64,000 bases of DNA from Octopus sinensis. Lineage: Eukaryota. Below the pieces are notes generated by a model. The model made no database searches. It was given only the letters and a program-made list of their open reading frames with translations, and was not told the origin of the DNA. Numbering within the stretch: the first letter of the stretch is position 1; every line of letters starts with the position of its first letter. Of this stretch, positions 1 to 64,000 are shown one piece after another. The stretch covers positions 126,790,001 through 126,854,000 of the forward strand of contig NC_043000.1 in the NCBI RefSeq assembly GCF_006345805.1, written 5' to 3'. The translations under genes were made by a program, and so were the position numbers.

Positions 1-584
1 TTGTGTGTGTGTGTGTGTATTCATATAAAAGAAAGGAGAGAGAAAACACTTATGAAAAAAGAATAAAAAAAAGGACTTATTCATTGTGGCATAGAGATGT
101 ATTATATGAGGGAAAAAAAAAACAACTACACATCCATTCATTTATACACATACACATATACATACATGCATACATATAGATAGAGAGATCAGCAGAGAGA
201 TAGCAAAGAAATGAAGGAATGCTAATCTATTAAAAGTATATATTGGCATCAAGGGTTCTATAAATCCATAGAAATTTCACTACAAAAAACTTATGTAAGA
301 TAGAGAGTGAAATTAAATAGGAAAAACTTTTTTGTTGTTTAACCCTCAGATCAACCATGATTGAGCAGATATATGATGAAAGGCAATTGTACTATGACCT
401 TTTAATTGTTTTTGTTCATCTAGGACTACATTAGATAATGTGTTCTTTTCTTTTAAGATAACAGAGTGCAATCTGAGCAAAATTTGACTGCTATTTCTTG
501 CAAACTGTGTGACCATACTGAACATTGGCTCCCCAACTTTTGTAACTCAGTGTCCTAGTATTGTGTGTTGAAAAAAAAAGCAAA

Positions 585-960
585 GTGCGTGGTAAGTAGC
601 TTGCTTACAAACCACATGGTTCCAGGTTCAGTTCCACTGCATGGCACCTTGGGCAAGTGTCTTCTACTATAGCCTTGGGCCGACCAAAGCCTTGTGAGTG
701 GATCTGGTAGACAGAAACTGAAAGAAGTCCATCGTATATATGTATGTGTGAGTGTATATGTTTGTGTGTCTGTGTTTGTCAACTTGACAACTGATGCTGG
801 TGTGTTTACTTTCCCGTAACTTAGCAGTTCGGCAAAAGACACCGATAGAGTAAGTACTAGGCTTATGAAGAATAAGTCCTGGGGTCGATTTGCTCGACTA
901 AAGGCAGTGCTCCAGCATGGCCGCAGTCAAATGACTGAAACAAGTAAAAGATTAAAAGAG
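585..960 (+). mobile_element. tRNA-derived SINE, family A
   Basis: Pol III-like head (GTGGTAAG...GGTTCAGTTCC), internal (TG)n/(TA)n tract, tail CAAGTAAAAG; many copies in the window. Boundaries are approximate. Confidence 0.85.
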
Positions 961-2062
961 TAAACAAATAGGTTATTTTAATGAGACAGAAGCTAATTTC
1001 ATACAGTGGTTTATCGTCATATTTTTTTTAATATTATTCCATTCCATCCAGCTTATGCTGTTTAATCATCATCAGCATTTAATATCCATGGATTAGACTG
1101 TTTAATTGGAGCTGGCAAATCAGAGGACAGTGCTAAGCTCTGTTGTCTACTTTGGCATGGTTTCTACAGCTGGATGCCCTTCCTAATGCCAACCACTGTA
1201 TAAAGTGTACTGGGTTCTTTTTATGTGGCATCAGCACTGATGAGGTGCACCAAGTAATTTGCAAGAGAAAGACTCCCTCAACTGGGAGGGTGTGTGGAAT
1301 TGAGGGAGGTGACTTTGTGCCAGGTGATGAGTGATTAAACTATGACAGGGGGACAGAAACAGGTGTCTTGCTGTAGAGGAGATATATGGTTACCCCAGTT
1401 GGAGAGGGAGAGAGAGAAGATGGTAGTGATGTGTCAGAGCATACCCTCAAGGTACAAGTAAAAGTAAAGTGTAAAGACCACCCTTTGGTCATGAATAACC
1501 ATGGGATTACACCCAGAAAGTTCCCCTCCAAGGCACAAGTCCAAGCAAGGTTGTTTAAAGAAGATCAGCAGTGAAATAAAGTCTCTTGCTCAAGAACACA
1601 ACACACAAACCAGTCCAGGAATTGAACTCACTACCTCATGATTGTGAGCCCGATGCTCTAACCACCGAACTATATTTCTTGGTGAATGTAAATGGAAAGG
1701 TACAGAGGATTGGCAGGGTGAGTGAGAAGGGAGTTCATGTGAGTGCAAAAAGGGAGAGCAGAAGAGAAGGGGAATACTGTGAGTGTTAAACACAGGCATA
1801 GGGGGAACCATAATGCAGTCATATTCCTCCTCATTGATAACATAGTATATGCATTATTGTACATCATTGATTACATAACCTTTTATCATCTTTGCCAGCC
1901 CACTGCCTCTGCTAATCAATTTCAATGTTTCTCTATTAACTTTAATTTCTTATGTTAACTCTCTTTGTACCTCTCTCTCTTTTACTCCTCCCATTTACAC
2001 GATGTGAAATGTGGCTGGAGAAATCAACCAACAGACCAACCAACCAACTAACCAACATTTAC

Positions 2063-2451
2063 CCTCTTTTACTTGTTTCAGTCATTTGACTGCAGCCATG
2101 CTGGAGCACCGCCTTTAGTCGAGCAAATCAACCCCAGGACTTATTCTTTGTAAGCCTAGTACTTATTCTAAATGTCTCTTTTGCTGAACTGCTAAGTTAC
2201 GGGGATGTAAACACACCACCATTGGTTGTCAAGCGATGTTGGGGGGACAAACACAGACATACAAACACACACACACACACATATATACGATGGACTTCTT
2301 TCAGTTTCCGTCTACCAAATCCACTCCCAAGGCTTTGGTCGGCCCGAGGCTATAGAAGAAGACAGTTGCCCAAGGTGCCACACAGTGGAACTGAACCCGG
2401 AACAATGTGGTTGGTAAGCAAGCTACTTACCACACAGCTACTCCTGCACCT
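2063..2451 (-). mobile_element. tRNA-derived SINE, family A
   Basis: Reverse complement of the 585-960 element. Confidence 0.88.
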
Positions 2452-3452
2452 ATTTGTATAAGCTGTTATTATAAAGAATGTGTGTGCATGTGTATGTGCG
2501 CACGTGTGTGTATATATGCATACAGATAGACACACAAACACAAGCACATAATATTTAGGGTGAACAATAAAGCACCATCATTATTCAAGGTCCTTGTTCC
2601 ATCCTGATATGGATAGGATGGTTCGTTAGGGAACTGGCGAGCTGCAGGGCTGTGTTAAGCTCTAACGTAATCTTTGGCATGTTTTCTATGGCTGGATACC
2701 ATTTCATAATGCCAACCATTTTACAGAGTGTCCTGGGTGCATTTTTCATGCCACTGGCACTCGTGAGGTTGCCATGTAAGTTACAAAACAGAAGAAGAAT
2801 GGAGAAAAAGGAAAAGAAAAAAACAAAAGGCTCCTGCTACTAAAAGGAAGTATTTGGGAGGACAACATTGAGGTGGGTGGCTGTATACCAGGTGTTAAAA
2901 GGCTAAAGTATGATGGAGGGACAAGCAAAAGTATAGAGAAGAAAAAGAGAGAAGTGAATACAGATTCCACACATAGCAAAGTAAAAATTTATGAAGAGAG
3001 ACGTTTTGTGTGTGTGTGTGTGTGTAGTTTTTAGATATTAAAATGCTATAGAAGGTGGTAGATAAAAACGTAACATCTATGCTGATTACAAAGATTTAAT
3101 ATGTTTACAGCTATAGATATATTATATACTTGAAGAGACGTGGTAGTAGTAGTAGTGGTAGTAGCAGTAGTAGTAGTAGCAGTAGTAGTCATGTGGTGAT
3201 AAATTCCCCAATTTTTCTTTTTTTTTTTATTAATAGTAAGTTATTATGACATTTAGTTGAAATTAATGCGGAATTTGAAAACTAACCGGAAAGGTAATCT
3301 AGAATATAAGTATAAAGTGTGTTGAAGAAATGTGCAAGAATATAGGTACCATTCTGGAATATATTGCAGATTCAGAGAGTTAATTTGATAAGGTGATAGT
3401 TAATACTAGTACATATTAAATTAAATACATTCATATGCTTATAAATGTACAT

Positions 3453-3485
<33 letters not shown>

Positions 3486-3569
3486 ATATATATATATATA
3501 TATGTATATCATATTATATACACATATATGTGTGTACATATATATATGTATGTATACATATGTAATATA

Positions 3570-3610
<41 letters not shown>

Positions 3611-3837
3611 TATATCATATTATACATACACATATATAAATATATATATATATATATGGATGCATGCATTTAAATGTATTAATTATGTGTATTATAGTTT
3701 TGATATTAAAAAATATTATGCTTAGTCATGTGAGATTATATAGGCACATACATGCATACATACATATATGTATAATGCATGAAAGGTTGTTTTAGAGGAG
3801 TGACAGTTTTGCATGCTAAATAAAAAACAAAATTTAC

Positions 3838-3917
3838 GTGTCGGTGTCAGAAAGCTGCTCTTTCCTGTTGGGAGAAGGGCTAACTGAACTTGATCCAGAG
3901 ACCGGTCCGAAAAAGAA
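3838..3917 (-). CDS. SYNE1: Nesprin tail-linker exon Q (80 nt; phase 0 reading [26 protein letters not shown](T))
   Basis: Acceptor gttgctttcttcag|TTC; donor CAC|gtaaat; GC-rich island in AT-rich DNA; Ser/Pro-rich like the pre-KASH linker. Confidence 0.68.
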
Positions 3918-5085
3918 CTGAAGAAAGCAACATTAATAAAAGTTTGTAACATGATTGACAACAAAACACAACAGAACATAAAACAAAGCAAAAGTAATAA
4001 ATAGTAAAATTTAAAAGAAATATATAGTTGCATTAAACATTAATTTATCATATTTAACAAATAAAGTTCATTGGTTGAGTATTCATAATTAGTTATATCA
4101 TTTAACATGTGATTGGCTGTTTTGAAGCTTTATTGGGAGTGAGTTGTGATATTCATAATACTTTTTTTATGCAAGGGTATTTATTAATGTAAAAGGAAGA
4201 GTAAAAGACACAACTTGGAATAATCTGAAACTGTGTCTGCAATTCAGTTTGCTTGGAGCTTACAGTATACACAACATAACTCACCAAAGCCCAAAACACA
4301 ACAACAAGTTTAACAATATAAATATAAATCATGATGCAAAGAAAACAATAAAATATACATAAATATATTGTTAAAGGAACCTGAAAAAAATGGAAAGTAT
4401 TAAATTGTTCACTTCAGATTAACCCTTTCATTACCAACCCGGCTGAAACCGGCTTGGCTCTGTAGTACAAATGTCTTTTTTTCATAAATTTTGAATTAAT
4501 ATCTTCCTCCAAACCTTAGTCCCAATTTATGTTCCCAACACTAGCTTAATGATAACTAAATTATTTTAGTAAATTCTTTGTTATATTTAAAATAATTGAA
4601 AGAAACACAGAGCATCTCAACAGAAATATGGTAACGAAAGGGTTTAGTACATAAATGATAAACAAATAGCCAAGTTAAGATTAATAAAGACCTTAATAAA
4701 TGATCTACAACATGGTCAGCGACAAAAGATTAGTTTGCAATTATTACTATTATCATACTCAGTGATATGTAAAGTTGGTGTCAAAATCAACATTGGAGGA
4801 GCTTTCTACAGGATCATTCTATGAAGTCCAAGATGGAAAAATCGACAGTTGAGTATCTTAGTCTACCTACTTATACACATATGCATACAAGCATACATAC
4901 ATTTGGATTTACAAAAAGAGGAAAAAGAATGTACTCCATACAAATAATAATGTATGGATAGTGTAAAAATCTATTCCTGAATAAACTGATATTATCATCA
5001 TCAACACATATATCTTATATTTGAAACTGAGATCTTTCTTTTCACTGTTTCTCAGTTTTTAAAATTTCCAACTCAGATAGCCTAT

Positions 5086-5138
<53 letters not shown>

Positions 5139-5270
5139 ATTTTTGACACGTAAGAAAGTACCAAAATCTGAGTAACACCGAAAGAAATTCTCATCTTCAA
5201 ATGAAAACAGATAAACTATGTATTGAGCCTTTTCTTCTTTCTAAACCAAATGTAAGTATGCATGTGTGCA

Positions 5271-5334
<64 letters not shown>

Positions 5335-8300
5335 ATGTATATATGTATAATGATATCATAAATATAGTCTCATAATAACTAATGTTACCAAATAGTTACA
5401 TGCCGAAAACTCTTACAAAATTGGGTGAGGTAAATCAACAATCATTGGCTCAGCCATGTTTGATGACTATTGATTTTCCTTTCCACTTTTGAAAAGTTTT
5501 TCATCATGAAACCATTCAGTAAAATAAATTGGCTGAGATTGTATTTACAACATTATAAATAATACACGCATTCTGTTGCCAAGTATGATTTTCTTAAATT
5601 ATAAATTATTAATTATATAAAAATACAGAATGATATGAATATTTTGGAAGAAATTTTTGTACTGTGTTATGCACTGTTTACAGGCTTTCCAATACACGTG
5701 TGTGCATTGTCAGATATAAGGACAAGCTGAAGTGTAATCTCTCAGCAGTTAATATAGTCCACAACACCTTTGAGCAAACATCCTTGGGGGCAAACAAAAT
5801 GGAAATCATTGTGACAAAATGGTATAAGAGACTTTGTTTAAACCAGCATTAACAAACTTCAGAGCGCAAGGCAAAGGAGAAAAGCATCTGTGAAATATAC
5901 TGCCTGCACTGACCTATAATCCTCATTCTTGCAACATCTGTGGGCTTTGAAAATCATTGGAGGGACTCAGATGTCACATTGAACATCTGTATATATAAAT
6001 GGCAAGATGTGTGTGTATGTGTGTGTGTGCATAAATGTAATTTATGCATGTTCACAAATTATCATGCATGTCGCTCCAATTTTAGGAGGACATTCGTCAT
6101 GATCCTAGCTGTATTTTCGTCAACTTATTTTTCCCAGAGGCACCAGTGAATAGCAGTAAAAATAAATTTTCAACCAAAACTTTTTTCCTCGATGGAAACT
6201 TTTTTCCTCAATGGAAAAAAACAATTTTCAAGTTGGAGAAATCACCATTGTTTGCAAACAGAAGTTAAGTTCCCTTCTAGCTATGAGTAAGTTTATGTTA
6301 AGATTTTGTTGTTTTTTTTCCATCGAGAAAAAAAATGTTTTGTTGATATACGGGCAACACACACGCACTCAAGAACATGTATGCGTACAAAAAACATGTA
6401 TGCAATAGGTGTACATACATATGTGTGTGTATGTGTGCCGCCCATATATATATATATATTTATAAACCAATTTCAATGGATTTCACCCAAATTTGACGTC
6501 GATGTCAGTTTGGTTTGGTTTGAAATAAAGAACTTGATTAGCTTAATAATCCTAACTTAATCCTGGGCAAAGTTGGGTTATACTGCTAGTAAGCATTATG
6601 ATTGACAAAGAAAATGTAGGTTGTAAGATCCTCATACATCGAAACTGACAGGAGAGTCTATCATATATACACACACTTTACTGTTTTAGGGAAAAAAGAT
6701 AACTTCAAGATACTTCCTTTTGAGTTAGATTGACCATTAGCTATCAATTACTACATTTTTATGTTTATATATACACATTTATGAAGAGGAACATTTATAA
6801 TTGTCAACATACATTCATTATATAAGAATTAGTTGTTATGAAGTAACAGCGGATGAAAAGTTTGTGAAATATGTGGTAACTTTTAAATCATTCAGGTGTT
6901 TAAAATACTTCTTCTTAGCATGTGAAAGGGAAATTAAGAAAATTTTCACAGATACCACTTAAAATTTTTCCATCTGAAACTTATGTAAGCTTTCAAAATT
7001 CGAATAAACTCATTATAAATAAACAGTCATTATTATGAATATGTAGAAATGAAAAATAAACAAAAATTATCCTTATAAAATTTCCATGGCAGAAGAAAAA
7101 TCTTTCTGCTGTACCTCTTATATTTCTAAATTGGTAGAATGTGACTGAAGCAATCTAAAATTTTAGAAGATTTGAATTTTGCATTTTAAAATATTTATTT
7201 ATTAAGCCATGCTATATCAATGATGCAGTGATACATTACGTTAAACTTAATAAATATATAAAACAAGAACCATATATTTACATATGATGCTTATACATGT
7301 TATATAATAACAGAATCTATAAATGGTGTAAGCAATCAGAAATAAGTAGAGATAGAATATTGGTCTTCTTGGTTGGTAGATTTAATTTGCCAACTAGTTT
7401 AAAACAACCACCTGGTTCTTGGGTGCTTTTAGTGCAGTCTACTCTGTTGCAAGTAATTAACTCTTTAGCATTCAGTTTATTCAGTCAAGTGAACTGCTTA
7501 TTAATTCATGTCTTGAATTAACGATGCATTATCTTGCAGCTTTGAGATTTCAATGATGTGATTGTTTATTTTTAGAATGACATTGTAGGGTTGGTGTGAG
7601 AGCTGAAATCTGGTTGGCTTTGATCACAAAACAAGTAGAATATATAGGCCAGATATAGATGGTTTAAATGCTAAAGGGTTAAATCAAGTCATCAGTCCAA
7701 GAATATTTCTTTTCCTCCTCCTACCAATCTCAGAATCCCTAAAAAGCATTGTGGGTTCTGCCATTCCTCATATAACAAAGCCATTAAGATATATTAATCT
7801 AGAGTGGATTGATTAAATAGTGAGCTGTCAGATGAGAAGTGGGTAGTTTCTATCCTGTCTGTTGTATTGTATTGTCTCCATGGCTATAAGGTTGATACTT
7901 AAATCTTAATTGGCCTGGTTCACCTAGCTGTAACAAAACACTGGTGTATAGGAACAATTTCTTGTTTCAAGCAGTAGCAGCATCATAACTTATTTGGTGA
8001 GTGATTTTGTAAGATTACTGTAAAAAAGTCTAATTCTTCCTGTAGGAGATGCTGCCTGTAATAGACTGACACCATATTCAAGAGAAATGAATCTTTCGTC
8101 TAGGGCTAATGATTAAAAAAACTAAAGATAACGACCAAGTCATATGGATTATTGTTGTCTTTTCAGATGGATATATACCTCTGTAAGACGGGTATTGGAA
8201 GAGTTAAATATTTTGTCCAGTGATACAGCATAATGCCAATATTTTGAATATGGCAGCATCATCTGGGGACTACACTACATCAAGAACCAGATTCTTGTAT

Positions 8301-9875
8301 AAATTACACAAGAGAAAGCTATTGATCCAGTGTAGCTTTACACAACTGGCTGCATGAAGCACTTGATTTGCCTTCAAAGCTTGACAGATAAAGAAAAGAA
8401 ATATGATATATGCTTATAAAATATTGATGTAGGAAACTAAACCTCTTAGAACAATATCTCAGGATTCAGTCAGCTGTCAACGAAAAGTCATTCATATAAA
8501 TTAAATGTTATTTAAGATGCGATGGTTGAAGATAGTTTGATGGCAAACCTTCTAAAATGGCATCAATGTAAATTGGAATCAATTACCAAGGGAGGTTGTT
8601 GAGTCAAAGACTACCTAGTAATTTAAGAACAGAATTCATAAATATTGGAAGAACCTTAAATGCTTTTCTAATGTATAAGAAGGGTAGATTATGAAAACAT
8701 TGACTTTTACAAGTTGGTCTATCAGCCATAATAACTGCAAATTCAAGTGGAAAAGTAGTAAGAATCCACGAGGATTTGGATGGAAGCCCATCATTTTATT
8801 CACCTGACTTGAGAATTTCTTCAGCTTTGACTTGTCAGAAAGAGAACAAAGACGAATAAATAAAAATTGCAAACTAAACCCTTTTGTTACTTCCATGTGA
8901 ATCTTATTATATCTAATGGTTTCTTATTCAGAAACTGAATTCAGGAAATTATAAAGTGGCATAAAACAACATAGAAATAAGTTAGTTCTAATATATGTAT
9001 GTGTGTGTATATGTGTGTGTGTGTATGTGTGTGCTTGTGTATATATATATCTGACTCCATTGCTATCTATATCTGGTATACATGTATGTATATGTCATCA
9101 TAACCAACAATACTTTAATATCTATTTTTTCATCTATATACAGGTTAGAGGGGTCAGTTGTACAACTTATTGCCAATTGCATTGGAAATTGTAATCTTTC
9201 AATTAACTTGAGGTTAAATGCTTTTGTTAATAAATATGTCGATTATTTAATGATTTGGATTTAATGGATATTCAAACTGGCCATAGCAAATGGACATAAA
9301 AATATGAGTGCATACAAATGTATACATGCACATATACAAAAATGTTCCTTCTATCATGGGGTGTTTGCTTTTGCTTTGCAAGCAGCAAAGTGACCCAACA
9401 GTGCTGGTGCCACAGAAAGCATTTATTATACTCTGTAAGTAATTGATTCAAGCAGTAACAACACAAGGCTTGAGAGAGTTGTTTAGTCTTACTGATGGCA
9501 AGGAAACCTCTGTAGTGCAGGTGCCATGAAATGTATACAGTACTCTCATAAAGTCATTGGTGTCAAGAAGGCCTACTGCAAGCCATTTAGCATATAGTCA
9601 CAGTAGATGATATGACCTGCAGCAAGCCTTGTTTGGTATGCAGCATTGATAAGTCAAAACAATGAAGAAACATTCAGGTTTGTCACTCTGAGAAAAGACC
9701 TAATGGGAGTTGTTGTGATGGATTGTGACTTACTTTCAGGTGTTTTTAAGGTGCAAAGAGAATATATTCTCTTACACTTTAAAACAGCAGCCAACCCACA
9801 AACTAACAACACACATACCTTGTGTGTGTTCGATTTTGTTTATATATCTTTAGCCGCTTCTAATTCATATATGAA

Positions 9876-9937
<62 letters not shown>

Positions 9938-9941
9938 TACA

Positions 9942-9975
<34 letters not shown>

Positions 9976-10133
9976 TATAAAGATATACATACATACATAT
10001 ATCATCATCATTTAGCGTCCGCTTTCCATGCTAGCATGGGTTGGACGATTTGACTGAGGACAGGCGAACCAGATGGCTGCACCAGATGTTAAATGTATGT
10101 CCAGTCATAGAGTGACTATATACATATATATAC

Positions 10134-10167
<34 letters not shown>

Positions 10168-10263
10168 ACATACATACATATATATACATACATACATATA
10201 TATACATACATATACATACATATACATATATACATACATATACATATATACATACATACATAT

Positions 10264-10309
<46 letters not shown>

Positions 10310-12389
10310 AAAGAGGCCTGATCAAGTCCCTATGAAATTCTCACTTGGGAGTGGAAAGTTCCTGGGGCATGGTCAGGTGACTTAGAATAAAGAATTCAAA
10401 GTCAGAAGTCTGAGTTTTAGTATCTATAATCCATAACTGTGGGTCCAGCAAAATATAATTTATTGGATTAAACAATGGTTCTGGTTTAAATGTTTGTGCA
10501 AATTAAAGTTTTGTCATCTGGTTTGAGGGACCGGAATCTCAGCTGCAATATATTCTCTTCATTTGGTGAAAAATTTATTTTTTACCCAATGACGCCTAAC
10601 CGCACTTAAAGGAAGGCCAAGATGGAGTTAGCAGGTATTATTATCAAGAATGCAGAACTAGCAAATCCAAACACCCAGCCTTTGATGATACAACAGTGCT
10701 AATAGGAATTCTAAAAAAAAAAAAGAAAACTTTGTGTGTGCATGCATGCAGACATGTGTTTGTGTTAATACTTTTGCATTGCCAAAGATCTGGTCTTTGA
10801 ATTTGCTTGTAATACATTCAGGCAATAAAGAATTTTAATTTCCTTCAGGATTTCCTTTGACTGTAGTTAGGTTTCAGAGGTTCTATGTTGGAATATTGAA
10901 GAATTCTTTGCAAATGTGCCGTGTCAACTATTTCATCCAAACAATAAAAATGTATGTGTGTTTCTATGTGACTGTTTCTGTCTGTGTGTGCATGGGTGTG
11001 TATGCGTGTATGTACTTTTCAGTATGTGTGTATGACTGTGTATACACACATACGCATTTGTACATACACACACGCATTACATAAGAAGCCATCTATTTCC
11101 TTAGGCCTAGTAAATTTACAGCCTCAACTGAACTGTTCAGATATTAAATGTAGCATTTAATACATATAAATCTTTATCTTTTATCTTTTACTTGTTTCAG
11201 TGAATAGCCTGTGGCCATGCTGGGGCATCACCTTGAAGAATTTTAATCAAATGAATCAACCCCAGTACTTACTTTTTAAAGCCTGGGACATATTCTCTTG
11301 GACTCTTTTGCCAAACATCTAATCAACATCGGTTATCAAGTGGTGGTGGTGGTGGGGAACAAACACAAACACACATAATATATATATAAGGTACACCAGG
11401 CATGTACAGCCCAACCATATGTGCACAACATGGCGACCTCATATCAAGATAAACAGTGCATAACTTTGCAGGTGGGGGCTCAGTTAGAATTTTCTTCAGG
11501 TTGAGTATCCCATCCCATTCAAACAGTCCCTGATTAAAAGTTGTTTAAGGATGATATGAATGGAACACCCATGTTTCCAGTGGTGAATTATTCAAACACC
11601 AAAGATTTCCTCTCAACACACAGCTATGATGTTCCCACACTACTCCTGCTCATGATCAGAGTTGCACATATCATCAGCCACTAAGGGACATGCTCAAGTG
11701 GTTACGGTCAAGCAGCTGACAAGCAAATTTATAGTATTGGGCAGAATATTTACTGTAGACTGTAGCCCATCTTTTACATCAAGACTAAAACATGTACATA
11801 ATAACACTTCCAATCAGTTAAGATCAGAAGCCATATGACCCACTGCCTGGAACTACATCAAGGCATAATTATTATCATTATTTTCATTATCATCTTTCAA
11901 TTCTGTTTCCATTTCTTGCCAAGTGTCTTCCTGACACTCAGGGCAGAGAAATGTACAGTATACATTGGTAGGCCACTGTGGCTCTTTATGTAATGAGCTC
12001 AAATTTTGCCAATGTCAACTTCGTCTTTCATTTTTCCAAGGCCAATAAAATAAATACCAGCTGAATATTGAGGATCACTGTAATTGACTTACACCCTTTC
12101 TTCAAAATTTCTGACCTTGTGTCAAAATCAGAAAGAATTATTATTATTACGCAATGAGAAGAGCACAATACAATTTGTAATAAATAGAGATGGATTCTGT
12201 TTATTAAATATTTTGACAGAAATGTCTGTCTTCCTTGAATTCAAAATGAAAAATGAACCTGAGGAAGATAGACATACTGTTGAAATATTGTTCAATGCAA
12301 TAAACACAGCCAACCTCTATTTATTATCTTGCTCTTCTTATCGTGTATTTACCTTCATGGAGAGTTATGTCAGTCTTCAAATAATCCTC

Positions 12390-12430
<41 letters not shown>

Positions 12431-13463
12431 GGTGGCATGCTAGCATGTCAGGTGAAATGCTTAGCAGCATTTCGTCTCCTGTTACGTCCTGAGTTAAAAT
12501 TCCGCCAAGGTCGACTTTGCCTTTCATCCTTTCAAGGTCGATAAATTAAGTACCAGTTAGGCACTGGGGTCGATGTAATTGACTTAATCCCTTGTTTGTC
12601 CCCTCTATGTTTAGCCTCCTGTGGGCAATAAAGAAATAAATTATTATTATTATTATTAGGCAGCGATCTGGCAGAATCGTTAGCACGTTGGGCGAAATGC
12701 TTAGTGGTATTTCATCTGCCATTAGGTTTTGAGTTCGAATTCCGCTGGGGTTGACCTTGCCTTTCATCCTTTTGTGGTCGATAAAATTAGTACCAATTAC
12801 AAACTGGGGTTGATGTAGCGGACTTAATCCCTTCCTTCCAAATTTGAGGCCTTGTGCCTCAAGTAGAAAGGATTATTATTATTATTATAGGTGCAGGAGT
12901 GGCTGTGTGGTAAGTAGCTTGCTTACCAACTACATGGTTCCGGGTTCAGTCCCACTGTGTGGCACCTTGGGCAAGTGTCTTCTACTATAGCCATATGATG
13001 AGTGTGTGTATGTAAATGTGTGAGTATGTGTGTGTGTGTATTGATAAATTGATTCATTCCCACAATACTTAATGCTTCATGGTTGTGGAAAGTAGCCATG
13101 TCCTCATACATACAGAGTCAGAGTGAAATAAATAGAAATATCAAAATAGCTTCTAGGTGAGAATATTTGGTCTTCTATTGTTTAGTTCAGGTCACATGAA
13201 TGATTTGGATGAACAACACAGAAAACACTGCAGACACAAAGTGTAAGCTTTCAAAAAGCTTAGGAGCACCAGTAGCTTCTTTGAAGATTTGATTCAAATC
13301 ACAATGATTCATCCTACCCATGCTGGCACAGAAAGTGGAAGTAAAATGTAGATAGTAAGACCTTGTAATAGAGCTACTGGGTTCTGCATTTTATCCTCTG
13401 ATTACATCGTAGAAAGATGTATAAAACAATTTATGACTGAATGTGTGCGTGTGTGTGTTATAT

Positions 13464-13517
<54 letters not shown>

Positions 13518-14283
13518 CTGTATAAATTTACATATACATTTGTACAAAGGCTAAAAATATTATTTACTAATACAAAACAATGAATTGTAAAGAAGATTAA
13601 CAAAAATTATTTAAAAAGAAATATATAGAAATGTTATTTCCAATCCTTATTTCTAATGTTTCAAGTGCATAAAGTTTAAGAGTAAGACATGATTTAAATA
13701 TCAGATAACAATGTTATTGAAAGAAGTGCAATTTAGAATTGAAAAAAATAAAACAAAGCATGAAATGTAAAGTAGATAATGAAATATTTTTCTTGATCCA
13801 CAGATTCTGTTCTAAATTAGAAAGTTTTATAAAAAAAAAAACTCCAAAACACTCTAGTAACTAAATGGGGAAAATATTCCGTTATTCAAGGAAACATGTT
13901 CTTACAAATTTATTTTTGAAAAAAGATATAATTCTAAAGAAATATCTTCAACTAATCACGAAAGAGAAAATATCACTTAGTTCCGTTACAGAATTTCTTG
14001 TATGCCCACCTATCTTCCACCATCACTTTCACATTAAAAAAAAAAATTTATAATGTTTTGTTCTGCAATCTATTTTATTCTTTCAAAGATCTTGTCATAG
14101 GCAGCTGTCTTAAGAGGACTCTGACTGTAATTGAAAATTTCTACCAGAAAGCAACTTTATTTTGTTAGATGTAAGTTTGGAATTAAAATAACTTCTATAG
14201 AATTATTTCACATAGTGACTGCACCTACGTTTCATTAAACTTATCTAAATATTCTGATACAATTTTATTGCTTTTTTCATTCA

Positions 14284-14352
<69 letters not shown>

Positions 14353-15962
14353 GTATTTGTATATAAAAGAACAGGACCCTAATTACACAAAAATTGATTA
14401 TTTCATCTCATATTTGTTTAATAATAAGCTTTTAATTTTTGTGCAGGAATTGAGTTTTTTGATGCTAACTCTCCTGAAACTGTCCCTGATACAAAGTCCT
14501 TGTTTTAAAGTGATCTGAATTAAATCCTTGCATCAGAATTTAATATTAATTTGTTTCAAACTTGAGCTTAATAATGAGAAAGTTATTTTACTAAATTTTC
14601 CATTATTTTTAAAATTAATTGAAGCAAAATGATTAAGGGAACTGTAAAATATTATGAAAGAATCTTGCCTTTGAAAATGATAGTCTTCGAAATATACTTA
14701 AACTCCCCTTACTGGTATACATGGCAGTAGATTCAAAATAATAAAAGTGAGAATGAGTTTTGGAACTAACTCTGAATATTTTATTATGTAACAAGAAGTT
14801 GTTAGATTTTAATAAAAAGATATCTTGTATGAAAATAGAATAGATATTTAGTTTTAAGACACAGACATCTTTAAGATAACTACATGTCTGTATTCAAACT
14901 GTACAAGTTTTGGTTACAATTTAATAAACAACTTTGGTTAAAACAAGCTGAGAATTAGTTTTTGATACTCTGCTATATAAAGTAGGCTGCTTACCCTCTT
15001 ATCATATTTCTGTTGAAATATACTGCTTTTCTTTTACCTTATTTTAAAATTGATGTAAAACCTAATAAAATAACTTTGTCTTTATGAACCAGGTATTTGG
15101 AATAAGAATTACCATGACATCTTGTTGGAAGGTTTTAATTTAGATAACTTTAAAATAGGAAGTTTGTATCATAGAATCAGGAGTGATTCCAGGTGGGATG
15201 GTATCAAAAGAGTTGTCTATGTATGGCCTTATATGAGATCAGGTTTTAGAGAAATCAGTGAGTTCTTATTGTTTAGCATAGCCTTTTTGTTTTGTTTTTC
15301 ACTACTTTGCAATTTATTTGATTTAACCATATAGAATTAAATAACTTCTTTAAGATCATTCTGCATAGTCACTACACCTATGTTTCATTCAATGTGCTAA
15401 AATGTTCCAATACTATTTTTTGGTCTGAGAACTTTTATATATCTTTATTTTTCATTCAGGTTTATATAAAGATATGTGACAAAAACAGGATTCTAATAAC
15501 TCAAAAACTAATTATTTCAACTTTTATTTTCCCTTATACTTCAAATTCATTCACTTTTATAATACAGATGGCTTTAAGATCTGTGCTCAAACTGCATAAA
15601 CTTTAGGTACAATTTATTAGATATTTTTGGTCAACACAAGCTAAGAAAATTTTTTAATATCTAAACAGTATCGAATAGACATTTTTATGTCATTTCAGGA
15701 AGTTATAGCATAAAAATGTCATATTTTGAGACCAAGTTTCAGAGAAATTGGTGTGCTCTTTCAGGCTGTCACAGTGTTTTCTTTTTGTCTTTATTGTATT
15801 TTATTACATTTGATTTAACCATTTGTTGTAGAGCATGTTTTACACAAATACTGTAACCCATTTGAGTTCCATGTTGCTAGCTGAAAAGAAGTTCAGTGTG
15901 CAGATGGCATAATTCTATTGTTTAATCATTATTGAAGCTCTGGCTATCATGTTTTATGTATG

Positions 15963-16008
<46 letters not shown>

Positions 16009-16968
16009 GGGTGTTCTAAAAATGTACGTCTAGTACACCCAAATAACAGTGTGTACTAAAACTTAAGGATCATTATATTTTCTTTAAAAAACAGTTGGAA
16101 GATTACAGAAGGTGATTTTTAACTGATACTTTGACAATTTGAGATACCACATGGAGTTCCTCTGACTATAGTGAACAATGTGTGCATGTATGCGTGTGTT
16201 GAAGACATATTTCTAACATACTACATAATAACTTGTATCTCTTGACAAATAAATAGATAAATATATAAAATATAATATAACATACAATTATGAAATCTTT
16301 TTTCTTGTCTGATTCCAATCTTGTAATACATGTTTTTTTCCCATTTTTTCAATTTCTGTTTTTTTTTGGGGGGGAAAAATTTGAATTGCATTCTACTTTG
16401 CAATAGACAGTGTCTCATGATAGAAGGATGTCTTGCATTTTGGCAAGCTGTACTTGGTATGCTATTCCAAGAATACATTTTAAAAATATATTTTGGTCCC
16501 AGAGTATAAAGAATATTGCATAAAATTTCACCTGAATTATATTTTATCACATTAAAATAAAAAAAAAGATAAATTATTTCAAGCAAAAAGAAAACTAATA
16601 TAATAACCAAATAAATCAAATTTAAGAAGAATCATATTATGCTTACCTTCCTGATTCTACCAAATGGAGATAAAGTAGTTCTTTCTCGGCTTTCATTACT
16701 TTGATGTCGCTGTAAGGAAATGTATAATAGCAAGTAGTATAGAAGCGAATAGTTTAAGAAGTGAGAGAGAAATCATAATAACAGTGAGCGACTTGTGATG
16801 TTAAGGTGGTCACTGGAAAAATCTTGTTGCTATAGTTGTTCTTTTGTCATGAAGAACATGGAGATAACAAAAAAACCCCCCAGAAAATATAATAAATTTC
16901 AAAATATAACATATATACATATACATAGATGTATATATACACACACACATACATAAATATATATATAT

Positions 16969-17025
<57 letters not shown>

Positions 17026-20000
17026 TATATATATATATATACATATACCCACTTGCACATATATACATATATGTATGTATATGCACACATATACATACAT
17101 GCATACATACATACAGACAGACATACATACGTACATACATACATACATTCATACATACATATATATATATGCACATATGTACATGAACACATATATATAA
17201 ACACTGAATTTTTAGAATTGACTTGTAAACAATATGAAATAAAACATGAAGAATTTCAGCTACAAAGGAAAAATTTGGTTTCAAAATATTATAGTCATAG
17301 TGGAAGCAGTAGTAGCAGCAGCAGCTCTTGTTAAATGCCTTTAATCTACTATAAAGCATGCCTTTGGCACACAAGTAGCTGTTCAAATACATAGAATGTA
17401 ATATGACAAATATAAAATGACTAAACAAAATTATTTATATTGTTTTGTACTGCCCATACACCAACAATGTCTTTATCATTTCAAAAGCATATTTTCTCTT
17501 TTTATATTAGTGGAAAAGCAGTGCCTGAAACCATTTTCAGAATCTCTGAGACAGGTGAGAGGAAGGGAAGTATTGTATCCTGAGACTGGAGACTTAGCTC
17601 AAATGTCTGCAACAGAATGGACTCTGCTGGAGGTACTTGCTGCTGAGATGCCCTTCGGTCATGACTGACCATGGAATTGCACCTAGAAAGTTACCCTCCC
17701 AGGCACAAGTCCTGGCAAGGTTGTTTTATGGAAGACCAGCAGTTGCTCATGCATACCGGCCTCCCCTCTCCATGCCACCAGTATTATCCAAGGGAAAGGT
17801 AAAGGCTGATACAGCTTGGCACCTGTGACACCACAACTCATTTCTACAGCTGAGTAAACTAGAGCAACATGAATAAAGTGTCTTGCTCAAGAACACAACA
17901 TGCAACCCAGTTTGGGATTCAAACTCACAACCTTATGATTGTTAGCTCGACGCTCTAACCACTGAGCCATGCTCCTTCACTGGGGGTACTTATAGAGCAG
18001 ATAATGGCAAACCAGATGATTTAATCTACCAGCAAGAACAGCATTCAGTTTTACAAGTACAACGTTGAGCTTAAAAGTGAGTTTTTGTGCAATCGTTTGA
18101 CCAACTGAATTCTGTGGTTTCACACTCTACCATCATAAAAAAGAAGACATTAGATAATGTAGTCATAAATGTATCATCATCAGTATTGTTTTAATGTCCA
18201 CAATACCATGCTTGCTTGGGTTAGACCGCAACCTTTTTTCACTTACACTCTTTTCAAAATTCAGCAGTGCATCTGAACTAAAAATATAACTAAAGGTATA
18301 GGGAAAAAAAATTATATTCAGGTTACACTGTGGCACATCTAGCATCATCTCATGGCACACCAGTGTGCCACGGCATACTAGTTGTAGAGCACTGCATTAG
18401 ACGGAATTTGTTGAGGCAGATTTTCTACAACCAAATGCTTTTCCAATATTAATAATATTGGGGAGAAATAATATTTCCCCATGGCCAAACATGTTTCAGT
18501 GGTTGATTGGAAGTTTTATACCCTGCAGTGGTACTAAACCCCCAAATCATGTGGTTGGGGAACAAACTTTTAGCCACACAGTCACTCCTGAAATTATCCA
18601 TCAAAGTTGGAACATATTCAGTCATAAATTTTTCTCTTCAGGGCTGATCTAGATCTAATATATATGTATGTCTCCCCCAATATATATGTGTGTGTGTCTG
18701 TGTGTATACCCACACATATATACATATACACACACAGACACACAAACATACATATGGAAAACAGACATTAAATGATGATGATCATATATACACATATATA
18801 TATGTAATAGATATTTTATATATCATGATCATGATTATCATCTTTTAATGTCCATACTCCATGCAGGCATGGGTTGGATGGTTTGACAGAAGTTGGCCAG
18901 CTGGAAAGCTGCCCAGGTTCCATTTGTCTGTTTCAGCATGGTTTTTATGGCTGTATGTCTTTCCTAAAACCAATATATATATATTATATATATATATATA
19001 TATACATACATAAGAGCACTCTGTCAGTTACAACGATGAGGGTCCCAGCTGATACAATCAATGGAACAGCTTGCTCGTAAAATTAACGTGCAAGTGGCTG
19101 AGCATTCCACAGACATATGTACCCTTAACATAGTTCGCAGGGAGATTCAGCGTGACACAGAGTGTGACAAGGCTGGCCCTTTTTTGAAATAGAGGTACTA
19201 CTCATTTTTGCCAGCTGAGTGGACTGGAACAACGTGAATTAAAGTGTCTTGCTCAAGGACAACACTTCACTGGGAATTGAACTCACAACCTTACGATCAT
19301 GAGCCGAATGCCCTAACCACTAAGCTATGTGCTCTCACATATATATATATATATATATATCATACAAAAAAAAAGGAAAGGTGTGGATTATATTAAACCT
19401 GAACCATGTAACCCAGTAATGGTAACATGTATGTCATGTTTAAAAACTGGAAATCTTTTATAATATGCATCATCTAATAACAAATATCTTTTACTTACCA
19501 ATAGCTTCTGGAAGTCGGCCCTTGATTCAAGTATAGCAAGGCTTGTAGAGATCTGGTTATATAGGGCATAAGCAAGGGCAGATGTGATATGGATGTCATC
19601 CTTTGCTTTAGCTTTAGCAGGGTCCTTATTGTCAAAGGTTATATGCATTGATGTTTCCTTCAAAGAATTAATGTGTGGCTGCTTCTGTTCAATTTCTGCC
19701 TTCAGAAGCTGAAATCGAAGAATGAGTAAAAGAATATTTAAACTGTATCAAGGATAAGTTTCCACTTAGAGTGTGGATGTTGACAGTATGATTTATATAT
19801 GTCAGTAAATCATACCTTTTATATCATCATCATCATCATCATTTAGCATCCACTTTCCATGCTGGCAAGGGTTGGATGGTTTGATATGGAGCTGACTAGC
19901 AAGGAGCTGTCCAGGTGTGTGTGTCTGTTTTCATATGTTGTTATTTATAGCATTATATATGAACATTAAATTGATGGATAACTACTTGTAAAGATAATCA

Positions 20001-23000
20001 ACAAACACACACATACAAATACGCACACACACACATGCATGCACACAATGTGAGGTAATTATCATATAATTAGCATGTCATATTTGCAGTCCATTTATTT
20101 CTGAGTTTGTGTCATGTATCTACAGACCTCTTTTGATGCCAACCTACCGGAGTCCATTTCTGGTTTTGTAATGTAAAACATCTTTATTTCAACTCATTTA
20201 TTACTGTATTTCTATTGAAATGCACTTCCTTCACTTCAATCAATTTTGAAAATAATGAAGAGTTTAATAAAATAACCTTTTTTTCTATTAAGCCACAGTT
20301 TGTAATATAAACTAACATGAAATTTTGATGGATGGTTTAACCCTTTCGTTACTATATTTCTGACCAAAATACACCCCACGTGAGTTTCAATTAAATTCTA
20401 AAATAATCATGAATTTAGACTAGTTTCATTAAATAACTGCAACTTTTTTACTTATCAACATATTAATGTGACATTCGGAACATAATTAAAGAAAGTGTTC
20501 TTAATCAATTCTTTTATATAACTTTTGTATCAAAGTGACTTTAATTACAAGTAAATCCAGGTAAACTGAGGAAAAGGTAAAAATATTAAAATTTTGTTTA
20601 AATTTAGATCACTTCAAAACATGAAGCTTCTGTCACAGAACCATGGGGAGTCTCAAGTAAGTTTGTATCAAAAGAGTTCATACTTAAGTGCTCATATTTA
20701 AATTAAAAATTTCCATCATGATATTATGCAAGAACATTTTCTTAAATTTCCAAAATTCGGCTTTATAATGAAAGATATAGGTGTATTTTATTAAATCATT
20801 TGAAACTTATTTTCCAACCTAATTTAAGCCACACATATTTTCTGTAGAAATATGATCGTATAAAGGTTACATATTCACCCTTTAAATAATATTAAGGCTG
20901 ATCTATGACACTGAAATGTCACACAATAAAATTCTTCAGTTGCTTATTTCGATACGTCATAAATAATCATTTTTGGAGATTGCTAAGTTTATCTCGACAT
21001 GACTCAAATCTGAGAACTCTGTTACTCTATCTTCAGCTATTACTAAAAACTGAATTCCAAAAGCTCATGTTACACAATGAAATAAGAAATAGTATCAGCA
21101 TAAATTCCCTGTTATATCTACTCACACACACACGCAATATGTATGTGAAGGTGTGTGTGTACTAGTGGTTAGGGTGTTGCATTCACAAATGCTAGATTGT
21201 GGTTTTGATATTTGGACCAGGTGGCACATCATATTCTTGAGCAAAACACTTCATTTCATGTTGGTCTGTGGGTGGGAGAGTCCTGGAATCATTGGCATCT
21301 CAGCAGAAATGCTTTACAGTATATCTTCTGGCTCTCTACATTCTGAGTTCAAATCCCACCTACTCAAGGGCAGACCATCACTAGACTAGATAATATATAT
21401 ATTACACTCACACACACACACACACATTTATATATTTTGTGTAGCATGGCTGAATGGTTAAGAAGTTTGCTTCATAACCACAAGGTCGCAAGTTCAATCT
21501 CACTGCATGGTATCTTGGACAAATGTCCAAGGCCACCCCATACCCTGTGAGTGAAATTGGAAAGATGAAAACCTATCAGATGTGCTTCTATGTGTGTGTT
21601 ACATATATATATATATATATCAACATTATCATCATCATTGTTTAACGTCTGCTTTCCATGGGTTGGACAATTTGACTGAGGGCTGGCGGACCAGATGGCT
21701 GCACCAGGCTCCAATCTTGATCTAGCAGAGTTTCTACAGCTGGATACCCTTCCTAATGCCAGCCAGCTGTAGAAACTCTGCCAGATCAAGATTGGAGCCT
21801 GGTGCAGCTATCTGGTTTGCCAGCCCTCAGTCAAATCATCCAACCCATGCTAGCATGGAAAGCGGACGTTAAACAATGATGATGATAATGTTGATATATA
21901 TAATAAATATATATATATATAACCCATGTCAGCATGGAAAACTGACATTAAATGATGATGATGATGATGATGATGTGTGTGTGTATGATAAATTTGGGCC
22001 TAAGGTTGAAGACATTTGCCATAGATGTCACACCATGGCATTGAATCTGAAACCATGTGGTTGTAAAGCAAGTTTCTGAACCACACAGCAATTCCTGAAC
22101 CTATACCTGACTAACATAACCTGATGAAGTAAAAGAATATCTCTTGGAAATTCTTTCAGGTCTTTGGAGAAAATTGACATTACATTGCAAGGCACATGTT
22201 GAAGCGTAAAGTTTAACACGATGCCAGTAACACTTTCAAAAGAATATATTATTTAGTCTTTAAACAAGTTTAAAATGTCCTTGACTTTAGTTTTTCCCAT
22301 TCATTTCCATTAATCGATTTGGTTTGCTGCAAATCTTCAATTAAAATGTTTATAGAATATAAACATCCTTTCTTTTGAATGGTTTTCAATAGCCTGATAG
22401 AACACATCACTCACTAAGTTTTATTTTTTTTGGAATTTCCATTGTTAATTTCTTTTTGCTAAAGTATGAGTTGAACTATTAATTAATTATTATTAACCCT
22501 TTTTATACCAACCCACCTAAGACCACCTCTGGTTCTTGGAGAGAAAAGCCTCCCATTTTAAAACGTTCCTATTTAAATTAAAATCATCCATCATCGTTTT
22601 ACATAACAATATTTTGTTCTGTTCCATTTACTAAATCCTCCAAATTCTTGAATATTTTCAAAATTAATTGAAATGCATACGGTTACAAAAGGGTTAATTA
22701 GTTTGGAATGAAGTCACAGAATATGTTGGCTTTAATTAATAAGTTTTCTTTAATTAATGAGAACCGGGCTTGAATGTTTATTAGTTTCATACTTCTGTAT
22801 TCTGAGTTCAAATTCCACCTGGAGGTCATAAAGGACCAGTACATCAATAAAGTAGATTATCTTTTATTTGTTTCAGTCATTTGACCGTGGCCATGCTGGT
22901 GCAATGCCTTGAAGGGTTTTAGTTGAACAAATCAACCCTAACACAGACATAGATACACACACACACCAGTGGATCAGGCCAATAGGAATGCACCTTCATA

Positions 23001-25256
23001 GTTGCTTGACTTGTCGATAATAACAGCTTAGACACTTTTCAATCATAATCAATCACATAAAGAAAGGAAAATACATATCAGACAATGTAATCCTAAGTAC
23101 TCTTTTATCTTTTACTTGTTTCAGTCACTGGACTGCGGCCTTGCTGGGGCGAATTGACTTCAGTACTTATATTTATTTTTAAAGTCTTGTACTTATCCAA
23201 AAAAATGCAGAAAAAAACACAGGAAAAAACAACAAAGTGAGGACGTGGTACATGCAAAGTATTAATAAGTTGCTGAGGGGAAGAAAGAAAGAGTATTTTC
23301 TGTTTTGAGCAAAGCTCTTCTTCAGAAACAGGAGACAGAGGAAAGTCCAAAAGAAAAGGAAGACGGAAGAAAAAAATTGCCAACAATCCACATGTAGTTA
23401 CACTTTGGAATATATATATATATATATATATGTGTGTGTAAATTAAATTAGAGATAAAACCACTATTAGGCAACTCAAACATTTAAAAATATAAAAATAT
23501 AAAAAAATAAATTTAAAAATTAAAAATTTTACATTTTATATATATATTATATATTATATTAATTATATTTATTTTTTGTTTTTATGTTTTGGTTTATGTC
23601 TATCGCTGTTTGAGTTGCCTAATAGTGGTTTTATCTCTAATTTAATTTATATTTATACTGCGAAATTTGATTTAATCCTAAATCTAATTTTTCCCTGTAA
23701 GTTTGGATATACTCCCTAATATTATTATTATACACACACACATAACACATATATTTTAATTTGCTTAGGGGAAACCTTTTGAATATGCAAATAAAGCTCC
23801 TATTCTATTATGCTGATCACAGCCTAGTGATGCAGACTGGTGAACCAGTTTTCCAGGGCTGCATTGAGCTGAAATTCCATCTAATTTATAAATTCCATCC
23901 AAGGATTATTGTTATTATATATATATATAAATACAGTGTACATTTTAAACACATAAAAGATGACCATAATAGACATCTGACTTGCTAGAAAGAGTAGTTA
24001 AACTACAAACCACTAATAGAAGTAATTTTGAAAGGGAATGAAAAATAAAAACATTTACCCTATTTTATTTTTCCTTCCCTTTCAGAATTACTACTAGAAT
24101 TACTACTATTAGTGGTTTGTAGTTTAACTACTCTTTCTATCAAGTCAGATGTCTTATGTGTTTAAATGTACACTGTATTATTATATGAATAATATATAGT
24201 CTATTAACTAATTTTTCCTTCTCGCTAGACTACTGGTAGCAAAGAATTTCTCTAAAGTTTTTTTGCTACCCTAAGATTTATTAATTATATATATGCACAC
24301 ACATAGTGGGCTTCCACATAGTTTCCATCTACCAAATTTACTTAGAAGGTTTAGGTCGACTTGGAGCTATAGAAGAAGATACTAGCTCAAGGTATTGTGT
24401 AGTGGGACAGAAACTGAAACCACATGGTTGCAATATATCGATTAAAAAAACAAAAAGAAACAGGGTAGGCATGGTTGGATCTAGATGTGATTAATCCTGG
24501 TTGACCTGGGGTTAAAAAAAACAAATGCAAATTTAGAGACCAGACTAGTATTTGAGTCTTTGGGTCATGGCAAATATTCAGATTTATCAATACTATCACA
24601 CAGAAATCAATATGTTCAATGACTCTGCTGTTTTCTTGAATATACAATTCAAGGAAGCCACTTTTGCCATGAACCATGGGAGCCTCTATGTGGTTACTTG
24701 ATCTGCTAGATATAGCATGAAAATATCATTCATATTATATACTGCTGTCTCTAAAAAAAAAAAAAAAAAGGCAGGAGATAAAGGATAACGTAACTGAAGA
24801 TAAACTATGTTTGTAAAGATAGGAACATCATGGTTAGAATGCTTAAAACAAAAATAGGACTAAACTACCACAGATGAATTAACACACAAAGTGTGACAAG
24901 AGCTTACCTTTAATTTAGAATACTTTTCCTGAATATCCGCACTATCAATATCAATTGTATGAGTTCTGCATAGTTTTAGCTGGTCCTCAATATAACGTAT
25001 CCAAATGTTCAAAGATCGCACTTCTTGAATAAAGCGATCAGAATTAGATATAACTCCATTCAAATGAAGTTGTAAGTTCTCACATTTGCTATTCACACTT
25101 CCCCACCGTTTGTTCATAATATCAATATTATTTTTCACTGTTTTATTTCCTTCCAATGCTCCTTTACTGTAAATACTTCCTGTCAAATTCAAAGACTCTA
25201 TAATGGTTCCTTTAGATGTTAGTTCAGTCTGAAGAGTCTGTAATAAAAGAAGAATT

Positions 25257-25288
<32 letters not shown>

Positions 25289-25304
25289 ATATATATTATA
25301 TATA

Positions 25305-25336
<32 letters not shown>

Positions 25337-25420
25337 GTATATGTATGTATGTATGTATATATGTATGTATGTATGTATGATGTATGTATATATATATATA
25401 TATATATATATGTATGCATG

Positions 25421-25475
<55 letters not shown>

Positions 25476-28400
25476 TGTATATATATTTATAATTTATGCT
25501 CACATACAAACATGTAGAAAATGAAATACATATATGTATGCATGTATATATATGTGTGTGAGTGTGAGTGTTTATGTATATATGTATATATTTGAAGCTT
25601 CAATGTACACAAATACAAATACGTACACATGTACATGTATAGATATTCAAGCGAAGCAGCAACTTTTTAACACAGCTACAGTGTGTTGTGTTTTTCATCA
25701 CATTACAACAATTATATTAAATATCCAAATTTAAATAAAGTTCCAGTGTTTACTTTTAAATCATTTTATACTCTGAAATAGCTTTCAGTTTATTTTTTTA
25801 ACTTTAAGGCAGGCTGGATTGAATGACTGCACAAATTTACATAGTCGCATAACTTATTGCAGAGAAATGTATTTTATTTAACTGCTTATTTATATTTTTT
25901 AAAATCAATGTCTGTCATTTAAAGTATGACATAGCAAAGATTTCAGTTTCTCAGCTTGCTTAATTAAGAGGAAGACAGTAATATGTTGTATCAAAGAGCA
26001 TAAGGCATTGCTCTTTCAAGACTTAACTGGTGACATATATGCTTATATATCAGCTGTTTAACTACTCAATAGTTAGATATAGAGCATACTTATATAAATT
26101 TAGTAAATACCCAGTTAAATTTTCAGACAACATACAAGACTGCTATTTCATCTTCTATTCTTCTTAACTATTCAAATGTTGAAAGTCTCTTACCTTCAGT
26201 TTTTTGCAGATTTGGCCATGCTCTGTAATGCAAACGTGTTTATTATTGACTGAGTCCAACCATATTTCAGAATTCTCCAACCAAGCGAGTAAGTTCTTCA
26301 AATCAATTTTGAACTGTGACCAATCCTTGCGGTTGCTCTGTAGTTTGCTGTCTTTTTCAATAATATGAGCTTTAAGTCTATTCCAGCGGTCAGATACATC
26401 TGCAATGAAAACAGAAACCCTCTCAGAGTACTCAAATATAATATATGTATGTATGCATGTATATATATATATATATATATATAATGAAGAATTTGGACAA
26501 ATAAGTATAAGTTGATTAGTGTGCTTAAATATGGAGTAGACCACTGGCACAGTTTAGGCTACCTGTTATCATCTGCAGTTGTGTTACACTTCTGTTGGAT
26601 CTACATCAGGAACTCCACAGTTAGGGTAATATTATTAATTAATAGTAGGAGATAGATTTCATATTAGACCTTTATTGGGTACAATATATGTTTCGACCCA
26701 TCAGTTGGGGTCTCTTCAGGTACACTGATACAAGTTAGGGAATGAAGGGTATATAACAACAAGCCAGCTGACACTAAAAATCTGTAGTGAGACATCTTTA
26801 TCAATGTACCTGAAGAAACCCAGACTGATATGTTGAAACATACGTTGTACCCAATTAAGATCTAATATGAAATCCATATTCTATTAAGTAATACTATATA
26901 TATATATATACTTTTAATCTTTTATTTTTCAGTCATTTGACTGTGGCCATACTGGAACATCACATTTGGCTGAACAAATCAATCCCAGAACTTATTCTTT
27001 GTAAGCCTAGTAATTATTCTATCGGTCTCTTTTGCCAAACTGATAAGTTACGGGGTTGTAAACACCTTAGCATCAGTTGTCAAGTGATGATGGGGGGACA
27101 AGATGCAGGGTAGGTTTTCAATAAGAACAAACATACAGACACACACACATTTATTGTTGGCTGTCAGAAAAAGGGGCACTCAATAACATTTTTTTTTTTG
27201 CTTGTTTCAGTCATTTGACTGTGGCCATGCAGTGATTAAAAAATGCCCAATCACACTCCTTTTTGACTCCAATCTTTTCAAACACACACACACACACACA
27301 CACATAGACTCTGAAAAGCCGAAAGACAAAGTCGACCATGGCAGGAATTGAACTCAGAAAGCAGAGGTATTTTATCCAATGCCAAATGACTCTGCCAATT
27401 TCCAGAGTGTCTGTGTATAAAATGTAGAACTTAAATAAATGTAATTCACAATGAATATTTGCAGCACAGCAGCAAAGTTGTAGAAGCTGAAAATTTGAAG
27501 TCTTTTATTTATTTATTTTTTTATTTATTTCCATGAAGGTAATCAATCTTGCTGCTTGTCCTGCAATATCAAATCTGTTATTAAAAGTTTTCAGACATAT
27601 CATGTCACATATTAGGTGATGTCAGACATAGGTGTCCTTTGTATTGCAGCGTAGACATCGGAAGTAGTTTTAGATGTATAGAAATGTTCAAATACTAATG
27701 GTTTCTATGAATTCTTTTAATCTTGTTTGTTGTTTGAACATGGAAATGGAGAAGAAAAAATATAATAATTATACTTACTGGAGACCTCCTGATCGACTGC
27801 ATTAATCGATGTGAGGCCAGGCCTAGCCTTAATCTGGCTATAAACTTCTGACACATTATCCACACTATCTTGACAGTCAGACATTATCTTAATCTGAAGA
27901 AAAACACATCAAGAAAAATATATTAATACATACATATAAACATCTATCATACTTACTGTCTTAAGATAAACAGCAATAAATATAGAAATTACAAACCTAT
28001 GAATTGTCATGTGATTTTTATTGATATGAATTGACCAAAAGAATACTACTATATAAGCAATACTTGCCTATAATGACCATACATTAAAGATTTCTTAAGA
28101 GGCAAGCAAAAAAAAATGTAGTTTCACCATTTTATATAATTTCTTTAATCAAAATTCCTTAAGAGAATATCATAAGAAAAAATTCCAAATTTTTATACCC
28201 CTATTCTCTTTGGTTGTAATCCTTTTTAAACTGATTTTGACTGCCATCCCTTTATGCCAACTGAATTTAAGACTTTAGCCATACCTTTAAAAAAATTGGT
28301 ATATTTGTTTTAAAAAGGAAAAAAGAAAACTTTGTGTAAAATGAATTTACTTACGTAGTCTCTTGTCTCCTGATCCAGCTCTGGGCCAACTGGAGTTTGA

Positions 28401-31400
28401 CATCTCAATTGCTCTTCTCCAATAACCATCTTTTGTGCACAGTTTTCCAGAGCAGAAAGCATTTCTTCAAGAGAAGCTTCCATTTCAGCATTCTGATTTA
28501 CCTCAGGTAGTTCATTACGTATTTTGTTTCGGTGATCATCTCTTGAAAAATATAATCCTAGAAAACAGAAAAGATTCATAATGAAAGACTGTATGTATGT
28601 TATTCAGTTTTATTTCAAGATTTCTTGGCAATAGAGAAAGAGCCAGTTTCTAACATAGATCCAAGGCTCCTTCACTGGAATTTCAACAACATCAACAGGG
28701 TATTTGTGCATGTGTGTGTGTGTGTGTGTGTGTATGTAATAAGAGAAATTTATTTTCAGCAAAGACAAGTTATACTATCTGATATGGCTTGGTCACATAT
28801 GGTTATATTGGATGTTATATTTTGGAGATCCTACTCCCTAATAGAAAATGAAGACCATGCAACTACATTGATGTTATTGGCCAAGACTCACTGCATGTAA
28901 CTGAGGAACTACCAAAGCTAATGGGGGGAACAGAGGTCTCTAGTGCAGTGTGGTGAAATGCATCTTGCTCAAAGGCACTTGAGATGTATCACGAAGAATT
29001 ACAAGTATCTCAACTGATACATCACATGTTCCAATTCAGACATTTGCACTGATCTGCACTATGACCTTAAGCAAGTTATTTTATAATCTTTCCTTCAATA
29101 TATTGGTAAAATATTTCCCAGTCCTATCTTACATGTAAAATAATAGGTCCTCTGGCATATTTTGTAACCATGGACACCTGAATGAAGCTTATGCATGAAT
29201 CTCAAATTTCTTACTCACTTCACTATGGGAAGATTGTGAACTTGAAAGAAGTAAAAAGAAGCGTGTAAAAATAATGTATGATGAAAATATAGATTTTTGT
29301 GAAAGACATGCAAATTATTTGTAATTTAATTTAATCCTAAGAACATCTAATTGAGGAAACATAGACACCAACAAAACTTATTAAAAAGATAATGCAGACA
29401 ATATTAGGTTATAAAATAAGAGAATGAAAGATAAAACTGTGTACCTGATGGTGTTTTAAATGAATTTTTGTATTATTATATTATATTGATGTATAATTTT
29501 ATCACAACACATCGACAGCATCGTTTTATTGGGTGTATAATGAAGATGATAGCAGTGGTGATGGTGGTGGTAGTGATATAATGATAATCATGCTCCTGAT
29601 GCATACAACAAGGATGATAATGATGACGACGACGATGTCAATGATGACATTGAGGTTGGTGATGGTGTCACCAATGACAAAAATATTAACGACACTGCTG
29701 CTGACAATGACAATGTTGATGATGATGTTCATGATGATGGTGATGATGATAGTGATGATGATGATATAAGTTCATGTATGAAGGAACGGAAAAAAAAATA
29801 ACACAAGGAAACAATCAATATCTATAAAGAAATTAAAAATGAAAGATTTGATTTATGATATATTCACTAAACACTTTAATTCTTAGTTTTGTTGGCTGAT
29901 TGTTCTTTTGATATTTCTTCTTCTTCTTTCTTTTCTTTTCTTTCTTCTTTTTTTATTTTGGAACATTTCAAATGGAAACTAATCTAAACATTGTTGTAAA
30001 CACAGAAGTTGAACAAAAATGACGGAAGCTGACTGCTGTCAAGCTACCATCTCGTTAATATATCTTCTGCCAGTTGACTGAGAAACATATAAAAGGATCG
30101 TGAATTATTATTACGTTGCTATGATATTGATGATGATGATGATGATGATAATAATGATAATCATGATTATCATCATCATCATCATCATCGTTGTCGTCAT
30201 CATCAGCATCAATATCATGGCAACAAAACACCAAAACTCTAGACTGAAAAGATTATTGGGTAAAAATAAGTTAATTTTGTTTTCAAATTTTAAAACAATA
30301 ATAGAAAAAAATATTTTAAAGTTGTGCTTGACTTGTTAAAGCAATTTTACATTTTTTTTATTTTCATAAGAATTGTTATCTTTAGGACATTAAAAGATTT
30401 TTGTGAATGGAATTTCTTAATGAAAACTGTAAAGAAGCCTGTTACACTCATACACATATACATACATATAAATATACACTGCATCAGCTGTATGGTATAT
30501 ATTTCTTCAATATGTAATATCAAGCACAATATTTTTCTTCATTTTTAACATTTATTTAGATTTCAATTGCTGAAGAAAATGTAATGAGAAGTCCAATATT
30601 AAAACATGTATGATGGTTATTTGAATAACCTTTAGCACTGGTCCTCACAGAAGCAAAGTGGCTGAGTTCCTTTCAAGTCTAGGGCCTCACAGAGGCAATG
30701 AACTTGTAAACTAATTTTAATGGTCATTTTAGAACTCTCTTAGATTATTTTGATTTTGTATTTGGTTAACAATATTCTTTATGTGAACTTATGTATTGAA
30801 GCATATTTTGTTGTATCTTGGGAAGGTCATTATGTGAATAACAAACACATGTACTGGTTCTATTTTACTTTTTATTTGTCAATTGGTTAATTACCAAAAC
30901 AATTAACTAAACAACTGATTAATCATTCAGTCAATCAATGACTCAGTTAAGTTTCTCAAAGTCCTTTCATCGCCATTCATGATCTCTTCAATGACATGCC
31001 TTCTCTACTCCAGGACTGTCAGTCTGTTTCCCCTTAGATTCTTTTTCATAAGATTTACATACTATTCACCACAATTTCAATAGCATCAAAATCCAACTGC
31101 TAAAAGAAGAAGTACTACAAGATGTTTACAATGGCAATAAAATTCTGTGTTAGATTGTTAAAGTTTTTGAGACATCCTACTGAAAATAATTCCATTTAAA
31201 ACACCTTTGCATTATTCATCAACGCTTTCATATAATGTGAGGTTGCCAAGAATCTCCTCTTTCATAAAACACCTGTGCTTGTTGCTCTATTTTACTTTAG
31301 TCTCTCAACACCTGGTTTAAAATCACTTCCCTCAAACTAAATACTACTCCACCAACTTAGGCAGGGGGTGGGGCTTTTTCCTTTTCTTTACTCATCTTGC

Positions 31401-33135
31401 AAGTTACCTGTAGCCCTCACTAGTGCTGGCAGTATGAAAACAATTACACTGAGCACACTATAAATTGGTTAGCATTAGAAAAGGCATCCATCATGTAGTT
31501 ACACTAGTCAATCCATTTCTTATAGGCCCTATTTTACTTCATGCCCCATATCTTAAGCAAAACAAAAATTGTTATTTCATTGTAATTTCAAAACAGCTTA
31601 AATTTCTCACATTCTTCATGAAAAAAAGAAAAGTTCATCTTAGTGAATTTAAAAATGGTTAATGGTGATAGAGAATAAGAAACTTTTATGAATAATTACC
31701 AGAAGTAAATTGATCAGGTGGCCTTTGAACAAAGCTGCTTTCTTGCACTGGACTGTCTTGGATACCTTGGTAAGAATCAAAAAAAGAAAAATTTGTTAAT
31801 GTTGTGTCTACTGAAACAATCTTTCATCAGAATATATTATCATTAAAACTTTTTACAAATTTAAATAAGAGACAAACAGATAAGGGTTGGCAACAGGGAA
31901 TGCATTTGATCTTAAAATGTTGCCTCAAATTGAATCTATGCCAATATAGAAAAATGGATATCACTTGCATATTTAAAAAAGGATCAGAACAATATTTCTT
32001 GTGTGGTAAGACTGAAAAACTGGTAATAGTTTTTTTTTAAAGATATTCTTATGCAGGTTATTTTTATAAATGTTATATTTCTTTCCACTGTCTTATTTTT
32101 TGGGTTTCATGATATAAAATTTCCACCAAGAAAAAGTAATACAAGGAAAGGGAAAAATAAACCCCAGAAAACTAGACAGAAGCAGTATTGCAACAATCTG
32201 CTAGAAATAGTAACCAAACCTCCCTCATATCACATTTACTATTTTAAAAACATAAGGATACATTGCATAAAGTATATCTAGACACACTATGTCTGAAATA
32301 AAAGATGAGATTGTCTTAAATTATTATGAGAAGGCAAGTTGCATATAGTTACATCAATCAATCTATTTCTCATTATCCCTATTTTCCCTCATACCCATAT
32401 CCTAGGCAAGACAAAAATTGCTACAAAAGCTTTTTTCTTCATTGTAATTTCAAAAGAAATTTCTCACATTCTTCATGAGAGAAACAAAAGTTCATCTTAG
32501 TGAATTTATAAAGTGTTAATTGTGATGGAGAAGAAGACACTTTTATAAATAATTACCAGAAGAAAATCGATCAGGTGGCCTTTGAATAAACCTGCTTTCT
32601 AGCACTGGACTGTCTCGGGTATCTTGGTAAAATTCAATAAAAGAAAATTTATTAATGTTGTGTCTAATGAAACAATTCTTCATCAGAATATATTTATCAT
32701 TATATTATCAAAAGTTTTTACAAATTTAAAAAAAAGGAAGAAATAAACAGGTAAGGGTTGACAACAGGAAGGACATCTAACCTTAAAATGCTGCCTCAAG
32801 CTGGATCCATGTCAATATAGAAAAATGGACATAAATTGTGTATCAAAAAGGATCATAACAGTATTTCTATAATACTGAAAAACTGATTAGTTTTTTTTAT
32901 CTTTTTAATTTTCTTACTCTTTTACTTGTTTCAGTCATTTGACTGTGGTCATGCTGGAGCATTGCCTTTAGTCGAGCAAATCGACCCCAGGACTTATTCT
33001 TTGTAAGCCTAGTACTTATTCTATCGGTCTCTTTTGCTGAACCGCTAAGTTACGAGGATGTAAACACACCAGCATCGGTTGTCAAGCGATGTTGGGAGGA
33101 CAATCACAGACACACAAACGTATACACACACACAC

Positions 33136-33193
<58 letters not shown>

Positions 33194-36072
33194 TATGATG
33201 GGCTTCTTTCAGTTTCCGTCTACCAAATCCACTCACAAGGCTTTGGTCGGCCCGAGGCTATAATAGAAGACACTTGCCCAAGGTGCCACGCAGTGGGATT
33301 GAACCTGGAACCATGTGGCTGGTAAGCAAGCTACTTACCACACAGCCACTCCTACGCCTATATTATTTAGATCATTTTCATAAACAGTATATTCTCTTTC
33401 ACTGTCTTATTCTGAGGTTTTCATGATGTAAAATTTCCACTAAGAAAGAGTAAATAAAGTAAAAAAAGAGTAATAAACCTCACAAAACTAAATTGGAACA
33501 ATATCGCTACATCCAAGTTCAATAACATCATAGTTTAGCCACAAACAAAAAGAGTTACTACAAGATGTACTACAATAAAATTCTGTGTCTGAATATTAAA
33601 GCTGTTGAGACATCCTGTCAAAATGATTCTATTTTAAATAACTTTGCATCATTCATCAACCTACCCTCACAATCCACATTGTATTCTAGAATTGCAATGA
33701 CATGACATAAAGTGTAATAAAAAATTATACGAAAGAGCTACATTCCTATTTATGGATTGTTCTAAATATAGATGTATAAATGTTCTATTCAATATTGTTG
33801 AATGAAAAGGTCTAACCATAAAAATTAGCAGGATGCAATGATTAAATAAATGGCAAATAAACCTGTTAGAAATAGTAACTAAATCTCCCTCATATCCCAT
33901 ATGCAGTCTTGAAAAGGTTACGGTACACTAAATAATGTAGTTCTTGATATATTATGTCTGAAATTTGAGAGAGGATGGTCATGTTTGGAATATCTTTGAT
34001 CATGCCTCTGAATCAGGATTACTCTGGCCTAAACAACAGCAGCAACAGTGCAGGCGCAATGGTCCAGTGGTTAGAGCAGTGGACTCGCAGTCATAAGAAC
34101 ATGGTTTCAATTCCCAGACCAGGCATTGTGAGGGTTTATTGAGCAAAAACACCTAAGCTCCACGAGGCTCTGGCAGGGAGGGGTGGTGAACCCCGCTGTA
34201 CTCTTTCAGCACAACTTTCTCTCATTCTTTCTTCATACTTCCAATCTAGTCTTGGGATGTCCTTGAACTATTAGGAACTGGCAAGTTGCATATATTCCTT
34301 CCATCCAGATATACCCATCACACACTTATCTTATTCCCCTATTCTACCTTACACCCATATCCTAGGTAAACAAAAAAAAGTTTACAAAATGATTTGCCTT
34401 CTTTCTAATTCCAAAGTGTTTCTTAATTTTCCTTTGTAATTTTCTGACAATTTTTTCTTTCAAATTTCAAAACAAATTTTTTTCTAAATTTATGCAACCT
34501 CTGATAACAAAAAGAAAAAGGGATTGATGGGAAATACAGAAGCTGTTGAAGATAATGGAGAAGATGGTAAGTTTGTAAATAATTACCAATTCGTTCTAGG
34601 GTAACCTTGTGTTCTGGTTGTGGTCTTTCAAGCACCAAATGTCGATAATCTTGGTCATATGGAGAAGTGTGAGGTTGATCAACCTAGTAAAAGAGAAAAA
34701 TAGTAAGATCTAAAATCCAAAGAAAGTGGCAGTGATCTATACTGGCAAAAGTTAATCAATTAAAGTGCACTGATTGAAAAAAAAATTACAATGATTGATT
34801 AGCAGTGATGAACAAAAAATTCCCTTTTTTAGAAACTTGCTCTTCTAGGAGAGAAGAATTATATACAAACCAATATAGAGACCAATGAAGCACTTGTTAA
34901 GAATCAGCAGCTCTCTTAGCTTCCCTCTCTGTTTTTGTTCAGAAGAAGGACAAGTGTCTGAAAAGTTGAATTTTTCACACCTCATGGCAAATCAGTCATT
35001 GGATATTTTCTTCTTTTTTAATCAATGAACATTTATGGCAACGGAGGAAATTTAGTTACGTTTTAAAGAAATGTACTCAATAGTACTCTTTTGTAGGAAA
35101 TTCCAATAATGGATGACAGAATCAATTTCTAGGAACTAAATGCCTTATGATATCTAGTTACATTATTTTAGGTTTTGATTTCAAATCAGGCCAAGGTTGT
35201 TTTCTTTATTTTTATCATTCCAGGATCAGTAAACACTTAGTTGATTCAATCAATTTTGTGCCCCAACCTACTTCATCATCATCAGGACATTACTATGACA
35301 AGTCCTAGGACTCATAGGACTACTTACTCAGTTTCTATGATGTATAAATGACTGAGATCACAACATCACCCCTGGACAGGATGCCAGTCTGTTGCAGAGT
35401 TAATCATTTACTGTTGAATGGACAGGTGCAATGTGAAATGAAGTTGTTTTGCTCACGTATACAATGCACTTCATGATCGTAAGATTGTGGTTTCGATTCC
35501 TGGACCGGGCGATGCATTGTGTTCTTGAGCAAAACACTTCATTTCACGTTGCTCCAATCCACTCAGCTGGTAAAAATGAGTAACGCTGCGATGAACTGGC
35601 ATCCCATCCAGCTGGGGAACACATACACCATAGAAACCGGGCCCATGAGTCTGCCTAGGCTTTAAAAAGGGCGCATTTATTTATTATACAATGCACTGCC
35701 TGGTCCAGGAATCAAAACAATGATCATATAGTCATGAGTGAAACACCCTAACCACTAGGCTAGGTGCTGTCACTACCCTGAATTTCCAACTGTGACAATG
35801 TATTTGAGTTCATGTGGAAATATGATGAGATGGTCAGCAACACTTTGCAATATCTTTTATCTTTTACTTGTTTCAGCGATTTGACTGTGGCCATGCTGGG
35901 GCACTGCCTTGAAGCATTTTTAGTTGAATTTTAAGCCTAGTGCTTATTCTATTGAACTCTCTTGCTGAACCGCTAAATTAGAGGCATGTAAACACATCAA
36001 CACCATTTGTCAAGCAGTGGGGGAGGGGACAAAAGTATATGCATATATATATACATACATATATATATATAC

Positions 36073-36119
<47 letters not shown>

Positions 36120-36133
36120 CACACACATATATA

Positions 36134-36217
<84 letters not shown>

Positions 36218-39200
36218 CATACATACATACATACACATACATACATACAAACATATATATGTATATATATCATCATCATTATAATTGTTTAACGTCTGTT
36301 TTCCATACTGGCGAGGCTTTGATCAGCCTGAGGCTATGGTAAAAGACACTTGCCTAAGGTGGCAGACAGTGGCACTGAACCCAGAACCATGTGGTCAGGA
36401 CGCAAACTTCTTACCACACAGCCAAGCCATTTAAGAGTGGTTTACACTCTAATGGTGATTCAAAACTGAACTGCTAGGTAGTTGGTCAGACATTATCATC
36501 AAACCACAGTAGTTTTACATGAGTGATATATCAGGCAACCAATCAGCATCAAGCCATCACATGATTCAATTGTCTAGAATCTTCTCCTTGTGCCCCATAA
36601 AAAGGTAGTTTTTGTCAGTAATTGTAAAATTTTGAAGCATCTGCACATTGAGTCTCCATTCTTGCCACATCCAGCCAGTTAAGATAGGTGGTCAATAAGA
36701 GACAAGAATTTTCATAACCAGGAAAATATAGTGCAATTATTTTCCGGTTATGACCGCTGTATCGGTAAGCGTGTTGTAAACTCCAAGCAGTATGTCTCTC
36801 CCAGTATGTAATTACTGCGAAAGACCAACACAGTTAAAACTCTATGTGCAATAAAATCTTCTGTTAATTCTAATGACTTGTAGGTACATGATATTTTGTT
36901 ATGTGACCATAATCTCTATATATATAAAAGTCAGGTTGTGTGTGTGTGCATGCGTAAACTCACATAACTTCTGAAGTTCATAACTGATTTTCTCCAAACT
37001 GGAAACATACATTACCTGTGTTCCAGAGATCGTTTTAGACTCTTAAAACTCTTCACATAAAGAGTAACAGGCCCTCTGGGAGCAGAAAATACCCTTTCCT
37101 GAGTTATGTGGAGAAGGGAGATAACTCTTTGTGAAGTAACTTTCAGAAGTTGATTGTCTCCTTTACATCCAGCCCCACTAATCTGCTGAACGTTTTACAT
37201 CTTTTTAAAATATTGATATTAATTAATGTTTTTAATGACATTTAATTATTAACATAACAGTGTCATCTCAGTTCATTGTATGTATTTCTTAAAATTTGCT
37301 AAGCTATTGATATTATTTGCTTTTTTTTTTACTGACACATCATAATTAATGTACAATTGTCATCTTCCAATGAACACATCCACCAAATAAACACTTGACA
37401 TGTCAGTTAGTTGAATTAGCCCATCATTTACTCCACAAATGTTTTGTTGTCAATGCTACACTTCTCTGTATCACATGTTTCAACATAACTGTAATATATA
37501 TACAGGCTATGTGATTGGAGTGCTGAGCATCTCTGCTAGTATACTATAAAGTATATCAAATGTTTGATATACTTTATAGTATATTATGGTTGCAGAACGA
37601 AATACCATATACCTACAAGTCATTAGTACTTATATACCAGTTCCAAGAATACGTTTACAGTAATCCCTTGACTATTGCGAGTGTTACATTCCAAAACACC
37701 TGCAATAGTCTTTTACTCTTTTACTTGTTTCAGTCTTTTACTCGTTTACTTGTTTCAGTGATTTGACTATGGCCATGCTGGAGCACCGCCTTTAGTTGAG
37801 CAAGTATATTGTGTTATTATTATTTTCTTATAAAGTGGCTTCTATTGCTTAACTTGAATTTAACCTATGTATGTCCTAACAGAATCAAAACGTAACAGAA
37901 ACTTTATTTGATGCAATATTTTAAAGACGGACTGTTTTATAGAAAAGTTATAATTACTATATCCTTTCCAGCATTCATTTTCTCACACATTGCGTGCAGT
38001 CGTTCCATAATAAAATCATGATAGCTCTGGAAGTCATCAACTTCCTTCTGTAAATGAGTTTTACCGCTGACCTCCTCAACCATTTCTAGCAGTTGATCAG
38101 TTATATCTCCAAACCGCTGGAATTTGTTGTTTTTCATGTTCTCTTCATGTCTAATTTCCTAGAAGTAATGATATTATTTGATAAGTATTTTGTAATTGAG
38201 GTAACAAGCAAAAAACAAAACAAAAAGAAAACAGCAATGAAAACTAAAGAACTAATACGAGATAGTCACCATATTAACAACACTAGTGTTGTAGTTACAC
38301 TAATTTCTCCCACTTCCATTAATATCTTACACTATCTTGCAGTATTCACTGACTCAGATTCATTCACCTGAGGCAATTGCAGATAACTGAGACGAAAATC
38401 AGTTTAATATCATATTAGCAGGAATCCATTAGCTTCTAAATTACTCAATTGATTAAAAAGTTATTTTCAGCTAAGAAGCACAAGTGCAGCTAGCTGGAAG
38501 ATGCATACAAGCATATGCAGACTGACTTTGCATGTCACTTTTGATAAATGCCACATGAGTAATAAATTAAATGTGACAATCAATTTGTACTAAAGATAGC
38601 AGCTCCCATCAGTCAGGCAATGGAGCAACAGTTCTGTACAGGAAATCTAATTCACAGATATTACATACACATACACACGCCATGCATGCAAACATAATGC
38701 ATATACAACTCACTCATACATACATGCATGCAATCACAAACACACATAACCAACTGTACGCTATTAAATGCCAGTTCTTTGTCAGTAAATACCAGTTCTT
38801 TGCGGATTAAACACTTGAACTTTCACAAACCTGTTATGTGTTTAATCACCTAAAACCTTGTCAAGTTGAAAACTGATGTTTGAATGACATAAAGTGTGGG
38901 AAGTGTGTGTGAGGGTGGAATTTAATTATGCCTGTATTTAAATGCTAGGATGGAAGATGTAAAAGAAATTTGACCCTATAACACCATTTTATTATTTTTT
39001 TTTTTGTATTGTAGGATGAGATTAAAAATGAATTGAAAAAACATAAATAAAATTAAATAATAATTCTTTGAACTGAAATTGAAAATGATTATGTTCAAAA
39101 TGATTTCTTAAGAAAAAAAAATGTTAGAGATGAATATGTATGAAAGCCTTGGGCAGGTCAATACTTGAAAGCTTTGCACACTAATTGAAGTACAAAAGAT

Positions 39201-42200
39201 GTTGGCAGCAAATAGAACATAAATAAATAAAATATGTGAAATGGAAAGAATAATTTTTCTCAAGATTAAAAGTAAAACACAAATGATGACCAGGTTAATG
39301 AACGTGATGTCCAGAGTAATAACTTAGAATTGTAAGTTTTTAATATTTTGAAGAGGTATGAATAATTGAAGAGTTAAAGTATTAACTTCTAGCTGAAATG
39401 TATTTTCAAGTAAAATAAAGCATTTTACTCTTTGAGTCTCAGTTCATTTAGTTGTGGGAACTTCAAACAAGATCTGGGAACATCCACAGGCTTCATGTTT
39501 AATGCGAAATGCCTAAGGGTAAAAAGGTTTCCAATGAAAATCCAATTTTCTAAAACCTCTTGTATTTATGTAACCACTAAAAGATATTTTCTAGCACTCA
39601 TTGTGATAGCAGAGATTTGAACTTTGTGTAAAATGTACAAAATAAAATGCTTTCTTGAAAACAGGTAAGAGTTAGCAACATGAAGAGTATCCAGCTGCAA
39701 AACAGTGTCTCAATAATATACTCATCTAACCTATGCTAACATGAATAAAACAGACATAAAAGTGAACAATATATACATATGCATGTTACACATACACTGT
39801 ATCTAAATATTTAAAAGAATTAAAAATTTCATTAACATCTTATTTCAAACTATGCTTATGGAGCCACACTTCACTTCTGTTAACAATGACACAATAATAT
39901 TTTTCATTTTCTGTCAATATATTTCTGAATTGCTTTGTCTGTGAATAGCATCAAAATGAAATTATAACAAATTAAAAACTGGAAAACCTTTTAAAAAGAA
40001 AAAAATATTTAGAAAATATGGGAAAATTCTACTTAAAAAATATTGGATTTGCAAGAGCAAGTCAATACAAACTGCTGAGAAAAGATGATTGCTAACGGAA
40101 GTATTTTTTTAAAGCAAAATTATATTGATCTTAAAACTGACTCAAAGTGCTCTTCATCCTAATAATTTTGTGATATGTTATTCATTTCAAAGAAACCTCT
40201 CTGAAATTTACTGTCATATACATACATACATACATATGTGCACATACACACAACACACACATTTCTAAAACATGAATGTGAATCAAGGATAATATTATGT
40301 TATAGTAGTTTGTCTTTCTTCCATTGTTAGCTGTAGTTTCTATTCAGTCTTTCTACCTCCTGTTATCATTTTCATTTCTTTACTTATTGCAGTCATTTTT
40401 TTTACTTATTGCAGTCATTGGACTGAAAATGCTTTGCATTAATGCCAGTGCCTGGACCATAACAGCGATCAGTTTGAAAACAGGCATTCATAAAAAGTAA
40501 TTGAATTTTATCAGTAGATTCGATTACATTTTGAAAACGAACTGTATTTTAATAAATACTGACTTTATAATTGTTCAATGCATATATATTTTGGGGAACA
40601 TACTGTAAGTGTATTTAGATTCTTATTCATTGTTTAATGTCACATATATAAGACATTTTTGCAGCTCACTTGAACATAGTCTATTTATTACGTTCACGTT
40701 GTATATCCAGTGCATCTTTCTCTGTAAATACTTGATCTTTAGACCTAACATATCATCATCATCATCATCATCGTTTAACGTCTGCTTTCCATGCTAGCAT
40801 GGGTTGGACGATTTTGACTGAGGGCTGGCGAACCAGATGGCTGCATCAGGCTCCAATCTTGATCTGGCAGGGTTTCTACAGCTGGATGCCCTTCCTAATG
40901 CCAACCACTCCGAGAGTGTAGTGAGTGCTTTTTATGTACCACCAGCACGGGGGGCCAGTCAGGCGGTACTGGCAATGACCTCTCTTGTATCTTTTTTTAC
41001 ACGTGCCACCGGCACAGGTGCCAGTGAAGTGACGTTGGTAATGATATACCATATTATCACATTTTTATAGACCGAGACAGAAAAAAGAAGCCTGCATACA
41101 AATGGAAAATAAACCCACTTGCTTGCAAGTGAATCTTCACTTCTATTTAAATTTCAAACTATCTGCCAACAAAGTCTGTAATAGTCCTCATTACAACCAT
41201 AAAATTTAGTTTAAACATAAAGATCAAAACAGTAATAACTTGATACATAAACATGTACGTTATAGAATTAAACATTCATTATTGCTCTTAATACAGATGT
41301 AAACTCTCCACCCAGGTTCATGTGCACTTGTAATTCACCTCTGGTACTAAAATGTTTCTGCACAACCAAATTTTCCACAAACCACATCCTACTGACTAAA
41401 ACAAAGGAATATTGACTAGCTAGTCTTGAAACACTGAAAGAGAAAAAAAAATGACTGCTAGTCGTGAATGGAACCCCTTTGATCTTATTTCTGCTCATTC
41501 ATGGCTAACTTGTGTCTAAGCAGCAGCAACAACAACAATATTGAAAGAGAAATCCTTTTGTCTAAGAATGCTAATCATCACAATTTTAAAATATCACCTA
41601 GGTAACAGCTTATCTGCTGCTTTAAGAAATCATCACAGCAATCCATATTAAATGACTTTACAATTGAACTATAGCAGCAAACACCTGGTTTTTATAAAAT
41701 ATGGTTATTGAGATGAGATTAGAATGTCTGCGATTGATAACAAAATAGAAAATTTATAGAAAATAACTTACAGAAAGGCACTTAATATTGTTAGCGACAT
41801 CTTCAGATTTTTCAACTTGGATTAATTTTGCATCAACATCTTTCAGCCACTTCATTAGTTCATCATATAAGAAATGGTATTCATCCCACTTCCCTGCAGA
41901 TGTTTTCATATTACCCATATCACACAGCACTCGTTTAGATAAGTTGTCCCATCTCTCATTACATTCCCATGTTTTGTTTTTTATGTCGTTGTTGCTGTCC
42001 ACATAACCTTCCTTCACGAGAAATTTGTATTGCTTATTAATAGCTTCAAGGTCGACATGGTGTTTATTAATATCTTGTTGAATGCTCTGAAGAATATACA
42101 AAAGAAAAACAAAAAGATTGAATTGGAACAATTCTTCTTTTATTCTTTTACTTGTTTCAGTCATTTGACTGCAACCATGCTGGAGTACTGAAAAATTTTT

Positions 42201-45200
42201 TTTAGAATTAAGTACAGTAGTCTGAAAATAAAGTAGTGTTAAGCATATTAAATTGGTTGCTGTTTATCTTAAACTTTCATTCAACTATTAGGTAGCTATG
42301 CTGAGTCTGTCTAAGAATTACAAAAGGGTACACATGCCTGTGGAATACTCAACCACTTATATTTTAATTTACTGAGCAGGAAAGTTAGTTGATTGAACAA
42401 CTAAATCCTCATCACTGAAACTGATAGAGATTCACCCATTGTATATCCGTTATATAGCCAACTTGATGAATTAAACAATACTTGGTTACTGAGACATTTA
42501 ATGGAAGAATATAGGGGTGTTTTCCAATGCCTGTCTTCTGTACTTTAAAGGTTTAAAGCTTAAACAAGGATCAAATTTTAATGTGTGAACCACTGAATTC
42601 CTCACCAATAATCTACTTCCTTTTAATAAATGAAAACATTTTCTAGGTATGGTAAGAAATTCTGAAGAAAAAGTTCAGTGTAAAGCATGGATTGAAGACA
42701 AAAACTTATTCAATATGTAGCGGACTCTCTCTGTTATATATATATACATGAATACACAACTTTGTATGAACATAAGCTAAATTAAATGTATCTAACATGC
42801 AGTGATTCAAAGTTAATTTGCTTTATTTTTATACTGAAAAATAAAAACTGACAGTTTAAAGATGAAATCACATAGAGGAGATAATGGTCTGATAAAGAAA
42901 CAACATAAATCATATTTAATGTATGTTTTATATTTGTCTGTGGTGGTGGTCGTGGTGGTGTCATAAATGTTTAGACTGTATCAATACTAAGTAATTCACA
43001 ATCATAAAACATCTAAATTGCCATAGGAGTTGTTGAACAAAAAAAAAAATGATAAGAAAAAGATGAACCAAACTAAGTTTAAAAATAATTTTTAAAAGAT
43101 TTTGGTTTGATATAAAACATATATAAAAGACAGAAAGGAAAAGCTTAATATAAACAGCTTTACATATAATCCTGATCAACATATAATTCTTACAAGGTGT
43201 GGGTGTCAGGAAGAAATCAAAAACTAATCTTTACATACCTCAATTTCTTCATATATACTTTCTTTCTCTGATAACTGGGAGTCGCTATATTCTGCAAGAT
43301 CATTTTCAATACTTCCAAGCCAGTTTGAGAAACTATTGTAATCTCGGAGAAATATCTTCCAAAGTCTCCATGTTTCTTCAATGCTAAAATGAAATAACAA
43401 ACAAGAATATGTGAAAGAAAGCAAGAGCTGACTAGAAGAGACAAAAATTATATGAGAAAATAAAAATAAAAAAATAAGGTAATACAATGCATTTTTATCA
43501 AATAACAAAAATTTAGATATTTTTCAACTATTTTCTTCATTTCCTTTACACAAAAATAAAAACATTGACTTATATTTTATGCTTATGCTAAAAGAGTTCT
43601 TGAACAAATGAATTATCTGGAGGTTTTTCTTTTATTAATTCTTTCTATTAACATATTCACTCAATTTCTCATCAACTATACCTATAGCTTACATATTAAC
43701 TGTAGCTGTGACAATCACCAAACATTCTACACTAATAGGCAAAGAATATTAGGATGATTCTTGTACTTACATTTCATACTATCTGTATAGAGATATTCTG
43801 TTTAATCTTTACAGAATTAAAGCAAGCTAATCCAATACATTAATTCAGATAGTGAAAATAAAAGAAAGCCATTTGTCTGACAACTAAACACACCCTCACT
43901 AAGTAACATGCTTTAACCATTACCTCACAGACAGACCATCTCCTCTTTGTACTTCTATCATTACTGCAACAACCTCTATTAGTCTAACTATCCTAGCTAC
44001 CTTCTCACTCCATTTAGGCCAGCCACGTAACTCATTTCTCTTTCTCCTCTTGTCATTCTTATAGCTTCCTCCCCATATCACAGATTTTGCACTAAACATT
44101 TTTCCTAGCTCTTCCTTCCCAGAATTCCAACCTTCTGGAATCCTCTTCTTGTCCACATTTTCGTTTTTCTTGAAAATATTGGCTAGGTGGTGTTCAAATT
44201 GAATATCAATGGCATTTGGTCTCATGGCAGTGTGAGTGTAACCTGTAATTGTCACAGACAATATTTCAGTCTCACTGGAGTGTGAGTCTGATCTAAAGAT
44301 ATCAAAAACACTACTGTTCTTCCTCTAATGAATTTAGAAAACAAATGAAAGGTGAACTCACCATGCATGTCTTTCAGGTAATAAAAGACAGATAGTTTTC
44401 CATCGCTTGTCAAGAGTATTCTTGGCTTCGTTGAGAGCATTGTATTCGGCTTCAGTTCGGCAGGCATCCGTATCATGTAGAAGAACTTCACAAAGATTAT
44501 GTACCGAAGCAATACCATTGCTGTAACGTTCAGTCTCTCTCTGCAAGCCCTGTGTTCAAAAGGAAAAAATAAAATGATACAGAAATTAACAAACTACATT
44601 TCTGGTCTTTCACTCTGTAATATTAGACCAGTGGTTCTCAACCGGGGTCCATATGGCCCTTGTTGGTCTGCATTTGATTCCATTACTAAAATTTATGTGC
44701 AACAAATTGGTTATACTTCAATACACAAAATATTTTCATAATTCTTTTTTATACAATTTCTAATAATATCTAATTATAAAAATTTAATAGGATTTCTTAA
44801 ACATCGAATGGTTATGAGGGTCCACCTGAGTAAAATAGGAATCAAAAGGGTCCATAGATAAAAAATAGTTGAGAATCACTGTATTATAAGAATGTGCAGA
44901 TGCCAGTGGAATACTCAACCAGTTATATGTTAATTTACTGAGCAGGAAATTTAGTTGATTGAACAACTAAATCCTCATCACTGAAACTGATAGAAATTCA
45001 ACCATTGTATATCCATTATATAGCCAACTTGATGAATTAAACAATACTTGGTTACTGAGACATTTAATGGAAGAATATAGGGGTGTTTTCCAATGCCTGT
45101 TTTCTGTACTTTAAAGGTCTGAGAGTTGGACATGTTTGTTTGCTTTAGAGTATAGAACCAGGATATTTTCAATACAGCTCAGAAAACAAAATCTCAAAAG

Positions 45201-47461
45201 ACAGTGTTTACACTGAGAACCATTGATTGACTCATTGGCCCACTCTTACAGCTCAAATGTTCATGAAGGTTATTCCTTATATGTGTATTCTTTACATTGT
45301 TATCATTGTCATCATCGTCGTCATTATCATCATCATCACTAAACACATTTTCATGTTTGTTATTTCTTTATTGCCCACAAAGGGCTAAACATAGAGGGGA
45401 CAAACAAGGACAGACAAAGGGATTAAGTTGATTACATTGACCCCACTGCGTAACTGGTACTTAATTTATCGACCTCGAAAGGATGAAAGGCAAAGTTAAC
45501 CTCGGCGGAATTTGAACTCAGAACATAACAGCAGATGAAATACCTATTTCTTTACTACCCACAAGGAGCTAAACACAGAGGAGACAAACAAGGACAGACA
45601 AAGTGATTAAGTCGATTACATTGACCCCAGTGCATAACTGGTACTTATTTAATCAACCCCGAAAGGATGAAAGGCAAAGTTGACCTTGGTGGAATTTTAA
45701 CTCAGAAGGTAACAGCAGACGAAATACCACGAAGCAGTTCGCCTGGTGTGCTAACGCTTCTGCCAGCTCGCTGCCTTTTCATGTTTGTATGGGTTAGATG
45801 GACTTTGTTGAAGTATATTTTCTATGGTTGGATGCCCTTCCTGTTGCCAACCCCTATCTATTTCCTAGCAAGCTAATATTTTCCCATGGCATGTTTTTTC
45901 CATTGAAGACTGGAATCAAGCAACAATGTGATAGTGATGCTATCATGCACACACACATTCAACAGGCTTTTTTCAGTTTCTGTCTACCAAACCCACTCAC
46001 AAGGCTTTTGTTGGCTTGGGACTGTAGTAAGACACTTTTGCCCAAGTTACCACATAGTAGGATTGGTAAAAAAAACTCCATATAATATTCAAAGTTCAAC
46101 TAAACTAAATCCTTTCTCCAGTATTTCCAAAGCTTTTCTATTAGTTTATCAATTAAACAAAGGAGTAACAACTACCTTAATAAATATCCTAAATACTATT
46201 GCTACAACACCAGATGCTGTTCCTTGAGGCTGCTGGTCTTGTAACCTCCTCCTGTCAGGCATTCCTGACCCCCTTGGCTTTTTTACTGCTTATCACTCTT
46301 GTTCTGTCCAATCTTCCTCTTCTCCCAGGAATTTCACTAACCACTTTGCATAGTCCTTCCTCAGAATCTTCTTACTGGTCATGTCTTTCTTGCAGGTGTT
46401 GATTTGCAACCGTTCAAACTCTTAGTATTTAAACTGGTCATATGTGGCCTAAATATTCTATTTTATATTCAAACCGGTTACATCCAACCTGTCACACCTA
46501 CCCTACAATGTCTTCTAAAAGAAATCAATTGCATCATCAAAATATCGAAGCTACAAGATAATGCAGAAATGATTCAACACAATGTAAGTAAATAACCATT
46601 ACATTTGACAGAGTAATCTGAATAGTATATATTAGGAGAGTCAGGAAAAAGAAAAAAGATAAAAAGAAAAAAAATATTTAGTACGGTGCAGTCATGATGG
46701 ATATGTAGTTAATAAGTTTGTTTCACAAATACGTGGCTTCAGGGGTTAATGGATCAATCTTTGTGAAAGTATCTTTCTTCTATGATAACCTTGGGAGTGA
46801 AATTTAATTGACAGAGACTGTATGAAAAATCATTGGAAGAACTAATCTTGGGTGGATTTAACCTGGTTCCTGTCTAAACACTCATATTCTATTGACTAAA
46901 CTTCCTTTGAGCCCAAATGTCTCATAAATTCTCTTTCATATTTCTGAGTTACAACTGCAGGATGAAAAAAAGTCCAAAAAAACATCACCTCAAAAGCAAG
47001 CCTAAATTATATGCAGCAAATACAACATAGATTTATTCTTTCATTTTATGCAGATGTCAAATAAAGAATAATTTGGGGCTCTTATTATTCCAGTCAAATA
47101 TTTTACAAATAGAACTCTGATCAAAATATCTGGAATTTCGTTATTCACAATGACAGATATTTTCACACACAAAGCGGTACATATTTTCCAGTGAAATTAT
47201 CGGAGGCAAATAGAATCAAGTTTATTGTTCATAATCGAATGAGTGGAATGGAATACAAGCAGTACAAACTCATAAAGCAATGTATATTGCAATGGAATAT
47301 TTAATCCAAACCAATATATCAAGCTTTTGTCTTTGAAAATCACAGGCTGACAGTTGCTTCACGTGGAAAATTGCAACTTGTGTATAGATAATAAATATAT
47401 GAAAAAGGTGATAATATAAATATATAGGAATGTGAACATGCATGAAAGTGTGTACACACAC

Positions 47462-47492
<31 letters not shown>

Positions 47493-47618
47493 TACAAACA
47501 CATCTTTTGTCATATGCATGGCTATGCAGTTAATAATTTCATTTTACAACAACACACTTGTGAGGTTTGATCCTACAGCGTGGCACCTCAGATATGTATA
47601 TCTGAAGATAGTCAATGG

Positions 47619-47654
<36 letters not shown>

Positions 47655-47980
47655 ACGCACACGTAAAAGAGGATGATGATGGTGATGGTCTATATGTGTG
47701 TGTGTCTACGCATATCTGTGTTTGTGCGAGTTCATATCTTCCCTAATCTTCATGTGTATTTGTTGACTGTAAACAAAAGGTTCATTCAGATGGTGTCATT
47801 CATTTCCCATTCACCATTGTATCCATATTTGTTGTATGATAGACAGGACAGGGGTATATTACCTTGCTTGGGAACAGGAGAGGGTTGTTGATAACAGAAA
47901 AGTAATCCATCCACAGAAAAATTTGCCTCAATGAATCTTGTCTGACCCATGCAAGCATGGCAAAGTGGATGTTAAGATGA

Positions 47981-48021
<41 letters not shown>

Positions 48022-48421
48022 CATAGGAGTGGCTGTGTGGTAAGTAACTTACTTATGAACCACATGGTTCTGGGTTCAGTCCCAATGCATGGCACCTTGG
48101 GCAAGTGTTATTTACTATGGCCTCGGACCGACCAAAGCCTTGTGAGTGGATTTGGTAGACAGAAACTGAAAGAAGCCCATCGTATATATGTATGTGTATG
48201 CGTGTGTATATGTTTGTGCGTTTCTGTTTGTCCCCCCAGCATCACTTGACAACCGATGCTGGTGTGTTTACACCCCCGTAACATAGTGGTTCAGCAAAAG
48301 AGACTGATAGAATAAGTACTAGGCTTACAAAGAATAAGTCCTAGGGTCGATTTGCTCGACTAAAGGTGATGCTCCAGCATGACCACAGTCAAATGACTGA
48401 AACAAGTAAAAGAGTAAAAGA

Positions 48422-48509
<88 letters not shown>

Positions 48510-51500
48510 CTGAGTAAACTGCTAGGCAAAATTTGCCCAATCAAAATGAATTTTATGATAAATTTAACTCTGTGATTAGTATTCAGCCCTTCCACCATTA
48601 AATATTTAGCTGTTATCTTTAAAATTTCTTTAAAAGAAGCAAAAAAAAAAGAACATTTATACATACACTCATAATAAGCAGAAGCTTACTCTGTGTATGT
48701 GTGTGTGTGGGGGGGGGGCATATATTTGCAAGACATTGGCTAACCCGAAGCTACAACAGAAAACGTTTGTCTAAGGTGCTTTACAGTGAAATTGAAACTG
48801 GAACTATGTAGTTACAAAATGAATTTTTAAACCATCCAGCTACTCCTTGACATTTAAAAAATTGGACATGTCTCATTTGTAACTTTGGTACAAAATCAAA
48901 AAATTATTATAGACAGGAAATGAGGTGATAGTCTTTAAAACAAAAGTGGTGAGCTGGCAGAAATGTTAGCATGCCAGGTGAAATGCTTAGCAGTATTTCG
49001 TTGATCTTTATGTTCTGATTTCAAATTCCACCAAAGTTGATTTTGCATTTCATCCTTTAGGAGTTGATAAATTAAGTACCAGTTGCATATTGAGGTTGGT
49101 CTGTTTTGATTGCCCCCCCCCCCCTCCCCGAAGAATAGTAGCATAAGTGAAGTGAATTAGCTTCGTCTGGAACTTGTGTACTGCCACAGTTGGCTGAAGC
49201 TTACTTATTTCATTGAAATGTTGTCCACATTGAATAAACATATAAATGATACATAATACTAATCAGTGCTTTCTTGAGTAAAGGCACACAACCTAGTGGT
49301 TAAGGTATTTAGCTCATAGTCATCAGGTTTGGGGATCAATTCATGGACTGAGCTAGATGTTCCCCTGGCTCCAGAAGGGTATCTAAGTCTGCTTGTGACT
49401 ACACAAACACCTAAAACAAATAGCTAAAAATCATGGCACACATTTCCAAGCCATATTTGCTCATGAGTGATGGCTGGCTATGTTCTATTTTGCACTTTCT
49501 TGAGAAGATGATTGCTTTTATAACCTCTGTCTGTCTTTCTCTCTCCTCCTCCTCCTCCTCTTCCTCCCTCTCTCAGTATCTTTCTCATATATACAAGTAT
49601 TAACCTTTTTAATACACCAGGCTATTTTAACATTTGTAACCAACTGATTCATTGTATTCACTTCCTATTTCATTAATAATAAGTGCTCTAAAAGGTTAAT
49701 TACCATCTTCCTCTTCTTTGTAATTGTAATCAAATCACTCATATATTAACCTCTCTATTTCCATATTTGCAGCAGTTGAACCGATTTTTGAAAGTTTTCT
49801 CTCTCCAGCTGTTTCTATTCTGATTTCCTTTGTTATGGCCAACTGTCTGAAACCAGCACCAGCTATCTTACTATCTTCCTCTTTACACAACGGCTGTTTA
49901 GTTCATCATCTACTTCTTGCTTTATATCCCATATTTAATTAATTCTTATTGTTAATTCTGGTCAAATATTTATAGATTGATTCTTCCTTTTTTTTTGTCT
50001 TCGTTATGAATTAATATCTAATCTAAGAGAAGACATTATTCACTTATAAAATTTATGGAAATCATTTAAAATCTCTTAAACATATATACATATTAATATT
50101 CTATAAATCATATCTGGGAATAGAGATAGTCTTTATAGCAAAGAATTTATCATAAGAAGTGCTAATATATAAAAATAACAAACTGATTCATAATTTATAA
50201 GTAATAGACAAGAGGACAGTCAGAAATAAACATATAAAACTGACAAAAAAAAAACTGAAAACAACAAAAAAACCCATTACCGACAAAATAAATTTTGTTA
50301 GGAAAATGTTTCTTTTCTTTGTGCATTCAAGAATTATTGTATTTTGAAGAACATCTAACAAAAATAAATTGTTTTATCTAATTTCATTGGAAGAAAAACA
50401 TATTATTTATTTAGGCAACATGTGGATTTATCTTTTTAACAATGTCTTTTATTTTTTATCTTATACTTGTTTCAGCTACTGCTGGAGCACCACCTTAGAG
50501 GGTTTAGTCAAATAAATCAAGTCCAGCACTTATTTCTTTAAAGTTTGGTGCTTATTCTATTGGTCTCCTTTGCCAAACTGCTAAGTTACTGAGGTGTAAA
50601 CAAGCCAATGCTAGTTGTTATGCTGTCATAGGAGACGAAAAGACAAAGATACTTGCAAACACACACACGAACAGATACACATACACACACAAACAAACCT
50701 TTCCCCACATGATAGGCTTAATTTCCATCTACCAAACTCATATGGCACTGGTTGGCCTGGGGCTATAATAGAAGACACTTGACCAAAGTGTTACAAAGTG
50801 GAAATGTATCTGAACCCATGTGGCTGCCAAGTGAGCTTCTTAACTACACATCCAGGCCTGCACACTTCAGACCTGCCACCAACATACAAAAACTGGTTTT
50901 CAAATGTCATATCAAATGTCCACACTAAATGTGAAGAAAATAAACAAAATTTTTGAGTAACATACTAAAAGGTGGCAGAGCCCTTACCTGATGGTGCTCT
51001 AGTTTTGTCTCTATCTCCTGATGATCACACTTAGTAAATGTCAAAGGAGGGAACAATTCATCTTCCATGTGCTTCAACCAGTTCTGAAGTTCCTTCATAT
51101 TGACGTCTAACTGTTGCACAGCTAGCATAGTTTCTTCTAGTTTGTGCTTCCTGATAAAAGAATTAAAAAAATCAATAACCAATTTTAAAATCTTTTTTGT
51201 TTCCTAAATTTTGCACAAACTGACAATTTTGGAAATCCTTTAAAAGTATGTATTGTTTCCACCCATTCCCAAAACATTCTGGCAAACTGAAACATGATTA
51301 TGCTGACCACTGTTGTATTTCATCATCAGAGAACATCTTTTAGACACTATTATGAATACACATTGCCTAGAGGGAGAAAATAATCTTTGACAATGAAATA
51401 CAACAATGAGCAGCATATTCATGTTTGAATCTGCCAGACTGTATGACAATAAATAGAATTGTTAGCATGCTGGGTGAAATGCTTAACGGTATTTCGTCTG

Positions 51501-53276
51501 CCGTTATGTTCTGAGTTCAAATTCCGCCGGGGTCGACTTTACCTTTCATCCTTTCGGGGTCGATAAATTAAGTACCAGTTATGCACTGGGGTCAATGTAA
51601 TCGACTTAATCCCTTTGTCTGTCCTTGTTTGTCGCCTCTATGTTTAGCACCTTGTGGGCAATAAAGAAATAAGAAATGTTATTGTTTAGATTCCCACTGT
51701 TGTCCATGTACCTCATGACTTAAAACAGATTTCTGTGAAATTTATATAGTCCTTATTACATGCTGCTTCATTTGGAAAAAAAAAGTCGCACATGAATGGA
51801 AATTGAAATTTTTAAATGGCTTGCAAAGGACTAAGGGAAGTGAATTTGAGCAACAATATATATTATCTAAAGATGGGCATTGGTGTCATCATCATCATCA
51901 TCATCATTTAACATCCATTGTTCATGCTGACATGGGTTGGCCGAGTTGGCAGAATCGTTAGCACGTTGGGCGAAATGCTTTGCGGTATTTTGTCTGCTGC
52001 TACGTTCTGAGTTCAAATACAGCAGAGGTCGACTTTGCCTTTCATCCTTTTGGGGTTGATAAATTAAGTACCAGTTATGCACTGGGGTCGATGTAATCGA
52101 CTTAATCCGTTTGTCTGTCCTCTCTGTGTTTAGCTCCTTGTGGGTAGTAAAGAAATAGGTTTGACTGGACTGGCATGCTGCACCAGGCTCCAGTCTGATT
52201 TGGCATGGTTTTCTATGGCTGGATGCCCTTCCTAATGCCAACCACACTGGCATGGGTTCCATTTGCATGACACCAGTATTTGCCATGATTGTGATTTTGC
52301 TCGGCTTGATGGGTCTTCATCTAAAGCACAACATAATGCCAAAGGTCTTGGTCATTGCCTCTGTGAGGCCCAACACTAGAAAGGAACTCAGCCACTTTGC
52401 CTCCATGAGGCCTAATGCTCGAAAGGAACTTAGCCACCTTGCCTCCATGAGGTCCTATACTTGAAAGGAAGTCAGCCACTTTATGAAGTGCAATTAAAAA
52501 CAATATTTATCTCTAGCACAGGCACAAGACCAACAATTTTGAAAGGACAGGGTTAGTCAAATATATCAATTCTGGTATTGTAGATCAGCTCAAATATATC
52601 TGGGATATGTTTGAACATCTGAAGGCTTTTCACTGCTGTTTGCTGTGGAGAAGAAAATTCTTGTTTAGACAAAAGTGTTAGAACACTGTAGCCAGCTCAG
52701 AGTGCCCTGAGACATATTTGAACCTATAAAAGCTTTTTACTGCAGTATGCTGCGGAGAAAAAAAATTCTCACTTTAGGCAAAAAGGTGGTATTTTATTTT
52801 ATTGAGCCCTGAAAGGATGAAAGGAAAATTTGACCCCAACGGTATTTGAATTTAAAACGTAACGAGCTGGGAGAATTACCATTGTGCAGTGAAAGTGTGC
52901 AATAAAAATAAGATGAGTGAATTACAATAACAACAACAAAAATAATAAATACAAAACACAATTCTGAACTCCCCCCACAGTGCAAGACACACCAAAAATT
53001 TAAATGTGCAATGGGTGCTGCAATAGAAGCTCATATGAAACTTGAAAAACATGATGACAATGAAGATGATAATAATGATAATAATAATAATTAGCAACAA
53101 TATACTCACCTGTTGTTGATTACACTTTGCAAATGTTGCCATTTTTGATCAGCTTGCTGAACCCTGCAGTCAATTTCTGCTCTATGTCTCTCGCCACTCC
53201 TTTCCTTTAGAACCTTGCTCTCTGAGACTAATTCCTCTTTCTCGGTTTCTCTTTTTTTGAGTTCACTGTCATATTC
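3838..53276 (-). CDS. SYNE1: Nesprin-1-like giant spectrin-repeat protein, C-terminal part; at least 16 exons; open at the 5' end (right edge) and probably at the 3' end (left edge)
   Basis: Joined exons give e.g. [25 protein letters not shown]...[40 protein letters not shown] and DRWNRL...W..F..DL..L.AWL. These match human nesprin-1 as recalled from memory ([45 protein letters not shown]). Every junction is GT-AG and exon phases chain without frameshift. BLASTP was not run. Confidence 0.93.
4285..4380 (-). CDS. Candidate cassette exon P (96 nt, phase 0->0): [32 protein letters not shown]
   Basis: Strong acceptor tactttccatttttttcag|G and donor TTG|gtgagt; open only in phase 0. Composition is T-rich and intron-like, and there is no homology support. 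Confidence 0.38.
4423..4642. mobile_element. piggyBac-type MITE, family 1
   Basis: TTAA|CCCTTT...AAAGGG|TTTA; highly similar to the 57498-57700 copy. Confidence 0.75.
5986..6589 (+). mobile_element. Non-autonomous Helitron-like element
   Basis: A|TCTGTATATATAAAT start; ends with degenerate hairpin CCTGGGCAAAGTTGGG then CTAG|T; no TSD. Confidence 0.55.
7461..7678. mobile_element. piggyBac-type MITE, family 2
   Basis: TTAA|CTCTTTAGCATT...AATGCTAAAGGG|TTAA. Confidence 0.7.
8230..8650 (+). mobile_element. Decayed CR1/L2-clade LINE, ORF2 3' end
   Basis: [16 protein letters not shown] (LEY..W motif), SHSYKL (GHxxKL) and [11 protein letters not shown] (WNxLPxEVV), with stops and frameshifts. Confidence 0.75.
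12429..12885 (+). mobile_element. Two tandem tRNA-derived SINEs, family B, separated by (TTA)n
   Basis: A box TGGCAGAATCG, B box GAGTTCGAATTCC, body CCTTTCATCC...GATAAATTAAGTACCAG. Confidence 0.85.
16647..16709 (-). CDS. SYNE1: Nesprin tail-linker exon O (63 nt, phase 0->0): [21 protein letters not shown]
   Basis: Not in the ORF track. Acceptor atttccttacag|CGA; donor AAG|gtaagc; GC-richer island that is open in the expected phase. Confidence 0.78.
17640..17975 (-). mobile_element. Family D interspersed repeat with tRNA-like head
   Basis: CTTGCTCAAG..CACAAC...GGAATTGAACTCACAACCTT..GAT..TGAG...CCCTAACCAC motif recurs at about 1590, 19250, 35700 and 57900. Confidence 0.65.
19499..19708 (-). 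CDS. SYNE1: Nesprin exon N (210 nt, phase 0->0): [20 protein letters not shown]...DFQKLL; last spectrin repeat
   Basis: Acceptor cattcttcgatttcag|CTT; donor TTG|gtaagt. Confidence 0.92.
21612..21900. repeat. Fold-back of a family C repeat; stem about 130 bp, 19-nt loop
   Basis: 21612-21743 is the reverse complement of 21763-21900. Confidence 0.9.
22497..22693. mobile_element. piggyBac-type MITE, diverged copy
   Basis: TTAA|CCCTTT...AAAAGGG|TTAA. Confidence 0.65.
23440..23648. repeat. Perfect 42-bp inverted repeat with 125-bp AT-rich spacer
   Basis: AAATTAAATTAGAGATAAAACCACTATTAGGCAACTCAAACA at 23440-23481 and its reverse complement at 23607-23648. Confidence 0.92.
23929..24181. repeat. Long quasi-palindrome; arms about 120 bp, loop about 10 nt
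   Basis: 23929-24051 pairs with 24063-24181, with one indel in each arm. Confidence 0.92.
24908..25237 (-). CDS. SYNE1: Nesprin exon M (330 nt, phase 0->0): [21 protein letters not shown]...KYSKLK
   Basis: Acceptor cttcttttattacag|ACT; donor AAG|gtaagc; contains MNKRW motif. Confidence 0.94.
26194..26399 (-). CDS. SYNE1: Nesprin exon L (206 nt, phase 1->0): [14 protein letters not shown]...ICKKLK
   Basis: Acceptor ttttcattgcag|AT; donor AAG|gtaaga; DRW and W-F-DL-AWL spectrin motifs. Confidence 0.95.
26679..26723 (-). ncRNA. Minimal type I hammerhead ribozyme-like motif, sense to the nesprin pre-mRNA, probably impaired
   Basis: GTAC-CTGAAGA-GACCC(caactgat)GGGTC-GAAAC-atata-TT-GTAC followed by CCAATAAA. 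Core and 5-bp stem II are intact; stem III has a C.A mismatch. Confidence 0.6.
26806..26850 (+). ncRNA. Minimal type I hammerhead ribozyme-like motif, antisense to nesprin
   Basis: GTAC-CTGAAGA-AAC(...)GTT-GAAAC-atac-GTT-GTAC. Stem I GUAC/GUAC, 2-bp stem III, GUU triplet; stem II reduced to 3 bp. Confidence 0.55.
27779..27893 (-). CDS. SYNE1: Nesprin exon K (115 nt, phase 0->1): [38 protein letters not shown]
   Basis: Not in the ORF track. Acceptor tttttcttcag|ATT; donor CCA|gtaagt; bridges phases J->L; resembles recalled MKLLGECSSSIDSV. Confidence 0.9.
28355..28557 (-). CDS. SYNE1: Nesprin exon J (203 nt, phase 1->0): GLYFSRDD...[18 protein letters not shown]
   Basis: Acceptor ttttctgttttctag|GA; donor TAC|gtaagt; TPxGPELD motif. 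Confidence 0.93.
31700..31765 (-). CDS. SYNE1: Nesprin linker exon I (66 nt, phase 1->1): [22 protein letters not shown]
   Basis: Acceptor ttttctttttttgattcttaccaag|GT; donor CTG|gtaatt; 58/66 nt identical to exon H with no indels. Confidence 0.7.
32557..32622 (-). CDS. SYNE1: Nesprin linker exon H (66 nt, phase 1->1): [22 protein letters not shown]
   Basis: Acceptor ttttcttttattgaattttaccaag|AT; donor CTG|gtaatt; open in phase 1; paralogous to exon I. Confidence 0.7.
32917..33359 (-). mobile_element. tRNA-derived SINE, family A; near-consensus copy inserted in the duplicated exon cluster
   Basis: Full head and tail; retains many CpGs. Confidence 0.9.
34587..34683 (-). CDS. SYNE1: Nesprin linker exon G (97 nt, phase 0->1): [32 protein letters not shown](G/D)
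   Basis: Acceptor ttttctcttttactag|GTT; donor TTG|gtaatt; supplies the phase 0->1 change needed between exons F and J. Confidence 0.8.
35855..36425 (-). mobile_element. SINE family A copy with expanded internal microsatellite
   Basis: Tail at 35855-36020; head at 36320-36425. Confidence 0.75.
36913..37539 (+). mobile_element. Non-autonomous Helitron-like element
   Basis: A|TCTCTATATATATAAAAG start; subterminal GAGTGCTGAGCATCTC imperfect hairpin, then CTAG|T. Confidence 0.55.
37958..38158 (-). CDS. SYNE1: Nesprin exon F (201 nt, phase 0->0): [14 protein letters not shown]...NAGKDI
   Basis: Acceptor cattacttctag|GAA; donor ATA|gtaatt; heptad pattern continues the spectrin repeat. Confidence 0.9.
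40760..41045 (-). mobile_element. Family C interspersed repeat with (GAT)n tail; SINE or LINE 3'-like
   Basis: (CAT)n-GTTTAACGTCTGCTTTCCATGCTAGCATGGGTTGGAC... recurs at about 10003, 18830, 19830, 21625, 47940 and 62210. Confidence 0.75.
41772..42086 (-). CDS. SYNE1: Nesprin exon E (315 nt, phase 0->0): [20 protein letters not shown]...NIKCLS
   Basis: Acceptor tattcttcag|AGC; donor TCT|gtaagt; contains INKQY, NERWDNL and W-L-D-D motifs. Confidence 0.96.
43239..43383 (-). CDS. SYNE1: Nesprin exon D (145 nt, phase 2->0): [15 protein letters not shown]...EEIE
   Basis: Acceptor tttcattttag|C; donor GAG|gtatgt; IEETWRLW is identical to the recalled human motif. Confidence 0.97.
44362..44549 (-). 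CDS. SYNE1: Nesprin exon C (188 nt, phase 0->2): [26 protein letters not shown]...ERHA(C)
   Basis: Acceptor ttttgaacacag|GGC; donor CATG|gtgagt; strongest nesprin-1 signature in the window. Confidence 0.97.
44629..44881. mobile_element. hAT-type MITE
   Basis: TIRs CAGTGGTTCTCAAC / GTTGAGAATCACTG; imperfect 8-bp TSD TATTAGAC / TATTATAA. Confidence 0.75.
45362..45776 (-). mobile_element. Two tandem SINEs, family B
   Basis: Reverse complements of the 12429-type element. Confidence 0.85.
48019..48423 (+). mobile_element. tRNA-derived SINE, family A
   Basis: AGGAGTGGCTGTGTGGTAAG head to AAAAGAGTAAAAGAG tail. Confidence 0.9.
50988..51150 (-). CDS. SYNE1: Nesprin exon B (163 nt, phase 2->0): [25 protein letters not shown]...KLEHHQ
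   Basis: Acceptor cttttatcag|G; donor CAG|gtaagg; resembles recalled human KLKETLVAVQQLDKNM. Confidence 0.95.
51455..52160 (+). mobile_element. Two SINE family B copies (51455-51672, 51940-52160)
   Basis: Same head, body and AATAAAGAAATAA tail. Confidence 0.85.
52357..52482. repeat. Three ~42-bp tandem units
   Basis: GCCTC..TGAGG.C..A..CT.GAAAGGAA.T.AGCCAC.TT repeated three times. Confidence 0.85.
53110..53276 (-). CDS. SYNE1: Nesprin exon A (167 nt, phase 0->2): EYDSELKK...[15 protein letters not shown](R)
   Basis: Acceptor ctaccttcag|GAA; donor AACAG|gtgagt; spectrin-repeat helix C containing W. Confidence 0.92.
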
Positions 53277-53325
53277 CTGAAGGTAGAAAGCGCTTTTATA
53301 TTTCTCAACAATCAACATTATTATT

Positions 53326-53443
53326 GATAATGGTTTTGGGAGTTAGGTGACAATGTTTATGGTAGTGATGCTTGTAATAGTCAGAGATAATGGTTTTGGG
53401 AGTTAGGTGACAATGTTCATGGTAGTGATGCTTGTAATAGTCA
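53326..53443. repeat. Two-copy tandem duplication with 60-bp period
   Basis: GATAATGGTTTTGGGAGTTAGG...GTAATAGTCA twice, one mismatch. Confidence 0.95.
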
Positions 53444-55000
53444 AAACAGTATCAACAACAGTGATAATAGTTTTGTATTACACAGGTCTACAGAGATTTC
53501 TCCTCCTCACTGCCTGTCTCTTTTAGAACCAGCAGAATGGGATGTAGAAGACAGCATTCTTGCTTTTCTAAACTGAAATATGAACAAGAGTAAATATATC
53601 CAGAAGTATAGAAAAGATTGAAGAAGTTCATACAGATGTTCCTGTTGTTGTTACTGTTAATTAACAAGTGGTTGAGGTAGGAGCTGTGGATCCTGTCTTC
53701 TGTATAGATGTTATTGTTGTTTACTCCCAGGTCAGCTCTGACTGAACAGACCTATGATGAAAGGCTTTCCAACTAAGGTTATCCATCCCATCTTATTTTC
53801 TAGGGCTTGATATTTTTGGTACTATAATATCTAAAATGTCCTTTTATCTTTGAAGCAAGTAAAGTGTGATTTTAGACAGAATTTGGGTGCTATGTCTAGT
53901 GTATCAAATAAATGTAGAGGTTTTGAGTGTTTTAGGGCTTAATGTTTCTAGGACTGTAATATCCAAAGTGTCCTTTCTTTGTCTTTTAAGATGGAAGGGA
54001 GCGATTTGATACAGAATTTTGGCTGCTATGCCTACTACTTTAAATAGCCATGTAGAGGCTCTGATTGTTTGACACAGAGTGAAAAGTTCTTAATATTTAT
54101 GTAAGACAATCTTAAACATTTGTTTAAGTGATTATAAATTTACTTATTTAAAAAAGAGTAAAAGAAATGCAAGACTATACAGTGTGGGTTTTAAAAATCT
54201 ACTACTAGCAGTAGTAAGGTGATGGTAGATTCTTTGGGACATAAACAACAGCTTTACTGATAAACTTAACTTATCCTTCAGGTGACCCATAAGTGAAAGT
54301 TATACACATACATAAATAGGAAACTGACAGTATGTGTGGGTGTACACTACTGAGTATGTGTGTGTGATTATAGTTGTAACTCTGAATATATGTATATGTG
54401 TTCAGATATGTACTTCAGTAAACAATAAAGAGAAACTAGAATTCAGGTGTGACTACACATACATGCATGCATACGTACACACATGTATACATACATATAC
54501 ACACATACATATATACATACATACACACATGCACACAGAAACACATACAAGCTAAAGTTTACTATACAGCAGGTTAGCCCCACCCAACCTTTGGTATATG
54601 CATGTGTTTCTCAGTGAACACATCAGTAACGCACACACACACACACATACAACCACACACACACACAGTGAGAAAGTGAGGATAGTGAGCCACGAAAGAT
54701 AGAAGGTTGCTTGGTTAGCTAAATAAAAAAAAGCAGCCAAATCTACCTCAAATCACACTTAACCATCTTTAAGAGAAGAATACATATTGCATCTTGACCA
54801 ACATTATCCTATGCATCCTATATTCTCCATCATTATTCTGAAATCAATATGAATGGTCATGGCTGGAATGCCTTGGATCATAGATCTACTCAATCAACAA
54901 TTAATCTTGAGTTGTGGGGCTAACCAGCTGCACTGACTAACATATTGACATCCACAATATTTTATTTTATACACAGATGTATGCATGCACACACACACGT

Positions 55001-55043
<43 letters not shown>

Positions 55044-56043
55044 TGCAAATATGAGTGCACACATACACACACAAACAAACACATCCACTATAATGCTTCC
55101 TTAAAAACACATAAATATAGCTTTATACTTTGGCTCATAGCCAAACATTTGTTGAAAGGCAGAGTGCACTCTGTTACCAATACTTTTTGTTTTATTCTGG
55201 CCCTGGATAGAAGAAATATAAAGGGATGATTCTGATTGAATTCGAACTCAGATTGTAAAGAGATACAACCAAATACTATAAGATACTCCATCACTCTCCT
55301 TCTACTGCCACTCATCTATCCCCTAAACACATGAGCATTATGCTTTTCAAGCAGATAAATGGTACACACACACACAATATACACACACACATATGTATTA
55401 CATACTCACACACATATATACACACACATGTACATTCACTCACATGCACATATTGTGCTCAGACTCTTACTCAAGATGTTTATACCTCTATTTATAAAAC
55501 ATTATCTCTCCTATTCTGATACTCTCTCTCTCTTCTCTCTCTCTCTCTCTCTTTCAATACACACCTCTGCACTAAGCATTATATTACATAAGCCAGAGGT
55601 AGAGCCTCTAAGTGGTTGTTCAAATTGCTAGAAATACCAGTGAAATTATCTTTAATCACCTCCTACCATCTTAGAAAAGGTAAAACGTTTTATATAATAT
55701 AGTCCTAAATATACTAAAAAGGTATGATGGTCATGGATAGAACTTATTTTTGATCTTAGGTTGGCTCATACAAGTGTTAAACAACAACTTTTCATTACAG
55801 GCAAAATCATACTACTATACCTAACATTACACATACACACACATGTACACACACACACATACATGCACACACATGTACACACACACATACGTATACATGC
55901 ACACACACACAAATACATAAGAATTGCGTATATGTGTATTATTTTTATGTAGGATGCACAGTAAATGTGAGTGAAATTATGTGTGTGTGTGTGGCAGAGA
56001 GTGAATGAGATAGAAAGAGAAACACACACACACACACACATAT

Positions 56044-56081
<38 letters not shown>

Positions 56082-56604
56082 AGGAAGAAAGTGAGAGATA
56101 GGATTTTTTTTTTCCAGAAATTCATGTTTTTGGGATGGTGTTGAGTTAAATTAGAAAGAAACTTCATTTATTTCTATAATAAAAATAACCTGACACAGAT
56201 ACACGAACAAACACACACACACATGCATCCATGCATGCAAATACACACATAAACACACATTCACATAGGTAGAAACATGCATGCATATAAACACATACAT
56301 ACATACACACGTACATACATACATACATGCACACGTACACAGAGACATATAATCACACAGCTGTGTGATCTAATTTCTTTTAATGAACCAAAAGTATGAC
56401 ATTCGAGAAATAATGTAATATAAAATAATAAAAGAAATAATATAATAATATAGAAGATCTCAAAACTAACAAGAGTAAAAACACGCATACATGCACACAC
56501 ACAGAGAAAGGCAGTGAACTGCAGAGAAAGAGAGAAGAGAAAATGAACAAGATAATTAGGTAGACACAGAGAAAGTATGAGAACTCTATACATGTATCAC
56601 ACTT

Positions 56605-56651
<47 letters not shown>

Positions 56652-57497
56652 GTATGCATGTATATATATGTATGTATGCATGTATATATATATATGTTTG
56701 TATGTATATGTGTGTATTTATATATGTAAGTATATGTATGTATGTATACATTTATTTGTGTGTACGAGTATGTGTGTGTGTGTGTGTACACATATAAGCA
56801 TGCTATCAAAGGCAATACATTTAGACATATCTATATAATCAAGCTATCTGTCTTTCTACATATATACATGTATATATCTGACTTGCTCACTGTGTGTGTA
56901 TGTATGTATATAATTACATACACACACACATGTATATGCATACACATTCATACACACACACACAAATAAAGAGGCAGACAGGTAGATAGATATATAGATA
57001 GGCATGCATGTGTGTCTGAATGTATATGTGTACTGTATTTGATGGCATATAAAGTACACAAGCTACCAAGACACACCTCAACAATTTTGGTAGACCATTC
57101 CTTAAAAAGTGAAAAACAAAAACACAACCTGTTTTTGTGTGACATTCAATGCCTACCCTTCCATCTCGTCATATTAAAGTTTGGTATATTGAGATAATTA
57201 TGAAATATTCTTATTTCCCATTTAAAAATACCTTAGCTCTTTCATTATTATATTTCTCACTAAAATACACCCACTGTGTGTTTCAATTAAATTCCAAAAT
57301 AATTGTCAATTTAGACGGCTGTCATAAAACAGCTGTAAGCTTTTCTTTATATATTGATGTATTATATAGTATTTCATATACTACACCACAAAAGGTTCCA
57401 CATAACTACCTATAATTGAAGGTAAGTAAAGGTAATATCTGACATATAGTGTTATATAAATTTTGTTTGAATATAACCTTGCAAAATGAGTTCTTAA

Positions 57498-57700
57498 CCC
57501 TTTCAATATGAACCCAGCTGAAATTGCCTCTGGTTCTGTAGTACAAATGTCTTGTTTTCATAAGTTTTGAATTAAAATCCTCCACCAAACCTTTGTCACA
57601 ATTTATGTTCCTAACACTAGCTTAATGATAACTAAATTATTTTACTAAATTCTTTGAAAGAAACACAGAGCATCTCAAAATAAATACAGTAATTAAAGGG
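57498..57700. mobile_element. piggyBac-type MITE, family 1
   Basis: TTAA|CCCTTT...AAAGGG|TTAA with intact TTAA TSD. Confidence 0.8.
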
Positions 57701-58159
57701 TTAACCAATATTATATTATGTAGTTATCATAATATATAGCTTAGCAAAATGATATTGGTAAACTGGTCTGTCACAAGATTACAGGCCCATTAAGCTGGAG
57801 TTTCTCCCAGTTAGTTACTCATGCCATAGGAATTAACCCCCAGCTGTTACTGGAACTCATTTTCACCTGAATGGGCTGGAGCAATGTAAAATGAACACAA
57901 TATACCACTCGGACTCAGATTTGAAATCACGGATTTATGATTGTGAGTTCAACACTCTAACCATTTGGCCATGTACTTTCACTTTAGTCTACTAAATACC
58001 TATTATTTATGGCAAAAATGACCTAATTTCATTCAGCTTGTTCCTTTTTATTCTCTTTGATTACATTTTGCAAATCAATTCATCTCCACTCTTATTATTT
58101 GGAACACTTGAATTGGAATAAATAAAAATTTTTACCCTAAAAAGACACACACACATCTA

Positions 58160-59160
58160 CATAGTTCAGCCTTTGCTGAGATGATGGTCTGGCATTCTCA
58201 AGCAATATAAACATCTCCACCATTGATAAATTCAGGAAAAAAACCTTATTGATATCTTCAAAGATTTGGACCTAAATATAGTTGTTACCATCAACTCAAT
58301 GAAAGTCAACTCAAGTCAGGCAAATACTACGCCATAGGAAACTTTAACTAAGAAACTGCTACATACTTAAGAAGTTCAAACACCACCCCAACTCTAACTA
58401 AACATTTAGTCATCAGTATCAACAGAAGAATCACTAATTTACTGGTAGACAGAAAAAACCCCTTCAACAGAACCACACCTCATTATAATGAAACACTAAC
58501 TAGGAGTGGCTTCAGTGAGAAGCTAGTGTATCTGTAGGACCCTTCACCTACACACCAACTCCTCCATACAATGTAGATGTCTCTATAAATATAGCTAGAA
58601 GCTTTGTGTCCCAGATAAGACAGTACTATCCAAACACCCATAAGTTCCACACATTTTTCTTAATAGCCATACTGTTAAAGTTAGTTACTAATGCCTAGAT
58701 AATGAGTCTAACATAGCATGTTACAACAGAGAAAAAAATATGTACCCCCCACCCCACACTTAATTCAATAACTGATCAAACCTCACAAAATGTCCACTGG
58801 AACTGGGGATCCTGCATCTCAAAAGCCATGATTTACCTTCATATGTAATGGTAGGATTTACCCTCATATCTAATGGTATTAACAGACAATGATTTCAACA
58901 TATGCCCTCCTTCAGGTGCATGGAATGAGAAAACTTTATTGACATGTTCTGGAGACCCAGGATCAAAGAAACAATTTCCTCAATATCAGACAAATAACAA
59001 AGCTTTTAGTCACATGGAGCTTGAAATGGCCAGTTTTGCCTCCGCGAAAAACTGCATATAATGCAACTGTCTGCTGTATCTATTGATAGGAAAGACCAAT
59101 CTATTTTATTGCTATCATCAATTTAAAACCTCATCATTAAACTTCAAGCAACTGGCTGCT
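58160..59160 (+). mobile_element. Decayed Penelope-like retroelement (RT C-terminus through GIY-YIG region)
   Basis: Frameshifted pieces DDGLAF...IDIFKDLDLNIVVTIN, TYLRSSNTTPTLTKHLVISINRRITNL, FNRTTPHYNETLTRSGF, HTVKVSY, KCPLE. These match Penelope-like RT/endonuclease motifs from memory. Confidence 0.75.
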
Positions 59161-59695
59161 AATACTCCTTAATCATTTTAACTCTAGTTGGACCACATGA
59201 TATTGCAGGGTAAACAACTCCAGCCTAAGCATAGTGAAATTATTCTCCTTCTGATGACCACCACTGCAGTCTACTACTGCTGACATACAGGACGTTGTTT
59301 ACACATTGATAAATAATGTAATTCCAATGCAATGGTTACCTCATCACATGGAACAGCAAGCACACATTCCTTCTCAACCCCAAATTGATAAGCTGTCAGT
59401 TTGTAGACCAACTGGAACAGCTAGGCTGTCCCAGCAACCACATGGAACAACAAACAAAATTTTCAGTTATTATATTATCAATTTAGTCATGTGACTGGTA
59501 GTGACCTATAGAGGCTCCCAAATATTCTCAATTACAATCCAATTTTATTTCACTTCATGCTGGTCCTTGATATCTGAAAGATTTAGGCAGCGATCTATGT
59601 TTATGAAATGTTATGTAATGTAGGGTTGAGTTAACCTTCTAATAAATAATTTTAACATGTGTTAAGTGCCATTTACTTTCCTTTGAACATTTACC

Positions 59696-59747
<52 letters not shown>

Positions 59748-59899
59748 TATATCTGGGTTTTCAAATTCTCTTCCATATTGCAACATACAGACACATTTTA
59801 CAACCCTGAATTTTTTAACTAGTTAAATATTTATTGAACATTTTATAGATAAATGGAAAATGTCAATTAAGTTGTGTTATATCTAAATATATATTTATA

Positions 59900-59921
59900 T
59901 GTTTATGTGTGTGTGTGTGTG

Positions 59922-59973
<52 letters not shown>

Positions 59974-59987
59974 ATATATATATAAAT

Positions 59988-60084
<97 letters not shown>

Positions 60085-60205
60085 AATATATATATATATA
60101 ACTATATATATAAACATGCAAATATAAATATATTTAAATATATAAATTTAAATATGTTTAAATATATATATATATATATTTGTATGCATACAGATATACA
60201 TGTTC

Positions 60206-60245
<40 letters not shown>
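59900..60245. repeat. Compound microsatellite (TG)n/(TA)n/(GA)n; one of dozens in the window, e.g. 3460-3660, 10120-10310, 14287-14355, 16920-17175, 25260-25490, 36040-36270, 48424-48510, 59700-59745
   Basis: Directly visible; these tracts produce the many YIYI/CVCV/THTH ORFs. Confidence 0.97.
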
Positions 60246-60247
<2 letters not shown>

Positions 60248-60631
60248 AGAAATAATATTTACACAAATTCATATTTTGGGGATGGTATCAAGTTAAAATT
60301 AGAAGCTTTTGTTTTTGTAACAAAAATAACCACAAATACAGACATAAACATACATACACATGCATGTACAGACATACAGATGCATGCCGACACAGATGAT
60401 ATGAACGCACATGTATATACACACAGAGACTGTATCATCTAACTTCTTTTAATGAACCGAAAGTATGACAATCAACAAACAATAACATAAAAGATCTCAA
60501 AAGCAACAAGATTAACAACACACCACAAACTAAGGTGGAGAAGGAAAGAGAGAAGAGAGAATGAACAAGATAATTAAGCAGAAACAGAGAAAGTGTAAGA
60601 ATGTTACACACACATACATATATGTATGAAG

Positions 60632-60662
<31 letters not shown>

Positions 60663-60871
60663 ACTAAGTATATATACACACACACACATATACACAAGCA
60701 TATATATTAATTGCTGAATGATAAGGGAACAGAAATGAAGTAATCAACTTCATTAAGTTACAGCAGTTTCTGCTATAAGAAGCAGTGTGCTCAGAGCTCA
60801 GTGCTTGTGCAACAGCCAAAAGCCTCTCTGGAGCCATAAAAATGAAGAGTATGTTTATTATTCTTTTATTT

Positions 60872-61255
60872 TTTTACTTGTTTCAGTCAGTTGATTGTGG
60901 CCATGCTGGAGCACTGGCTTTAGTCGAGCAAATTGACCCCAGGACTTATTCTTTGTAAGCCTAGTACCTATTCTATCAGTTCTTTTTGCCAAACCACTAA
61001 GTTACGTGGACATAAACACATCAACATCAGTTGCCAAGTGATGGTGGAGGGACAAACACAGACACACATACATACACACACACACATATATATGATGGGA
61101 TTCTTTCAGTTTCCATCTATTAAATCCACTCACAAGGCTTTGGTCGGCTTGAGGCTACAGGAGAAGACACTTGCCCAAGGTGCCATGCAGTGGGACTGAA
61201 CTCAGAACTATGTGGTTGGGAAGCAAGCTTTTTACCACACAGCCACTCCTGTGCC
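60872..61255 (-). mobile_element. tRNA-derived SINE, family A
   Basis: Full-length reverse copy. Confidence 0.87.
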
Positions 61256-61599
61256 AATTTCAGAAAGCATATATGTGTGAACCTTTCAGATGAGATGACA
61301 AAGTGCCACAATAGCTGATGCCTTACTGTACTCAAGAAGATCCTTACTAAAGCCCACTGGTAAAAAGGATGGGCCTGGAAGAGCCTTGTGCTGGTGCCAT
61401 GTAAAAGCACATGTATGGTGCCACATCAAAAGTACCCAGCACACTGTAAAGTGGTTGGCATTAGGAAGGTCATCCAGCTATAGAAACCAAGCCAAATCAG
61501 ACTAGAACTTGGTGCAACTCTTGGGCTTGCCAGGTCTGGTTAAACTGTCCAGTCCATTCAAGCATGAATAACAGATGCTACATGATGATGATGATGATG

Positions 61600-61633
<34 letters not shown>

Positions 61634-61912
61634 ATGTATATATAATCATTCTCACCATTGTTTTAACATCTACTTTTCCATGTTTGCTTAGGTCAGAGGA
61701 AATTCCTCAAGACCAATTTACTAAGATGTTCTTCCTGTCACCAACTTGACCTGTTTCTGAGCAAAGTAATATTTCCTCATGGTTGGCCATGTTTTCATGT
61801 GATTGCTTTGTATTGGATTTGGTAGACAGAAGCTGAAAGAAGCCTCTCATGTATGCATGTATATATATATACACAAGTTGAGGAAATTGAAATTGAAATC
61901 AAATTTGATGAC

Positions 61913-62348
61913 TGGCATCTGTGCTAGTGGAACGCTAAGAGCACCATCTGAGCGTGATCATTGCCAGAGCAGCTAACTGGCTTCCGTACCGGTGGCGCAT
62001 AAAAAGAACCATTCAAATGTGATCGTTACTAGTGTCGCCTTACTGGCACATGAAAAAACATTTGAGCGAGGTCGTTGCGAGTGCCGCTGGACTGGCTCCT
62101 GTGCAGGTGGCATGTAAATAACACCATTTGAGTGTGGCTGTGGTCAGTACCGCATGACTGGCCCTTGTGCCGGTGGCAAGTAAAAGCACCTGCTACACTC
62201 TTGAAGTGGTTGGCATTAGGAAGGGCTTCCAGCTGTAGAAACTCTGCCAGATCAAGACTGGAGCCTGGTGCAACCATCTGGTTCGCCAGTCCTCAGTCAA
62301 ATCGTCCAACCCATGCTAGCATGGAAAGCAGACGTTAAACGACGATGA

Positions 62349-62352
<4 letters not shown>
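61913..62352 (+). mobile_element. Family C repeat with an internal tandem array of diverged ~65-bp units
   Basis: Units of the form GTGCCGGTGGCA.GTAAAAGCACCATTTGAG..TG..CGTTGCCAGTGCCG..ACTGG precede the family C 3' end and (GAT)n tail. Confidence 0.75.
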
Positions 62353-62384
<32 letters not shown>

Positions 62385-62631
62385 AATTAATAATAAGGTG
62401 AACAGAGATTATTATTATTTCTTCTCTTCCAACAGCATGCAGTCTCTATAGAGACATGTGGATATACTGATGTGAAGATCTACTGAAGATAGTAAAATAA
62501 ACAAACTGAAGTTTTTCTACATTCATGGAGGTTAGCCAGCATTATTAACCAGTAAAAGCCAATACAGTACCTGCTAGGATTGTATATCCCTACCAACCTA
62601 ATTTGGAAATTTACCTCTCTCTCTCTCTGTG

Positions 62632-62673
<42 letters not shown>

Positions 62674-63169
62674 TGTGTGTACATGTATGAGAGCACGTGT
62701 GTTTGTGCTTGTCCCCCCAACATCGCTTCATAACCGATGCTGGTGTGTTTACGTCCCTGTAACTTAGTGGTTTAGCAAAAGAGACCAATAGAATAAGTAC
62801 TAGGCTTACAAAGAGTAAGTCCCGGTGTCGATTTACTCAACTAAAGGCGGTGCTCCAGCATAGCCACAATCACATGACTGAAACAAGTAAAAGAGATAAA
62901 AGAGATGTGTTTAAGGCAGTGAGATAACAGAATCATTAACATGCTTGGCAATAAGCTTAGTGGCATTCTGTCCGTCTTTACATTCTGAGTTCAAATTCCA
63001 CCAAGGTCAATGTAACTGACTAGCCTGCACCCTTGAAATCATTGGCTTTGTGCCAAAATTTGAAACCTTTATTATATCTGTGTTTGTTCTGATATTAAGA
63101 TGGAAAAAATTCAACCTTATTCATAAAAAGGTTTGCTCCTGGGTTTGCACACCCTAAGGAAATTTCGTT

Positions 63170-63370
63170 CCTGCACTTATGGAACTGCATGATGGAAGGA
63201 AGGAAACACAGACCAGCTCAGTATGCTGGTTGCTAGATTTGTTGCCACAGATGTATGTGGTCATGCAGTGTCGTAGTGATAGTGGACTGTTTTTAGATTC
63301 TTGCTTGATTTCTTTCTCCCATTGGATTCTCTAAGCTTTCAGAGTGCCTCAATGTAATGCTGATATTATA
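63170..63370 (-). mobile_element. Decayed mariner-type transposase fragment
   Basis: YQHYIEAL*KLRESNGRKKSSKNLKTVHYHYDTA*PHTSVATNLATSILSWSVFP resembles mariner Y...L.RLR...K...LHDNARPH...LGWEVLP. Both TGA stops could derive from CGA (Arg). Confidence 0.55.
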
Positions 63371-63577
63371 CTAATAAATACACCAGGTTTACTGAGCCAA
63401 TGATTAGCGATTAGAAGAATATCAAGCTATTAAATCATGTCAGCTTAATCTATAGAACATTGCCATGAGATGATGCAGTGAATAAATTAAAAGCACATTG
63501 ATCTCCTTAAGTTTTGACAATGAGGATTCAATCATTCAATCTGCTTGTTTATCTACTCATTGAATTAGTATGTAAAT

Positions 63578-63608
<31 letters not shown>

Positions 63609-64000
63609 GCCACCACTTCCACCATCGCCAGCACCACTAGCACTAGCACCACCACTGTCATCATCATCATTTTAATGTTTTCTCCTCCATGCTTGCAAGG
63701 AGTTTACTGCGGCATATTTTCTATAGCTGGATGCCCTTCCTGTCATCAACCCTCACCTGTACCCTAGCAAGGTATTATTTTCCCCCTGGCCAGACATGTG
63801 ACACTCATTTACAACTACCATGAAATGTAAAGACAAGGTCTCACACACACATACATACATATATACATACACACACATATATACGTCTGGCTTTTATCAG
63901 TTTTGGTTTACCAAGTCCATTCACAAGGCTTTGGCCAGCTCACAGAGAGAGAGAGAGAGATGTGTATCATATGTACATGCGTCTCTTAGTCTCTCCTTCT

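Follow-up and report, generated by a model that had tools for sequence, protein, structure and literature searches.

A tandemly duplicated pair of candidate cassette exons in the linker region of an Octopus sinensis nesprin gene

The window analyzed here, a 64,000-nt stretch of the Octopus sinensis genome (contig NC_043000.1, positions 126,790,001 to 126,854,000), carries on its minus strand a nesprin gene, with a KASH domain and spectrin repeats. An exon ORF at 41754-42263 matched the Spectrin_SYNE1 family (PF25034) at 35.8 bits (cut-off, 35), weaker matches were found on two further exons of the same gene, and the best long protein matches were to the C-terminal ~700 residues of KASH proteins of 5900 to 7000 amino acids. 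The sole match to the KASH domain (PF10541; 90.8 bits) in the genome lies farther downstream in this gene, also on the minus strand and 10.5 kb past the low-coordinate edge of the window (G000:C4:126779324-126779497). The calponin-homology actin-binding domains at the N terminus of a giant isoform would be encoded far upstream of the window. The Spectrin_SYNE1 match and the downstream KASH exon bear out the nesprin identity proposed in the initial annotation.

The features described below form an array located, as had been proposed, in the linker between exon F, which encodes the end of a spectrin repeat, and exon J, which encodes the conserved nesprin segment TPxGPELD. Exon F (37958-38158, minus strand, as are all the exons and intron blocks of the array) is the upstream constitutive neighbor; it is 201 nt long with phase 0 to 0, its acceptor (cttctag/GAA) coincides with the ORF start, and its donor is GATATA/gtaatt. 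Exon J (28355-28557) starts in phase 1, and by phmmer it matched the corresponding C-terminal position in nesprins P0011, P0110, and P0003; a scan of the JGI metagenomes with this exon found nothing. Between them lies exon G (34587-34683), which is 97 nt long, runs from phase 0 to phase 1, and has the acceptor ttttactag/GTT and the donor ATTG/gtaattattta.

Downstream of exon G are two exon candidates, H (32557-32622) and I (31700-31765), each of 66 nt, running from phase 1 to phase 1, and bounded by AG and GT; these coordinates, lengths, and phases are as earlier stated. Each encodes 22 residues, beginning with D in H and with G in I, and the two translations conform to the motif given previously, (D/G)xxDSPVxESxFxQRPPDxFxS, with the common core DSPV..ES.F.QRPPD.F.S. 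All four splice patterns from G to J (G-J, G-H-J, G-I-J, and G-H-I-J) are open and in frame, in agreement with the claim that either, both, or neither could be included without a frameshift. With thresholds set at the scores of H and I themselves, these two were the only AG..GT pairs in the window that were symmetric, in phase 1, open, and 45 to 150 nt long.

The candidates are embedded in repeated intron sequence. The upstream flank of H (32623-32898) is homologous to that of I (31766-32040), and both end in a pyrimidine tract and an AAG acceptor (ttttcttttattgaattttaccaag/AT for H and tttttctttttttgattcttaccaag/GT for I). The donor-side introns of H (32315-32556) and I (31470-31699) also share homology between units, and the distal intron blocks of the first unit (33363-33964) are homologous to 32049-32299 (75%), the distal blocks of the second unit, from which ~350 nt of the first unit are missing, and to 31072-31223 (77%). 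The last of these blocks, 77% identical to 33514-33660 (nhmmer, E = 3e-13), is the remnant of a truncated third unit and marks the end of the array. Two dispersed SINE-like repeats interrupt the first unit. One (34030-34260), with at least 5779 first-look candidates genome-wide and copies that are 89 to 91% identical, was inserted after the duplication and is absent from the I unit; the other (32899-33362), with at least 3787 candidates and copies that are 92 to 96% identical, carries an (AT)26 microsatellite and splits the unit just upstream of H. Neither inserted repeat gave a tRNA or Rfam identity. Units of ~0.9 kb had been described; this figure holds for the I unit (~0.85 kb) but not for the H unit, which spans 1.95 kb because of the two SINE-like insertions and because ~350 nt have been lost from the I unit.

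The duplication of H and I is far beyond chance. The repeat core is 194 nt long, 88% identical, and gapless, with a spacing of 857 nt, and the H and I units aligned by BLAST over 574 columns at 79% identity (E = 1e-141). Searching the whole 2.7-Gb genome recovered exactly two copies of the core (E = 1.2e-94 and 2.3e-63), and the H and I peptides were likewise confined to this locus; neither a fourth exon-bearing unit nor copies elsewhere were found in the window or the genome. The tandem duplication proposed earlier is thus upheld by a match that is adjacent, locus specific, and co-duplicated with its intron flanks. In the protein collection, which is without ORFs from the G-J interval, no matches were obtained with the spliced F-G-H-I-J peptide or with an alignment of the H and I ORFs; the related-octopod genomic ORFs that it holds (P0001, from Logan SRR11869391, on a 1.56-kb contig) include none from that interval. 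An alignment that combined the G ORF with five intronic unit ORFs, pre-tested locally, also gave no match in the collection, a phmmer search of 128 retrieved proteins for a G-, H-, or I-like peptide in other nesprins gave nothing below E = 0.5, and nothing relevant was found in the octopus nesprin literature.

Exon G is the founder of the array. Over its last 63 nt it shares homology with H and I, with the reading phase unchanged, and the homology takes in the donor of G, GTAATTATT, and the intron that follows it. By nhmmer, H aligned from 11 nt upstream of its acceptor to position 34660 in G (E = 1.1e-3 window-wide), and a MAFFT alignment gave the same register of G and H. In this register, the acceptor CAAG of H and I aligns with the coding sequence CAA/GAT of G, from which their acceptor AG derives, and the first codon of H, GAT, is the GAT of G. 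At two aligned codons G and H share CGA, and I has CAA at both; I is the more derived copy. The earlier claim that G shares the donor-side intron of H and I, making three related units (the G tail, H, and I), was confirmed: the G intron (34262-34586) matched the H and I introns over 56 nt at 71% and over 156 columns at 68.6% (32315-32454 against 34262-34415), with nhmmer E values of 8e-6 and 1e-8.

We propose that the array would have originated by segmental tandem duplication within one nesprin intron, in which most of G, its donor, and ~1.2 kb of downstream intron were copied. At least two duplications would be involved, an older one giving rise to G and the ancestor of H and I and a younger one giving rise to H and I themselves. 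Each copy would have retained the donor of G and the ancestral reading phase, and a new, weak acceptor may have formed in each from the pyrimidine-rich coding stretch of G followed by CAAG. The outcome would be two 66-nt units, phase 1 to phase 1, that could be skipped or included without a frameshift.

Splice-site quality was assessed with position weight matrices built in-gene from 10 clear exons of the window. The donors of H and I are strong and their acceptors are weak: each donor scored 9.8 bits, a value exceeded by only 12 of the 3772 GTs on this strand, whereas the acceptors scored -3.7 bits (H) and 0.1 bits (I), ranking 874th and 402nd among 3537 AGs. Both acceptors are AAG, compared with YAG in 10 of 10 clear exons, and each is preceded by a pyrimidine tract and an AG-free zone of ~44 nt.

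Identity between exons H and I is 87.9%, and that between their intron flanks (±100 nt) is 88.9% (Fisher P = 0.82); the distal parts of the units, at 75 to 80%, fall below the value for the sequence around the exons. This greater likeness near the exons fits a splicing-related constraint or gene conversion, and gene conversion may explain it equally well. All eight differences between H and I are nonsynonymous, an outcome with a P value of 0.13 if neutral, of 2e-4 at an omega of ~0.15 (the value obtained for a genuine exon of the same gene), and of 0.027 at an omega of 0.5. When the changes were polarized with G, the ratio of those on the I lineage to the others was 5:1 for the exon and 23:13 for the intron; the lineage bias is the same in both, and there is therefore no exon-specific constraint. 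It had been observed that the exons have no indels and the flanks have many, which is literally true but uninformative, since the gap-free run covers 190 columns, reaching past the exon by 25 nt on the upstream side and by 99 nt on the downstream side, and 66 nt would escape indels with a probability of 0.29 if these occurred as often as in the flanks. The suggestion that both copies are maintained finds no support in these values. From its sequence, the pair looks to have drifted essentially neutrally so far, unlike two selected modules. Divergence between species in introns is 12 to 14%, about equal to that between H and I.

Our preferred reading, which we hold tentatively and at just short of an even chance, is that at least one of the two candidates, H being likelier than I, is used optionally, as a cassette exon whose inclusion is low or variable, and that the pair arose from G by tandem duplication followed by near-neutral drift. 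The cassette would add a 22-residue, probably disordered linker module rich in Ser, Pro, Arg, and Gln, at a site preceded by the last pre-linker spectrin repeat and followed by the TPxGPELD segment; its inclusion in mRNA, and any role for the peptide, we infer. Alternatively, H and I may quite plausibly, if at clearly less than even chances, be silent pseudo-exons, dead partial copies of G within an intron that were never recognized by the spliceosome and that look intact only because divergence has reached no more than ~12%. The neutral-like divergence in every test is as expected of such copies, as are the weak AAG acceptors, which are unlike those of all real exons in the window, the continuation of the gap-free stretch beyond the exon, and the decay of the units elsewhere, with two SINE insertions and a deletion of ~350 nt; moreover, no called ORF or transcript fragment in the protein collection matches H or I. 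However, the donors equal real ones, pyrimidine tracts and AG-free zones precede both acceptors, the frame is open in both copies in the one phase that matters, and the ancestor of H and I retained the phase of G despite several indels. Against the cassette reading, it is by a rough estimate not improbable that the splice dinucleotides, the frame, and the length would survive 12% divergence under neutrality, and the candidates were also chosen because they looked intact.

It is improbable that H and I are both selectively maintained as regulated alternative modules, whether in combinations that give four versions of the linker or with each copy excluding the other. Their equal length and phase, shared peptide core, and exon surroundings more alike than the distal unit would suit this explanation, and a regulated cassette occupies an analogous place in vertebrate nesprins (PMC3981789); however, every one of the differences between H and I changes an amino acid, a pattern poorly matched to purifying selection at either omega given above, and exon conservation does not rise above that of the flanks. 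Nor does any simple exclusivity rule apply to the pair. There is no steric block because the H-I intron is 791 nt long, U2/U12 incompatibility is absent, as both candidates are of the GT-AG type, and double inclusion (G-H-I-J) is in frame, so there is no filter by NMD; the mutually exclusive use that had been put forward thus finds no such mechanism here. For docking or selector RNA pairing, a crude full-length duplexfold test gave no significant duplexes, with energies at z values of -0.4 to -2.2 relative to shuffles. That the repeat is an artefact of assembly, from haplotypes collapsed or duplicated, or else a transposable element of the dispersed kind, is scarcely credible: the genome is repeat rich and two real SINE-like elements lie inside the region, but the copies differ by 12 to 21% with many indels, far above allelic divergence, and no second locus in the 2.7 Gb carries the 194-nt core or the peptides.

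The origin of alternative exons by tandem exon duplication was reportedly described by Kondrashov and Koonin in 2001 and by Letunic, Copley, and Bork in 2002, and the H/I pair is an ordinary case of such duplication, with adjacent copies, co-duplicated intron flanks, equal length and phase, intact splice dinucleotides, and a location in the intron beside the parent exon. Unlike typical examples, the copies are partial (the last 63 of the 97 nt of G), their acceptor was recruited from former coding sequence, their divergence is neutral looking, and the exons are candidates. In this respect the pair resembles exonization from a cryptic 3' splice site, since the acceptor sequence of both candidates codes for protein in the parent exon (...CCTCACACTTCTCCATATGACCAAG/AT...) and has become T-rich in the copies, although the donor was inherited ready-made from the parent and arose neither de novo nor from a transposable element. 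Mutually exclusive clusters such as those of Dscam (exons 4, 6, and 9) are likewise made up of paralogous exons in tandem that have the same length and phase, but H and I number only two, and no enforcing mechanism was detected. If H or I is spliced in, the locus would offer a clean and datable exon birth, in which the parent supplies the donor and phase and coding sequence becomes the acceptor. If neither is ever spliced, it would be a plain intronic segmental duplication and a warning that intact dinucleotides, an open frame, and freedom from indels in a young 66-nt duplicate do not amount to selection.

The closest known analogue, by position and size only, is DV23 (Delta-SR), a 69-nt cassette of tissue-variable inclusion in the same linker of vertebrate nesprin-1 and nesprin-2 (PMC3981789; PMC6775114). 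DV23 belongs to the same family, is frame neutral and nearly equal in length (69 versus 66 nt), and lies in the unstructured stretch downstream of the last pre-linker spectrin repeat and upstream of TPxGPELD (PMC6775114); however, it is a highly conserved single-copy exon, and the H/I pair is duplicated and lineage specific. Homology was rejected, as a profile of seven DV23 sequences gave H a score of -1.9 bits, which 764 of 2000 shuffles equaled or bettered, and scored none of H, I, and the G tail better than shuffles. It is conceivable, though unlikely, that the cephalopod nesprin independently evolved a two-copy optional cassette at the place of vertebrate DV23 when part of a constitutive linker exon was duplicated, which would represent convergent tuning, by alternative splicing, of the tether between nucleus and cytoskeleton at an early, near-neutral stage of exon birth. 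Up to four linker lengths would then be available in a segment that in vertebrates adjoins the kinesin-binding region, and inclusion of H or I alone would make the length of the octopus linker variable where vertebrate nesprins have a regulated cassette. Homology to the kinesin-binding STAR/LEWD motif was also rejected: MAFFT placed the RDSPV..LE of H under RDTPAS..LEWD, but a STAR profile scored -4.1 bits on G-H-I, with 833 of 2000 shuffles as good. Alignment of octopus F-J with nesprin-1-type sequences placed H and I just upstream of TPxGPELD, and in the phmmer register exon J starts ~20 residues upstream of the expected vertebrate DV23 boundary.

Two 66-nt candidate exons, H and I, lie in tandemly duplicated units within the G-J intron of a minus-strand gene; this observation is confirmed, and the functional reading of H and I is unproven. 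The minus strand of the window carries a multi-exon gene, which is identified as a nesprin because the exon ORF at 41754-42263 matches Spectrin_SYNE1 (PF25034; 35.8 bits), because a profile-free search places that exon approximately 700 residues from the C-terminus of KASH proteins of 5900-7000 amino acids, and because a KASH exon (PF10541; 90.8 bits) lies downstream in the gene on the same strand, at G000:C4:126779324-126779497 (-) of the same contig, 10.5 kb past the low-coordinate edge of the window (window position 1). The last is the single KASH match at E≤0.01 in the genome searched (2.72 Gb in 13,516 contigs, AT rich, with 33.5% G+C). Since exon F (37958-38158, minus strand) encodes the end of a spectrin repeat and exon J (28355-28557, minus strand) the conserved TPxGPELD segment of nesprin-1-type proteins, G, H, and I fall in the unstructured linker between them, and both the nesprin assignment and the linker location made in the initial annotation are upheld. 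In vertebrate and several invertebrate nesprins, this linker carries a conserved W-acidic kinesin-light-chain motif such as LEWD; exons F through J (window 28355-38158) encode none, and the motif may be absent or may lie inside an unrecognized small exon.

Exon G (34587-34683; 97 nt, phase 0 to 1; acceptor ttttactag/GTT, donor ATTG/gtaattattta), H (32557-32622; 66 nt; ...ttttaccaag/ATACCC...TTCTG/gtaattattta), and I (31700-31765; 66 nt; ...cttaccaag/GTATCC...TTCTG/gtaattattca) are all on the minus strand. Reverse complementation and translation bore out the coordinates, lengths, and phase 1-to-1 symmetry claimed for H and I: each has an open phase-1 reading frame and ends in the phase in which J begins, also phase 1, and the four joins G-J, G-H-J, G-I-J, and G-H-I-J are all stop free, so that either, both, or neither could be included without a frameshift. 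Separately, the 15-residue head of exon G appears to resemble VDQSATLPPDSPPYTRH of P0016, a retrieved protein sequence of an invertebrate-type nesprin.

The tandem duplication is real and locus specific. The two copies, spaced 857 nt apart, share a gapless 194-nt core at 88% identity; the longer alignment spans 574 columns at 79% identity (E=1e-141); a whole-genome search (2.72 Gb) finds exactly two copies of the core; and the matches of the G-H-I-J peptide in a six-frame search were limited to G, H, I, and J. That the repeat is an artifact is highly improbable, and a haplotype artifact is ruled out by the 12-21% divergence and many indels between the copies. In gene orientation, the period runs from the exon through the donor-side intron and distal blocks to the upstream flank of the next exon. 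On the minus strand, unit 1 begins within exon G and takes in the upstream flank of H (34660 to 32623), unit 2 comprises H and everything through the upstream flank of I (32622 to 31766), and unit 3 runs from I onward, its homology to the other units broken off after the distal block at 31072-31223. Unit 1 is longer than unit 2 because two dispersed SINE-like repeats were inserted into it after the duplication and because approximately 350 nt were lost from unit 2; the ancestral unit was ~1.2 kb. One repeat, with an (AT)26 tract (32899-33362), has at least 3787 first-look candidates genome-wide, with copies 92-96% identical, and the other, different repeat (~34030-34260) has at least 5779, with copies 89-91% identical; neither matches a tRNA or Rfam family.

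In both the nhmmer and the MAFFT alignment, H matches G from 34660 through the donor, the match beginning 11 nt ahead of the H acceptor, and the homology of G with H and I reaches into the exon, beyond the donor-side intron. At the acceptors of H and I, CAAG aligns to the coding CAA/GAT (Gln-Asp) of G, and the first H codon (G from the preceding exon plus AT, giving GAT, Asp) matches the GAT of G in the same reading phase. The exon alignment, this register, and the equal phase identify H and I as partial copies of exon G, from its last 63 nt (34587-34649). Their donor, GTAATTATT, was inherited from G and their acceptor newly recruited, the ex-coding stretch CCTCACACTTCTCCATATG having turned T rich ahead of it. 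Two aligned codons are CGA in both G and H and CAA in I, which is consistent with CpG decay in I. The three ancestral units proposed earlier are therefore confirmed and extended to homology with exon G itself, and the duplication history is now stated more precisely.

The initial annotation had taken the lack of indels in the exon cores to mean that both copies are maintained, an argument that the alignments do not sustain. The indel-free run (190 columns) exceeds the exon, by 25 nt on its upstream side and 99 nt on its downstream side, and with 10 gap events across 533 flank columns, the probability that 66 nt carry no indel is 0.29. Eight of the 66 positions distinguish H from I (87.9% identity), versus 88.9% identity in the 100 nt on each side (Fisher P=0.82), and all eight differences are nonsynonymous (14.7 synonymous and 51.3 nonsynonymous sites; probability 0.13 at an omega of 1, 0.027 at 0.5, and 2e-4 at 0.15). 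The yardstick was a 315-nt spectrin exon at 42 kb compared with L003, a Logan contig of a related octopod (SRR11869391, 1558 nt), which gave pS=0.31 and pN=0.046, an omega of ~0.15. L003 matches window 40396-42160 at 88.4% and 85.6% identity over exon plus intron, and identity between the introns of the two species is 86-88%; the contig is a useful neutral yardstick, and reads from relatives are publicly available. With G as the outgroup, I has changed faster than H in both the exon (five changes versus one in H) and the donor-side intron (23 versus 13), and given the same bias in both, exon-specific constraint is not apparent. The one hint in favor of maintenance is that identity is higher in the exons with their flanking 100 nt (88-89%) than in the distal unit (75-80%). 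Conserved splicing signals near a cassette exon would account for this, and so, equally well, would gene conversion between the copies, which lie 857 nt apart. That H and I are both selected, regulated modules is considered unlikely.

Splice sites were scored with small PWMs built from the borders of 10 clear exons in the window. The acceptor is YAG in 10/10 of these and AAG in H and I, which score -3.7 and 0.1 bits, respectively (real sites, -2.2 to 8.8, leave-one-out), and rank 874th and 402nd among the 3537 AGs on the strand. Both donors score 9.8 bits, exceeded by 12 of 3772 GTs on the strand, a score that is partly circular because F and G, also GTAATT, belong to the training set. The inherited donor is thus strong and the new acceptor weak, a combination typical of either a low-inclusion cassette or a pseudoexon. 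No other AG..GT pair in the window that is symmetric, open in phase 1, and 45-150 nt long reaches the score thresholds of H and I. A 5.8-billion-cluster protein collection gave zero matches to the spliced F-G-H-I-J peptide, to the H/I ORFs, and to a mixed profile combining G with intronic unit ORFs; the collection includes genomic ORFs of a related octopod, none of them from this interval. A metagenome scan with exon J also gave zero matches. We tentatively favor optional use of one or both copies as a cassette exon, probably at low inclusion; that both are silent pseudoexons is a substantial possibility. A consensus YAG (TCCAG/TG) follows the AAG by 18 nt in both copies (32599-32604 in H and 31742-31747 in I, minus strand), and its use could yield a 48-nt exon variant in the same frame, (V)LESRF... 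in H and (V)QESSF... in I.

The generation of alternative splicing by tandem exon duplication is a well-known process, and Kondrashov and Koonin in 2001 and Letunic et al. in 2002 reportedly described such duplication as supplying it. Within the nesprins, the nearest analogue is DV23 (Delta-SR), a highly conserved cassette exon of 69 nt that is alternatively spliced in vertebrate nesprins (PMC3981789; PMC6775114), and H and I occupy the equivalent spot upstream of TPxGPELD. They have no detectable sequence similarity to DV23, and the likeness is one of position and size, not membership. No G/H/I-like peptide was found in any other nesprin retrieved, and a literature search found no paper on a cephalopod nesprin. 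Homology of H and I to the kinesin-binding STAR motif was rejected, with no detectable sequence similarity.

Mutually exclusive use of H and I had also been suggested. The H-I intron is 791 nt long, both exons are GT-AG, and joint inclusion is in frame; therefore, steric, spliceosome-type, and NMD mechanisms are inapplicable. A crude duplex test of candidate docking versus selector regions gave z values of -0.4 to -2.2 against shuffles, and nothing supports exclusivity, although RNA pairing might still enforce it. The longest inverted repeats of the region are microsatellites. In the I-J intron, an inverted (GAT)n/(ATC)n-type microsatellite pair lies at 29600-29765 and 30115-30224, with one near-perfect hairpin (arms of 53 nt, 81% complementary; loop of 4 nt).
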